Assembly (NCBI GenBank): GCA_964035545.1
Contig: OZ037767.1
Coordinates: 3,421,680 to 3,485,679 of the forward strand
DNA from: Bugula neritina
Lineage: Eukaryota; Animalia; Bryozoa
Length of the DNA: 64,000 nt
Reading direction: 5' to 3'
Made by a program: the position numbers and the translations under genes. Shown in pieces: positions 1 through 64,000 of this stretch. The number at the start of each line of letters is the position of its first letter. Position 1 is the first letter of the stretch. The notes beneath the pieces are model-generated. The model was given only the letters and a program-made list of their open reading frames with translations, did no database searches and was not told where the DNA came from.

Positions 1-150
1 GGTGCCAGTAGCCTTTGCCTTAACACTGCAAGAAAATCTGTGGCTAACCTTTTTTATATAAAGAGTTTAGCTGCCCACCTCCAACTTTCAAGCTGCATGC
101 TGACCATGGTGTACAACAAACTAGAATATATCAGCTTTATGTATTCTCAC

Positions 151-2696
151 CTGTAAATTGCTGATCTGTACCTTGTACATCTCATTCTGTTCTCTCAGCT
201 CACTCTGATTGGCCGAAATTGCAGCCTTTGCCTTCAAAGCCTCTTCTAAACTGGCGTTCAACTATGAAAACATGTTTTAAAACAAATGAACAATTTCGAA
301 TTTATAGTTTCTAGTTATAACAAAATGCAGTCATGCAGATATATGGAGTTCAGCAAACACTTTTCATGTGATGCAACTTTTCACCATCAATATTGTTTAC
401 TCTTTAAAACAGACATCTGAATATACAAACTACGGCCATATTTTAAAAAATACTTCCTTAATTCAATGTATTATATACAAGTAATATATATTCATTATGT
501 ACTATATATTTTATATATTATATATATTATTGTATAATTAAACATGTTTTACACTGCCAACTCTATCCAATTACTTTTTGTAGTCTTTCTATTTCAGCGG
601 CCATTTCTCTAGTCTGCGTCTCTAGCCTCTGCTCAGCTTCTAGCTTCTCCTTCTTCAGTTTTATTTGTTCTTCCTGGTGTTTCCTGACTAAGGCTGCACT
701 TATCTCGTCAGCTTTAGCTAGCGTCTGCTCTTGGATGAGTTTGATTTTTTTCTGAGCCTAATGATTGCACATCACAAATATATTATGAGTAATCATTAGA
801 CTAAAATTGAAAATTAAATTAATTTCAATCTTCCATGAATGGAACTTTAAAACAAATGTGATGTATGCATATAAATATTTCATGATAAATAAAAACATAA
901 AAAATAATTCTTTTTATATTAAAAGGCATAAAATAATTTTTCATAATAAAATGTAGGATTTAAGTTTAGTGCAATGACTTAAATTTGCATAATGCAAATA
1001 TGAAAACAGATTGCGTACAAGTATTCTAATTAATATCGGGTAATAGATGTTACTGCTAATGGATTTCACTACACACAGTTTAGTTTGTTCTAATTACATT
1101 CTATTGACTCAACTAATGCCCCACTCTTATTGGTCAATATATTGAAAAACAGTACATTAACCCATAAATAAAAAAGTAACACCAATTGTTTACCACTATG
1201 ACTTGAACTATCAACAACTATTATAAATACTACAGACTACTTCAGTAGATGTATGGCCCATTGATTATAATACTTTCCTTTTAGATATTGAATTTGTTAG
1301 CAGCAAAAGGAAATTGAATAAATCAATAAGTATAGTTTCATTTTCTACCTAATTCAAACTATCATCTTTTTTTTAAATATGTAGTGAGAAAGCTTAAAAA
1401 TTATAGTGATAAATAAAAGAGAGAACTTTAAAAACAACCAATCACATTTACTTCATCACAAACAGTAGCCAATTATATTTGCAACAACATGGAATGTACA
1501 TAGTAAAATCCAAGGTTGATTGGTGAAGCCTGATAAAATTAATTTCTCTAAAACTTATTGTACATTCAATATATAGCACTAATGACATTAATACAGTAAA
1601 ATCAATAAGAAGTGCCTATTTGATGTACGTGCGGTATGAACCCCTGCATACTATAAAATATAAACCTTAGCAAACTGTAAGCAAATGAGAGTCAAATATT
1701 GACAACATTGTTAAACTGATTGTTGGATGGTAATTTGATAAGCTATGCTATATAATACTTATTAAAAACTTTAATTTATGTATACAACAGCTCATTATAA
1801 AATTTAGCCTAGTTCTTTTAGTTTAGAAATTATTTTCTGTTAATGGGGTTTTCAGTTATTAATATATAATTAAAGTAGATGATATAAAATAGTTCATGAA
1901 CCTGGTCAATAATGAAATGTTATGCATAATTTCATTGCATAATAGTTTTTTTAATGGTAACATGGTTGCAATAAACACACAATTTAGCGATTATGAATTA
2001 ACTTTTATTTTGCAGCAATTGATAGTTGCATGTAGTCTACCAGTTTCGACAGTGCCCCATTTACATGCTTAATGTCACTTTCTATTTACAAGCTAAACAA
2101 AGACTGTAATAACACAAAGCTTGTAAAATTATAAACAAAAAATGGGCTCTTAATCATATTGACTATTATTATAATAATTAGCATTAAACTTGCATAAGTT
2201 GAAGCTTTTTTCCAATATTGGTTGTAACCATCTTTTTAAATTTTTAAACCTTGTGCATGAGTTAAAATTAGTTTTCAACTTGAGAAGTCTACTATAGTAA
2301 TAGTAGCTATTTTTTAAATATTTTTTTTAGCAACCTAACAACTTTAAATAACTTAGTCAGACCCATAGTCATAGTGATAACATGGAAAAAGCAAGTGAGT
2401 CACGAAATTATGCAGATGTAAATTAATCTTATCTCAACGTGAATATAATTGTTTGAATTGCCCCCACAGCTATATATAATTTTGAACTATTATGATGTAC
2501 TTACTGCTTCGTTTTGCGAATGCAGATCATCACAGTGCAGCTTCTGCTGTTCATATTCGTCTATAACTTGTCTCAGTTTCTTATTTTCATTCATTAATTC
2601 CTGAACATATCCCAAAGTTTGGATATGCTTTTTGCTGAGTCGCTCTTCTTGTTGTACTTTTTGAGTTGAGCTCACACTACTTGTTTTATCTCCCAT
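151..2696 (-). CDS. Coiled-coil protein, unidentified (5' part; no stop found, probably continues past the left edge of the window)
   Basis: Phase-0 GT-AG exons 2696-2505 (MGDKTSS...LHSQNEA), 757-575 (AQKKIKLIQEQTLAKADEISAALVRKHQEEQIKLKKEKLEAEQRLETQTREMAAEIERLQK) and 261-151 (LNASLEEALKAKAAISANQSELREQNEMYKVQISNLQ) join in frame. The protein is E/K/Q/L-rich and heptad-like. Family not recognised. Confidence 0.8.
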
Positions 2697-2730
2697 ATTG
2701 AGTATTAGTTTGCGATAACAATGCTACAGC

Positions 2731-2810
2731 CTGCAATGCAATAGAGTGAGTAGTACTAGTTGCTACTGAATTACTCACGCACCATGCCTCAATACCGCCA
2801 TGTTGTTGAT
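2731..2810 (-). promoter_or_regulatory. Putative 48-nt 5'UTR intron and YY1-like element of the coiled-coil gene
   Basis: On the minus strand: donor GTGAGT at 2778, acceptor TGCAG ending at 2731, and AACATGGCGG (YY1-like) around 2795-2804. Confidence 0.45.
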
Positions 2811-3487
2811 ATGTATCTAGGCTATTGTATATCCTCGGCCATTGTAATCGCAGCTCACAACTGTTATAATAATAAAAGATAATTGTGTTAATAAAAGAAC
2901 TTTTTTAAAATCAATTACTAATAGGTTGTGCAATGCTTACATTAAGAAACAAAACGTTTGAATAGTGTTTGATTACAATGCTGCGATTATTTGAACAAAG
3001 AAAGGATAACTCCTATAAAGTCACGGTTTCTTCAGTGTAAATACTATATTGTTATTTTTTTAACGCATCTGATTGATGGTATCCGAGTATATTGCAGAAG
3101 GGGGATAATTCTGTCAATGGAGCTAACTGATATTTAGTCTGCATTTACCTGTGGCTGATCTATTTACACTACTATTGTCTGTGGTGTTACCATGCTTATT
3201 TGTCCTGAATATTGTCATTTTCAACTGATTAAAAACGAAAGCAAGAAGACACGTGCAAAGAACATTGGGGCTCATAATAAAGCCATAATACCTATTTGAT
3301 TAAGATTCTTGTATAATACTTTTGATTAATAAATATATTTCTGTTGATATATTTATAAATACAGAAAAAAGCTATGAATTAATACTTTTATACATGACCA
3401 AATATTCCAGAAGTTTCCAACATTATGTTATGTGTGCTAATTATTGTACAGTTTATTTACACGTTTACTAACATTCTTAGATCTAGC

Positions 3488-4189
3488 TCAATTATCGATC
3501 TTATCAACAATATTACACATAAGCCTATCAAGATTGAGAAGAGTTTGTTCGTCAGCATCATCTACGGCAGCAGTGTCAGCCTCAGATTGTTCCGTCGCAT
3601 CAGAGATATTGCTGAGCTGATGCAGCAAAGTCAGACTGGGCTTGACATCGGCAGCAGTAGCTGCTGACTGATTCTGCTTTAAGCTTTCCTTAACTTTCTC
3701 CAACTGTTGTTGAAACCTCTGCGTAATGTCTATTCTCTGCTTTTTCTGTACAGTCATCATAACCTTGATGGTCTCTCTAGCCTGATGTTGCCGATACTCA
3801 TTAATCAAATGATGCATGTTGATAAACAGCAAGCCAATGTCATCTATTTTCTCAGTTCTCTTCTCTGAGTCTGGTGCCTTAACGAGAATATCGAGTAAGT
3901 CTAGAAAACTAGTGAGTATCGAATGATTGAGCTTCTTCAACTCCTTTTTGTGTTCATAATTTTGTGGGTACAGTCGACGAACTCGTTGACTCTCTAATGA
4001 CCGTATGATACTTTCATTGGGGAAAAACGGAGAGCCAAACATTGAGTATGGTTCGCTAACGATACAAGCTGGTGGTTTGGGTGCTGTTCCAGCTGTGACG
4101 GCTTCATCCGTGTATTTATCAATATACTGTGATGGAGGCAGTGGCCATGAGGATGCTGATTCTTCCTCAGGGCGAAGTTGTGCTGCCAT
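3488..4189 (-). CDS. MED7: Mediator of RNA polymerase II transcription subunit 7, single coding exon, ~233 aa
   Basis: ORF contains PLPPSQYIDKYTDE, PYSMFG, IIRSLESQ, ELKKLNHSIL..FLDLLDIL and LLFINMHHLINEYRQHQARETI, which are hallmark MED7 motifs. First ATG is at 4189 (the ORF track starts at an upstream TTG). Splice acceptors lie just upstream at 4201 and 4208. Confidence 0.97.
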   Translation of the reverse strand: MAAQLRPEEESASSWPLPPSQYIDKYTDEAVTAGTAPKPPACIVSEPYSMFGSPFFPNESIIRSLESQRVRRLYPQNYEHKKELKKLNHSILTSFLDLLDILVKAPDSEKRTEKIDDIGLLFINMHHLINEYRQHQARETIKVMMTVQKKQRIDITQRFQQQLEKVKESLKQNQSAATAADVKPSLTLLHQLSNISDATEQSEADTAAVDDADEQTLLNLDRLMCNIVDKIDN

Positions 4190-4469
4190 TTCCAAAATAC
4201 CTGAAGCCTACAGAGAATGAGAAAAACTATTTAGATAAAATGTTTTAGAATTGCGTGAGATTAAGAATAATCGACACTTTAATAGTTACACCCTAACTTA
4301 TATTGATATTAAACATAAAATAGCTACTTCAAGCTGAAATTGCAAAATTTCAACTTGAAAAAAATTACATCTGAAACATTTTACATGATATGATAATGAT
4401 TCCTGAACATCTATTGACCTATTGCCCAGTAACTTTTTACTGTAGGTAAATTATTTAAAATTAAAGTAA

Positions 4470-4955
4470 TTACTAATTATTATTACAGTAACACTATTAC
4501 TAGTAGTATTACTATTAGTACTACTAATTAGTAATTGACTAATTAGATTATTTTAAGAATATGAATATCAACTTTAAGCTGAGGATCAAGATGTCTTCAA
4601 GTTAAAGTAAAAATCAAAACGATTGAAACTATCAGTATGACTATGAGTATCACTGTCAAGGTCAAGCTCAAGGTGAAGGCTATCAGTATCAGTACCAAAT
4701 ACTAATAGTAATACTAATAGTGAAATACTAATAGTAATAGTATTGCTATTAGTAATACTAATACTAATACTACTACAGTAATAGTAATAGCAATACTAAT
4801 AGTAATACTAATATTAATAGTAATACTCATACTAATACTAACACTAATAGTAATACTAATACTAATACTAATAGTATTACTAATAGTAATAGTAATACTA
4901 ATAAGTAATAGTAATAGTAATACACTTATAGTAATACTAATACTAATAGCACTAG
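4470..4955. repeat. Degenerate triplet tract (TAA/TAG/TAC/ACT)n
   Basis: Runs such as taatagtaatactaatactaatagt; this tract produces the spurious I/S/T-rich ORF 4714-5055. Confidence 0.85.
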
Positions 4956-5169
4956 AAGTTCTTTTATAACTTTGCAAGCTTAATTTTGAATATTTGCCTT
5001 TCTTCCTGTTATTAAAATGCTTGAGTAACACTGCGTGTAATGATGACAGTAACATAAATATGAATGAAATTGAATGATTATCATTATCATTATGAAATAA
5101 CTTGTCGACAAGTTTGTTCTTGGCATTGATAAGAAATAGACAACAGTCAGTGTTTGTTTCTGATACACG

Positions 5170-5310
5170 TTTACTTAAAATAATGGTGTTTATATTAAGT
5201 TTCTAGTGAGAGCTCGTGGCAGATTTTAGGAACTTCATCATATCAAATTAATATAATTTTTTAGAAAAGACAACTCCATTTTAGCATCAAAATTAGCGCA
5301 AGGTATTAAG
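5170..5310. promoter_or_regulatory. Putative bidirectional MED7/NSMCE1 promoter with short non-coding first exons
   Basis: The two genes are head-to-head and each has an acceptor just before its ATG. Candidate outward-facing donors: minus-strand GTAAAC at 5174 and plus-strand AAG|GTATTA at 5303. Inference only. Confidence 0.4.
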
Positions 5311-5569
5311 AGATTGCTAGAAGCAGCACAAAGTTGATAGTCACTGACTGCTCTGGTTTGTGGGAGTTCGGAGTTTGGACTACGACTCTACAAACACTGC
5401 ACTCAATGACTCCCAACATTTTACTGCTTCTAGGGAGTCTCATAGGTTTTAGTGAGATATGGACAAAGTAATTGTAATGTGAATTAAAATTTAGTTGTAT
5501 CAAAATGGGAAAAACCTATATCCTAATCTATGCAGCTTAGCAAAGTTATGATTAAATATCAGTCACTAT

Positions 5570-6150
5570 TGTTAATACTATTAGTATAATTATATAATAG
5601 TAATAACTTCAAGTGATCACCTATAAAACTAAGTTACTATCACTATGACTATGACTCATAGTCATAGTGATGGTGATAGTTACTAGTATAACTATAAGTA
5701 GTATCAGTATGACATTGAGTTTGACTATCACTATCACATCCATTTTCAATATCAATATAAATAATAAAATCATTATGAATATGATCATCATATAATTATA
5801 ATTAATTCTATAAGTATAAGTTAATGTTATACTTAGTTATAACATTAACATGTTTGCTTTGACATTAATGATTAATATTTATTTTTTAATTGATATAATT
5901 AATATTATAACCATAAACTTAAAGTTTTATAAAGTCAAAGTGATAATCAGTTAATGCGTAATGATAATCATAATCATAATGCCAATGGTAATAATACTTG
6001 AAGTTGATAGTGATAATGAACTCTAATGACTATGAGAAGAGTAATACTACTAGTATTACTATTACTATCACCAAGCCAATGGATCACTGTAAATATAAGA
6101 TCAAGCATCACCTAAACTTTCAATATAGCATTAAAGATAATGATAGTGCA
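5570..6150. repeat. Degenerate triplet low-complexity tract (ACT/AGT/TGA/TAA)
   Basis: 3-periodic sequence such as actatcactatgactatgactcatagtcatagtgatggtgatagttactagt. Confidence 0.7.
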
Positions 6151-6318
6151 ACATGGAGTAAATTTACTGGATCATTCCAGTTGTATTTCTTGCCAAAAAG
6201 CATTTCTACTGTCCTTTAACCTAGATGCATGACAAGTTGAGGCCAATGTTTATGTATTTTCACAACGAAATTTGTTGAAAGTCAGCAATTATTGCTTTAT
6301 ATTCTATTTTTAGTCAAC

Positions 6319-8613
6319 ATGGAACGAGAGTTGTCTTTATCACAAAAGATGTTTTTACAGTCAATACTGCATTACGGTTTCATGGACTCTAGCACAGTAA
6401 AAGCTTCCTATCAAAGCTGCCGGGAACGTTATGATGGTAGGCAAGTACAGCAACTCCATACTTAACACACTCTTGACTGGTGTTTCTACATTGCTGTAAT
6501 ATATGTTGATTTAATAATTATCCATTGTTTAAGATACACGTGAAACCATATTTTGTCGACATTTTATAATTTGTTAAATTTAAAATAATTGATGTAATAT
6601 CAGGTACAACATGGTAGAATGTTTTTTGTTTTCTAGAGCCAACTAATTTGGAAGATCTTAGAAATTTTCTGCGAGACATCAATGCTCAGATACGTTTCAT
6701 GGATATTGAAGTTCGAAAAGGTTTTGACGAAGATAGCGGAGTTGCGTGTTACGTTGCTATTAACACAGTCGATAATCCGTTTCTTCAGGGCACTGGAAAG
6801 TACACTCTCAAGCAGATGGAATATTTTAAGATGCTTGTACGAATTCTTATTATATGCAAATTATCTGTTTTCATTTCTGTATGTTTATATTTCTATATAA
6901 TATTTACATTTTGTTACATTTTGCTAATCTATTTTATTATCCATATTTAATTGATAGTCATGACAACCAGCTTCACATTAGTCTCATAACAGTTTTAAAG
7001 TTCAAGTGAGTTTAAAAGAACTATTTGGTGTAACGTATTCTTCAATAACCAGATTTTTTACTCCTTAATCTGTACCAGGTTGTGTAGAGTGTATATAGGC
7101 CATGCTAAGGTGCAGTATGATTCATAACAGGTGCTTTGCAAGTGGTTGACACATCATGTCAGTTTAGCAGTGACACTTGTCAGTTGTGTTTAGATGAAGC
7201 TTATAGTTCTCTCCGATGAAGGGTCTATCACAATGGTTGATGCTCTCAATGCTGTCGATAGTTTGGATTTTAAGCTGTCTAAGCACGAAGCTGCTCAACT
7301 TATAAAGAAGGACTGGGTAACTTCTGATAAATGGTTGAAAGGCGTTACCCCTTTTCAGCTTGATAGGACTCCGGATGAGGTCAGTAGTCTCACTATGCTT
7401 GCACTTTATTACGTAATGTTTAGAATATTTTTGATTTTGTGAATTTTTCCAGTGTGATTTGTAACTACGCTTTATGGAAATTAGTTATACTGTTGCTTAA
7501 TTGCTTGGAAAAATTAAAAATTCTGCTACTTATTAATTTATAGAAATCTATAACATATTTTTATTTGATAATAACTTACCTTGAAGAACAAATGTAATGA
7601 AGAAATTTCGTGAATTTTACTCAAGGCCTTGTTGTTTTAACAATTACACAAATATTTAAAATATTGCACTAAAACCCCAGGAAATTATCTACTCCTGTTT
7701 CGTGTAGGAATATGTTGCTGACAACACAATGATTACTCTTGGTACACGGTCTATTGTGGAGCTGGAGAGATATATCAGAGACACGTTCTCAGAATATGTC
7801 AAGGACTGTAACATCTGCACCAGAATATGCATTCGAGTGAGTAATCCGTCTGCTCTAGTTGTATGACCTCATTGTTGAGCACAGTTCACATCACCTGACC
7901 AGCTCATAGACGATATAGTGATGTAATAGATTTGCAAACTATTCTCAATGATTGACAGCATTGCTTAAAATTAATATCAATTTTGGATTAGTATGCCTTG
8001 AAAGGTGTGAAATAATTTTTTCTCCATATTTCTCATTTATCAGAATAATTTAATGTAAGTTTAGATCCTTTCTGTTCTTTCCCTGTTACCAGCTCCCACT
8101 TGACTACTAGAAAGGCCCTGGACAGGAAAGACTAGTGTTGGGCACAGAGCTGATTAAGACCTTATCTGTACATATTGTAGATAGGTTTATTATCAATGAT
8201 TGTTCCATTTCTCTTCGCAAGTTGTAATATTATTTTATTATTCAATAGTAAAGTTTTCTTTAATCTCCCTAAATAAGATAGTATGCTATAATACTTGCTG
8301 ATTCATTTCTATTTACATTTGGCCTCTTTTTAATTGAAATAGTTTGATGGCAGATTATTTATTGGAGTTTTCTTTCCTATTGTCAAAGTCTATAAATTGA
8401 TCCAAGCCTGTCACACATTAATTGGTATTGGATTTGTAGGGTCTCGTATGCAGGCAATGTGAACACAAAGTGCATGCTGGTTGTGTCAAGAGTTATCTTT
8501 CCAAACAGAAGCAACACGTTCCACTCTGTCCGAACAAACAGTGTGGCATACAAAGATCTGAACTACTTGGCTACTATAAATCTCGACAGCAGGCTAACCA
8601 AAGTCAGCATTAA
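6319..8613 (+). CDS. NSMCE1: SMC5-SMC6 complex non-SMC element 1 (Nse1), RING-type, ~268 aa
   Basis: Exons 6319-6436, 6637-6836, 7194-7379, 7708-7836 and 8440-8613 are all GT-AG and in frame. Motifs: QKMFLQSIL, DIEVRKGFDEDSG..YVAIN, KWL, TLGTRSIVELERYI, and RING CNIC...CRQC..H..C...CPNKQC. Confidence 0.93.
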
Positions 8614-9779
8614 ATCTGTAAATTTAATCAAAAATATTTGCGCGAAGAAATGTAGTTATATATAATAATATATGATGTATATAGTAACATCTTGTAATAT
8701 TTTTGTTAATAGCTCACCGTCATTTATATGCTGGTAAAATGTACATAATATTAAAATTTACATACATGTATCAAAAAAATAATTCTTGTTTTATTTCTGC
8801 ATCAGTTGTAGCATTTCACATCAGTGTTGCTCTCTCTAATTCTTATACAACTTCCACCAAACTGATGATAACTTATGATGAAACTTGTGAAAATGTAGGC
8901 AAATGAAAAAACCTCTGCCTTTCTTTTTAAATTCTACCAAGTAAAAAGTCATAAAATTGTTACTTCAGTATATATTATAGTGTAAACAATATGGGAAATG
9001 TGTTTATATAAAACTTCCAATTTCAACAGGGTAATTGTTTGCCACATTGAAACATAACTAATGATATTTAAAATATTTTTTAGAGAGGGATTTTTATTTA
9101 GTTCACTACACATAACCAGTAGCAATACAATTACGATTAAACAACTCTGAAATAACCTAACATGCCTTTATTACCCTCATGTCTGTTGTAATCATATTTT
9201 AATCTTAGGATACAATACTAAGTATGTCTACTGACATTTCAGAATATAGGTTATTACAGATAACCCTAGCTAATATTTTTGTACACTAACCAAAATCAAT
9301 AGTGCATGGCTCCAGATGCAATACAACAATTATAAGGCAAGTTCATTTTCAGGTACGAAATCATATAGCTCCAACAAAAACGTGTGCATGTAACTTAAAT
9401 AATTAAAATAATAACTAATGTGCACTAATAAATTATAACATCAAACATGTAGATTGGAGAGTTTTTGACATTTTCCCTATTGCCTAACATAAATTATGAA
9501 ATGACCTAGCCAAATGTTGTTTATATAACTTTTTTATATCCTATAATGAAGTTATATAAACATGTAATTTACAAGTGGTTTGCCTCATTACCTGCATCAA
9601 TTTGTGTTATTCTTGACTGGCTTCTTTGCCAATGATTTGAAGCCCTTAATCAAACCAGCTACAGTTCTATTTGGGGAGGGAAATAAAAAAGGCTGTATTA
9701 TTGAATAGCTGTAAATGGTTTAAATTTTACTACACATGTAATATGTTACCAAATTCAATTACGTAATTATTTGTCCTCA

Positions 9780-10115
9780 CTGGCAATTGGCACGTTTTGA
9801 ATGCACGTGTGTCTAGCGTTTAATACTGCCTTGCTCGGTCCAAGGTAGCTAGGTGGAGCCTAGCAGCGGTTTAGTCAGTTCTGAAAGATGATTGGATGAA
9901 TTGACGTCGTAAAACACGCCTTATTTAGACCATCTGCTCCGAGTAGCACACGGTTCAGGTTCAATGTGTACGTGATCGTCGTAAAATGCTCCGCTATAGT
10001 ACTTCGATACGCGTTATTGAATAGGTGAGAAACATTGGTTCGATCAGGCGCGTGCTGCACTAAAACGAGTTAGTTCGTTACTCATAGCTCGCGTTGGAAC
10101 TTTGACTTCTCTGCC
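9780..10115 (+). promoter_or_regulatory. CpG-rich promoter and probable non-coding exon 1 of the ETNPPL-like gene
   Basis: Strong local CpG enrichment, E-box CACGTG (~9805), ATTGG (~9891), CRE-like TGACGTCG (9902), donor AG|GTGAGA at 10025 and a candidate acceptor at ~11570 upstream of the ATG. Confidence 0.55.
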
Positions 10116-10199
10116 TATCAGAATTAAAACTCTATTATATTGGTTATGGTGATACTAAGTCCAATACGTGTATTACAGTGCTTTTAATATCGTGTGAAC

Positions 10200-10760
10200 A
10201 TAATCGTAGTGATAATATTAATATTAATAGTAGTAGTAGTAGTAGTATCGCTGTCATGATTATTTATTATTACAATTATGATTATTAATAATTAATTTTT
10301 GACACTCACACTGATAGTGATACTGTCATAGTGATAGTAAATGTAATAGTAATACTAATAGTAATAATACTACTAGTATTAGTAGCAGTAGTACTACTAG
10401 TAGTAGTACTACTATTACTTATTAGTTATTAGTATTACTATTAGTATTACTAGTACTACTACAGTACTAGTAGTACTAGTACTAGTAGTAGTAAAACTAA
10501 AAGTGAATGTTAAAGTTGATGTACTAGTCTACTACTACTAGTACTACTACTACTACTAATAATAATAGTAATACTAGTATTAGTACATTTATACTAATAT
10601 AAGTTTGAAATTAATAATTAAAGTAATGATTGTAGTTGATATTATAATAGCACTGATACTGAGAGTAATAGTAAATGTAATACTATTACTATTAGTATTA
10701 GTATTACTAATATTTCATTCATATTGATTCTGATAGCCATACTGCTATCTGTTTGTTATT
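10200..10760. repeat. Degenerate (TAG/TAC/TAA)n triplet tract with self-complementary blocks
   Basis: Sequence such as agtagtactactagtagtagtactactatt. Confidence 0.85.
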
Positions 10761-11601
10761 TGCACACATGCTGATGATGGCAATATCAATATCAAGTTAA
10801 TCAAGATGAATGAATTTATATATTAAATATAATTTTATAATAATATGAGTTAAAACATCTCATTGACATTATCACATTCAAAACTTGCTGATAGGCAGTT
10901 GGAACAAATTATATATATTGATTTTGCCAACAGATTAAAGAAGATTTAGAAACTAGTTATTAACCATAATACATTCTAAAAATTGCTTTGTAAGCAAATC
11001 CATAACAATTAAACCATCTATTTATTAAAATGCTGCTGCCACACACAGCCTAATCAAAGTTTAAAAGTTAACTCACATCCATCATATTGAAAAAAATTTT
11101 TTGCTAAAGAAAACAAAAGTGCTGATGAACTCTTGCAGTTTGACATGTAGATTTACTATGTTTTTATAGGAAACAGTAAATGAAAGGGTGCTTTATTTAA
11201 ACTGCCAAGTTTTAATAATTCTGGCGTAATAGTGTGAGTATATCTGTAGCCTACATGTTGAATTTTGCGCCCATTCTAATGTATCTTTGTTTAAAGACCA
11301 AATTGATTGGATAGCACTAGTTGTGTTATTGCATGAATAAATTTACGCCACCTACCCACCTACACAGAACTTTCAAAGTTGATTATTAGTATGCGTTTGA
11401 CCTTTTTTGCATAATGAAGTTCATTTGCATAAAATATTCTATAAAATAACAGCTATATTAAAAAAATGTTCAAATATTTGTAAACCTGTTTAAGCAACCC
11501 ATGATTTTGAGCTTCACACAGTCTGGGAGAATTTTCCTCTCTGTTAATGCCAGTCAGTTTAACTGGTTAGCCCATCTCAAGCCACCAATGAAACTGTAAT
11601 C

Positions 11602-14600
11602 ATGGCTGCCAGAAACCGCGATGATATCATACGGCTAAATGGAATAGAGGCAGAGCGAAAAATCACTTTACCAATGTGTAAGACACACTTTGCCAAGCAG
11701 CCTATGAAAGTGCAGAAGGGAATGCAGCAGTACATATATGACGATGCTGGTCAGTAAAGCAACTTTTATTCTCTCTGCCTTTTGATCCGAACTAATTGAA
11801 ACTCGTACTCATGTTTTTTGAATGTTATAAAAGAGTAGTATAATTGCTTTTCGCTAAGTTGTGGCTGTGCGATGTCACCTTACAATAATATATTTATTTC
11901 GAAATACCCGCATAATCTATCTCTTTGTGTTTGACAGGCTCGGAGTATTTAGACTGCTGTGGTAACATCGCGCACGTCGGCCATTGCCATCCGAGAGTGG
12001 CGCACATGGGGAAGAAGCAGCTGGAAATCCTATGTACTGCTCAAGTATGCAGAAAACCTGTCCAAAATTTATTGCTGAGTAATAATAGTTTTTATTAATG
12101 TCGAGTCAATTCAAATCGTTATACAACTCTTTTGTAAGAGGGTAAATGCCAATACGTTTAGACTCCGCCCATGTATGCATCGCTACTGTAGCTGTTTGTT
12201 GTTAGGGGTGTTTTGAAGTCTTTGTTGAATGCCATATATCAAGTCTTCAACAGAAGTGCTCATCAACCGCTAAGACTTATAAATTGTTATAAATAGAAAT
12301 TTTTATTGCTTATGTAAGTTTTTCTCAATGGTTGTTGGAGTTGTCTTCTCTGATGCTATTATGTATAGTATGTACATATATACAACTTTTATATGCTTGT
12401 AAAAATACTTTCTAGGGGCTGGTTAGTAGCCATGCTATTCTCTTTACACGTTTGAAGCTAGCAATAATATAATATATTTTATTTAGTCAGTATAATTTTG
12501 TCATCTTTATGGAAATTTTCTGCAAATTAAATTATCTTTAATTGCTAATAATGTGTATAGCATCCTAACAATGAATGGCTGCTATGTTAGAGTTAGACAA
12601 AATATTTTCTAGCTCCATATGGGTCTGAAGTACAATTTTTATGAATAATTTGCTGAATATTTTCCGCAATATGCATGTGCATTATTTCATATTTTTTAGC
12701 TTTCAAAACAATAACATTTTAAGCATTTTCAATCCTAACTTTATTCCACTTTCACATTCTGGGTACATGATCATAATATTTTTTCTGCAGTCATCACTTT
12801 GCCTTTTGCCAGCCTAACTTCTATACAATCCTCAAGTCATATGTTAATAGCTGGCATGAATGAGCTTTAGAATATTAGGCATTGTGTTTGTTCGAAGTCA
12901 TGGAATGAATTGTAAAAATACATACAAAATATGTTTAACAAATCTCTCAAGTTTTTGTTACCCATCAACACAATATCTGTATTAGTAAAAGTAAATAAAA
13001 ATTAGGAAAGAGTTGACGTTGAAGCAATTCTTTTAACCCACTATTTTTTATTAAAATTTAAATTTTCATATGTAATTTATTATTTTCCTCTGCCATCAGC
13101 CACGTGGCTCTGCTGGTAGCTTCTTATGTGTTGTATTGACAGGGCTTTGTGACGGACGTACAGAGTAGTTACACAAAGAAGTTGTTAACCACTGTGCCTC
13201 CGGGTCTATTTGACACCGTGCTGCTTGTCAACTCTGGATCTGAGGCTGTAGATTTGGCTCTTAGACTAGCTCAAAATTACACAAAGCGAAAAGACATCAT
13301 ATGCAACCAGCCCAGTGTATTTGGCCATAGCAGTACATTAGCTAGCTTCAACTACCGGTATATCAAGGTAAGTCTGTTTTTATATTTCCTGGTGCTTTAT
13401 GTTGAAACACATTTATCAAAAGTAGTTCCAAAACTTTCATTTATTTAGTAAAGTAAGTTATATTGTATATTTCAAAGGGTTATGGAGGCAAAGTGAGTAT
13501 TGAATCAAATTTAAACTTGTAGTTTTGTTATAGATTATTTCCTTATTCAAGTGTTACTTACTCCTTTTCACTAGCTTAGCTTAGTTTCTGAAGTGAGTGA
13601 GCTGTTAATCTGCTTTTAAGTCAGTGGTCAAAGTATGGAGAAGGGAGGGGTACGTCCTAAAAAGTGACAGTAGTCTTAGTGTTAAATTATGCCATTTGGG
13701 TCACAGGCTACTCTGGCTCATGGAGTGGGGTGCCCGGGTAGACTGCCCTCTGTGCAAGTAGAAACAAATCGGAGTTCAATTTCTAACTTTAACTCAAAAT
13801 GTTAAATATTTTCAAAGCAAAGTAAACTAGAAAAAAGATTTTTATTGAATTGCACTTACTGTGAAATTTGAATAGAAATCAAGTAAAACAATTTTATTTG
13901 CACCACGTCTATTGGTTGTTGTTGGAGTTTTTTAAATAAAGTGATTTATTATGTTGATACTTATGACATTTATCTAAAATAATTTGTATCAACTTGAAAT
14001 TTCTAAAAATGAAAATAAATATATTAAAAAATATAACAGATGAAACAGCTCTTTGGGGTAGCTATATGAATAAATATCAATAAATTATAATAATAATAAT
14101 TTCCATATTTCAGCTTTTCTTAAACAATGTGAGAAACTTTTGACAAACTATTCCCGCCCCCATTATCAGAGAATTCGTGCAAGGGTGGGGGTTACTGTTA
14201 GGGTTAAGGGGATACCAGGACAAATGGTAAGGGTTTGAGGTACCCTTTCAAACCTCCTAACTTTGACCGCTGCTTTCAATGCTAATTTAAGCTCCATAGT
14301 TAGTCTGTTTGTGACAGTTTGCACTCGTATAGACTCACGCTGCTTAGTTTACAGTGTTTTCCTTGATTTTCTACTAGAGTTTTGTCATCCACTCCCCTCC
14401 CACTCCAAATGCATGTTATTAATGGTGTTCTGATGTATATTCTTAGCACACGGATTTCAAGCCTTATAGCTGGGTTCATCACATACCTATTTGTAACTCG
14501 TACCGAGGGGCGTATGCAGACTCCCCTACTCCAGTGGAAGATGCCCTGGCTCACATGAAAGATTTAATACTGGAGTTGGAGAAGAAGAAAACACCAGTAA

Positions 14601-17600
14601 GCATATGACGCATAGATGTTACAGAGCAGCTCAGACTATTGCTGGGCCATTTGTGATATTAGAAAATAATTAGTTCTCTGCTACAAGTAAAAGTACTCAA
14701 ACCATGTGACCAGCATGGTGAGAGGATTGAAATCTTCACTATCAGGGGTTCTCGCCATCAGGGGTTCTGGCAGGGGTGGAGAGATGAAACTGTTGAGGGT
14801 AAGGCAGGATATTTTCTGCCAGCAACAGATTATACTAAACCTCATCTCTGGCCATTATTTTGGTTCATTTAGATGTTTCATCTTCTGGCAGTTAAGTATG
14901 AATGACGTATCATAAATACCTAATAATTGGAACAGTTCAGTACATGAGTTCTCCACAGGGTATTACTGGGTAGGCAAGATGTGTGACTTTCTCCTAGTCC
15001 CAGTAAGTGCTGTCTAGCATATGCAGGTAGTGTGTTTGTAGTATCTCGTAGAGAGTAGTCATCTTAATTTAGACCAGTGACAGAGTACAAGAAGTAGTGG
15101 ATGGTGTCTGTATGTGTTGAGTGTCCTTTTTGTCTTTCTTCCACACCAGCTGCCAGTTTCACAATAGAACTTATAACATATAACCATATTAGGTGAAATT
15201 ATATTTGAGCATGCTCAAGGCATCAGCTGTGGTCTAGGGGCTAAAGCGTTTGCTTAGTAAACGCGAAGTCATGAGTTTGAAGCCGACAAAGGCCATTGGT
15301 GATGTTAGGAAGAGCATCTAGTTGATATATCTATCTTTCTACTCAGTAACCTCTATAGCTGTCAGTAAACCAACACATGAGTGTTTTATGTTATATTTCT
15401 TATTCAAGAATAAAATTATTAGTTGTACTATTATACGGAATCATGTACATTATTTATCGTGCAGCTGCACTTTTCTTGCTACAGCCTGAATATGACACCA
15501 TAGCACTAAAGTGCAAACTTTCTGGCTATTATAAGGTTGGTGAATAAATTATCTTGTTTGTGAAGCGGTGACAGTTTTTAGCCGCTAGGATTGTTCATTT
15601 TAGGTAGCTGGGTACCTGCTGGAAACGATCAACACGTCGGGTGGTAATCTCATATCCCCCATCGAGTACCTTACAGCCGCAACTAAACTGGTTAAAGATG
15701 CTGGAGGTCTGGTCATAGTGGATGAAGTACTGGTAAGTTTATACTCGCACGAGAAGTGATGACACTTACCACTGCTTTTTCTCTATGGTGTTTACTCTCA
15801 TGTGTTTACTATTAGAGGTGTGAGCTAACATTTTCAGCATCAACTAGGAATTGATAAATAACAAAATTGATTAAATCTACATAATATTTTTTGATCATTT
15901 GCTGGATAAGAAGCCAGTATGTCTGGCCAGGTTGACAGATAGCTTGGTAGTTATGGTAACAGTATGTAATACACATCATGTAATACACATCATGTAATGC
16001 ATCATGTAATATACATCATGGAACGCAACTAAGAATTTAATTAAAAATTGGCTTTTCCGTTTAACATGGGTAGTTATACTTTAAATAGAGTTATGCTATT
16101 GTGTATGACATACAAGTATAGAAAGTGATGTATATTCCTTTATATTAATGGCTCATTGTGCAACTGGATTAGCTAATTAAATTATCATTAATCATGAAAA
16201 GAAAAATGTAATAGAATGCATATCCTGGAGTTTGTAGCCCAGCTAGTGAGATTGTGCCTGCCATTCTTTTCAATTTCAATATTAATATAGCCTCAATTCT
16301 GCTCTTGCAGGCTGGGTTGGGACGATTAGGTATGCATTGGTGGCCATTCCAACATTTCAACTTCAAACCTGATATACTGGTGTGTGGAAGGTCCTTGGGT
16401 AATGGACAACCACTTTCTGCTGTCTTGACCACCCAAGCAATTGGTAAGTTTGTGGTGTAAGTGGAACCATCTAAGTTTATATAGTGTAAGTAAAGTGTAA
16501 GTAAAACTTTGAGAGATAAGGAATATTTTTTCAGCAAAAATAAAATCAATTTTTAATGAAATAAATTACAATTTAATTTCAAGAATTCACATTTTTTATT
16601 ATGCATTTCGTCATCTCTTTGTTGTTCTTATTCTCTCGTACATCAATTTCTCTACAAGTTAGAACAGTTGTACTGTTGACTATAGCATAATAACCATAGC
16701 ATGCTAGATGATTTCAACTGCCCTAATAGATGCGCTAGTAGAAATCTTGTAGAAAATGCTAGAAGAGCGGCTAGTAGAAGCTCGAGAGTCCAGTAGAATA
16801 CTAGTAGATGTCAATCAAACATTTTGTGCTTATGGTTTACTCACACGGCATCTGATAAAGTCTTTTTCAAATCAAATGTGAAAAGTTGAGAGATGAGGAT
16901 GAATATATTTGGATCGTTTAGCCTGCTCTATCTTGGAGTATGCCAACTCCTATGGAGGGAACCCGGTGTCTTGTGCCATGGGAATAGCAGTGCTGGATGT
17001 AATCAGTGATGAGGGCATGCTACTGAGCTCTACGGCTGTGGGTAACCACCTTAAGTCTGGCCTCACTTCTCTCATTAATAAACATCACAACCTCGGTGAT
17101 GTCAGGGGGATAGGACTCTCGCTTGTCCTTGACATAGTTGAAGCACAGGTAACCCATCTTTGGTTATATTAATTTTTTTCTTTTTTTTTCATTCATGAAA
17201 TATTTGAGTTTTTGGTCAAACGATAGTGCTAAGAGAAATTTAGTAAATTTGGTTGAGTACACAACTCCAAATAGCTAGTATACAAAGTATATACTTAGTG
17301 TACGATTATATGCATTGTGTACTATGCATTTTATACTAGCCTATATACTTTGTATATTATATAATATTGTGTATGTTATACACGTTAGTATATGCTTTAT
17401 TGTTTACTTTTTATAATATCTACATTGTACATAATATACTTTGTATACTATATACTCAGTATATTATGTACAATGTACACTCTGCACTAGAATATTCTAA
17501 ACTGGTTGGTATTGCAGACTTCTAAGAAGCCGTCAAAAGACATAGCGGAGAGGCTGTCATATTTGCTGAGAGATAAATATAAAATATTGGTTCCGGTTAG

Positions 17601-18728
17601 TTGAAGATTATTTTTTACCCAACAGACTATATGTTACATGTCGCTTCTTTTTTCTGCCGTCACTTTGTGATTATTCAAAAATTGCATTTAGATTTATCTG
17701 CTTATGTTGAAACTTATGGCAATTTATGTTGACTTCAGTTTTCACATTGTTAGGTATTTTGGTACTAAAACTGTTACACCTTTACACTAACAAGATTTTC
17801 AAAGCAATAGAGCACACAACTCCTAAAGTACCAACTTCATAATATCTTCTGCATATTTAGAAATGTTGTTGAAAAATATGTCCAGTGATTGAAGCTAATA
17901 ATTAACAGTCGGAAATGAATGCTAAAGTCAGTAGCGATTGGCTGAGATCCATACTCATCAACCAATGACTGGAGTCAGTAGCTAATAGCTGTTAGTTGAT
18001 TGGTTGATATTATTTAGGCTGATGGTCCTGATGGGAATTGTCTGTTCATTAATCCACCTCTTTGCTTCTCATTGGATAACTCTAGAAAACTGGTTCAGAG
18101 TGTAGACTTGGCTCTTACTGATGTTGAAAATGGCGTTACTGAGACCGTCAAATCCTTATATGAACTGAATGAAGAATTTCAGGTCTAGTGTTTTAGCTAT
18201 GTACATATACTCTAGTATTTACTGTAGTTTGGTGTGTACATACATTCTAGTATGTATGTACCTTGATATGTACTCTAGTATTTACTGTAAGTTGATAGGT
18301 ACATACTCCAGTATTTACTGTAAGTTGATAGGTACATATTATAGTATTTACTCTACCCTGATATGTACATAATCTAACATGTTTTCATTACCTTGATATG
18401 TACACAATTCTGTAATTTGAGTTGTATGGTGCAAGATGTATGAAATAAGATGCTATTATTTGGGTTTAAACTGCTAAGCATAGTTGTATTGTACGAGCTC
18501 AAGCTATAATGGCGTGTTCTTTGCTTCAGGTTTTCACTTTATGACTTTTCAGGAGTACTCTTACTGTACACACATTATTTACAGCTGCTGTTAAACAACA
18601 AATATTGTTGACTGATTTCTTAGATTCCCGGTGACATATTTGATGGGTTCATGAAGCGCCGTCCTAGTAGTTGTGACGATGACTCGGTTGCGAGTAAGAT
18701 GGCCAGAATAGAGCAGGAACTTGACTGA
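11602..18728 (+). CDS. ETNPPL/PHYKPL (AGXT2L)-like class-III aminotransferase-fold protein, ~488 aa, catalytic Lys replaced by Arg
   Basis: Exons 11602-11749, 11938-12044, 13143-13367, 14447-14596, 15604-15732, 16311-16443, 16922-17148, 17518-17595, 18018-18182 and 18624-18728 join in frame. Motifs: QYIYDDAGSEYLDC..NIAHVGHCHP, VNSGSEAVDLALRLA, DEVLAGLGR, PDILVCGRSLGNG, YGGNPVSCA, GDVRGIGL, ADGP..N.L.INPPLCF. The last exon is less certain because an in-frame GTC TAG follows 18182. Confidence 0.92.
15219..15325 (+). mobile_element. tRNA-derived SINE, truncated copy
   Basis: A-box TGGTCTAGGGG, gcttagtaaac, decayed B-box and ggtgatgttaggaagagcatctagt; aligns by eye with the copies at 50861 and 63522. 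Confidence 0.75.
15965..16022. repeat. Short 12-14 bp tandem repeat (tgtaatacacatca), ~4 copies
   Basis: Read directly from the sequence. Confidence 0.8.
18200..18410. repeat. ~33 bp minisatellite (gtacatactctagtatttactgtaagttgatag), ~5-6 degenerate copies
   Basis: Read directly from the sequence; explains ORF 18169-18372. Confidence 0.8.
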
Positions 18729-21700
18729 TGACTCATAGGACAGGGGTGGCAGCAATGATAATGTCATTCCATGAAACTGACAATGTCTTGTAACTAAGAA
18801 AAATAACCAATTTACTGTTTTTGGTGCATTAGAATATTCTAGTCTATAGTAGTTCAAGGTCATTTAACTGAAAATCAAGTTAGGGTTTAAAGTTGGCAAC
18901 TCATTCCCCAGTCATACGGCATTCAATATGGCTGTAGTTTTATTGTATAAATTTGGAAAAGGTTATATGCACAATGTCGTTTTATAATAGCTTTTGTTCT
19001 AAATTTCATTTTTTGTAATTTTTTTAATGACAGCACATTCATACTCATGTTATGCTGTTGAAGAGCATTTAATTCTTTTTCTCCAAAGCATTGATTAATC
19101 TCAAATTTGTGCATTTTTATTGTAAAATTATCCGCCACACTAAATAATAAGATTTATGTTATTTTATGTTGTATATTTGCAACTATAGTTGTGTATATAG
19201 TACGCTGTATAGTATTGTCTTTTATGTAAATGTTGAGAAGCATGTAACATGTTTTATTACAAATTTTTCATACTTTGAATTTATTAATGCTGAAGTATAT
19301 GGTGTAATTTTGCAATTTGTAAATTATCCAAATGAATTACTTTTTATTGCAATAAATGGTAGAATGGCATTTGACGGCGTTGGAGATGTTGACGAATTCA
19401 GCTAACAGTATTTCCAATGTTTTAATATTTCATTATGATCATTTTGCTCAGTGGTTTCAAAACAGCGAAGTGATTTCTCCATGAGACTTGTTGGGTCAGG
19501 GAAAATAAAATGCACTTTATACTCTCTATTCAACTATGTTATATTTCTCATGTTTTATCCCTACAGATTCCAGAGTTCTTCATACAACTTGATGTAACTG
19601 TGTCTCTATGATATGTGGTCACGAAATTTATTCAGCTGCGTTCTAATTAAAGGCTCCTAAATACCACTATTTCTATTGTAGATTTGTAAATTGTATATTT
19701 AAGACTATTGGTATCAATTTTCATTTTACAATGAACCCAACTGAGACCCTATTAAATTTCAAAGTCAAGGTAAAAAGTGCCTTGTATTTTATTTTAGGCT
19801 TTGGGTAAAAATGGTTATAAAATTATGTAGTGTGGTGGTGTGCCATTTTAAACTACAGTGCATGTACAGTAGGTTCGGGCGGTGCACCAGGATGACCTGG
19901 AAAACTGTACAGCTGCTATTTCTACTGCTGGAGTTATCCACTCTTGTGCTTCATGCCATAATTCCATTCTTGGGGAGTTATGTGCACCTGGATGATCTGA
20001 AAAACTCAAAGTTGTACCTGCCTGCAATATCAATAAAAGTATTATTTACTTTTATATAGTAATTTTCACAGTACGTAAGTGATTTTCTATCAACATCTTA
20101 TTTTAGTGCTGAAAGGAACACGTGTGCTAAATCAAGAGCAAGCGAAAGGATGTGTCATTGAGCATGCTCTTTAATAGTAAAACACCTACATATGTGCATG
20201 AAATTTGGCGTATATATTTTTTGTAAACTATAAATGCTCTAAATTTGCATACAAGAACTGTGAGCTTGATTTTATTAGATTTCTTCAAATGTACATCTTG
20301 AACTATAAATTCAACATTTATTTTACTCTTATCGCTATATTATTTGCTGTATAAGCTACATAAAAAAAGTATTTTCTCTGTTTTCCTGCATGTAATTTTT
20401 TGCCAACTTAAACGCAGTATTTAAGTAAGCGCCTTAAATAAGTTATATAAAACTTTGTAGGTTATTGACCTTATTTATTTAGGATTATCTGTTGTCACAT
20501 ATTAGCTCACTGTCAGCCACAGTATTACAGCAAAATTAATGTAGCCTGTTTTCCATTGAATATTTCACGAAAACAAAAAAAAAACCAATAATATATTGTA
20601 ACTACCATAAATACTAAAAGCTTATGCTCTGAGTTTATAATTAACTTATATTTCATCATCTGCACCTGTAAAGTAGTCGTGGAATGTGTAATTTCAAAAT
20701 ACAAGTAGATTAATATTCTTTAGTTCCAGTCATGAGCTCTTTCTTTATAATCATGTACGCTATAATAAGTAGCATTTACTGGTTAATCTATTACATTAAT
20801 ATAGATATACAAATGCGATGTATACGCATACAAATTATTTCAATAATCTGTTGTCACTGCTATTTTTAAAATAACCCATTGTGTCAATTGACTAAGTTGT
20901 ATTAGCACAATCAAAATGTATTGGTTATTCATTGGCTATCCATATCAATAAATAGCTGCACTGGTTAACCCATTCTCTATCATTGTTTTACGCCATCAAA
21001 TGTTTGAGCAGTGAAGTATTGAAGCTAATGGTGAAAGTAGCTGACAGTCTACAGTATCGTGTTATCAATAAACCATTTCTATTTGTTTGAGGGCTCGCAA
21101 CAGAATAAGCAGTTAGTTCTAACAAGACCCTAGTCAGTTATCTTTGACCGACTGATAAGTACTCAAATTAGTAGTGGAAAGGAATGCAGGATAACACAGC
21201 ACAAATCTGTAAGGAGCCGGATAGCTATAAGAAAGTATATGTAGTCTACAGCACCTACTAATAATAAGTTCACATCGACAGCTTCATATAAACAATCTCT
21301 AGCCACCCAGAGCTGACTGCACTCAAAGCATAAACATACCGATAGAGTGAAGTTGATGTACTCATTTTGGATTACATTCAGCTGATAGTCTGCAATTAAA
21401 ACAACCTACTTTCCAACCAGTTAAAGAAGGTCAGTCATTTTTACTTGTACATTTTTGTTGTAAGATTAATTTAATTAGGCAACTAGGACTAAATAAATGA
21501 TAAACTTAAAGAAAAACAAATTTATGTATATATAGTCATTTAAAGTTTATCATCTATTTAGTACTAGCTGCATAATTAGTTAATCTTATTGCAAAAATGC
21601 AAAAACAATTTTAGTGTTTTTATAATTTTGGGCATACTTATCCTACCCAGTTTAAAATGAATAGAAAATAAAAGATTGCCAGTGAATGATAATTGCAATT

Positions 21701-24700
21701 ATGTAATTTCCTGGCAAGGCAACAATTTCACCAAATGAACACACAGTACTAATACTGTTGTGTATCTAACAAATATTATTATGAGTAAAGGATGACTCTT
21801 TAAACAAAAAGGAATTCTCTTGCAGTGCTAATAGAAATATATATGTGACAGCAGGGTGTAAGATTAAACTCTGCTTTATTAATTGCTTCCCTTTCCAGTT
21901 GTAATCTCTCTGAGCAGTGAAATGAAGTAAGTATGGTGATTAAATTAGTTATTAAAGTACTGTATAAGTTTTCTAGGTGCAAGAAGTTCCGAGTACACCA
22001 ACTCTAACACATGTTACTCAGAACAGAAAACTCTTAAAGCTTTACTCTGTACAACCCAATTTATAAAAAAATAAAGCTGAAGCTATTCTATCTATGAATT
22101 AGACAGTTGCAGTATTATTTTTCAAACACATAAAGCTACTAATTAAAAAGTTGAACTCAGTAAACATAGAGTATTTTTGAGCTTGATAATTGATTCTCTT
22201 TAACAGCTACAAGAAAAGTTAAATTAGACGGAGTTAAGCGTAATATAAAAAACAGATTTAAAATTAAAATAATTGTCAACTTGAGATTTTATTAACCACA
22301 AAAAAGTGATTGAAACAATTTATTATTAGCTTAAATTTAGGTATAGAACGTTTTTCTTGCTTGCTCTTTATAATGCTTGCTAAGGAATTCACACAGAACG
22401 TTTCAACCCGATACAGTGTAAATAACATCAACTTTTCAGATGTGTTGTCTTTACCAGTTGTGTTTAGATAACATCTTGCTGTGCTACAGTTAGAATAAAC
22501 CTATCTAGACATGTCGTACAACTGCTGTTTGCTGATGCCTTTCATACTATTATAGACTCAGTATCGTCTTTTGTTTACAATATTTTTCTTGTTTTTTTCT
22601 ACCAAAGTCTTTCTGTTAGTGGCGCCATTAGTGAGTAATAGTGTTTTGTTCAGCCAACAAAAAGCTATGTATTATTACAATATGGCGGTGCTTATCTAAC
22701 AATGGGTCGGACTGTAAGTTCACCTTTCACACAATGGTCTGTGTACAGAGTTAATGTTAGTGTCAACTACCTATAAATAGAAACACGTTTGCCTGATGAA
22801 CATTTATTTGTTTGGGTCCTGCAGTTTTATTGATATCCAGTTACGAAATGGTACAGGCCACCCTGGACCATGCTAAATTATTAAAAAAGTTATAGAACAT
22901 GTGCAGTAGTCTGATTAAGCCACTCCACTATGACTCACTTCCAATCATACGGACAGCTGCGATCACCTTTGTTGGCAGCTACCAAAGACTATTAGTTATG
23001 TAATTAAACAATAGAAAATTTCTTAAGAGATTCATTTATTTAAAAACTATTATTATCCTCATATCATTCAGTTTATTCATTCTTTAGTAAATCTTCAATG
23101 AAAATTATCAAATTTCGTTTGTTGCACACAAAATCCTCAATTGATTGTGATAATAATAAATAGTAAAATTTTTAAACTAGAAAATGAAATCTTACATTGA
23201 ATTTCAATTTTCTTATAAAAAGTCAAGTTTATTACTATGGCTAGCTACTGCAAATTTAGAATTTACTAGCAAATATTAAACCTAAAGTCTCATTATCAGC
23301 TGATTGTTATTAATTATTAACTTTTTATAATTTGTATAATAAATTAAATACAAGTAAATAGTACAAAGATTCAATGTAAGCAAACATTGCAAAGGGTAAA
23401 GAATCATAAGTGTCAACAAAAAGCTATCGTAATGTTTTCCTGTAAAGTGTTTCTTATCCAGGACCTGCAACGAGTTGTTTGCAAAGAGTTTCTAGTGACA
23501 ATGTCTAGTGGTTTGCTTTTCCAGGATGGTATTTTTTGTTAATTGGTTTTCAAATGGATGGTGTAACATTCCACCTGCAGTATTCACTGTATAATTATAT
23601 TATCGACCATGAGAAATTCAAACAAGGCTAATGCTCTATCAATAGTAATGGTAGACCTTTTCTTCAAGCCGTCTTATTTCAGTCCTTGAAATATGAAGCC
23701 CGCTCTTTCATAGCCTACAAAAGCAACATTAGATTTTAATCACAGTTCACATTTCCATAACTGGGAGTTTGTCTAACATTTGCTACGGCAAATAAGCTCA
23801 CTTCTAGCTGCCTGACCGTGTGTAGCAAAAATTTCTCATCAGACTAGGGTGTTTATATTAATGAAGCAAAAACTTTGATTTGCCATAAGCATCCACTAAT
23901 GGGACCTTTATCATTAGTTAAATTTTAATTTAAAGAAACAAATCTCCAGTTTTAAAGTTTTATGAAGTAAACTATCTAAAGAAAAAACATTTTCTCTCGA
24001 GTTGATTATTATTAAAAATTGTAATATTAAATCAAATAATGATTGATATCATTTTATACAACATTTTTTTGAATTGAAATTAAGATTTTACTAATTACGA
24101 AACATTGACACACAAACGTACGGTTTTTGTCAGCTCTATAACAGCACAACCTTCAAATATTGAACACATCTTGATACTTTCAATTATACATATTAACATT
24201 AACCCAGATGATTCATTAACATAAAATTTGGACTACCAATGTGAGTAATCTAGACATCAGTGTTTATTTCAATTTATCAGTGAAATTTAGTCTTTAGTTA
24301 ACTCAATTTTGAAGCCGGTATTATGCTCAGAGTTGCATACGACACACTACACCATGTCTTCTGATTAAAATCAATGACTAATCTTATTCTATGCTAGTTT
24401 TTCCAATCACCCACTAGTAGCTTTGGAGATTGATTGTTAAACACATAACTCGTGACTACACTTTTAGACTAGCGTATTCATAGGTATAGCCTAAGGCCTA
24501 ACTCTTTAATAATAATTTTAAAACTGATACGCTTGATTAAGAAGTTTGTTGTTCAAGGTCATAGAGTAATTGCTTAATTAACACAATGGTTGTGCGGAAA
24601 TACATGCTTATTCATTACAAACTAATGATCAACCTAATGGCTTGTATACAATGAAGAGAGCTGAAATGTAACTCTAATCTCATATAATAATGCATAACCT

Positions 24701-27562
24701 GCAGACCTTACATATTGTAATGAGTTAAACTAAAGATTTCAAAAGATTTCTGAAACACCTTTGAATTATCATAATTAAACACATTATGTTCATTACCATA
24801 TTGCTATACTAACTTATGAGTCATCATGCTTTGAAACCAAAGCTTTTTTTTAAATTAAATGCTTTGAATATGCATGCTAATAACTACTAAGAATTTTCAA
24901 CTAGCCAATTGGATAAAGCAGAGCACCTAACTTCATAGCATTTGAATACGCATCCTTTTATAATCTGCTACTGTTTAATCTAAATATTAAAATGATGTTC
25001 CTTGAGGCTAAATTAATGTCTTAAAGGCCAAATTGACTAATATTTTTGGTTGCAGGTCTCTCACTAAATTAAAGGTTTGTTGCAACTACGTAGGGAATAC
25101 TATATGATCTTCAGCTATGTTTAGGATTACATAATTATTGCTCAGTAGCTATAAAGCAATAAAAGTGAAGAAGATAAGAAAGAAATATCCCATTTGATAG
25201 GCACTTTTGTAGCCATTAACATTTTAAATTACAAATACAGTTCTCTAAAGAGTATAACTTATCGTACAGCCTATTCACCCTCTTCAAGTGCTACTTTAAC
25301 AAGCAATTCTGCCACTTTAGATGCTAATTATAGGCTTTTTATAATCTTGAGTTATGCAATTAAATTGTCATAATTTAATTTTATTATGCAAAAGATGAAA
25401 TATGGTAATTCCAACACATTTAACTCACAATGAATGCTAAGACATAAAAACGTCTTTAATTTAAGTATTATGATAATATCAACGTGCTAATAGCTGAAAT
25501 ATGCAAATGATTTTATCTGAGATACCAACAGAAAGTTAATCATTCTGAAAGTGAGGTCTTGTAAGTTATACATAAGTTGTGTACAGCTGTTGATGTCTGT
25601 TTAAATGGAAGCTGATTTAAAAATCAATTCTAAAGTCAGTTAAAAGTTAACTAAACAAATCATTTATAACCCGTATTGTATTACAGTCAAAGTAAAACAA
25701 CTGCAGCAGCATTACTAAAGAACTTATAGATTGACCATAGCCTATCCGCAAGCAGCATATATATCTACAATATGAAGTAAATATGAGTTTTCACTAAAAT
25801 TTGAACTATGAAATTTGACCTAGCTAAAATTTCCTTTTACGTACATGTTCATTTAGCTAGCTCTGAACATTTACACAGGTTTTAAATAATTAGTGAATTC
25901 ATAGAGCATTTGAACACAGAATAAAATTGTATTTTCTGTTTGGAAAATTTGCTGTTTGCTTTCACAATACTTTATTACAAGTTACAACATATTACGTAAT
26001 ATAATGACATACAAAAATTCCCATAAAAATTCAACAAGTTCTTTTTCATAGCTTAAAATTGCAAAAGCTAATTCACCTTTGGCTGTTTATGCTGCTATTA
26101 TTGTTTTGCCACATGTTACGCAGACACCCATTTCTAAAGCATTTCGTCAGTACGAGACAACTCCAACAGCAAGTGATAGATTTTTCCTGCTTTGACTAAT
26201 TTTCAATAAGGTGGTAAATTTAAATAGTTTTAGTTTTGGCAATAAATTAGAGAACACAAAAATCTGATTTAGGAATCACTTTGATGCAAATAGCTATTGC
26301 AGTATTAACGTTCACATTTTTTTTTAAACCAAGAAACTAATTTTAGCCAATATACTGTTGAGGTAACATTAGAAAGCCTACATTTTTGCTGCCTGTAAAA
26401 TAATCATAAACTCTAGGTAAATTTGGATTACTTGTGTTGCAAACTTTCATTATACCTGACTAAGAATTATAGTGAGAAATGCAAATTCCTGATAGTATAA
26501 GTATGCTATTATATACATGTAGTATCTTGTATAGTCACAATTATGCTTTCATTTAAATATTACATAACTTTATGTTGCTTGGGCCACCCATTAGATGTTT
26601 TATCTACTCCTAAATTCGTGTACTGAAAGCCTTTTTTGAAAATAAAATACATCCTAGTGGTAATGACAGCACAGCATACAAAGTTAGGTTTTGGAAAGCT
26701 TCAATTTAGAAGTTGCCTTCCCTCCATGAACTTGTCAGCTAAGATAGTATGAAACAGCAGACTTATATCAGCCATTGAAGTCGTGAGAAGAAATTTGAAA
26801 CTGGGAAAATTTAATATTCCCAGAAAATTGAAAAGTTATTTGTTTACATTCTCCGCTGCAATTTTGTTAATGAAGTACAAACTACAACAACTATATTCAA
26901 CAATTGAGCTTGCATTCCTGGGGTATCCATTAAAAAGATGACCTCTTAATAAAATATAATCTGTAACTTTTCTTGCATACTATATACAAGTATATTATAC
27001 TAATAGTACTATTACCAGGCATTTTCCCATCTAGCTCTCCACATCTGCTTGGACTGCATGTGTTGTCTCTCAGGTTTATGCAAATATTCCGGTTGACATT
27101 CATTGTTCTGCAACCAAAACAGTTTTAAAATTTTTATTCTATAAATTGGTGATTTGCATTTTGCACTAGCAAGTTGGTGTGAATAAATGCGGCACTTTTT
27201 GGTTACATAACTTGAAGCAAAATATTGATACAACTTACATGCTGTAATCAAAAGTCAGGCACCAACAATAATTGTTTGTGGTCAAAATGTTTGTTGATAT
27301 GCTGGTGTATAGCTTTTATGTCTTCGTAATTAACAGCTACCCTGCAGAGGAATGGACAATAAATCCTCATTAAATTACACCTAAAGTTCTAGTTGACAAG
27401 CGTTTAAGCTTTACAGTAATGTATGTACGTTATTGAATCATAACTGATATAAGAGGTTTATTGCATTAGTCTAAGTGCATTGGCCAGTCAATGCAGTATG
27501 CGTACAGTTGTGCAGTGCTCTTAGCTCTCTCCTTCATAATTCTACAACTGTACATATTTCAG

Positions 27563-27628
27563 GAGATAGACAGCGTCACCACCGCTTTGTGTGCACCAGA
27601 ATAAGGACTTGGTGAAAAACAATTTCAG
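27563..27628 (+). other. Candidate non-coding (5'UTR) exon, probably of the SEC14-like gene
   Basis: tatttcag| ... aatttcag|gtaagt gives strong splice sites on both sides; stops occur in all three frames. Confidence 0.4.
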
Positions 27629-29400
27629 GTAAGTTGCAGTTAAACTAAGTAAACTATGAATAAACCTAAACTTCTAGCAAAATGAGTACCATTGTACCAA
27701 TGCATACACATATAAATATATTTTGTTGTGTATAAATCTCCCTTTATATTATAATTAATATTTATATTCAGAATTTAAAATCTGAAAAGTTGCCTGGTGT
27801 TAACACCATGAAATTTTCCAGGTTTTTGAAAGTACCTTTAGGCTATAAGCATTGAAAAAGAGAATCTATAAACTTAGAGCAATGCTGTACAGGTACTGCA
27901 GATAGGTGTAAGAAATAACAGCAACCATGATTGATTTAAATCATTCTCACTTTAATTAAGTTTATATGCCCGATATTTGCTGAAATAAATTCATAGCTAA
28001 AAAGCTACGATCTCTTTTGCACCTTCTTGCGTTGCATCTAGGTGTAATAAAAGAGTTTTTCTGTAGCCTAAGTTCTTTAGGCTTTAGGTTTTGGCTAAGG
28101 CATAAAAGTAAAACCCTACCCTTCAAACATCCAAGTGCAATAATTGAAAATAGTGTTTGCAGTTTAATATTTTAATATTATATTTTAGGTAGAATTCTAC
28201 TTATAATTAAATATTATTTTATATCTAATTAACTATCATCAGCTATAACAGAGTAGTAGAAATATGTGTAACCTCCATTTATAGAAGCATTTGTAGGACG
28301 TCAACACTAATGATGAATTTACTGTATGTAAAAGTAATTAATTTAAAATAACACAATGGGATATGAATTCATAGTTTCATAAATAGAACATCAGCACTTG
28401 ATGTGATAAGCCTTTGGACCATTATATTTCCCATCTACATGTATAACAGTAACTAACCAATAAAGTGCTAGTGTTATACTTTACTGACTACTAAGGAAAC
28501 ACTATACCTTTCATAGTTTCATAAAGCAGTAACATAAATATACCATTACTAGGTAAACATTCTTGGAATCCTATTTGATACGCTTGTGACTGCACTTAGC
28601 ATCATTCCTCGTAGTTGTATTACATGAAACTGAGTGGCAATAACGTGCCCTACTTTAATATAGTCCAGTAGCTTTATCTGCAGGTGAAAACCTGTCTGCT
28701 TCAAAAATCTCCTGCTGAGTGTTTATAGTTTATGGCAAGACTTCTGCACTTGCAACCTAAAGTAATAATCAAACTACAGCGATTGGTATAAAAGCTAATG
28801 GCAGGTAAGGCATTCTGGGAAAAAGTAGTTGCACCACATGATGCCGTTGGCCATGTATGAAATATACTTCTCTCGAAAGGCAAACTATTCATCAGTTAAA
28901 TAAGATATAATCAGGGGTAGTTAAATATGGTGCAACTCAATGCCTCCGTGGGATATGAACACAGCTTTATTAAATGGTGCGGTTTGAATTTAATGTCCAA
29001 GGGCTAAAGTGGAAGCTTCTTTCACGAGAAAGCGTAATATCTTTTGCTCATATTTAAATATTCAATCAAGTGTTTGCGAGAAATTGAACTGATTTTGTAA
29101 AAAACTGCTATAAGCTGATTAAACTATTGCGTTCTTTTGTTGCCCATAAATCAAGATTTAGAGGCCATTGCTATATAATGATGTCTTATTGATAGCAGCG
29201 CAAGAGCTCATTGCTTAAAATTTAGGAGCTACCTATTTATACACCATACAACCATTTCCCCAAGTCTAATTACTCTATAAAGTGTAAACAAAGCAGTGCA
29301 GGATTCCTGGCTACACCTTGTTTAGACTGTATGAGTTCCTTGTGGTAGTTGTTTTCATGAGAATGTTTAGAGACAACGTTATTGTAGATGCTGTAGGAGG

Positions 29401-30212
<812 letters not shown>

Positions 30213-33200
30213 GCATGTATCTAGTAGCAACTGTTATAGTCATGACTATCTGTCAAAATACCATTAGCATGAATCATACGTTATATTGTTGTATTATTGG
30301 TTGCATTGAGCTGTGAGAAATTGAAAAGGAAAATATCCCTTAGCAAAGCAAACACCCCTTCATTTGTTCTGCTACCTCAATTCATTCAACTTTTGATTGT
30401 TGGGAAACTGTTCTGATGATTTTTGTATTCTATTATCCTTGCTGATTTCTGAAAAGTGGTCAGAGTTAAAAGTTAGCCAAATCGAAGTTCCTCAATAGAT
30501 AAGGCTCAATGAATCGATGGAATTCAATAAATAATCTTGTTTTTGTAACCATGGAAACATATTGGAATAAATTGCTCATAGTAGAGCTCTATAAAAAGTG
30601 TTGCACATACGCTTAAGTATGATAACTGGATCTTATAGTCTTTTATCTCTCAATGTTTGCCAAGTTCAAGATAAAAGTTTGGCAAGATGAAACGTTATAA
30701 GTTTAAGTAAACCTTGTTAACATGTAGGAATATGTTTGATGATGGCGCAGTACACCTGATTCCTCACGTATACTAGATAACTATGATTTAATATAATGTA
30801 TGCTGTACTTCCACTATAGCTCTATAGCTAGGACTGCATTTTTTATAGGGTGGAGAAAATGGGTTGTTAAGGGGGAAAAAGAAAAAATATTCTTGAGATA
30901 AGTGGATCGATGGGGTTGTTTAGAGGGGTAAAAAGGGGGTTATTGGGAAGGGTGGAGAAATGGGTTGTTAAAAAAGGCTGCTAAGAAAAACAAGCTTGTG
31001 AACAGTAAAGACCTTAGAGAATATTAACCTTTGATTCATGTGAAAAGTAGTTACATTTGAGGGAAAGATGATTCCTAAATGGCTGAAGAGTGTGACATCA
31101 GCCAATACCAATCCTCATCAGGGCTATATTATCATATCATATTTTAAGCAACACCTTTATTGGGTAATAAGCAAACAAGCATATCAGTTGAAACCGTCCT
31201 TGTGAGGGGAGTGAAGGGGATGGATTAAATTCTGCTTTTTATGTTGTTATGTTATGTTAGAACCTAAGGCGTCTAAACAGCTCAATGTAGCCTAAGAACA
31301 TCATATTCAACCAAATTTTTCTACCAGTTTTTAGATTAAAACCATAAAATTAAAACTTAGAACTTTATGTTTCAATGGCTTCAACCATCACTGCAATATT
31401 TAACTTGAGCTTCTAATAAGCAGTAGTTTAACAGCCAAGATTTTCAGTATGTGTTCACTACTACAATAGAAAGGATGCTGAGTGTGACATGCCGTATTCA
31501 ATGACTTAATGGTTTGCATTGTGTAGAATACATGTTCTCCAATAACAGCCTTACTTGTCAGTATATTTGTATAAGACACTGGCTACTGAGGCTTTACACA
31601 AGTTAAACAAAGCTGTATTTGCTCTCCGCTCTTATCACATCTGTGACTCACTCACTCCAGACGAGCTCTTGTTTATCATTGAGGATGTATTTAGTGGTGT
31701 TGGATTGCTAGTATCACAGTGTCTTCAGAGCTATCTCTGTCTAGTATTCTCACCTACAGCACCTCGTCTGTAAGATTAGTTTACCTTCCAGGTCTTGGAG
31801 GAGGTTGAAATGAGAGCCGTCTCCAGTAAATCTCATTAATATTTGTGGTGAGTCACAGCTGCCAAACCATTAAGGTTTGTTTATCCAAGCTTTATTGGAG
31901 CATTTATTAATAGCTGCAGTAATTCAATTAACTACAGCAAAGTTCCTGCTAGAGTTACACAGGAGAATTCAGTCTTAGTCTATCTTATTCGTACACGTTT
32001 CTCTAAAATGAAGTTGTTCGTAGACTATACCCGTTTTTAAAAAAAGTCTCAAATACTTTGTTGATATTGGAAAGAAAGTTATAATTAACGCTCAAAATTG
32101 TTCAATTGATATCCAGGCATAAACTTAATTAATCAGATTTGAAAACAAGATTTTGGGATGGAGGTTACACCTTCATCTTGGTTTTTTGCCTGAAGGTCAA
32201 ACTAATAGTATATATTTGTTGGACATTCTAACAACTTTTTTAAACTGAAAGTCTAATTCTCACATTTCTTATAGAATGCAATACTGCATTCTCAACTTTG
32301 CTTTGATAACTTATACATGAGTATTTATTTCGATAAATATTCAGTAGGCGTATGCATAATTCAATTTCAACTGAAATATTGGTTATGTATATTAATTCCC
32401 TCAACTTCCTTATATTAGTTTCAACATTATAAAAACTGCATATCATGGCATCATCGAGTTATAAAAGCAACAAAGTAAGGGACTAGTGCTATAGATTTAA
32501 TGTAGATAATGAGTAGGTTACTCAGTTAGTTTGGAATTCTAAATACATGTGCCTTCTTTGGTCTGACAACTCCAATATACATGATACCGGGCTAAAACTG
32601 GAAACTTGCCAAAATTTGTTATTAAGAAATTCAATTCTGCAACCCTTTTTTACTTGAATTATAAAATTCAAATTGAGAGTTGAGTAGAGCTTTAATTCAA
32701 GGGAAGACCACTTTTTATTATTCAAACTCATCAAGTTAGCACTTTTCTTTGTGAAGTTTGCAGCTATGATGGTGACAACAACAGACAGTTTTATACCAGA
32801 ACACTATTTAAATATGTTCTAATTGTAACGTGTTGCTCAGTTCAAACTACAGCAAAAGGTGAGAATTTCTCACTTTCATTGCGTCACAGCTATCTGATTT
32901 TAGACCAGTGTATGTTGGATTAAATTCAGCTGGAGGTGTACGTCAAGACCTTTGGATGCTTAAATATTATTCTATTCTGGCCAGGCAGCAGACGAATGAC
33001 TGCCTCTTTAGATAAGTCAGCAGTTGCAGTTGTTTTCTGTGAAAATATTGAATTTGAACAGCACAGCTTTTGAGGTATTTGCTATCTAAACACCAAGAGC
33101 CCAACACTTCATACCTTATCTCCTTCTTTTATTTTTCTAACATTTTTGCAATCCCGTACTTTGAACATTCATTAGCTATGCACTAGTTGTAGCCAAAACC

Positions 33201-36200
33201 TCTTAAACGATGACATCAGTTACAGGAGTTTTGTCTATTTTCTGCAAACAGTAGATGCTATAAAATATAGTTTAATTGTAACTGACTCTCGCCAAAGAAG
33301 GCTTTGAAATTCTATTTTCCTTTCTTTAGTCCCGGTAATTGGCAGTAAGACTGTTTGATCCAGGCTACGCAGGTAGACAGGAAATTATTAGAATATTGCT
33401 GCTTATAAATTGTTTGGCCAAAATGGCATCAGGCTAACATTAGGTACAAACAAAGATGTTTATACTAAACATATAAACCAACTGGTGTCTAATGGCATGA
33501 GAATGTATATTACACTAAATGCTGATGCATGGTAAAGTTTAGATCTCTTCTTTTGGCTACTCTAATGGCTAGGAGAATATTCTAGATCTTGTAGAAATTG
33601 CAGACATATCAGGTTCTGTCAACATCCAGGTGTTTTGCTGACACTGATTATGTCTATTTCGCCACTGTATTACAACTATTTGTTGGGAATGCTATTAAGG
33701 GCTTTTTGGAAAGATATAAGTGATAAAACTTAAGCCAGTCAACTCACCTCTACCTTCGACTTTTTTCAGCTACTAGATTTATCTTTCACCTCTCAGACAT
33801 TTGATTATAAAATAGTTTGCAGATTAAGTCAAGCCTAAATAATTGGGGGAAGGAAAATGTAACTCTTAATGTTTGTTTTGGCCAGTTAAGTTTTAAGGTC
33901 AAGGGTCAAGTTTATATACTAATGGAAATTTTAGGACCACAGATTTCATATTTTGGTGAACAATTTAATATACTCGTAGCACTTCTACCACATATTGGAT
34001 GTTAAATATCTCCTGAGTTTTCTACAGTTTTGCAGCATTGGGGAGGAGGTGGTGTTGTAATTATTACAAAACTATTAAATAGCTGTGAGCCACACCGAAT
34101 CCATTATAATATTGACAAGGCATGTGGGCTTCATTATTCCAAAGAGTTGATTGGCTAAGTGACACTCGCTAATTATTTAATTGAACTTTGCCACAACACA
34201 GCTGGATGGTTTGATCAATTCGACATAACATCGCAACTTGTAGTTAGCAGAGAGAGCTGGTTGCTATCAGACACGCATACGTTTTAATTTGCTTATCAGC
34301 TATACAACTGGCAGCGCTTCAGTCTGTAATCTTGCTTTAGTACCATGACCGGACACATATTTGGTAGAGAGAGGTTAGTTTTATTACTGTTAGAGTTTAT
34401 TATACTTATAGACGTGACTATCTACAAAATCAAATAAAAAGAGTTTTTTATAAGCTCAGCTCAGCTGTTACATAAACGTGCTTTTACAGTTATAGCTTTT
34501 AAACTTTCACTGTTATTTGTACTAGTCCTATTGTTTTTACTTTATTTTTACACATCAAGTATTATATTATATTAATTATAAGTCATTACTTTTGAGCCTC
34601 TAATCTATTTTGATTTAAAAATTCAAAAGTGCAAACTTTAGCATATAGCTTTGCTAACTTTATAACTTTCGTCTGCAGTAAATTGTAGAATGTCAATGCT
34701 AGGCCGGCATTCATTCTACTAAGAGTTAACCAAACAGCTACGTTGCATAGTTTTCAAGTGGGCAGCTTTTTTAAGAACTGGAACAAAGTGTGCTGTTTCT
34801 ATGCCACTTGTCCTTGAATTTGTATAACTGTACATGTTTGTATAAACAGAGGGAAATGGGTTAAACAATACATGAATGAAAAGTAGGCCATCCTACACCC
34901 CAACTCTATTTTTCTCACAACTTTTACCTAGCAATCAAATTCTTATCAGACATTGCTGAATGAAAACAAGACTTATCTCTACTTTGCACCAATTAAATGT
35001 ACCATCCAAATTTTCGTTACTCTTCAACATAGCACATAACAAGAATATTTTTCCTACAGCTGCGAGTATCATAAATAATTGACAATACAATAAATCAAGC
35101 CACAAGAAATAATTTAATTGAAAGTTGAGATGGATTGTCAAGTTGGTGATAGATGACTCCACTTTTTCATTTTTTTGCAAAGTAGCTGTGCGAATGGCAG
35201 AACAAAGCCTGAGAATGTATTAGCAACTCTTTATTAGTCTGTATATAGTTCTAAAGGGGTTGACTTTAACAGAATTTCAAGTTAATTATATCTTTACTTT
35301 GATTGCTAATCTATAGCATAGCTGAAAAATTCAGCAAATAGTTGCGGTCACTTAGTGTGGCTTGATAAATGCGAAGTAACTGATGCTTTGTGGTTTGGCT
35401 ATCTAGCAGTAATAGCGAGTAGATGTATATCCCATTAGTTACTGACTTATCACTTCTGATTAGAAGGTAAAAGCTATATTTTAAGCTGCATGCTGTTAGA
35501 TAGTTTGAATGGCTCCCTCATCATCCAAACATCAAATCAACTTATAAGCCGAATACAGAGTTTTTCCCCACAAGTAGAAAAACAGGCCGTGCGAATTGTC
35601 TAGCAACAAAACAATGTCTGTTGCTGAAACTATTTTTAGTTCAACAGTTTATCAGAATGATTTACCTCTCAACTGATTACTTTTATTGTTTCCTTTATAG
35701 ATAAAGAATTATTTTTATCACAAATATATTTTATCGAAAGACTAAACTTGAATATCGTCATTTTAAAAATAAAATGCTGTATTTTAAATTGAAGTAATTA
35801 ATCTGTTTTGTTGCAACTTGTTATCTAGTTTGTATGCTATAGTTAGAATTACAAGGAGCTGTTGATGCATCAATGAGTGCAAAAAATAGAGTCATTTTGT
35901 GATTTACACATAACATTATGTTTTACTTATAATTATTTTATCTATTCTATTCTGATGTTGAGTCAATCGACAACTTTTATCTCGTCTCCACATGAGGGTA
36001 TCACAACTGCCAAGTGCTGTCGTCTGATCATATTACAGGCTCATGCGCATTCATTCAATTGACATGAATTTTAGATCAATAATTAAACATGCAAATTAAG
36101 TAAATTTAATGCATACTTCGTATTTTCCATAAATTATTGTTGTCAAAATTTGTCACCCAGATACTAAGCTGTAAACTTATCAATCTCGCTGTCAACGGCT

Positions 36201-36325
36201 GTGAAAAAACTTGACTAAAATCTTATCTGACAAGCTTTTTCTGCATGAGTTGACCTAGTTGCTGTAATTTTAGAGAACCAAAGGCCAGCGGAAGTGGCAA
36301 AAGAAGTAAAAGAGGGATAGTCAAT

Positions 36326-39300
36326 ATGGAGTACGATCTTACTGCACGGCAGAAGGAAATTCTAGAAAAGGTGAGTCAGTTTGCTGTCTTTTTACCTTGA
36401 CGATGGAGGTGAAGGCCAAATTTGGACATAGTTGAAGCATTTGTCAATTGTGGCAGTCATGAAGTCACTGCAAAATAATTTAGCCATGGCTAGTTGGATG
36501 AAAAAGTAAAAACTAGCTTACATGACTCCTTGTAACTTTTGCATTGATTAGTCAGCACCTGTGAACAAGAGAAAGCAACTCCTTTTACTGAATAAATAGT
36601 ATGCGTTATCCACAAGTGTTAAAATAAGTTTGAGTAGGTTTGCCCAACACTAACTTTGACAGGAAAACAAGTAATGTGAACTGATAGGTTTAGCTGTTTT
36701 GGGAATAGGAAATTAATGCAGGCCAAATACATGTAAAATATTATACTGATAAGTATGTAGCTACTTGGTTCTATAGAAAAGCATTATTCCAGATCCATAG
36801 ACCAGAATGCTTAGCTGACCCTATTAGAGGCAGCATAATACATTCAGTGTAGTGCAAGCCATTAATGACATGGTTTTTATTTCTGTATTTCAGTTTACTG
36901 AGCGTGTAGCAGATATAAGCAAAAGTGACTGGGACAGCCATTATTTAACCAAATGGCTGTATGGTGAGTATACTTTGCATTTATATCTTCTTCCAAAATA
37001 TCCTCAATAAAATCGAAGGCTTGAGAGAATTAAAAAATTAAAGAAAATATTGGAAACTTCTAATTAAAAGTAGTGTATTTCAAAGTTGAATACTGATAAA
37101 CTAGTGCACAGGCGTATGAAAGTTATTTTATTTGACTTTTACAAATCAATGTATACTTATAGCTTGATGAATGTTGTTCTCACATTTGCCTGTCTGCATG
37201 TCTAGCATCATCGTCATTAAGTATTTAGAGTAAGAATGTAATATGCTGGCTGTAATTATGTTGACCAAATGAGTAGCAATTAGAACTCACCGGGCTAAGT
37301 AAAAGGTGTAATAAAAACATGTTTTAATGCTGATGTTGAGTGTTATAAATGTCAAACTATACTACACTTCTCTGTCATCAGCTTGCCTCAGCCTCTAATC
37401 AATACTCTACATTGATGTCTAACACTTTATGCAAATATTTGTTTACAGCAAGGAACTTTGACATCGTAAAAGCAGAAGAAATGCTTAGGGCTGTGAGTAT
37501 ACTATATATAATAAATATTAAAAAATTCCTGACACAATTCAATGAAGCATGTCTTTCAGCGTCTGCGAAATGATTGTGGATGCTGCTTTGTTAAATAGAG
37601 ATATTTACTCGTATGAACACCTTGTTTAGCCGTTTATTTTATGTTTTCTAGAACTGAACTAGCTATATTATGTCAATTTGTTGCATCTAGAGTGTAAAGT
37701 ACAGAGAGAAAATGCGAATCGATCATATCTTAGAAGAATATGAAGTACCAGAGGTTCTAGGGAAGTATCTCATTGGTGGAATGTGTGGAAGAGACAAAGA
37801 AGGTCTACCAATCAGAATAGAGCCTTTCGGTAAGAAATAAATGATGGATCCAGCCATCCGCATTCTGTTTAAACTCTCAGCTAATGTTCTTTGAAAGTGT
37901 TTTTCAAGCAAACCGATGCAGGTTTTAATTTTATGCCACTACAGACCCTTTTGCGACAATCTATTATTGAGTAACATTTTCCCTCTTCTATAGCAAAAGT
38001 AGAAATGTTTTTATTTTAACCTAAAATAAACATGAAAACAGCACCAGTTAATAATTTCTGGAGGGATGTCAAAAGTGATAGATAGCCATACAATCATACG
38101 CCAGCTATGTGGGTTTGTCATGGGAATAGTATTCATCATTATGTAAATAAAATTTATTTTTGGCTGTTGCTCAATAAATTGTTAAACTCAGATGAGATAT
38201 TTTCCGACCAAACTAAAAAGAGTTGGCAGAACATGCTTTGTACTCTTGTTTGGCAATTTTTTAATAAAATATGTTCTCATTGTTCATTGTTATTTTTGAC
38301 TGAAATTTAAATGATCATAACATTTTTTATATTATTATAAAACTCCTATCTATAAAATGCAAAAAATAAGGTACCCTGACATATACATAATATTGACAAA
38401 AAAAGCCAGAAATTTCACAATCTTGCTGAGATGAATCTAGAGCTCAAAAGTTGTAAAAGTTTCCATGAACTCTGTGAGATTGAAGTTACTGCATATCAGC
38501 ACATAGTCATCTTCCAGATCAACATCAGGGTATCTTTTGATCCGCCTTCTACCCTGGTAATTCTCACATGAAAGGCAGCATGTTTGCTGTATTAGATTCT
38601 TGCAACGTGGCATCATCGGCCATGGCACCTTTTGCTTTTGTAGTTTATGGATAAAAACATTTTTTGTTGCAAGAGCGTTTAGTTATTGATCGCAACGACA
38701 ACATTTATTGTGCAATGAAAACTATTACCCAGCAAGAATTTGTTTTTAAGAAGAAATTGCTCATCCAGATTAAAATTTTTATTGTTGGTTTTCTTTAGAA
38801 GAATTGCTATTTCAAAAACAGTTTTTCATTAGAGAAAATCAAAGTTTTTAAAATGAAATTTATTGAATTTCAAAGTAAGTTAGTTTATATGTTTGCTGTT
38901 CATTAAAGTTATAACAATGGCAAGTCATAGTTAACATTGACCTTGACATTGATGGTATTTCTTGTGTCTATCAGACAGACTCATGACCTACACAACAGCT
39001 TGTATGACCTGCTGCATCTACTGCACAAGGTCGTGCCTCTGTACCTATCACTGTGCTTACCTATAGACCTACTTATTTTCTTTGATTGGTGATAGAGAAG
39101 TTCGTTCTTATGACTCAATATGTTTCTATTTGCAGGCAACTTAGACATGAAAGGAATCATGAAATCGGTTAAAAAGACAGATTTAGAAAAGATTGCCATA
39201 AGGAACTGTGAACAGTTATTAAGAGAGTGCCAGTATCAGTCTAAAGTTGTAAGTAACACCGACCCCACTTTATCTTGCTTTTGAATATGAAGTGCAGATG

Positions 39301-42300
39301 TCTAAAAAATCAATGATATATAGAAAAAAACTGCCATAATAAGCTCAGTTTTATTTAGGCAACATTATTTTGCACCATAAATATACTGCAAATTAGTTCC
39401 CAGATGTTACCCAAACCTACTTACTTTGCTCCAAATAAAAAGATTGCAATGCTCTCCTTTACTTATTGCTGAAAACTCCATGTTTCTAGATTTTCTGCAG
39501 AAAAAAATGTCAAAAGAACAGTTGCTGCGTTACTTAGTCCAAAACCTTGATTTAGCAACCAAGTTGAATAACTTTGTGTCTCGCTATCATATATCACTAC
39601 TTCCCACTCTCTCATACCACTCTAACTCACAGTTTATCACTGTTTCTCACTACATCTTACAATTTCTCACTCTCATACTGTTTCCCATTTTTTTCTCACT
39701 GTTGGTCACTATATCTCACAGTTTCTCATTGTTTCTCACTGCATCTCACAGTATCTCACTGTATCTCACAATTTCCCTCTCTATCTCTTTTCTTCTCATT
39801 AGTTCATCACTAATCAACATAAACTTACCCATGTCTGGTTTTTATATTACCTAATATATACCAATTGGTTCTGTAGCACACTTTTCTATGTGTATTTATA
39901 TGTGCTACTCATTAAGTTCCCTGCCTGTCAGCCACCAAATATTTGCAGCAGACAGTAGAATTGGCCTGTACTAGTTTTAACCTGCACTAGTTGTGTCACC
40001 TTGGACAAGTACAGGTGCATCATGAACTGCACTATGTTATTAGTGGCACTTCACTCTACCCCAGGCAATGACCTTTTGTAGCAAGACAAGCGGATTGACG
40101 GATATACACTGATATTTGACATGGCAAACTTCAGCAGGAAAATGCTGTGGAGACCAGGTTTAAGTGTCTACATTGCCAATGCGGAAATTCTTCAAAATAA
40201 TTACCCTGAAATGCAGAAGAGAATGTTCATCATCAATGGTAACTTTATATATTCTATCTGTTATATTTTATAATAAAATAGCGGAAGTGTTTTTATCAAG
40301 TTTTATTGGCTTTTAGCCAGGTTTAATTGGCACCACTTTCCTCCTAGCAAGACGTGGCTAATTTTGCTACAGTTGCTTTAATCTGCCTCAACTTTTTTAG
40401 CACCAAAAGTCTTTCCTATTTTGTGGAAGCTGGCACAGCCAATAATCAGTGAAAATACAAAAAGAAAAATGAAGGTGTTGGGAAAGAACTACAAGGAAGA
40501 ACTTCTGAAATACATAGATGAAGATCAGTTACCAGTATTTTTGGGCGGCACCATGACTGGACCCAATGGAGACCCTCTGTGTGCACACAAAGTATAGTAG
40601 CCTTACACCCTCTCCTGTAACAAATGCCGCCCAACTGACTGGCAAAATATTTTTGCCTACCAGCATTTTTCACCATCTAGTTTGAGCTCCACCACAATCT
40701 AAAATCTCAGGCTACCCTCATATTGATTCGCGGGGTTTGGACACAACAAATAGATTTGACATGTTTTTAACATCAATTTTTCTTTCCTATTTGGCAATTT
40801 GGTTTCACACTTAAGTTATATGAGGTGTTGATGTTATGAATTCAAAGTAAAGAATCATTACTCCAACCAACCTTACAGATCTAAGAAACATGAAACAAGT
40901 TCTGTTTACCACTATAAAAATTTAGTAATGGGTGGCATCCAATATGACTCATAAAATATTGCTAAAAGCAGCACCGAGGTAGAGGTGACGAAGTACTCCA
41001 AACCCTCAACTCTAAACTCAAGATCTCCAAACCAATAAACTCAGTGATCACCACCTGGTGCTGCTTCAATCATTTTTCTAACTCATTTGGAAGATTTACA
41101 AGACTAACCAGTATTTTTTGTACCAAACAGGTTCTATGGTTATTGCTGTGAGTATAATAACTGACAGTTACTAATAATAGTTGTGAGCCAGCCCTCATCT
41201 ACCCAGTTTATATCTCTATTCTTAGATTTGCCATGGAGGTGAAGTACCAGAGAGCTATTATCTAGATGATTCTGTGGCTAGCAAAACGGCCGATCGAGCA
41301 ACTATCTCGCCAGGAAATGATCTAAAAATAGAATGCGAGATAGAAAGTCCCGGTAGCATTCTAAGGTATTGTTCGTACATTAACCTATGTTTAAAATGTT
41401 CTTTCACCTGACCAATACAGCACTAATCAGCAGCTAAAACATATCCAGTTGTTGAAAAAATAAATGATTACCCACTTTCAAATGCTTTGAGCAATTATAA
41501 AAAGTGTTTAGAGCTTATGTCTTCAATATTTTCTTTGTTTAATACTGCATGGACAGCTACTTATGACATGGTAATGTCAACTTTATTTTGTGCTCTAATA
41601 TTGTGTTGAAAAATTGAAACAAAAAGCTGTTCATTTTCTAGTTGGAATTTCAAAACTGAGCACAAAGACATAGGATTTGGTATTACTGTCAAGCCCGAAG
41701 GAAGTACAAAAGAGAAAGAAATTATTCCAGTTTCAAGAGTTGATTCACAGGTTCTTGAACAAGATGGCAACATCATCTGTGAACAGGCTGGAAAATGTAA
41801 GTGCATCATGAGATAATCTTGTTAATAATCTCAACCCGATTGTTTTCAATAAATGTTTAGAGTAGAAGTCAAGCATTTTGTTTAGCTTTATTTCTTTACT
41901 GTGTGGCTTGCTGTGCTTTTCATTACCAGCTTTGCTATTTAAAGCTTTTCCTCAGAGAAAAGACTACCATGCTAGCAAATTACTGTTTCTGTTGTGCTGA
42001 GTTATCTTCTCCTGAAAGCTTACTAGATTTCGAAGTTATCTTCTCATAAAAACGGATGCTCACTTATTTTGTAATTTCCTTCTTTTTGCATGCTGGGATT
42101 GATTTAATGTCAAACTTTACTTAAGGTATGGATTTCACAAAATCTCAATTCAATGTACTGCATGTGCTCAAGAGACGAAAAACATTTTATTACTTCAAAT
42201 GACAAAATTGATGGATTTACATAAAAGATATGCTAAAAATAATCGAATATCACTGCACTTTGAATATCTGTAATAAATCTTAAAAATAAAATGTTTGCAG

Positions 42301-43733
42301 TCTCATCTAATAGTTGCTAAGTTTTCACTAAACTATCCAAATGCATGCCTTTAGTTTCCAACTCTGAAGAAAGCCAGCATTGTAAATCAAATGCACCGGT
42401 GAATCACAGGCCGTGTCTAGTCATGTGACACACCACTGAGGTAACTGATGCAGCGCCCCCTGTTGCTAGATAGACTCGTAGATGTAGATAGACGTAGTAT
42501 TTAGCCTATGTTCCATGTTTGCAAACTCTATAGCTGTGTAGAGTTTGATAACTCCTTCTTTCCTACCAGTGTGGCTTCTAGTTTCTGATATTCTCTGTGG
42601 CAACATTGTCTACTCTACCTGACAGACTGCATATATTAGCAAGGTCTTCATGTTTTAACACTCTGTACTATTGTAAAACTATCTACAAAACAAATACATT
42701 TGCTTGGCAGAAATAATTCTCTATTAAGGCTGGTTTTGCTAAAGTTTACAAACAAAATTTCTAAAAATGTAAAAAGTGTTTTCGATTGAAAATTTATAAT
42801 TTATAAATCGTTTAAAATATTGGTTTGTTACTTAAAAAAGAGGACATCAACATCTTTTAAACGCATGTTTTCTTGGAAAACTTCAGTTCTATTTATTTTA
42901 CGTAAAAAAAATTTATTGCATCAGTTGGTTGAAAACTTTGTCAAAAGAATTCTAGGACATGACTGATAATCACAGATAAATTTTATTACATGAAATCTGC
43001 TGTGGTGTTTGAACTCTAGCTCCACCAGTGATAAGACAAATAACTCCTTTATTGAGTAGCCTATTGATTTGCAAAGCTTTAACATATTATTAGAAGTGTC
43101 TTTTCAAAGAGTGTGTCTGTATGTAATGCAGTATAAATGTTGTATGTTATATGTTTTGCTATTTCTAATACTTTGAGCCTGCTATCACACATTATGATTG
43201 AATTCTATCAAAGTGAGGTGAGATGAAGTTTATATGATTTTAGAGCATTATCAACAATTAATATTCTTCATGAAATTGCCATAAAATACTTACTGCTCGA
43301 TCAAATATGTCGCTCCAACTTGTAAATTAAATCTTAAAATGCATTTGTTTTCATTATTTTCAAATCCTAAATATTATTATATTTTTATTCAATTTATTAT
43401 TTATATTTGGCTCAACATAAATTAAAAGGAGATCTCACCTTTCTCAGCTAACAAACTTTCCGATTACGTTGCAAAATAGTTTTCATATTCATAAATGTGA
43501 AGTATATATTACATTTATCATCTTATACCTGTAAACAACTTCATGCATGTGACAATAAAATCTAGTGACGTCATGTGAGATTCAGAAAATCATGCATCGC
43601 ATACTTTATTTCTTCAGATTACTTGATATTCGACAATAGCTACAGCTGGGCTGTTGCAAAGACATTGTACTATGAGATAGATGTCTACACAGATGACGAT
43701 TCAAGTCCCGCAGTCGATGCTACTTCCTCCTAA
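36326..43733 (+). CDS. SEC14-like protein 2 family lipid-binding protein (CRAL-TRIO + GOLD), ~389 aa
   Basis: Exons 36326-36370, 36894-36963, 37449-37492, 37691-37829, 39136-39248, 40082-40238, 40401-40591, 41226-41365, 41642-41796 and 43618-43733 join in frame. Motifs: LTKWLYARNFDIVKAEEML, GRDKEGLP, NYPEMQKRMFIINAPKVF, IDEDQLPVFLGG, GGEVPESYY, WNFKTEHKDIGFG, FDNSYSW. Confidence 0.95.
39590..39800. repeat. Low-complexity (tctcac)-based degenerate repeat in a SEC14-like intron
   Basis: Recurrent tttctcact/atctcaca units. Confidence 0.7.
42450..42468 (-). promoter_or_regulatory. CTCF-like motif
   Basis: Minus strand TAGCAACAGGGGGCGCTGC matches the recalled CTCF core (CCASYAGRKGGCGC); it is an isolated GC-rich word in an AT-rich intron. 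Confidence 0.45.
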
Positions 43734-44979
43734 ATGACTGACATTAAACTACCCCTCGCTCATCATAAGTTGCTGATGTGAGCTTATATTACAAGTTAAT
43801 TGCTAAAGTTTTTGCCCAAAGGGAAGATTGAAAATTTTTGTATGAGTCTTAAAAGCAATTGCAAATATAATTTTGCTACTGTGGCTGGCTAATTCTAAAA
43901 AACAATAGAAAGCTTCCTATTGGCTAATGTTAATATAGAAATATTATATGATGTGTGTTTATTATTCTAGTCTAAGTTCTTTATTATATTGTTAAGAAAA
44001 GCTTATTGAAGCTAATATTATTCTCATAGAAAGATTTATAAACAACTAGGGAGAGGTTGTATATCGTTGAACATACAATATACAGTTTAACCTTGACAAG
44101 TTGTCTCCTCTGGCTTACCTATGACACAACGTGATGAAAATGTTATTTCAAGTTGTGTGCGTCAGCTTTAATTTCAGAAAGAAAATTATATATTTATACG
44201 CTAAAATTATCAATTTTTTTAATGCTATTATTTTGTTACGTATATAAACTTAAAAGACATAATGGCATGACTTAAGTTTCTTGTTTTCTAATATGTACAA
44301 ATTATTATGTGTTTTTTGTTGATTGTAAATAATATTCATGCAATAAAATTTATAAACATTAACACAAGTTTAAATAATTTGATTTTGGTTCAAAAGCAGG
44401 TTGCACAACTTGCTGAAAGCATCTATTTATCTAAAATTTTAACCACAAACAAGCTCTTGGGATGCATGTTAAGTTACTATACTGCAATATTTTAAATATT
44501 TAAGCAATTTAGGCTCTTGAATCTTTTCCTAATTCGAAATAAAGAGCAGAAAATATTAGTCAATCAGACTAAAATGAAAATTCTACAAGCTGACAAAGTA
44601 AATATATATTTATAAAACTTTATTCTTTTTGAAAAAGGGCCGAGTACTGAAAAATCATTTCCAATCTGCACTAAACTAATTAAAACATTAAAAACAATAA
44701 TTTACCAGACAATTACGCTTTTTATTATATTTAAAGATTATAACATAGCATATTATAATATATAAAATGCAAGAAAACATAATAAAATATACTATATAGA
44801 ATATAGATTATAGAATAATATAATGAAAGGTAGGGGTCACTCAATAAAGTTTATAATACAAGTTTGCAAATATTTTAGAATAGGTCAAGCGGAGTTCAAA
44901 CATTCTAGATTATGTGCGAGTCAGAATTTTCAAAATTCACTGAACAAGTTTAATAATTTATAAAAAGTTTGCCCATAAG

Positions 44980-47900
44980 TTAACAGTAAGTGAAAGGGAT
45001 CTCTCTACTCAGCGGCCACTTGGCTAGAAACTCATCAAACTTCTCATTCTCAGCTACAGTCAGATGGTTCTTCCAGTCTCCTATCTTACCTAATAAATCA
45101 TTATAAGTAACTTCAATTCCTTAACTAAATTAGCCAGTTTTTGTTAAAACTGTTGCATATGTGTAAATAACCAAAATTTGTAAAGCAAATTAATGCAATT
45201 GAAGTTTTTATGAATTCTTCTATTTTACGTGCTTTTTTATATTATATCCAAATTGTAAATTGTACCGCCGGTTTTTGAAAAAAAAACCTACCGACTATGT
45301 AAAATATGCAATGGGTTTTTGAAAAGCATGCAGTAGGCACGCTAACTACTAATAAATTTAAAAAATATTTTATATGACAATTAGGCCTAGATGTTGCAAA
45401 GCTTTCGATTGTACGAAAGCTTCCAAAAGTGCTCCTTTTGGTTTATAAAAAAAATATTTGACATGTATAATGACATCTATCGTGCTAATAACTATCATAC
45501 CTTTTCTGTAAATCTTCTGATGTACATCCCCTAACTGCTTCTGGTTGTTATTTGCCAAAAGACTAAACTGAAAGAATATAAAATAGATTATGTAGAAATC
45601 TATTATAACCGCAAGCTCAAGATAGTATATATTATTGTAACAGGGAGTTGTCTTTTTTTTATAAAATCTTAAATATTATGAAACTTTGAAATACCATGTT
45701 CTGTAGACTTATTTCCCCCTACACATATTGAGTGTCATTGAGATAGTAGTTTATACAAATTTCAGTTTATAAAATTTAGAATTAAAAACATTTCCTAAAT
45801 GAAAAACAGTTTTTTATATAAACTGCATTTCTGACCAATTTTAATCCAACCCATTAGTGAACCATTGGAAGTGAGAGTTTCCAGTTAGAAAAATAAAAAA
45901 AATATCTAATATAAAAGATAAAAGCTGAAACAGTTTTAAAAATTCAAAAAATATATAGCTGACAATTTACTGAATTTTGATGCCTATGTCCAAATTTAAA
46001 TTTATTTTTAATGTATAATATACCTGCTGCTTGAGCTCTGGTTTATAAGGTTCAGAAACTTTCTTCTCTTTCATTTTATCAAACTGCGTAGCTGAGGCTA
46101 TACGTTCAATCAGCTCTGCACTCCTCCCTGTTCCCATAAACTCATTGACTCTGTGAATACTGGATACTGGATCCTATATTTGTAAACATTTTTCAAAGCT
46201 GCTCATAAAGTTGTTAATTTTTTCACGAAATTCAATCTTGACAGTACATCATACAAGTTTTATGCTTAATAGGCTAGTACATTAAGTGACACTTTAGTAG
46301 TGGTAAATTAGGTACTCTAAACTTCTACATATATAAGCTCATCACCAACATTTATCAGATCTTCAAAGAACACCAGCAGAACATTTGGTTCATTTCTGAG
46401 ACTCCACATGTACTCAATATAGTCAAAGTATCTTCCATATGGCATGTCTTTGTCTTCTAGAAACATCTCCAACATTGCAGAGGGAGTTAGCTTTGAAGCA
46501 AAATCTTTTAATACTGGTAAATTGCCTTGCTAAAATATGATTCATAGGAAAGTTTGTAATGGCAAATAAAAATCAAATGGGAGGATGATTTCAAAATGAC
46601 TAAATCAAATTTCGTTGATATTTTAGCAAATCTTCATGATAAATAAAAAACACAAGAATTAAGTCAACTTTCAATACTGTACAATAAAAACTATTTCAGC
46701 ACTATACAAATTTTAAGTTTACAGGTGACAAAACAGAAGAAAATGAAAATTAAAATTTATCTTTTCTTTTAAAACTCACACAGAGTAATGCAAAAGGCTG
46801 CAACATATACATTAGGAGTAATCAAGTTATTATTGATGCAATCCTTATCTTTTTGAATTTTACTTTATGCAACTAATACACATCTCAGCACAACATAAAG
46901 AACTTACAACATTCTTTTTGTGGTAGTAATAGGAGATAGCTGTATCTTTAGGATTTCTAATCACTGGAAAATTAAAATGCTTGTAAACTTAGAAAGAAGG
47001 GTGTTGAGCAAGGTCTCGCCACAAAAATGGTTTTGGTACAGACTCAGAAGAAGTTTTTTAATAAATCTCTCACATTTATTAGTTTTCTTCTAAATCGTAA
47101 AAACTACAATGAACATATAAAGTATACATAATGCGGTGTGTTGAAACTCATATAATACATTTGTTAAAATACCAGCAAACATTAGGATATAATATTAAAA
47201 AGCAGTAAAACTGTAATAAAAGACATAAAGCATGATAATGTTAAAAATAGCAAAGAACAATAATAAATGAAAATACCTTTAAAATATGTTTAAATTTTAG
47301 CTCTTTATGAGTATTACTTTGTCACTTAACTTAAACAAAATAAGTAGCTCAGCTTAGGCTACATGAGTGACTGTCTTTTTGGGGTTTCAATGCTGCCTCA
47401 AATACCAGGGCAATCACCAAGAAAAGGTAATTAAATCTAAAATTAGTTACAATCAGGGTCAGCTAGCTATGGGGGCACATGTAATGACCTCACAAAGGAA
47501 GATAAACCGGTTCCTGTCAAAACCATAGAAGCTGATTTCAAACAAAGGTAGTGGTTAAGTTTTATCTATTATAAGGCAGCTGACTGCTGCAAAGGAGAAT
47601 GAACTATCTAATAAAACAACAAATATCTTTTTAAAGCTAAAAATAAAAGTTCAACACTCTAGTGGCATTTGTAACAAAGGCCATCATGCTAATTCTTTGT
47701 TTAATTCTTTACAAAGGGTATAAAAATACATCATGTTAAGTTGTTTGCAATTTCAAAATGTGCAAAAAAATTTAATATGCAAATCTACAACTGTTTGTGA
47801 TTACTTAATATTAATGCTGAAGAAGCTAGTTATTTGTAAGGACATCTGCCATTTCCCAAGATTGCAATTGGAGAGTCACAATAATTTTGAAAGTAACGCT

Positions 47901-48400
47901 TTCAAAAGACTCGCAGCTTACCTACGACAGTTTTCCTTCCTCTAAAGGCTGTTGGTAAGACATCTAGTCTATAGTGAGTATTGAGAACTCTTGGAGATGG
48001 AAACACAGCTTCAGTTTTTTTCAAAGGAAACAAATCTATCATGCAGGCTTCCTTAGGGTCAGTGATATAATCCGCTGATCCTTGTAACAGCATCATCATA
48101 ATCTCCCACATGAAATGAGTACCTGAAATATGTTCCTGTTTCACTACTAAATGCGTTAAGATTTTGGTAAACTCAAATTGTCTTTCCTTTATTGACTACC
48201 AAAGTTGTCTTACCATTTTTAGGAAAACCAGTCATAAGAAAATCTTTGTCATTCCACGAGTACTCCTTCAGGTCTTTCAGAACCTCTTCAAACAGATCTT
48301 TGGCATGGAGCATAGCTGGTACTTGTACTTTACCATCATCACTAGTCAGGTAGCAGCCAGTCTTAGAGCCAGCGAGGGGGTGATCAGAAACTAACGCCAT
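44980..48400 (-). CDS. Cytosolic sulfotransferase (SULT1-like), copy A, ~316 aa
   Basis: Exons 48400-48214, 48122-47922, 46963-46908, 46529-46350, 46173-46024, 45567-45501 and 45089-44980. Motifs: 5'PSB FPKNGTH, catalytic SPRVLNTH, 3'PB RNPKDTAISYY, RKGKIGDWKNHLT. Confidence 0.93.
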
Positions 48401-50099
48401 GTTGGATGACTGCTAAAAGAATACCTGCTTTATCATAATATTAAACAGCCATCATACGTAGTTTTAGACAAACTAAAGCTAACAGACTAACTGTCTTTGA
48501 CACAAGCTCCCCTCTGCTACAAATAGCCAACTCATAGTAGTCGCACAATATCTTTACTGCACTACAATAGACCACAAAATAATTAATGACTGTATTAACA
48601 ATGTATTCAGCTATAAAGCATGCATATCACATAAACCTTGTCTTCAAAACTCCTTTCGAATTTGAACATAGAACTGTAAGTTAATTAGCATAGAATACAA
48701 TCTATAGAGCTTCACATTACCCTGTTGAGCACTTGATTATAATACAATCCCTGATCTATATTATTGTATTATAAAAATGTTATACTATATACATAACATA
48801 GTCTGCTTAGTTGCTGAAAAGGCAGCCAGCGGAAAATAAACTACATGATAGGATAATAGGATAATAGCGGGTAGTATTTTTAGTATAGTAAGGTCAAAGG
48901 TTACCTGATCAAAATGGTTGTATCACTTGGAACCATGCCAAAGCTAGAGCTATTGTCATTCAACAATCAGATTACTTGTTGATATGAGAGAATGTTAGAT
49001 AATAAGTCTAGTGTGCTAAGTCATGGGGTCAAATGTTGGTGGGGCTGTTGCTGCTGTCAAGAAGAGCACCCGACTCCTGTGTCACAGCATGCACACTCCT
49101 TAGCCTACTTTTAAAAATCAATTGCTATCAGGGGCTCTCACAGTGGTGGAAACTTTAAACATTTATGTATACTCTGTATTATGGATTATATTACATAAAC
49201 TTACTAATGCGGTGTCTTAGAAGAAATTATATATTAACATTTATGTGATTGTCTTACGCAATTTATTTATAATAAGTTTTCGAGATATATCAGAAATTAA
49301 TCTTTAGAATGTTCAAGCAGCACTAGCTGCCAAATATCATGACATGAAAAGTCATGAAAGTTCTGTAGCTGCTGTCAAAATAGCGGAGATCAACTTTTGT
49401 TCAAAAACTAGAACATAAAATCTAAATAAAATTAGAAACTATGAAAATGTTGGTAGAGAGTTTGCAAAGAACATGTGACCTTTGACCTTTTAAAAAGCAA
49501 TAAATTAGTTATCACTCCACATCTTTCATAGTTATAATTGCATAATCAAAGAGTGTCACAGCATTTAAATATCAACACAAGTAAGCTGTCACCACTATAT
49601 AATGATGATATACTATGCAATTAATACCTATCATTTCAAAAAAGGAAGTTAAAGCTATGCTTATACACAATTTGTTAATGCAACAATTTAATATAAACCA
49701 TGAAAGAACACTTATTCATTTCATTATTATAATATACATTGATGTATTGCGTCATAAACTTTTATTCTACAAACAAAAGAATAAAAAACAAGACTGGCTC
49801 TTCCATATACACCTGTGGAGTGTAAACATAATACATTAACAATGTAAACTAGTGACATATTGGGTAAATTTGGTAGTTACACCACTGCAATTTTTTAATA
49901 CTGTTTCTACTATTTTATTATATTTCTTTTCCTTCTAACAACGTTGAACAGTATTGCACTAGCAAAAAATTCCAGTTTACAAAATTTTGACAAATCAAGA
50001 ATTGAATCAGTTAGCGTGAATCAACAAAACTAAAACTAGTATATTGTCAATATATTATAGTATCTTTCATATCTAATGTTTTGTGATATTTATCACAAG

Positions 50100-53000
50100 T
50101 TAACAATAAGTAAAAGGGATTTCTTTACTCAGCGGCCACTTGGCTAGAAACTCATCAAACTTCTCATTCTCAGCTACAGTCAGATGATTTTTCCAGTCTC
50201 CTATCTTACCTAATAAATCATAAAGTAACTTTAATTCCTTAACTAAATTAGCCAATTTTTGTTAAAACTGTTGCATATGTGTAAATAACCAAAATTTGTA
50301 AAGCAAGTTAATGCAATTGAAGTTTTTATGAATTTTTCTATTTTACATGCTTTTTTATATTATACCCAAATTGTAAATTGTACCGCCGGTTTTTGAAAAA
50401 AAAACCTACCGACTATGTAAAATATGCAATGGGTTTTTGAAAAGCATGCAGTAGGCACGCTAACTACTAATAAATTTAAAAAACAATCTATATGACAATT
50501 AGATGTTGCAAAGCTTCCGATTGTAAGAAAGCTTCCAAAAGTGCTCCTTTTGGTTTATAATAAAATTATTTGACATGTATTGACAACTATCGAGCTAATA
50601 ACTATCATACCTTTTCTGTAAATCTTCTGATGTATATCCCCTAACTGCTTCTGGTTGTTATTTGCCAAAAGATTAAACTGAAAGAAAATAAAATAGATTA
50701 TGTAGAAATCTTTACAATTGAAAGGAACTTTATTATAACCACAAGCTTAAGATAGTATATAATATTATAACAAGGAGTTGTCTGTCTTGAAACCTTTTTG
50801 AATATGAAATTTTGAAATACTACTAGTTTCTATGAACTTATCTCCCTTTACTCCTATTGAGGAAGCAGCGGTGGTCTAGGGGTTAGGGCGCTGGCTTAGT
50901 AAACACGAAGTCATGGGTTCGATCCCCAGTAAAGGCCACTGGTGGTGTTAGAAAGAGCATCTAGTCATAGTTGCTCCTGTGCTATGTATGAATAAGTCCT
51001 TAGTCCGCTTTAAAAATCTTTTCCATCAGGTGTTCTCACATGAATAGCAATTATAAACTTGCGGGAGTTTTTGTGTTAAGTGTATTCTAAGTGCATAAAA
51101 TCCAAACCTGCTGCTTGAGCTCTGGTCTAGGTTCAGAAACTTTCTTCTCTTTCATCTTATCAAACTTCGTAGCTGAGGCTATACGTTCAACCAGCTCTGC
51201 ACTCCTCTCTGTTCCCATAAACTCATTGACTCTGTGAATACTTGATACTGGATCCTATATGTATAATAGATATATTTTAGAGCAATGAAACTGCTCGTAC
51301 TTGCCAACTTTTTATCAAATTCAATCTTGTCAGCATGTCATACGAACTTCATGCTTATAGGCATCGAGTGACAGTCATGACTTTTCCATTGCTTCACATT
51401 GTTCAAATGGATTTTTTATTCGGTGTTTGGAAACAGGTCAATGACATGAATAAGTTATGCAAACCGCAACCACAAATCCATCACTACGGAGCATCCCATC
51501 CGCAAGGATTAATTCGAGCAATGGAAACACAGACTGTAGTATATTAAGAGGTAGGTGCAGTCATGGAGAAAAGCCTGTGTTTTAGATTAGAAATGTAGCA
51601 TAAGAAGTTTGTTATCGCAAGAAATTCAACCTAAATTTAATAATAAAATTAAAGAGCTTAGGCTATTTCGATTTTTCTACTACTGCTCTTATAAATGGTA
51701 TTAGCAAACTCACAATGCTTCTACATATAGCTCATATAGTATTTGTTATAATTAATAATAAATCATGACTAACATTGATCAGATCTTCAAAGAACACCAG
51801 CAGAACATTTGGTTCATCTCTGAGACTCCACATATACTCAATATAGTCAAAGTATCGTCCATATGGGACATCTTTGTCTTCTAAAAACATCTCCAACATC
51901 TCAGAGATGGTGAGTTTTGCGACAAACTCTTTCAATACTGGCAAATCGGCTTGCTAAAATATAATTCAGAGAAAAGTTTGTGGTGAAATAAGTAAAAATC
52001 AAATGAGGGGATACTTTTAAATTGACTTGATTAAATCTGATTGATATTTCAGCAAATCTTTAACATGAATAGAAAACACAAGAATTAAGCTAATTTTCCA
52101 TACTATAAAATGAAAACCATATTAGCGTACTATACAGATTTTAAAGTTTGCACCTGACTATAAACAGAAAAGTTATTATTGAGCCAATAAAAAGATGAAT
52201 GTTGGAATTTACATTTTTCTTCAAACTTTTGCTCAAGGTAATGCAAAACCTACAAAATATACATTAAATGTAATCAAAATATTAATAATGTAACTTTTAT
52301 TTTTTTCAATTTTACTTTATGCAACTAATACACATCTCAACAAAACATAAAGAACTTACAACATTCTTTTTGTGATAGTAATAAGAGATAGCTGTATCTT
52401 TAGGATTTCTCATCACTGCAAAATTACAAAGACTGTAAACATAAAAAGAAAGGTCTATAGCTAGGAATACATCATGTAAAGCTGTTTGCAACTTCAAAGT
52501 GTTGGAAAAATTTTAATATTCAAATCTACAACTGGGTGTAATTACTTATTAATGCTAAAGAAGCTACTCATTTAGGAGGTTGTCTGCCATTTTTCACCGG
52601 ATTGCAACTGCAATGACATATTAATGTGAAGATTTTATGCTTTAAAAAAACTCACAGCTTACCTACTACAGTTTTCCTCCCTCTAAAAGCTGTTGGTAAG
52701 ACATCTAGTCTATAATGAGTATTGATAACTCTTGGAGATGGAAACACAGCTTCAGTCTTTTTCAAAGGAAACAAATCTATCATGCAGGCTACTTTACCAT
52801 CAGTGATATAATCCGCTGATCCTTGTAACAGCATCATCATAATCTCCCACATCAAATGAGTACCTGAAATAAGTTCCCATATCACTACACGTGTTAAGAC
52901 TCTGGTAAATCCAATTAATCTTATTGGCTTATAAAGTTGTCTCACCATTTTTTGAGAAAGTAGTCAAAAGAAAGTCCTTGTCATTCCAGGTGTACTCCTG

Positions 53001-53132
53001 TAGGTCTTTCAGAACCTCTTCAAACAGATCTTTGGTATGGAGCATAGCTGGTACTTGTACTTTACCATCATCACTGGTTAAATAGCATCTGGTCTTAGAA
53101 CCAGCGAGGGGGTGAGCAGGAGCTGACGCCAT
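50100..53132 (-). CDS. Cytosolic sulfotransferase, copy B, ~315 aa
   Basis: Exons 53132-52946, 52863-52663, 52415-52360, 51953-51774, 51254-51108, 50677-50611 and 50209-50100; same motifs as copy A, with FSKNGTH. Confidence 0.93.
50861..51060 (+). mobile_element. tRNA-derived SINE, best-preserved copy, in intron 5 of SULT copy B
   Basis: A-box TGGTCTAGGGG, anticodon-like loop TTAGTAA and B-box GGTTCGATCCC, followed by a body shared with the other copies; absent from the homologous intron of copy A. Confidence 0.85.
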
Positions 53133-55272
53133 GTTGGATGACTGCTAAAAGAATACCTGCTTTATCATAATATTAAACAGTCCGTCATATTTAGTTTCAG
53201 ACAAATAAAAGCTAACAGAGTAGCTGTCTTTGACACAAGCTCCCATCTGCTACAAATAGCCAATGCATAGTAGCACAACATCTTTACTGCACTACAATAG
53301 ACCACAAAATAATTGATGACTGTATAAACAATGGATTCAACTATAAAGCATGCATATCGCATAAACCTTGTCTTCAAAACTTTGTTCGAATTTGAATATA
53401 GAACTGTAAGTTAGCATAGGATACAATCTAAAGAGCTTCACATTACCCTGTTGAGCATTTGATTCTAATACAATCCCTGACCTATATTATTGTATTATAA
53501 AAATGTTCTACTATACATAACATAGTCTGCTTAGTTGCTGAAAAGGCAGCCAGCAGAGAATAAACTACATGAGTAAGCCAATGGACTAAAACACTAAATT
53601 CTTATCAAACTAATGCGTAATGTACCTATGTTTTACCACATTAGTAGGATGATAAAGATGACTATTCGGTGTAACAATTACATTACATGCCTCACCTGTG
53701 CTGTTCTATTGGATAGATTAGAATTAGAGCAACAGAAGATATAGCAGTTGCACTTTGGTGTTGTTAGTGTGTGTTGTGTACGTTCTGATATTTTTTCAAC
53801 TCTCTTTAATAAGTCTTTTTATGAAGATTCAATACATCTCTTCTTTTCTGTTCAAATAATATTTCAGAACTATTTTTATCAGCAACGTATTTGAAGCACG
53901 TTGACTACTGTCAGTCAGTTTATAGAACTGAAGGTGATAAATAGTGACATGCTGAAATATACTTAATTCGGTTACTTCAGCCTTTACTTCTACTAGAATA
54001 ATAGCGGGTAGTATTTTTATCCTAGTAAGGTCAAAGGTTAACTGATCAAAATGGTTGCATCACTTGTAAACATGCCAAAGCTATAGCTAATGCCATTTAA
54101 CAATCAGATTACTTGTATATATGAGAGAATGTAGCATGAAAAGCCTAGTGTGCTAGGTCATGGGGTCAAATGCAAGTGGGGCTGTCGCTGCTGTGAAGAA
54201 GAGCACCCAACCTTAATTACTCCTGTGTCACAGCATACTTTTAAAAGTCTAAATTACTATCAGGGGCTCTCACAGTGGTGGAAACTTTAAACATTTATGT
54301 ATACTATTGTGCATTATGGACTGACTATATTATATAAACTCACTGTATATTGTGATATGCAGTGTCATTGAAAACATGATAATATATCAACATTTATATG
54401 ATTATCTTACACAATTGACACTATTTTATAGCGGTAACAAAAATTAACCTCTTAGGTGTTCAAGCAGTTTTATATAGCTGCCAAATATCATGACATGATA
54501 AGTCAAGAAAGTTCCGTAGCTGCTGTAAAAAATAGCTGAGATCAACTTTTGTTCAAAAGCCAGAACATAAAATATAAATAAAATTAGAAACTATGAATAT
54601 GCTGGTAGAAAGCTAGCAGAGCATGTGACAGATACAACTCAGTTAATTAAGTTTGACCTTTTAAAGAGCAATAGATTATAAATTATCACTTTTCATACTT
54701 TATGACTACATATAATCAAAGAGTGTCACAGCGATTAAAAATATCAACACAATTAAGCTGTCACCACCATATCATAATAACTTGATATACCATGTCTATC
54801 ATTTTAAAAAGGAAGTCAAAGCTATGCTTATACATATTTTTTTATGAAACAATTTACTAGTAATATAAGTCATGGAAGAACCCTTGTTCATTTGATTAAT
54901 ATAATATATATTGATGTACTGCATCATAAACTTTTATTCTACAAACAATAGAATAGACACAAGACTGATTCCTCCATATACATCTGTGGAGTGTAAACAT
55001 AATACATTAGCAATGTAAACTAGTGACATATTGGATAAATTTGGTAATTACAGCACTGCAATTTCTTTAATACTTTTTTTACTATTTTGTTATATTATTT
55101 CTTTTCTTTTGGGCAATGTTGAACAGCATTGCATTAGCAAGAAAATCCAGTTTACAAAATTTTGACAAATCAAGAATTGAATTAGTTAGTGTTGATCAAC
55201 AAAACTAAAACCAGTATTGTCAATATATTATAGTATCTTTCATATCTGATGTTTTGTGATATCTATCACAAG

Positions 55273-58200
55273 TTAACAATAAGTAAAAGGGATTTCTTTA
55301 CTGAGGGGCCACTTGGCTAGAAACTCATCAAACTTCTCATTATCAGCCACAGTCAGATAATTCTTCCAGTCTCCTATCTTACCTAAAGTATAGAACAAAG
55401 GATTATCGCAATGATTCTGTATTTTATGTACTATTAGTAATACTTCAGCAGGTTTTATTAAATTTGAAAAGCTGTATTTTTATAGCAACTATATAAGGAC
55501 ATGGAAAATTTTTGTAATGTTATAAATTTCTTGAAGCGCGTTCATTACCTTTTCTGTAAACTTTGTGACGAATGGTGTTCAACTGCTTTTGGTCAAGATT
55601 ACTCTCTGGATTCTGTATAGAAAGTTGTTTCGATGAAGAAAAATAAAATATGCAAAATTCAAGCACGATATGAGTGCTACCTTACGCAGAGCAACCTGAC
55701 TTAGAAATTAGGATTTCTATTAAGAATGTAACTTGGCCTATATGTTGGCTGGTTGAGATGCAGTGCATTGAAAAAAGCCACAACTTATATAAGCTCTTTG
55801 TACTTTTTAATATTTTTCTCTTTAAACTTTCAACATATCAATTTAAAAAAATAAAAATAATGAGTTATCGTGGTAAAAGCTTATAAAGTAACACTAATTA
55901 CAAAAATTATGTTCAATGATTTATTGATGCAATATAGTCTTAAAACCTGTTGCTTTTTCTCTGGATCTTTTGCTTTCTTCATTTTATCAAACTGTGTAGC
56001 TGAGGCTATGCTCTCAACCAGCTCTGCACTTCTCTCTGTTCCCATAAACTCATTGACTCTTTGAATACTGGATACTGGATCCTAAATACATATTGTATCA
56101 ATATTTAAATTTCCCTTATACGAATTTAGAACTGTTGTAACTTTATTTTTAGTCATAAAGTCCTTCATAAAGAAAAAACAAATTATATCTTAGCAGCAAT
56201 AATATAGTTTTTAGTAAAGCACTAACATTTATCAAATCTTCAAAGAACACCAGCAGAACATTTGGTTCATCTCTGAGACTCCACATGTACTCAATATAGT
56301 CAAAGTATCTTCCATATGGCATGTCTTTGTCTTCTAGAAAGATCTCCAACATTGTAGAGAGAGTAAGCTGTGAGGTAAACTCCTTTATGGATGGGATAGT
56401 CATTCCTAACTAATATAAGCACAAAGTTCTTTATGGATTGGAAAGGCAATGCTCTGTGACAGAAGATAAATTGAAAAAAAAGTATACACCAGAACCAGGA
56501 GAGACAAAACAAAAGAGGCATTGAATAAGAAGTAAAAGAACAAAAGTGTTAATGTATAGACCAATTATGAATTGATGTGTTACAAAAAAATCACTATCAC
56601 ATATGCAGTTATATACGTGCAATCTGCATTTGGAATATATATGCATATATGGTAAGATACACAAGTCACATATAGTTACATTTCTTTTTGCACATAAAAA
56701 TGATAGAAAAAATTTATTAAATCACATTATAGTTGCTATTTAAATGCTTGCAAATAACGAGACACTGTAAATTTAAAAATATTGCGCCAACTTAAGTAAG
56801 TATATATATAATTTTTATTTGACTTAAATTTTTACGTCTGAGTCAAGATTTAAAAATTTGAATTAGCTGTAATTTACTCAGTTGTACCTGATAAACTAGT
56901 ATGAGTCTTTTATTACCAGATACATAATGCATCATATATTGCTGTGCTGTCAAGGTTGAGAGGTCATGTAACAGAGCAGAGTTAGTTTAGAACTAATATT
57001 CAACTGCATGGAGCCATATTTTAAAAAGATGCTCCAGAATTAATTTTGCTATAATTATTACACTTGCAATATATTTTTATATGACTTACAACATCCTTGT
57101 AGTAGTGATAGTAGGAGACCAGGGTATCCTTGGGGTTTCTCATCACTAAAAGAATAAAATAAAACAGTAAGATTTACATCCAATAACCTCTGGAAGTTTC
57201 AACATGAAAGAAAATCTTTAAAACTGAATCTTAAAATAAATAAATGCTGTTTTAGCTTGCCTACTGCAAAAAAGCATGCACATATAATTCAATTTCTGCA
57301 GTAAACATGGAATAGACAAGGCAAGCAGCTGCTTATTTGTCTAAAAGGGGCTATAACATTTTTTTTGTGATAGAATGGGCTTGCAGGGAACTGCATTTTA
57401 TCTAAGCCAGGGTTTGTGCCCGTTCTGCCACTGGTTCTTGCTACTAACTTAATTGCAACGCTCTAGAATGACTCAGCTTGACTCAGCTATATAGCTAGCT
57501 ACTGTTACCTATTAAACTCTCACATTAGAGAATAGCCATTATTTTAAGCTATTTATAGCAAACAAGCAGATGACAATTAGTTATCAGTATCCTACTAGGC
57601 ATAGACCTACAAGGTAGCTATTTTGTATTCCATTATATTATATTTTTATATTCAAGTTTTGTTCTTTTGATAATTTATAGTGTTGTATAGCTTCAACGAA
57701 TAATGATATAATTTTTTGTATTTATGTTTTTACTTTACTGTCAGTTGATCATTTATTATATTATATAGTTAATATTGTTTAATAGGTTTTACGGTTGGTC
57801 TGTTATATAAGAAAGGTTGGTAATGGTTATATGTTAAAAATAAAGATGAAATACAACCCATTCACCTCTCTGGCCTAGTAGTTTACTCAGCTGTAAATAT
57901 GCATCAGCCTCTACTTATGCACCAAAAGCCATAAGTCTTCAGATCGTGAAGTGAAACCTTCATAGGGGCCACCATTGAAAAGTTTAACTGAGAAGTATTT
58001 GATTACCTATGACAGTTTTCTTTCCTCTAAAGGCTTTTGGTAAGATATCTAGTCTATAGTGAGTATTTAGAACTCTTGGAGATGGAAATACAGCTTCAGT
58101 CTTTTTCAAAGGAAACAAATCTATCATACAGGCTACTTTACCATCAGTGATATAATCCGCTGACCCTCGTAGCAGCATCATCATAATCTCCCACATCAAA

Positions 58201-58485
58201 TGAGTACCTGAAATAAGTTACTGTATCACTATTAAATGTGTTAAGACTCTAGTGAATTCAAATTATCTTTTCTTTATTGACTACCAAAGTTGTCTTACCA
58301 TTTTTAGGAAAACTAGTCAAGAGAAAGTCTTTCTCATTCCACGAGTACTCCTGTAGGTCTTTCAGAACCTCTTCAAACATATCTTTGGTATGGAGCATAG
58401 CTGGTACTTGTACTTTACCATCATCACTGGTCAGGTAGCAGCCGGTTTTAGAGCCAGAAAGCGGAAATTTAGAACCCATCTCCAT
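55273..58485 (-). CDS. Cytosolic sulfotransferase, copy C, ~311 aa
   Basis: Exons 58485-58299, 58207-58007, 57145-57090, 56409-56227, 56081-55947, 55612-55549 and 55382-55273. Motifs: FPKNGTH, RNPKDTLVSYYH, RKGKIGDWKNYLT. Confidence 0.93.
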
Positions 58486-59141
58486 GCTCAAAACTTATGC
58501 TAAAATTGATCACATGTATTGCATAAACTAGTTGTAAACTTACTATTGTTTCAGGTCTTATACAAATGTGCAATATATTATGTTTAAAGTTTATGCAAGT
58601 TTTAACCACTATATGGCTACACTTTATAACCCTTAAAAGTCAATATTATTTAAAAATCTAATTATAGAACTTCTTCAAGTAGGAAAATACTTCATTTTTC
58701 ATTTAGTCTTAAAGAACTAAAATCCTCAGTTTTATATGTTTTTTTTCAGAGTATTAAAAACTGTTTTAATTAAGCTGCAATGGATAAAAAGTTCTAGATT
58801 ATTAGGGAGATAGGCTGAGACTGTAACTGAGACTAAATCATCTTATCTCGTTGGGAGACTACAACATCTATTCAAGGTGGTTAGTGAGCTAACTGATGTG
58901 CCTGAAATACAGCTTATATAGTTTAGAAAGCAACCACAATGCAGTATGTTATTAGCTGGACTCAAAACTGAGGTTATTTATATGCTAAAGTATCTAAGAA
59001 ACAAGAAGGTGTGGATAAAATAGGTAAAGTTATGCTTTATGCGGAAATGACCTTCTAAAATTCAAAACTTAGAGTGGGGCAGAGTGAGTAAATGCATGGC
59101 TACAATACATATTGCCATCATTCGCTGTTAGAAATGTTATT

Positions 59142-59212
59142 GCCTCTGTAGTGTAAGGGCTGGTGTGCCAGCTTGCAAGCCGGAGGTCTGCGGATTGAAT
59201 CCCAATGGGGAA
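59142..59212 (+). pseudogene. Decayed tRNA-like sequence (TGC/Ala-like loop): tRNA pseudogene or head of a second SINE family
   Basis: A-box-like TAGTGTAAGGG, arm ccagc-TTGCAA-gccgg, ggaggtc and decayed B-box GATTGAATCCC; the acceptor stem pairs poorly. Confidence 0.5.
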
Positions 59213-60599
59213 TAACTTTACATTGGCTTCATTGCATCGATAAAGTTAGACAATTTTTAAACAAGTGAAAAACACAACATGTAACTCTGCTACAATTATA
59301 CTACAAAAGCTTTAAATACAAATCTTCTGGAACATATTATTCAAATCTGAATATAGAATATGAATTTGATCTCTACGGTGGCGAGTATCAAAAATAAACT
59401 ATAAACACTATCCTTAAGTCATAAACCTACCTTATACGAGTAGATTGTAGTTGCCTTCTCTTACACAGAAATAGAATCACTATTATAGCTTCTCTTGGAG
59501 TAGTTCTGATATTAGAAAACAAAAATTAAAACTTAGCAAAACTAATTCAAATAGTGGTAGCTACTTTATGATCTGCCTACTAATCAGCTCTGTATACAGT
59601 AAATAGTGTTTGCTTAGAGCCTATCTAAAAGGGTAAAGTTCAAAGGGTCATTTTATAGAACACAACAAAAAGCATTTGATATTAAAAGACAGGGCTAATT
59701 GCTATCATTGCCTGTAGATTGCACAGGCTTACAATTATATGCATTGCAATAATATAATAATACACCATCTACTTCTGTTACTAATTGCAAATGATGATTT
59801 GGGTAATTATAAAACATAAAACTGATAAAATTTGTAATATACTTGTTCTTATTTTTATGACTATAATGTATATTACTCTGGTATAGTTAGTAAAAGGAAC
59901 AAACAGTCTAATTTTTTTATAAATTTAGTGGATAATTTTGAGCTTTTAACTATGCATGGATTGATCTGTTGCCAAATTAGGTTTGAGCTAAGCAAAGGAC
60001 AGGCTCCAAACCAACCAAGCTTGAGCTTTGACAGCTTCTAACTTATAGATGCTGAAATCAGTTCATGGAAAGCCATGCAGTGATCTGGTCTAGTAAAAAG
60101 ACTTCACAATTTAGTTATATGAGTGATACATGCTAGAACTTTTGACAGCCTTAAATTCTGAAAGTTATAGGCTGTACCTAAACTATTCCATACACTTTGA
60201 CAAAAGTTTTGGCAAGATATTATATGCGCACTTCCTCCTTTAATTCTATGGAACAAATTTCTTTGAGTTAATTGACAATCCACATTTTACAAAAGAATTT
60301 ACAATTGATTGAAAACTTTTATGGATTGCAGAAATTTCTGTAATTCCAACAAGATTTTATCAGATCTCCCTTATTGATAACCATAAATAGAAAGAGCACG
60401 TAAAGCTTTAACTTATGTATTATCTCTCATTATCAAATAGTTCACCATTTATATTATTCTTTTTCATTATATTGTTGAGAAATATGATCTTCGCTCAAGT
60501 ATCTTATTCTGCATGAAGTTATATGTCTACCATATGAGCTTTATACAAGTAACTTATTGTGCATACCTGAAATGATTCTTTCACAATATTATAGCCTAC

Positions 60600-60945
60600 T
60601 CTCATATACATATACTATAGTATATATACTGTCATACAATATACCATACTCACAAACAATATAATATATCCATATATATATAATCTAACATACTCTCATA
60701 CTATATTTTGATATATAATATACTATACTCACATATTATATACTATATTCACATATAATAAGCTATACACACTTATAATATACTATACTCACATATAATA
60801 TATTATACTCACATATGATATACTATACTCGCATATAATATACTATACTCACATATGATATACTATACTCACATATAATATACTATACTCACATATAATA
60901 TACTATACTCACATATAATATACTATACTCACATATAATATACTG
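60600..60945. repeat. 20-bp minisatellite (tactatactcacatataata), ~11 well-conserved copies plus a degenerate left flank
   Basis: Units line up in register across 60721-60940. Confidence 0.95.
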
Positions 60946-61627
60946 CCCTCAACCCCAAAATTATATACTATAAGTTTCAGCATATTTGTGTTCATCAGAA
61001 TATATGAGTTAAATAATCAACTTGTGTCTTCTCCGTATATATTGTCTTCCACTTAACATATAATAAGACTTTCAAGCACAAGTTTATCCATATTTAGTTG
61101 CTAAGCATAGCAAGAAGTAAATTAGGTTTCAAGCTATACATATTCAGTTTATCAAGTATTTATAAGTAGGAATCAAATGTTGCTATCAAATATAGCACTT
61201 CTAGAATAATCATTAAATATTTAGGTGCTATTGCATAATCACATGCAAGTTAAAAAAGAAATTTATTACGTAAAAGCTAATTTTGAGTATATTTCATTAG
61301 TAAGCAAACCATAACAATCTTATATGTAAAATAATTAATGTCAAAACCCTTTCGTTTATAAATCATTGTTTCCTTATTGAAGAACTGAAGTTAACAGTTA
61401 CAAAATCTCTCAAAGTTAGAGTCTCTACAATACTATTGGGGGGGGGGGGAATAAAAATAAATGCCAGGTGTATCATATGATCAATAGGTGTATAGATATT
61501 AATTTCATCAAAATTCAAAATTAATAACATGTTTTAACAAGTTCAAAATACAGAGGTGAAATAAATTATTCCCATTGAACTAAATGTGTACAGCCATTTT
61601 ATAAATTTTCAGTGCTATTACTAATGC

Positions 61628-61927
61628 TTATAAATATTCACACAAAAAATGCAAAGAACTTCCGCAAGTTCGGTCATTCCATTGATGACCATCTTCATCA
61701 GGACGCACAATAATACAGTCTTCATTTGACTTGCTATCATTTGGCTCCCCATTCGCCCAATCTGCAATGTCAATTTCTTGTTTAAGTCTTCCTTGCCAAT
61801 ACCAGGTATTGTGTGAAGAACTAGACCGTCTCCCACCAATCCAGAATTTGTGATCCTTTAGTGATCGCCACTCTTAAGTAATATATAGGCTACATATATA
61901 GTCCTGAAACATTTGCTGTACACAGAT

Positions 61928-62007
<80 letters not shown>

Positions 62008-62270
62008 CGCTCTCATTTAATGCTCAGCAATGACATTAAATGATTGAGCACTCTCACCATGGTCACAAACTCAAGCTGCTAGCATTTTGCAATGCTCGTG
62101 ACTCCTAGGTAACCCCTAGAGTCACTTGAGCACTCTGGCTTGAGTTTACACACCTTTTAAATATGCTTTAGTAAAACTATAAGTTTTACTATTGCGAAGG
62201 TCTGGGCCATGGTACTCTGTTCTGTGCTGATGAGGGGACAAATTCCGAAACAGCTGCTGTCCACAGATTG

Positions 62271-62367
<97 letters not shown>

Positions 62368-63249
62368 GTAGCCACTTACTTGTTCTCAATGCATTCTTCA
62401 ACCAAAGTATAGAGTCAGCACTATCAAACACAGCTAGGTATTCACCAGCACTCTCACAGTATGCTTTGGCAGAGCTCCAAGTTTTGCCAACTGTAACAAC
62501 TCTGACGCAAGTACTCGAGAACCGGTTATACAGGTAACCACTCTTACACTCAACTCGGTCTGAAGTTTAATAAAATATGTTACATGAAATACGGAAAACA
62601 TTTGCAAAGGTTACATCACAGTTAACTGTTCACAATTATTCGAAAAAGTTAGCATGGGCTTTTTACAACTCGTTATGCATGGTTAAATGTAGTTACATTT
62701 TCATTTTATAGGTATTTTTAGATACTCACGATAAAATTCATTATTGGCTATAATACTAAAGATTAAGCTATTATCATAATTAGTGCCCTAAAAAGGTTGT
62801 TTCAAGTAATCTAGAATACACATTTGCATACATGTTATGCTAAGTTTGTGCATGTTCTTACCCAAAAAAGCTTTAAATGCATTTTATAGCAAACAAAACT
62901 AAAGTTGCGTTTATACCTCTGCTGAAAAAATTACCGAATTTAAGTTAATAATCGTGAAGGTATAAACGCAACTTAACAGTGAACAAACAGCAGTAAATGA
63001 AATAAAAACTTGCAAAAATAAGCTATTATTAAAAATTTAACTACATTCAGCATTATGCAATAAACTCAAATGAGATGTAACCCACAATTTTAATAACGTC
63101 TTTTGATGAAAAATTTTGAGTTTTGTACTGTAGTAATAATATCAAAATACTTTAACAAATTTCTTACTGCATGAACCACTGGCAAAGCTCAGCTGAACTT
63201 TAAGGAAGGAAACTAATGTTAAGAGAGCAAGCAGTTTGAGTGTTGCCAT
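61628..63249 (-). CDS. Secreted single-domain C-type lectin, ~174 aa, EPN/WND type
   Basis: Exons 63249-63168 (signal peptide [23 protein letters not shown]), 62747-62730 (18-nt microexon), 62559-62380 (C...[17 protein letters not shown]) and 61872-61628 (FWIGG...[23 protein letters not shown]). All introns are phase 1; the last acceptor is an AAG. Confidence 0.88.
61930..62005. repeat. (TA)n microsatellite
   Basis: Read directly from the sequence. Confidence 0.98.
62221..62267 (+). ncRNA. Minimal type-I hammerhead ribozyme
   Basis: TCTGTG [stem I] CTGATGA GGGG-ACAAA-TTCC [stem II] GAAA CAG-CTG-CTG [stem III] TC^ CACAGA [stem I']. The whole conserved core is present, with a GUC cleavage triplet ending at 62261. 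Confidence 0.88.
62274..62365. repeat. (TA)n microsatellite
   Basis: Read directly from the sequence; source of the poly-YI ORFs. Confidence 0.98.
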
Positions 63250-63521
63250 GACGATTTACTTTGAGAAACTGTGAGTGATTGCTTCATGCATTACCTTATA
63301 TGCTATATATTATATATGGCTATATACTCTCTCCTTGTGTATATATAAAGCTGTAATATTGCAGCACTTGTAAAACATAATGTAATGTGCTTAACTGACT
63401 CTAAATGGACTTTGTCATGCGACACTGATACATTTCACTTTTTATAGATGCAGCAACTCTAAATTTCTTTATAAAAGTGCATTTTTAATCATGAAAGCTC
63501 CTGGGCTAGTGTCTAGACTCT

Positions 63522-63690
63522 AGGCTCTAGTGATTAGAGCATTAGTTTAGTAAACACAGGGTCAGTAGTTTAAATTCCCAGTAAAGGCTTTTGGTGATGT
63601 TAGGAAAACATTCAGTCATAATTGCTCCTGTGCCACAATATAGTGTTACCATCATAGGTTCTCGCAGAGATGGTGACTATGAATCTCACT
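63522..63690 (+). mobile_element. tRNA-derived SINE, diverged copy upstream of the lectin gene
   Basis: ttagtaaacac...cccagtaaaggc..tggtgatgttaggaa..cat..agtcata.ttgctcctgtgc aligns with the copy at 50861. Confidence 0.75.
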
Positions 63691-64000
63691 TCAGTTCTTT
63701 TTTAATGTACACAAAAATTTCTAAAAGCCTATTAATTGTTGAAGGTCACTTAAATGTCTATAGTTAATAAAAAAGACAATTTCACTAATAATTATAGTTA
63801 CAACTACTGAACGAAGTTGCAAAAGCTTCATATAGTTCAATTCTGTAGGAATACACATTTATTTCCTTTGCATTGCATATTATATTTCAGAAAAGTTATG
63901 ATGGTACAAATAACCATTAAACATACAGGTATAAATTCAACACTACTGCAACCACTTAATCCAAAGAGTAAATTTTAATGCTTTTGTGGTTATATAACAA

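Follow-up and report, generated by a model that had tools for sequence, protein, structure and literature searches.

An ETNPPL/PHYKPL-superfamily protein of Bugula neritina with arginine in place of the Schiff-base lysine: a probable pseudoenzyme

No feature of PLP enzymes is more conserved than the Schiff-base lysine, and natural homologues that lack it and are selectively maintained are, to our knowledge, rare, the known examples being LCB1 and the His-bearing sugar dehydratases. The latter, ColD and E1 (AscC), are PMP-dependent sugar 3-dehydratases with an aminotransferase fold that carry His in place of the Schiff-base lysine and are still functional. Antizyme inhibitor (AZIN1) is an ornithine decarboxylase homologue that has lost cofactor binding and catalysis and is kept as a regulatory binding protein. 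LCB1/SPTLC1, of serine palmitoyltransferase, is missing the PLP lysine along with other catalytic residues but is conserved and functions as a non-catalytic subunit (PMC3794620).

Here we describe a gene in a 64,000-nucleotide stretch of Bugula neritina DNA (contig OZ037767.1, positions 3,421,680 to 3,485,679; hereafter the window) whose product is, like LCB1, a fold-type-I PLP-enzyme homologue without the PLP lysine. LCB1 differs in belonging to the alpha-oxoamine synthase subfamily, in being membrane-bound, in pairing with a close paralogue in a proven heterodimer, and in being ancient in all eukaryotes, whereas the Bugula protein has a narrow distribution and a partner that is only hypothetical. 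ColD and E1 are bacterial members of another subfamily with a catalytic His, in contrast with the Arg and the lost presumed ring contacts of the Bugula protein. AZIN1 would resemble it, if it is a pseudoenzyme, as an animal PLP-enzyme paralogue without catalysis, but AZIN1 has fold type III and a known partner (antizyme), while the Bugula protein belongs to class III/fold type I. Human ethanolamine-phosphate phospho-lyase (ETNPPL, AGXT2L1; 6TOR) and 5-phosphohydroxy-L-lysine phospho-lyase (PHYKPL, AGXT2L2) have the class-III PLP fold in common with the Bugula protein, together with the motifs HVGHCHP, NSGSEA, DEV, GxGRxG, GNGxP, YGGNP and DVRG. Relative to these two enzymes, the Bugula protein has Arg for Lys278, Val-Phe for Tyr139-His140, Leu for Gln249, a basic/acidic tail of the type found in its own phylogenetic group (group B, below) and a roughly ten-fold longer branch.

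The gene has ten coding exons between positions 11602 and 18728 of the window (plus strand), with GT-AG introns throughout and an open frame of 488 codons (Table 1). This bears out an earlier interpretation made from the nucleotide letters alone (the sequence-only reading), which had described a frame intact over ten exons with canonical splice sites. The model agrees with GenBank KAF6017194.1 (B. neritina). A nine-exon alternative ending at a TAG at 18186-18188 was superseded by the ten-exon model; the GenBank models P0164 and P0366 use the exon 9 splice. These two public B. neritina orthologues, of which P0366 is 488 amino acids long and differs from the window exon translations at few residues, were used along with single-exon references for the searches, the fold and the tree.

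Table 1. Coding exons and active-site codons of the gene, in window coordinates.
Feature	Position	Strand	Remarks
Coding exon 1	11602..11749	+	ATG at 11602; donor GT at 11750; 100% identical to B. neritina P0164 over its residues 1-49
Coding exon 2	11938..12044	+	carries the conserved HVGHCHP motif
Coding exon 3	13143..13367	+	NSGSEA phosphate-cup motif retained; AYHG motif reads SVFG
Val-Phe codons GTA TTT	13317..13322	+	replace the Tyr139-His140 pair (human ETNPPL numbering)
Coding exon 4	14447..14596	+	-
Coding exon 5	15604..15732	+	ends VDEVL; Asp retained; last codon CTG (15730-15732) gives Leu for Gln249
Coding exon 6	16311..16443	+	reads PDILVCGRSLGNGQP; flanks ttgcag / gtaagt
AGG (Arg)	16389..16391	+	position of the Schiff-base Lys (Lys278, human ETNPPL)
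Coding exon 7	16922..17148	+	NSYGGNP, with Ser for the conserved Thr; DVRGIG retained
Coding exon 8	17518..17595	+	donor GTTAGT
Coding exon 9	18018..18182	+	donor GT at 18183; in-frame TAG if unspliced; splice used by GenBank models P0164/P0366
Coding exon 10	18624..18728	+	C-terminal tail basic then acidic, group B type; stop TGA at 18726-18728

The translation of exon 6 contains KPDILVCG-R-SLGNGQPLSAV. A phmmer search against the PDB gave human ETNPPL (6tor_A, PDB 6TOR) as best match (E 3e-8), and its PDIVTMG-K-PMGNGHP aligned column for column, with Lys278 opposite the window Arg; the Arthrobacter phospholyase 5g4i aligned as human ETNPPL did, again with Lys opposite this Arg. Lys was present in all 84 sequences that cover the motif among the 150 nearest representatives. 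A pattern search of 365 homologous proteins found Lys in 306, and the only in-register exceptions were Arg in the two entries from Bugula and Gly in one protein from a barnacle. The sequence-only reading had placed an AGG codon at the aldimine lysine on the strength of a family motif, PDIVTMG-K-xxGNG, and both the placement and the motif hold.

Arg is also encoded in two B. neritina GenBank models, and its codon is AGG in the window, AGA in L025 (an orthologous 16-kb B. neritina contig) and CGG in three independent assemblies of one species (L027-L029). Since AGA and CGG specify Arg in independent related assemblies, a local assembly error is ruled out. No known editing, A-to-I or C-to-U, converts AGG, AGA or CGG to a Lys codon, in line with the earlier remark that A-to-I editing could not restore the residue. 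An alternative Lys-bearing exon 6 within the introns, or a second copy of the gene, was rejected, the genome holding one match only.

The age of the substitution can be judged from the orthologue encoded by L027, which is 56% identical to the Bugula protein at the amino acid level. Across 226 columns the two proteins have 20 derived residues in common, among them K to R, T to V (-3), H to Q (+6), T307S and G366V. Because these 20 derived residues, the Arg among them, are common to Bugula and so distant an orthologue, the Lys-to-Arg change is old, and the K-to-R clade that the sequence-only reading had proposed looking for exists, comprising Bugula and one or more distant lineages. When metagenome contigs were scanned with the exon-6 alignment of the Arg type, 80 loci came up, with Arg only in L031 (L027's own contig) and Lys in L030, the other close match; in most of the remaining loci the simple pattern did not place the motif, so that they count as unscored and not as Lys-type. 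For exons 5-9, a catalytic Lys relocated elsewhere finds no support in the comparison with L027, which lacks the N-terminal half: no new Lys occurs among the 20 derived residues held in common, and the Lys that Bugula has eight residues upstream of the Arg corresponds to Val in L027. L026, which carries exon 7 from a third lineage, is too short to include exon 6.

Changes in the active site extend beyond the lysine. Among 36 Lys-bearing (K-type) sequences, 85 columns are conserved in 35 or more; the window protein retains 73 of these columns and departs from 12, including Tyr139, His140, Gln249 and Lys278. Tyr139 is present in 35 of the 36 K-type relatives and His140 in all 36, while the window has Val and Phe, and at the Gln249 position the window has Leu and the L027 orthologue Asn; we take these three residues to be contacts of the PLP ring and aldehyde edge. 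In addition, the Thr at -3 relative to the Lys is Val, GNGHP has become GNGQP, and the NSGSEA region has Val where K-type relatives have Asn116. The Asp of VDEV, which we expect to bind the pyridine nitrogen of the cofactor, a conserved Glu and the GSEA phosphate cup are all retained. The Thr of the xTxGGNP loop, presumably a ligand of the cofactor phosphate of the partner subunit, is replaced by Ser, so that its hydroxyl is kept. Among the features required of ETNPPL/PHYKPL phospho-lyases, the protein therefore lacks the Schiff-base Lys and Tyr139/His140/Gln249 and has the Asp and the phosphate cup.

By profile and predicted structure, the protein is a member of the class-III aminotransferase fold. 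Pfam PF00202 (Aminotran_3) matched P0366 with 207 bits (cut-off 30.5) over positions 10-400 of 403, and exon 6 alone scored 28.1 bits. An AF2 model of the orthologue (pLDDT 84) had 6TOR (TM 0.94, 37% identity) and 5G4I (TM 0.91) as its top Foldseek matches, followed by other class-III enzymes. In the tree, the protein lay inside protostome group B (SH-aLRT 100) on a long branch whose exact sister within the group is not fixed, with a terminal branch of 2.46 compared to a group B median of 0.24 (~10-fold); union with group A was rejected (p-AU 0.003). It belongs to this mainly protostome sister group and is not an orthologue of vertebrate ETNPPL/PHYKPL, so the label ETNPPL/PHYKPL-like given by the sequence-only reading stands for superfamily membership by descent but not for orthology with the vertebrate enzymes. 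Group B proteins of molluscs, annelids, brachiopods and crustaceans (for example, Owenia fusiformis P0186, Lingula anatina P0197 and Panulirus P0055) are its nearest relatives, both in the tree and in identity (at most 44%), and they have a TAQGF-type motif and the C-terminal tail in common with the Bugula gene, an orthologous member of the group. Unlike it, they retain Lys and AYHG, and most retain DEVQ; their names are automatic and their function putative.

The same genome holds a canonical paralogue of the Lys type, for which the sequence-only reading had suggested a search. This gene (L020, C9:7331938-7336304) has AYHG, ADEVQ and GKPMGNGHP all intact, belongs to group A, is ~46% identical to the Arg gene in the best exons and has different intron positions. 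It is the only Lys paralogue of the subfamily in the genome.

The gene is real and is kept by purifying selection. Between the window and L025, introns were 83.7% identical with 783 gap columns, whereas exons were 95.8% identical with zero indels, and the 1,467 coding bases contained neither an indel nor a stop. Nine exons scored against L025 differed by 50 synonymous and 5 non-synonymous substitutions (dN/dS 0.027), and under neutrality 5 or fewer non-synonymous changes among 55 would have a binomial probability of 1e-26; exon 10 differed at 7 positions (6 synonymous, 1 non-synonymous). The dN/dS calculation that the sequence-only reading had recommended thus agrees with its view that this is not a decaying pseudogene.

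Of the marks of a pseudoenzyme, homology to active enzymes combined with loss of an essential residue is found here, as is purifying selection; lack of catalytic activity, a further mark, is presumed. We consider it probable that the gene encodes a pseudoenzyme of the ETNPPL/PHYKPL superfamily that forms no internal PLP aldimine and is selectively maintained for a non-enzymatic role. The sequence-only reading had proposed a catalytically dead protein of this kind: the loss of Lys, the intact gene and the selection stand, further lost residues can be added, and the loss of the aldimine and of activity, like the new role, is what these observations suggest. In the proposed history, Schiff-base Lys would have changed to Arg in an ancestor of several lineages, and in the same lineage Tyr139 would have become Val, His140 Phe, Gln249 Leu or Asn, the -3 Thr Val and GNGHP GNGQP, in a burst of sequence change followed by strong purifying selection. 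Phospho-lyase/transaminase chemistry would have been lost, with folding and dimerisation as in relatives, and the canonical paralogue with Lys would be the one to carry out phospho-lyase chemistry. What remains of the pocket may hold PLP/PMP or a phospho-amine as a non-covalent phosphorylated ligand, and the protein may act in binding, sensing or regulation. We infer the loss of activity, the ligand binding and the regulatory role, and because the function of Lys-bearing group B proteins is putative, what was lost is judged from vertebrate ETNPPL/PHYKPL. A word-index search with exon 6 by itself, under a length filter that hides full-length relatives, recovered only the B. neritina exon fragment. 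No transcript-derived copy was found among the protein collections searched, and we found no relevant account of an ETNPPL/PHYKPL pseudoenzyme or of a lysine-less aminotransferase in the literature; a pseudoenzyme of this family most likely has not been described before.

The loss of activity may be incomplete, as Lys-to-Arg preserves charge and length, and Lys-less mutants of other PLP enzymes can retain non-covalent PLP binding and a very slow turnover. The retained Asp, Glu and phosphate cup may equally fit an enzyme with altered chemistry, one that holds PLP/PMP non-covalently and uses a different base, in the manner of ColD/E1, for a new reaction without an internal aldimine. The pocket is not degraded overall, given the invariant columns retained, and the constraint on the gene is very strong. 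Since the new Arg, the Val at -3 and the Gln at +6 are conserved between lineages only 56% identical, the site looks remodelled rather than abandoned. Arg, however, makes a weak general base, Val and Phe have taken the places of the presumed ring-stacking Tyr and of the His beside it, and the variation at the Gln249 position within the clade (Leu or Asn) argues against precise cofactor positioning. We are aware of no natural class-III enzyme that functions in the absence of this Lys, and our literature search found none. On balance we regard continued enzymatic activity of this sort as rather unlikely.

In class-III enzymes, which are obligate dimers, both subunits contribute residues to the active sites, and the protein could instead be a silent, LCB1/SPTLC1-like heterodimer partner that pairs with the Lys-bearing C9 paralogue of group A, lends it in-trans residues (the N-S-Y-GGNP loop) and tunes its activity or location. 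The residues presumed to act in trans (GGNP-loop Ser/Thr, HVGHCHP) are retained, those presumed to contact the ring in cis are lost, and an intact Lys paralogue is at hand in the same genome. There is precedent in hLCB1, a partner of hLCB2 that has no PLP lysine (PMC3794620). Conservation of the in-cis Asp and phosphate cup nevertheless speaks against this, as a pure partner subunit would not need them, and because the only Lys paralogue is distant, from another group and with other intron positions, interface compatibility appears doubtful from the sequences; such a partnership is, in our estimate, improbable. An artefact or dying gene, whether through a one-base assembly or allele error or as a recent pseudogene, can be set aside as extremely improbable, since three codons specify Arg across separate assemblies from three or more genomes and the uninterrupted coding bases stand against gap-rich introns and a very low dN/dS.

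Each Lys-less PLP homologue has revealed what the fold can do besides aldimine chemistry. As a probable pseudoenzyme, the Bugula gene offers a clean natural case within the ETNPPL/PHYKPL family, in which the substitution is old, the constraint strong and the pocket partly remodelled, not degraded, with the canonical paralogue in the same genome as a built-in control. Its reach is limited by a narrow taxonomic range. The automatic names ("AGXT2", "phospho-lyase-like") attached to the bryozoan protein and to the barnacle Gly protein are probably wrong as to function. More speculatively, and with little confidence, an old Arg-Val-Gln clade, possibly bryozoan-wide, might carry out non-covalent PLP/PMP chemistry without an internal aldimine, or serve as a phospho-amine/vitamin-B6 sensor or regulatory subunit. 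If so, the barnacle group B protein, having independently lost Lys to Gly, would point to a lysine-independent and unrecognised function across group B.

Exon 6 of the Arg gene, which is flanked by a ...ttgcag acceptor and a gtaagt donor, encodes 44 residues that include ...KPDILVCG-R-SLGNGQP... and match positions 235-276 of Pfam Aminotran_3. Among PDB sequences it matched human ethanolamine-phosphate phospho-lyase best (6tor_A, E 3e-8) and an Arthrobacter phospholyase (5g4i) next, and its Arg (AGG) aligned to the Schiff-base Lys in both proteins (Lys278 in 6TOR). The sequence-only reading was thus right about the Arg at this position and about the family motif. Its claim of an intact frame over ten canonical exons also held, with GT-AG at every border and 488 open codons. 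A gene end at the TAG just past exon 9 was ruled out, since the public orthologue shows a donor there and a tenth exon.

Coordinates of the Arg gene, its neighbours in the window and related genes elsewhere in the same genome
Feature	Location	Strand	Remark
Coding exon 1	11602-11749	+	GT-AG model
Coding exon 2	11938-12044	+	GT-AG model
Coding exon 3	13143-13367	+	GT-AG model
Coding exon 4	14447-14596	+	GT-AG model
Coding exon 5	15604-15732	+	GT-AG model
Coding exon 6	16311-16443	+	GT-AG model; Arg codon 16389-16391
Coding exon 7	16922-17148	+	GT-AG model
Coding exon 8	17518-17595	+	GT-AG model
Coding exon 9	18018-18182	+	donor CAG/GT at 18182/18183, per public orthologue
Coding exon 10	18624-18728	+	basic-then-acidic tail; per public orthologue
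MED7 ORF	3488-4195	-	single exon, 235 aa
Biased segment	28000-32000		GC raised
OAT-like gene	C1		paralogue
ABAT-like gene	C4		paralogue
Tandem AGXT2-like genes L021, L022	C9:4836521-4840074, C9:4852851-4855409		class-III; ~16 kb apart
Canonical group-A-type gene	C9:7331938-7336304		AYHG, ADEVQ, GKPMGNGHP intact
Open frame L001	C131:12333-13016		intronless, 259 aa

Upstream of the Arg gene, on the opposite strand, lies an ORF for the mediator subunit MED7 (Pfam PF05983, E 3e-45). The biased segment looks like a compositionally biased repeat: its GC skew is strongly positive (0.40 and 0.23 in 2-kb windows), and the long overlapping ORFs on both strands at 29403-30316 had no Pfam match.

Two GenBank proteins of Bugula neritina carry Arg at the Lys position, namely P0164 (KAF6022885.1, from a profile search; 'hypothetical protein', UniRef name 'AGXT2') and P0366 (KAF6017194.1, from a cluster look-up; 488 aa, 'hypothetical protein'). 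In public databases the Arg protein is already present, as gene models with no name or a wrong one. Both proteins are identical to the window's exon translations except at a few residues, and served for full-length analyses; searches with the window gene were run exon by exon. P0164 is encoded on L025, a JGI metagenome contig of 16 kb that is collinear with window 10329-26217. This places the window in a Bugula-type bryozoan separated from the sequenced B. neritina by a dS of 0.18. Comparison of the window with L025 gives 83.7% identity and 783 gap columns for the nine introns, and 95.8% identity and zero indels for the 1,467 coding bases. Exons 1-9 differ by 50 synonymous and 5 non-synonymous changes (Nei-Gojobori dS 0.18, dN 0.0048), and exon 10 adds 6 synonymous and 1 non-synonymous. 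The dN/dS check that the sequence-only reading had proposed gives 0.027 for exons 1-9, indicating strong purifying selection; under neutrality, 5 or fewer non-synonymous among 55 changes has a binomial P of ~1e-26. The Lys-position codon itself differs synonymously (AGG in the window, AGA in L025). Because independent assemblies agree, we accept the Arg call at the DNA level, and on these comparisons the Arg gene is neither an assembly error nor a pseudogene.

The Lys is present in all 84 motif-covering representatives among the 150 nearest and, by pattern, in 306 of the 365 homologous proteins fetched, where the only in-register exceptions were the two Bugula entries and one barnacle protein. 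Scanning metagenome contigs with the Arg-type exon 6 yielded no further Arg copy among the loci in which the motif could be located by pattern. The barnacle protein, a group B homologue from Amphibalanus amphitrite, has Gly at the Schiff-base position (...TLG-G-TLGNGHP...) according to two gene models, each on its own contig (P0328, XP_043245865.1; P0367, XP_043198671.1). It has DEVA in place of DEVQ, retains AYHG, and shows a terminal branch of 0.95 and odd composition. The catalytic Lys may have been lost here independently, a hint that such loss recurs within group B.

In an exon-7 search of 1.84 billion representatives, the B. neritina fragment was followed by two short fragments with 54-56% identity. 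One was located on L027-L029, contigs from three independent samples with 99.9-100% mutual identity, 45-49% GC and short introns, in which exons 5-9 have the same intron positions and phases as the window gene. Their exon 6 reads ...PDIVVAG-R-SLANGQP..., with CGG as the Arg codon. Bugula and L027 have in common 20 derived residues, each at most 6% frequent among Lys-type relatives and at otherwise highly conserved positions, among them the Lys-to-Arg change, Val for Thr three positions ahead of it, Gln for His in GNGHP, Ser for Thr307 and Val for Gly366. Since these residues are shared at only 56% protein identity (exons 5-9), the Lys-to-Arg substitution goes back to a common ancestor of the two lineages, giving the K-to-R clade for which a search had been suggested. 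None of the 20 is Lys, and thus there is no sign of a relocated catalytic Lys in exons 5-9 (L027 lacks the N-terminal half). A third lineage, L026 (metagenome labelled BRYA16-1), has the same exon-7 markers on a contig without exon 6.

In a maximum-likelihood tree of 40 sequences, animal proteins fell into group A (vertebrate ETNPPL and PHYKPL, amphioxus, hemichordates, insects) and group B (molluscs, one annelid, one brachiopod, crustaceans, one hemichordate). Within group B, the Bugula protein grouped with the protostome members (SH-aLRT 100), and constraining it into group A was rejected (ΔlnL 24.9, p-AU 0.003). It also carries the C-terminal tail of group B, in which a basic KR patch precedes an acidic end. 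This tail, perhaps a signal for localisation or interaction, leads in P0186, P0197, P0055, P0047 and P0328 from an acidic run through a basic KRxR-like patch to a Y-D-D-x-D-like ending, and reads KRRPSS...EQELD in Bugula; none was seen among the group A sequences read. The Bugula terminal branch is 2.46 substitutions per site long, where the median is 0.24, and the nearest full-length relative, an Owenia fusiformis protein, shows only 44% identity; Lys-type group B proteins show 51-56% mutual identity across phyla (C-terminal half). We infer a burst of sequence change, linked in time with the Lys loss and followed by the present strong constraint.

The suggested search for a separate paralogue leads to the Lys-bearing canonical group-A-type gene on C9, which scores 469 summed bits with a group A query versus 368 with a group B query. 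Neither a second copy of the Arg gene nor an alternative Lys-bearing exon 6 was found in the genome. Both tandem AGXT2-like genes have MAKG at the Lys position in exon-wise alignments. L001 gave the strongest Aminotran_3 match of the whole assembly (188 bits). Its motifs look like those of bacterial glutamate-1-semialdehyde aminomutase (HemL), an enzyme not known from animals, and the C131 contig may belong to a bacterial symbiont or a contaminant.

Aligned with 36 Lys-type relatives from animals and bacteria, the Bugula protein retains 73 of the 85 columns conserved in at least 35 of the 36 and breaks 12 (human ETNPPL numbering: N116V, Y139V, H140F, I149F, S150N, P171C, Y189A, Q249L, K278R, L332M, A336S, G368V). 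Tyr139 and His140 (AYHG) and Gln249 (DEVQ) are presumed class-III contacts of the cofactor ring and O3'. Still present are the Asp of DEV, the conserved Glu, the phosphate cup GSEA, DVRG and the GGNP loop, where Ser replaces Thr. The pocket looks remodelled on the ring/aldehyde side and preserved on the phosphate/N1 side. An AlphaFold2 model of the orthologue (mean pLDDT 84, core >90) is closest to 6TOR in the PDB (TM 0.94, rmsd 2.2 Å). The Lys-bearing group B protein P0197 from Lingula anatina has DEIA for DEVQ and AFHG for AYHG, indicating that Gln and Tyr are not absolutely required in Lys-type members; their loss by itself would not prove inactivity.

Sugar dehydratases with His work without an internal aldimine, and the Arg protein could likewise be a remodelled enzyme, a reading to which the conservation of its new Arg, Val and Gln across deep lineages lends some weight. 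Against it speak the loss of the presumed ring contacts and the Gln249 position, which varies freely and is no longer constrained (Leu in Bugula, Asn in L027); we consider this reading unlikely. Also unlikely is that it might be a silent subunit paired with the Lys paralogue, for which hLCB1, in which the PLP lysine is absent, is a precedent (PMC3794620).

With the Lys lost, the frame intact and purifying selection strong, the Arg protein fits the definition of a pseudoenzyme in every respect that sequence can address, as the sequence-only reading had supposed. We found no description of a lysine-less ETNPPL/PHYKPL homologue in the literature searched. Probably, the Arg protein is non-catalytic: catalysis would have been given up with the dimer fold and phosphate-binding pocket maintained, and the protein would act through binding, whether as a sensor or carrier of a ligand or as a regulator.
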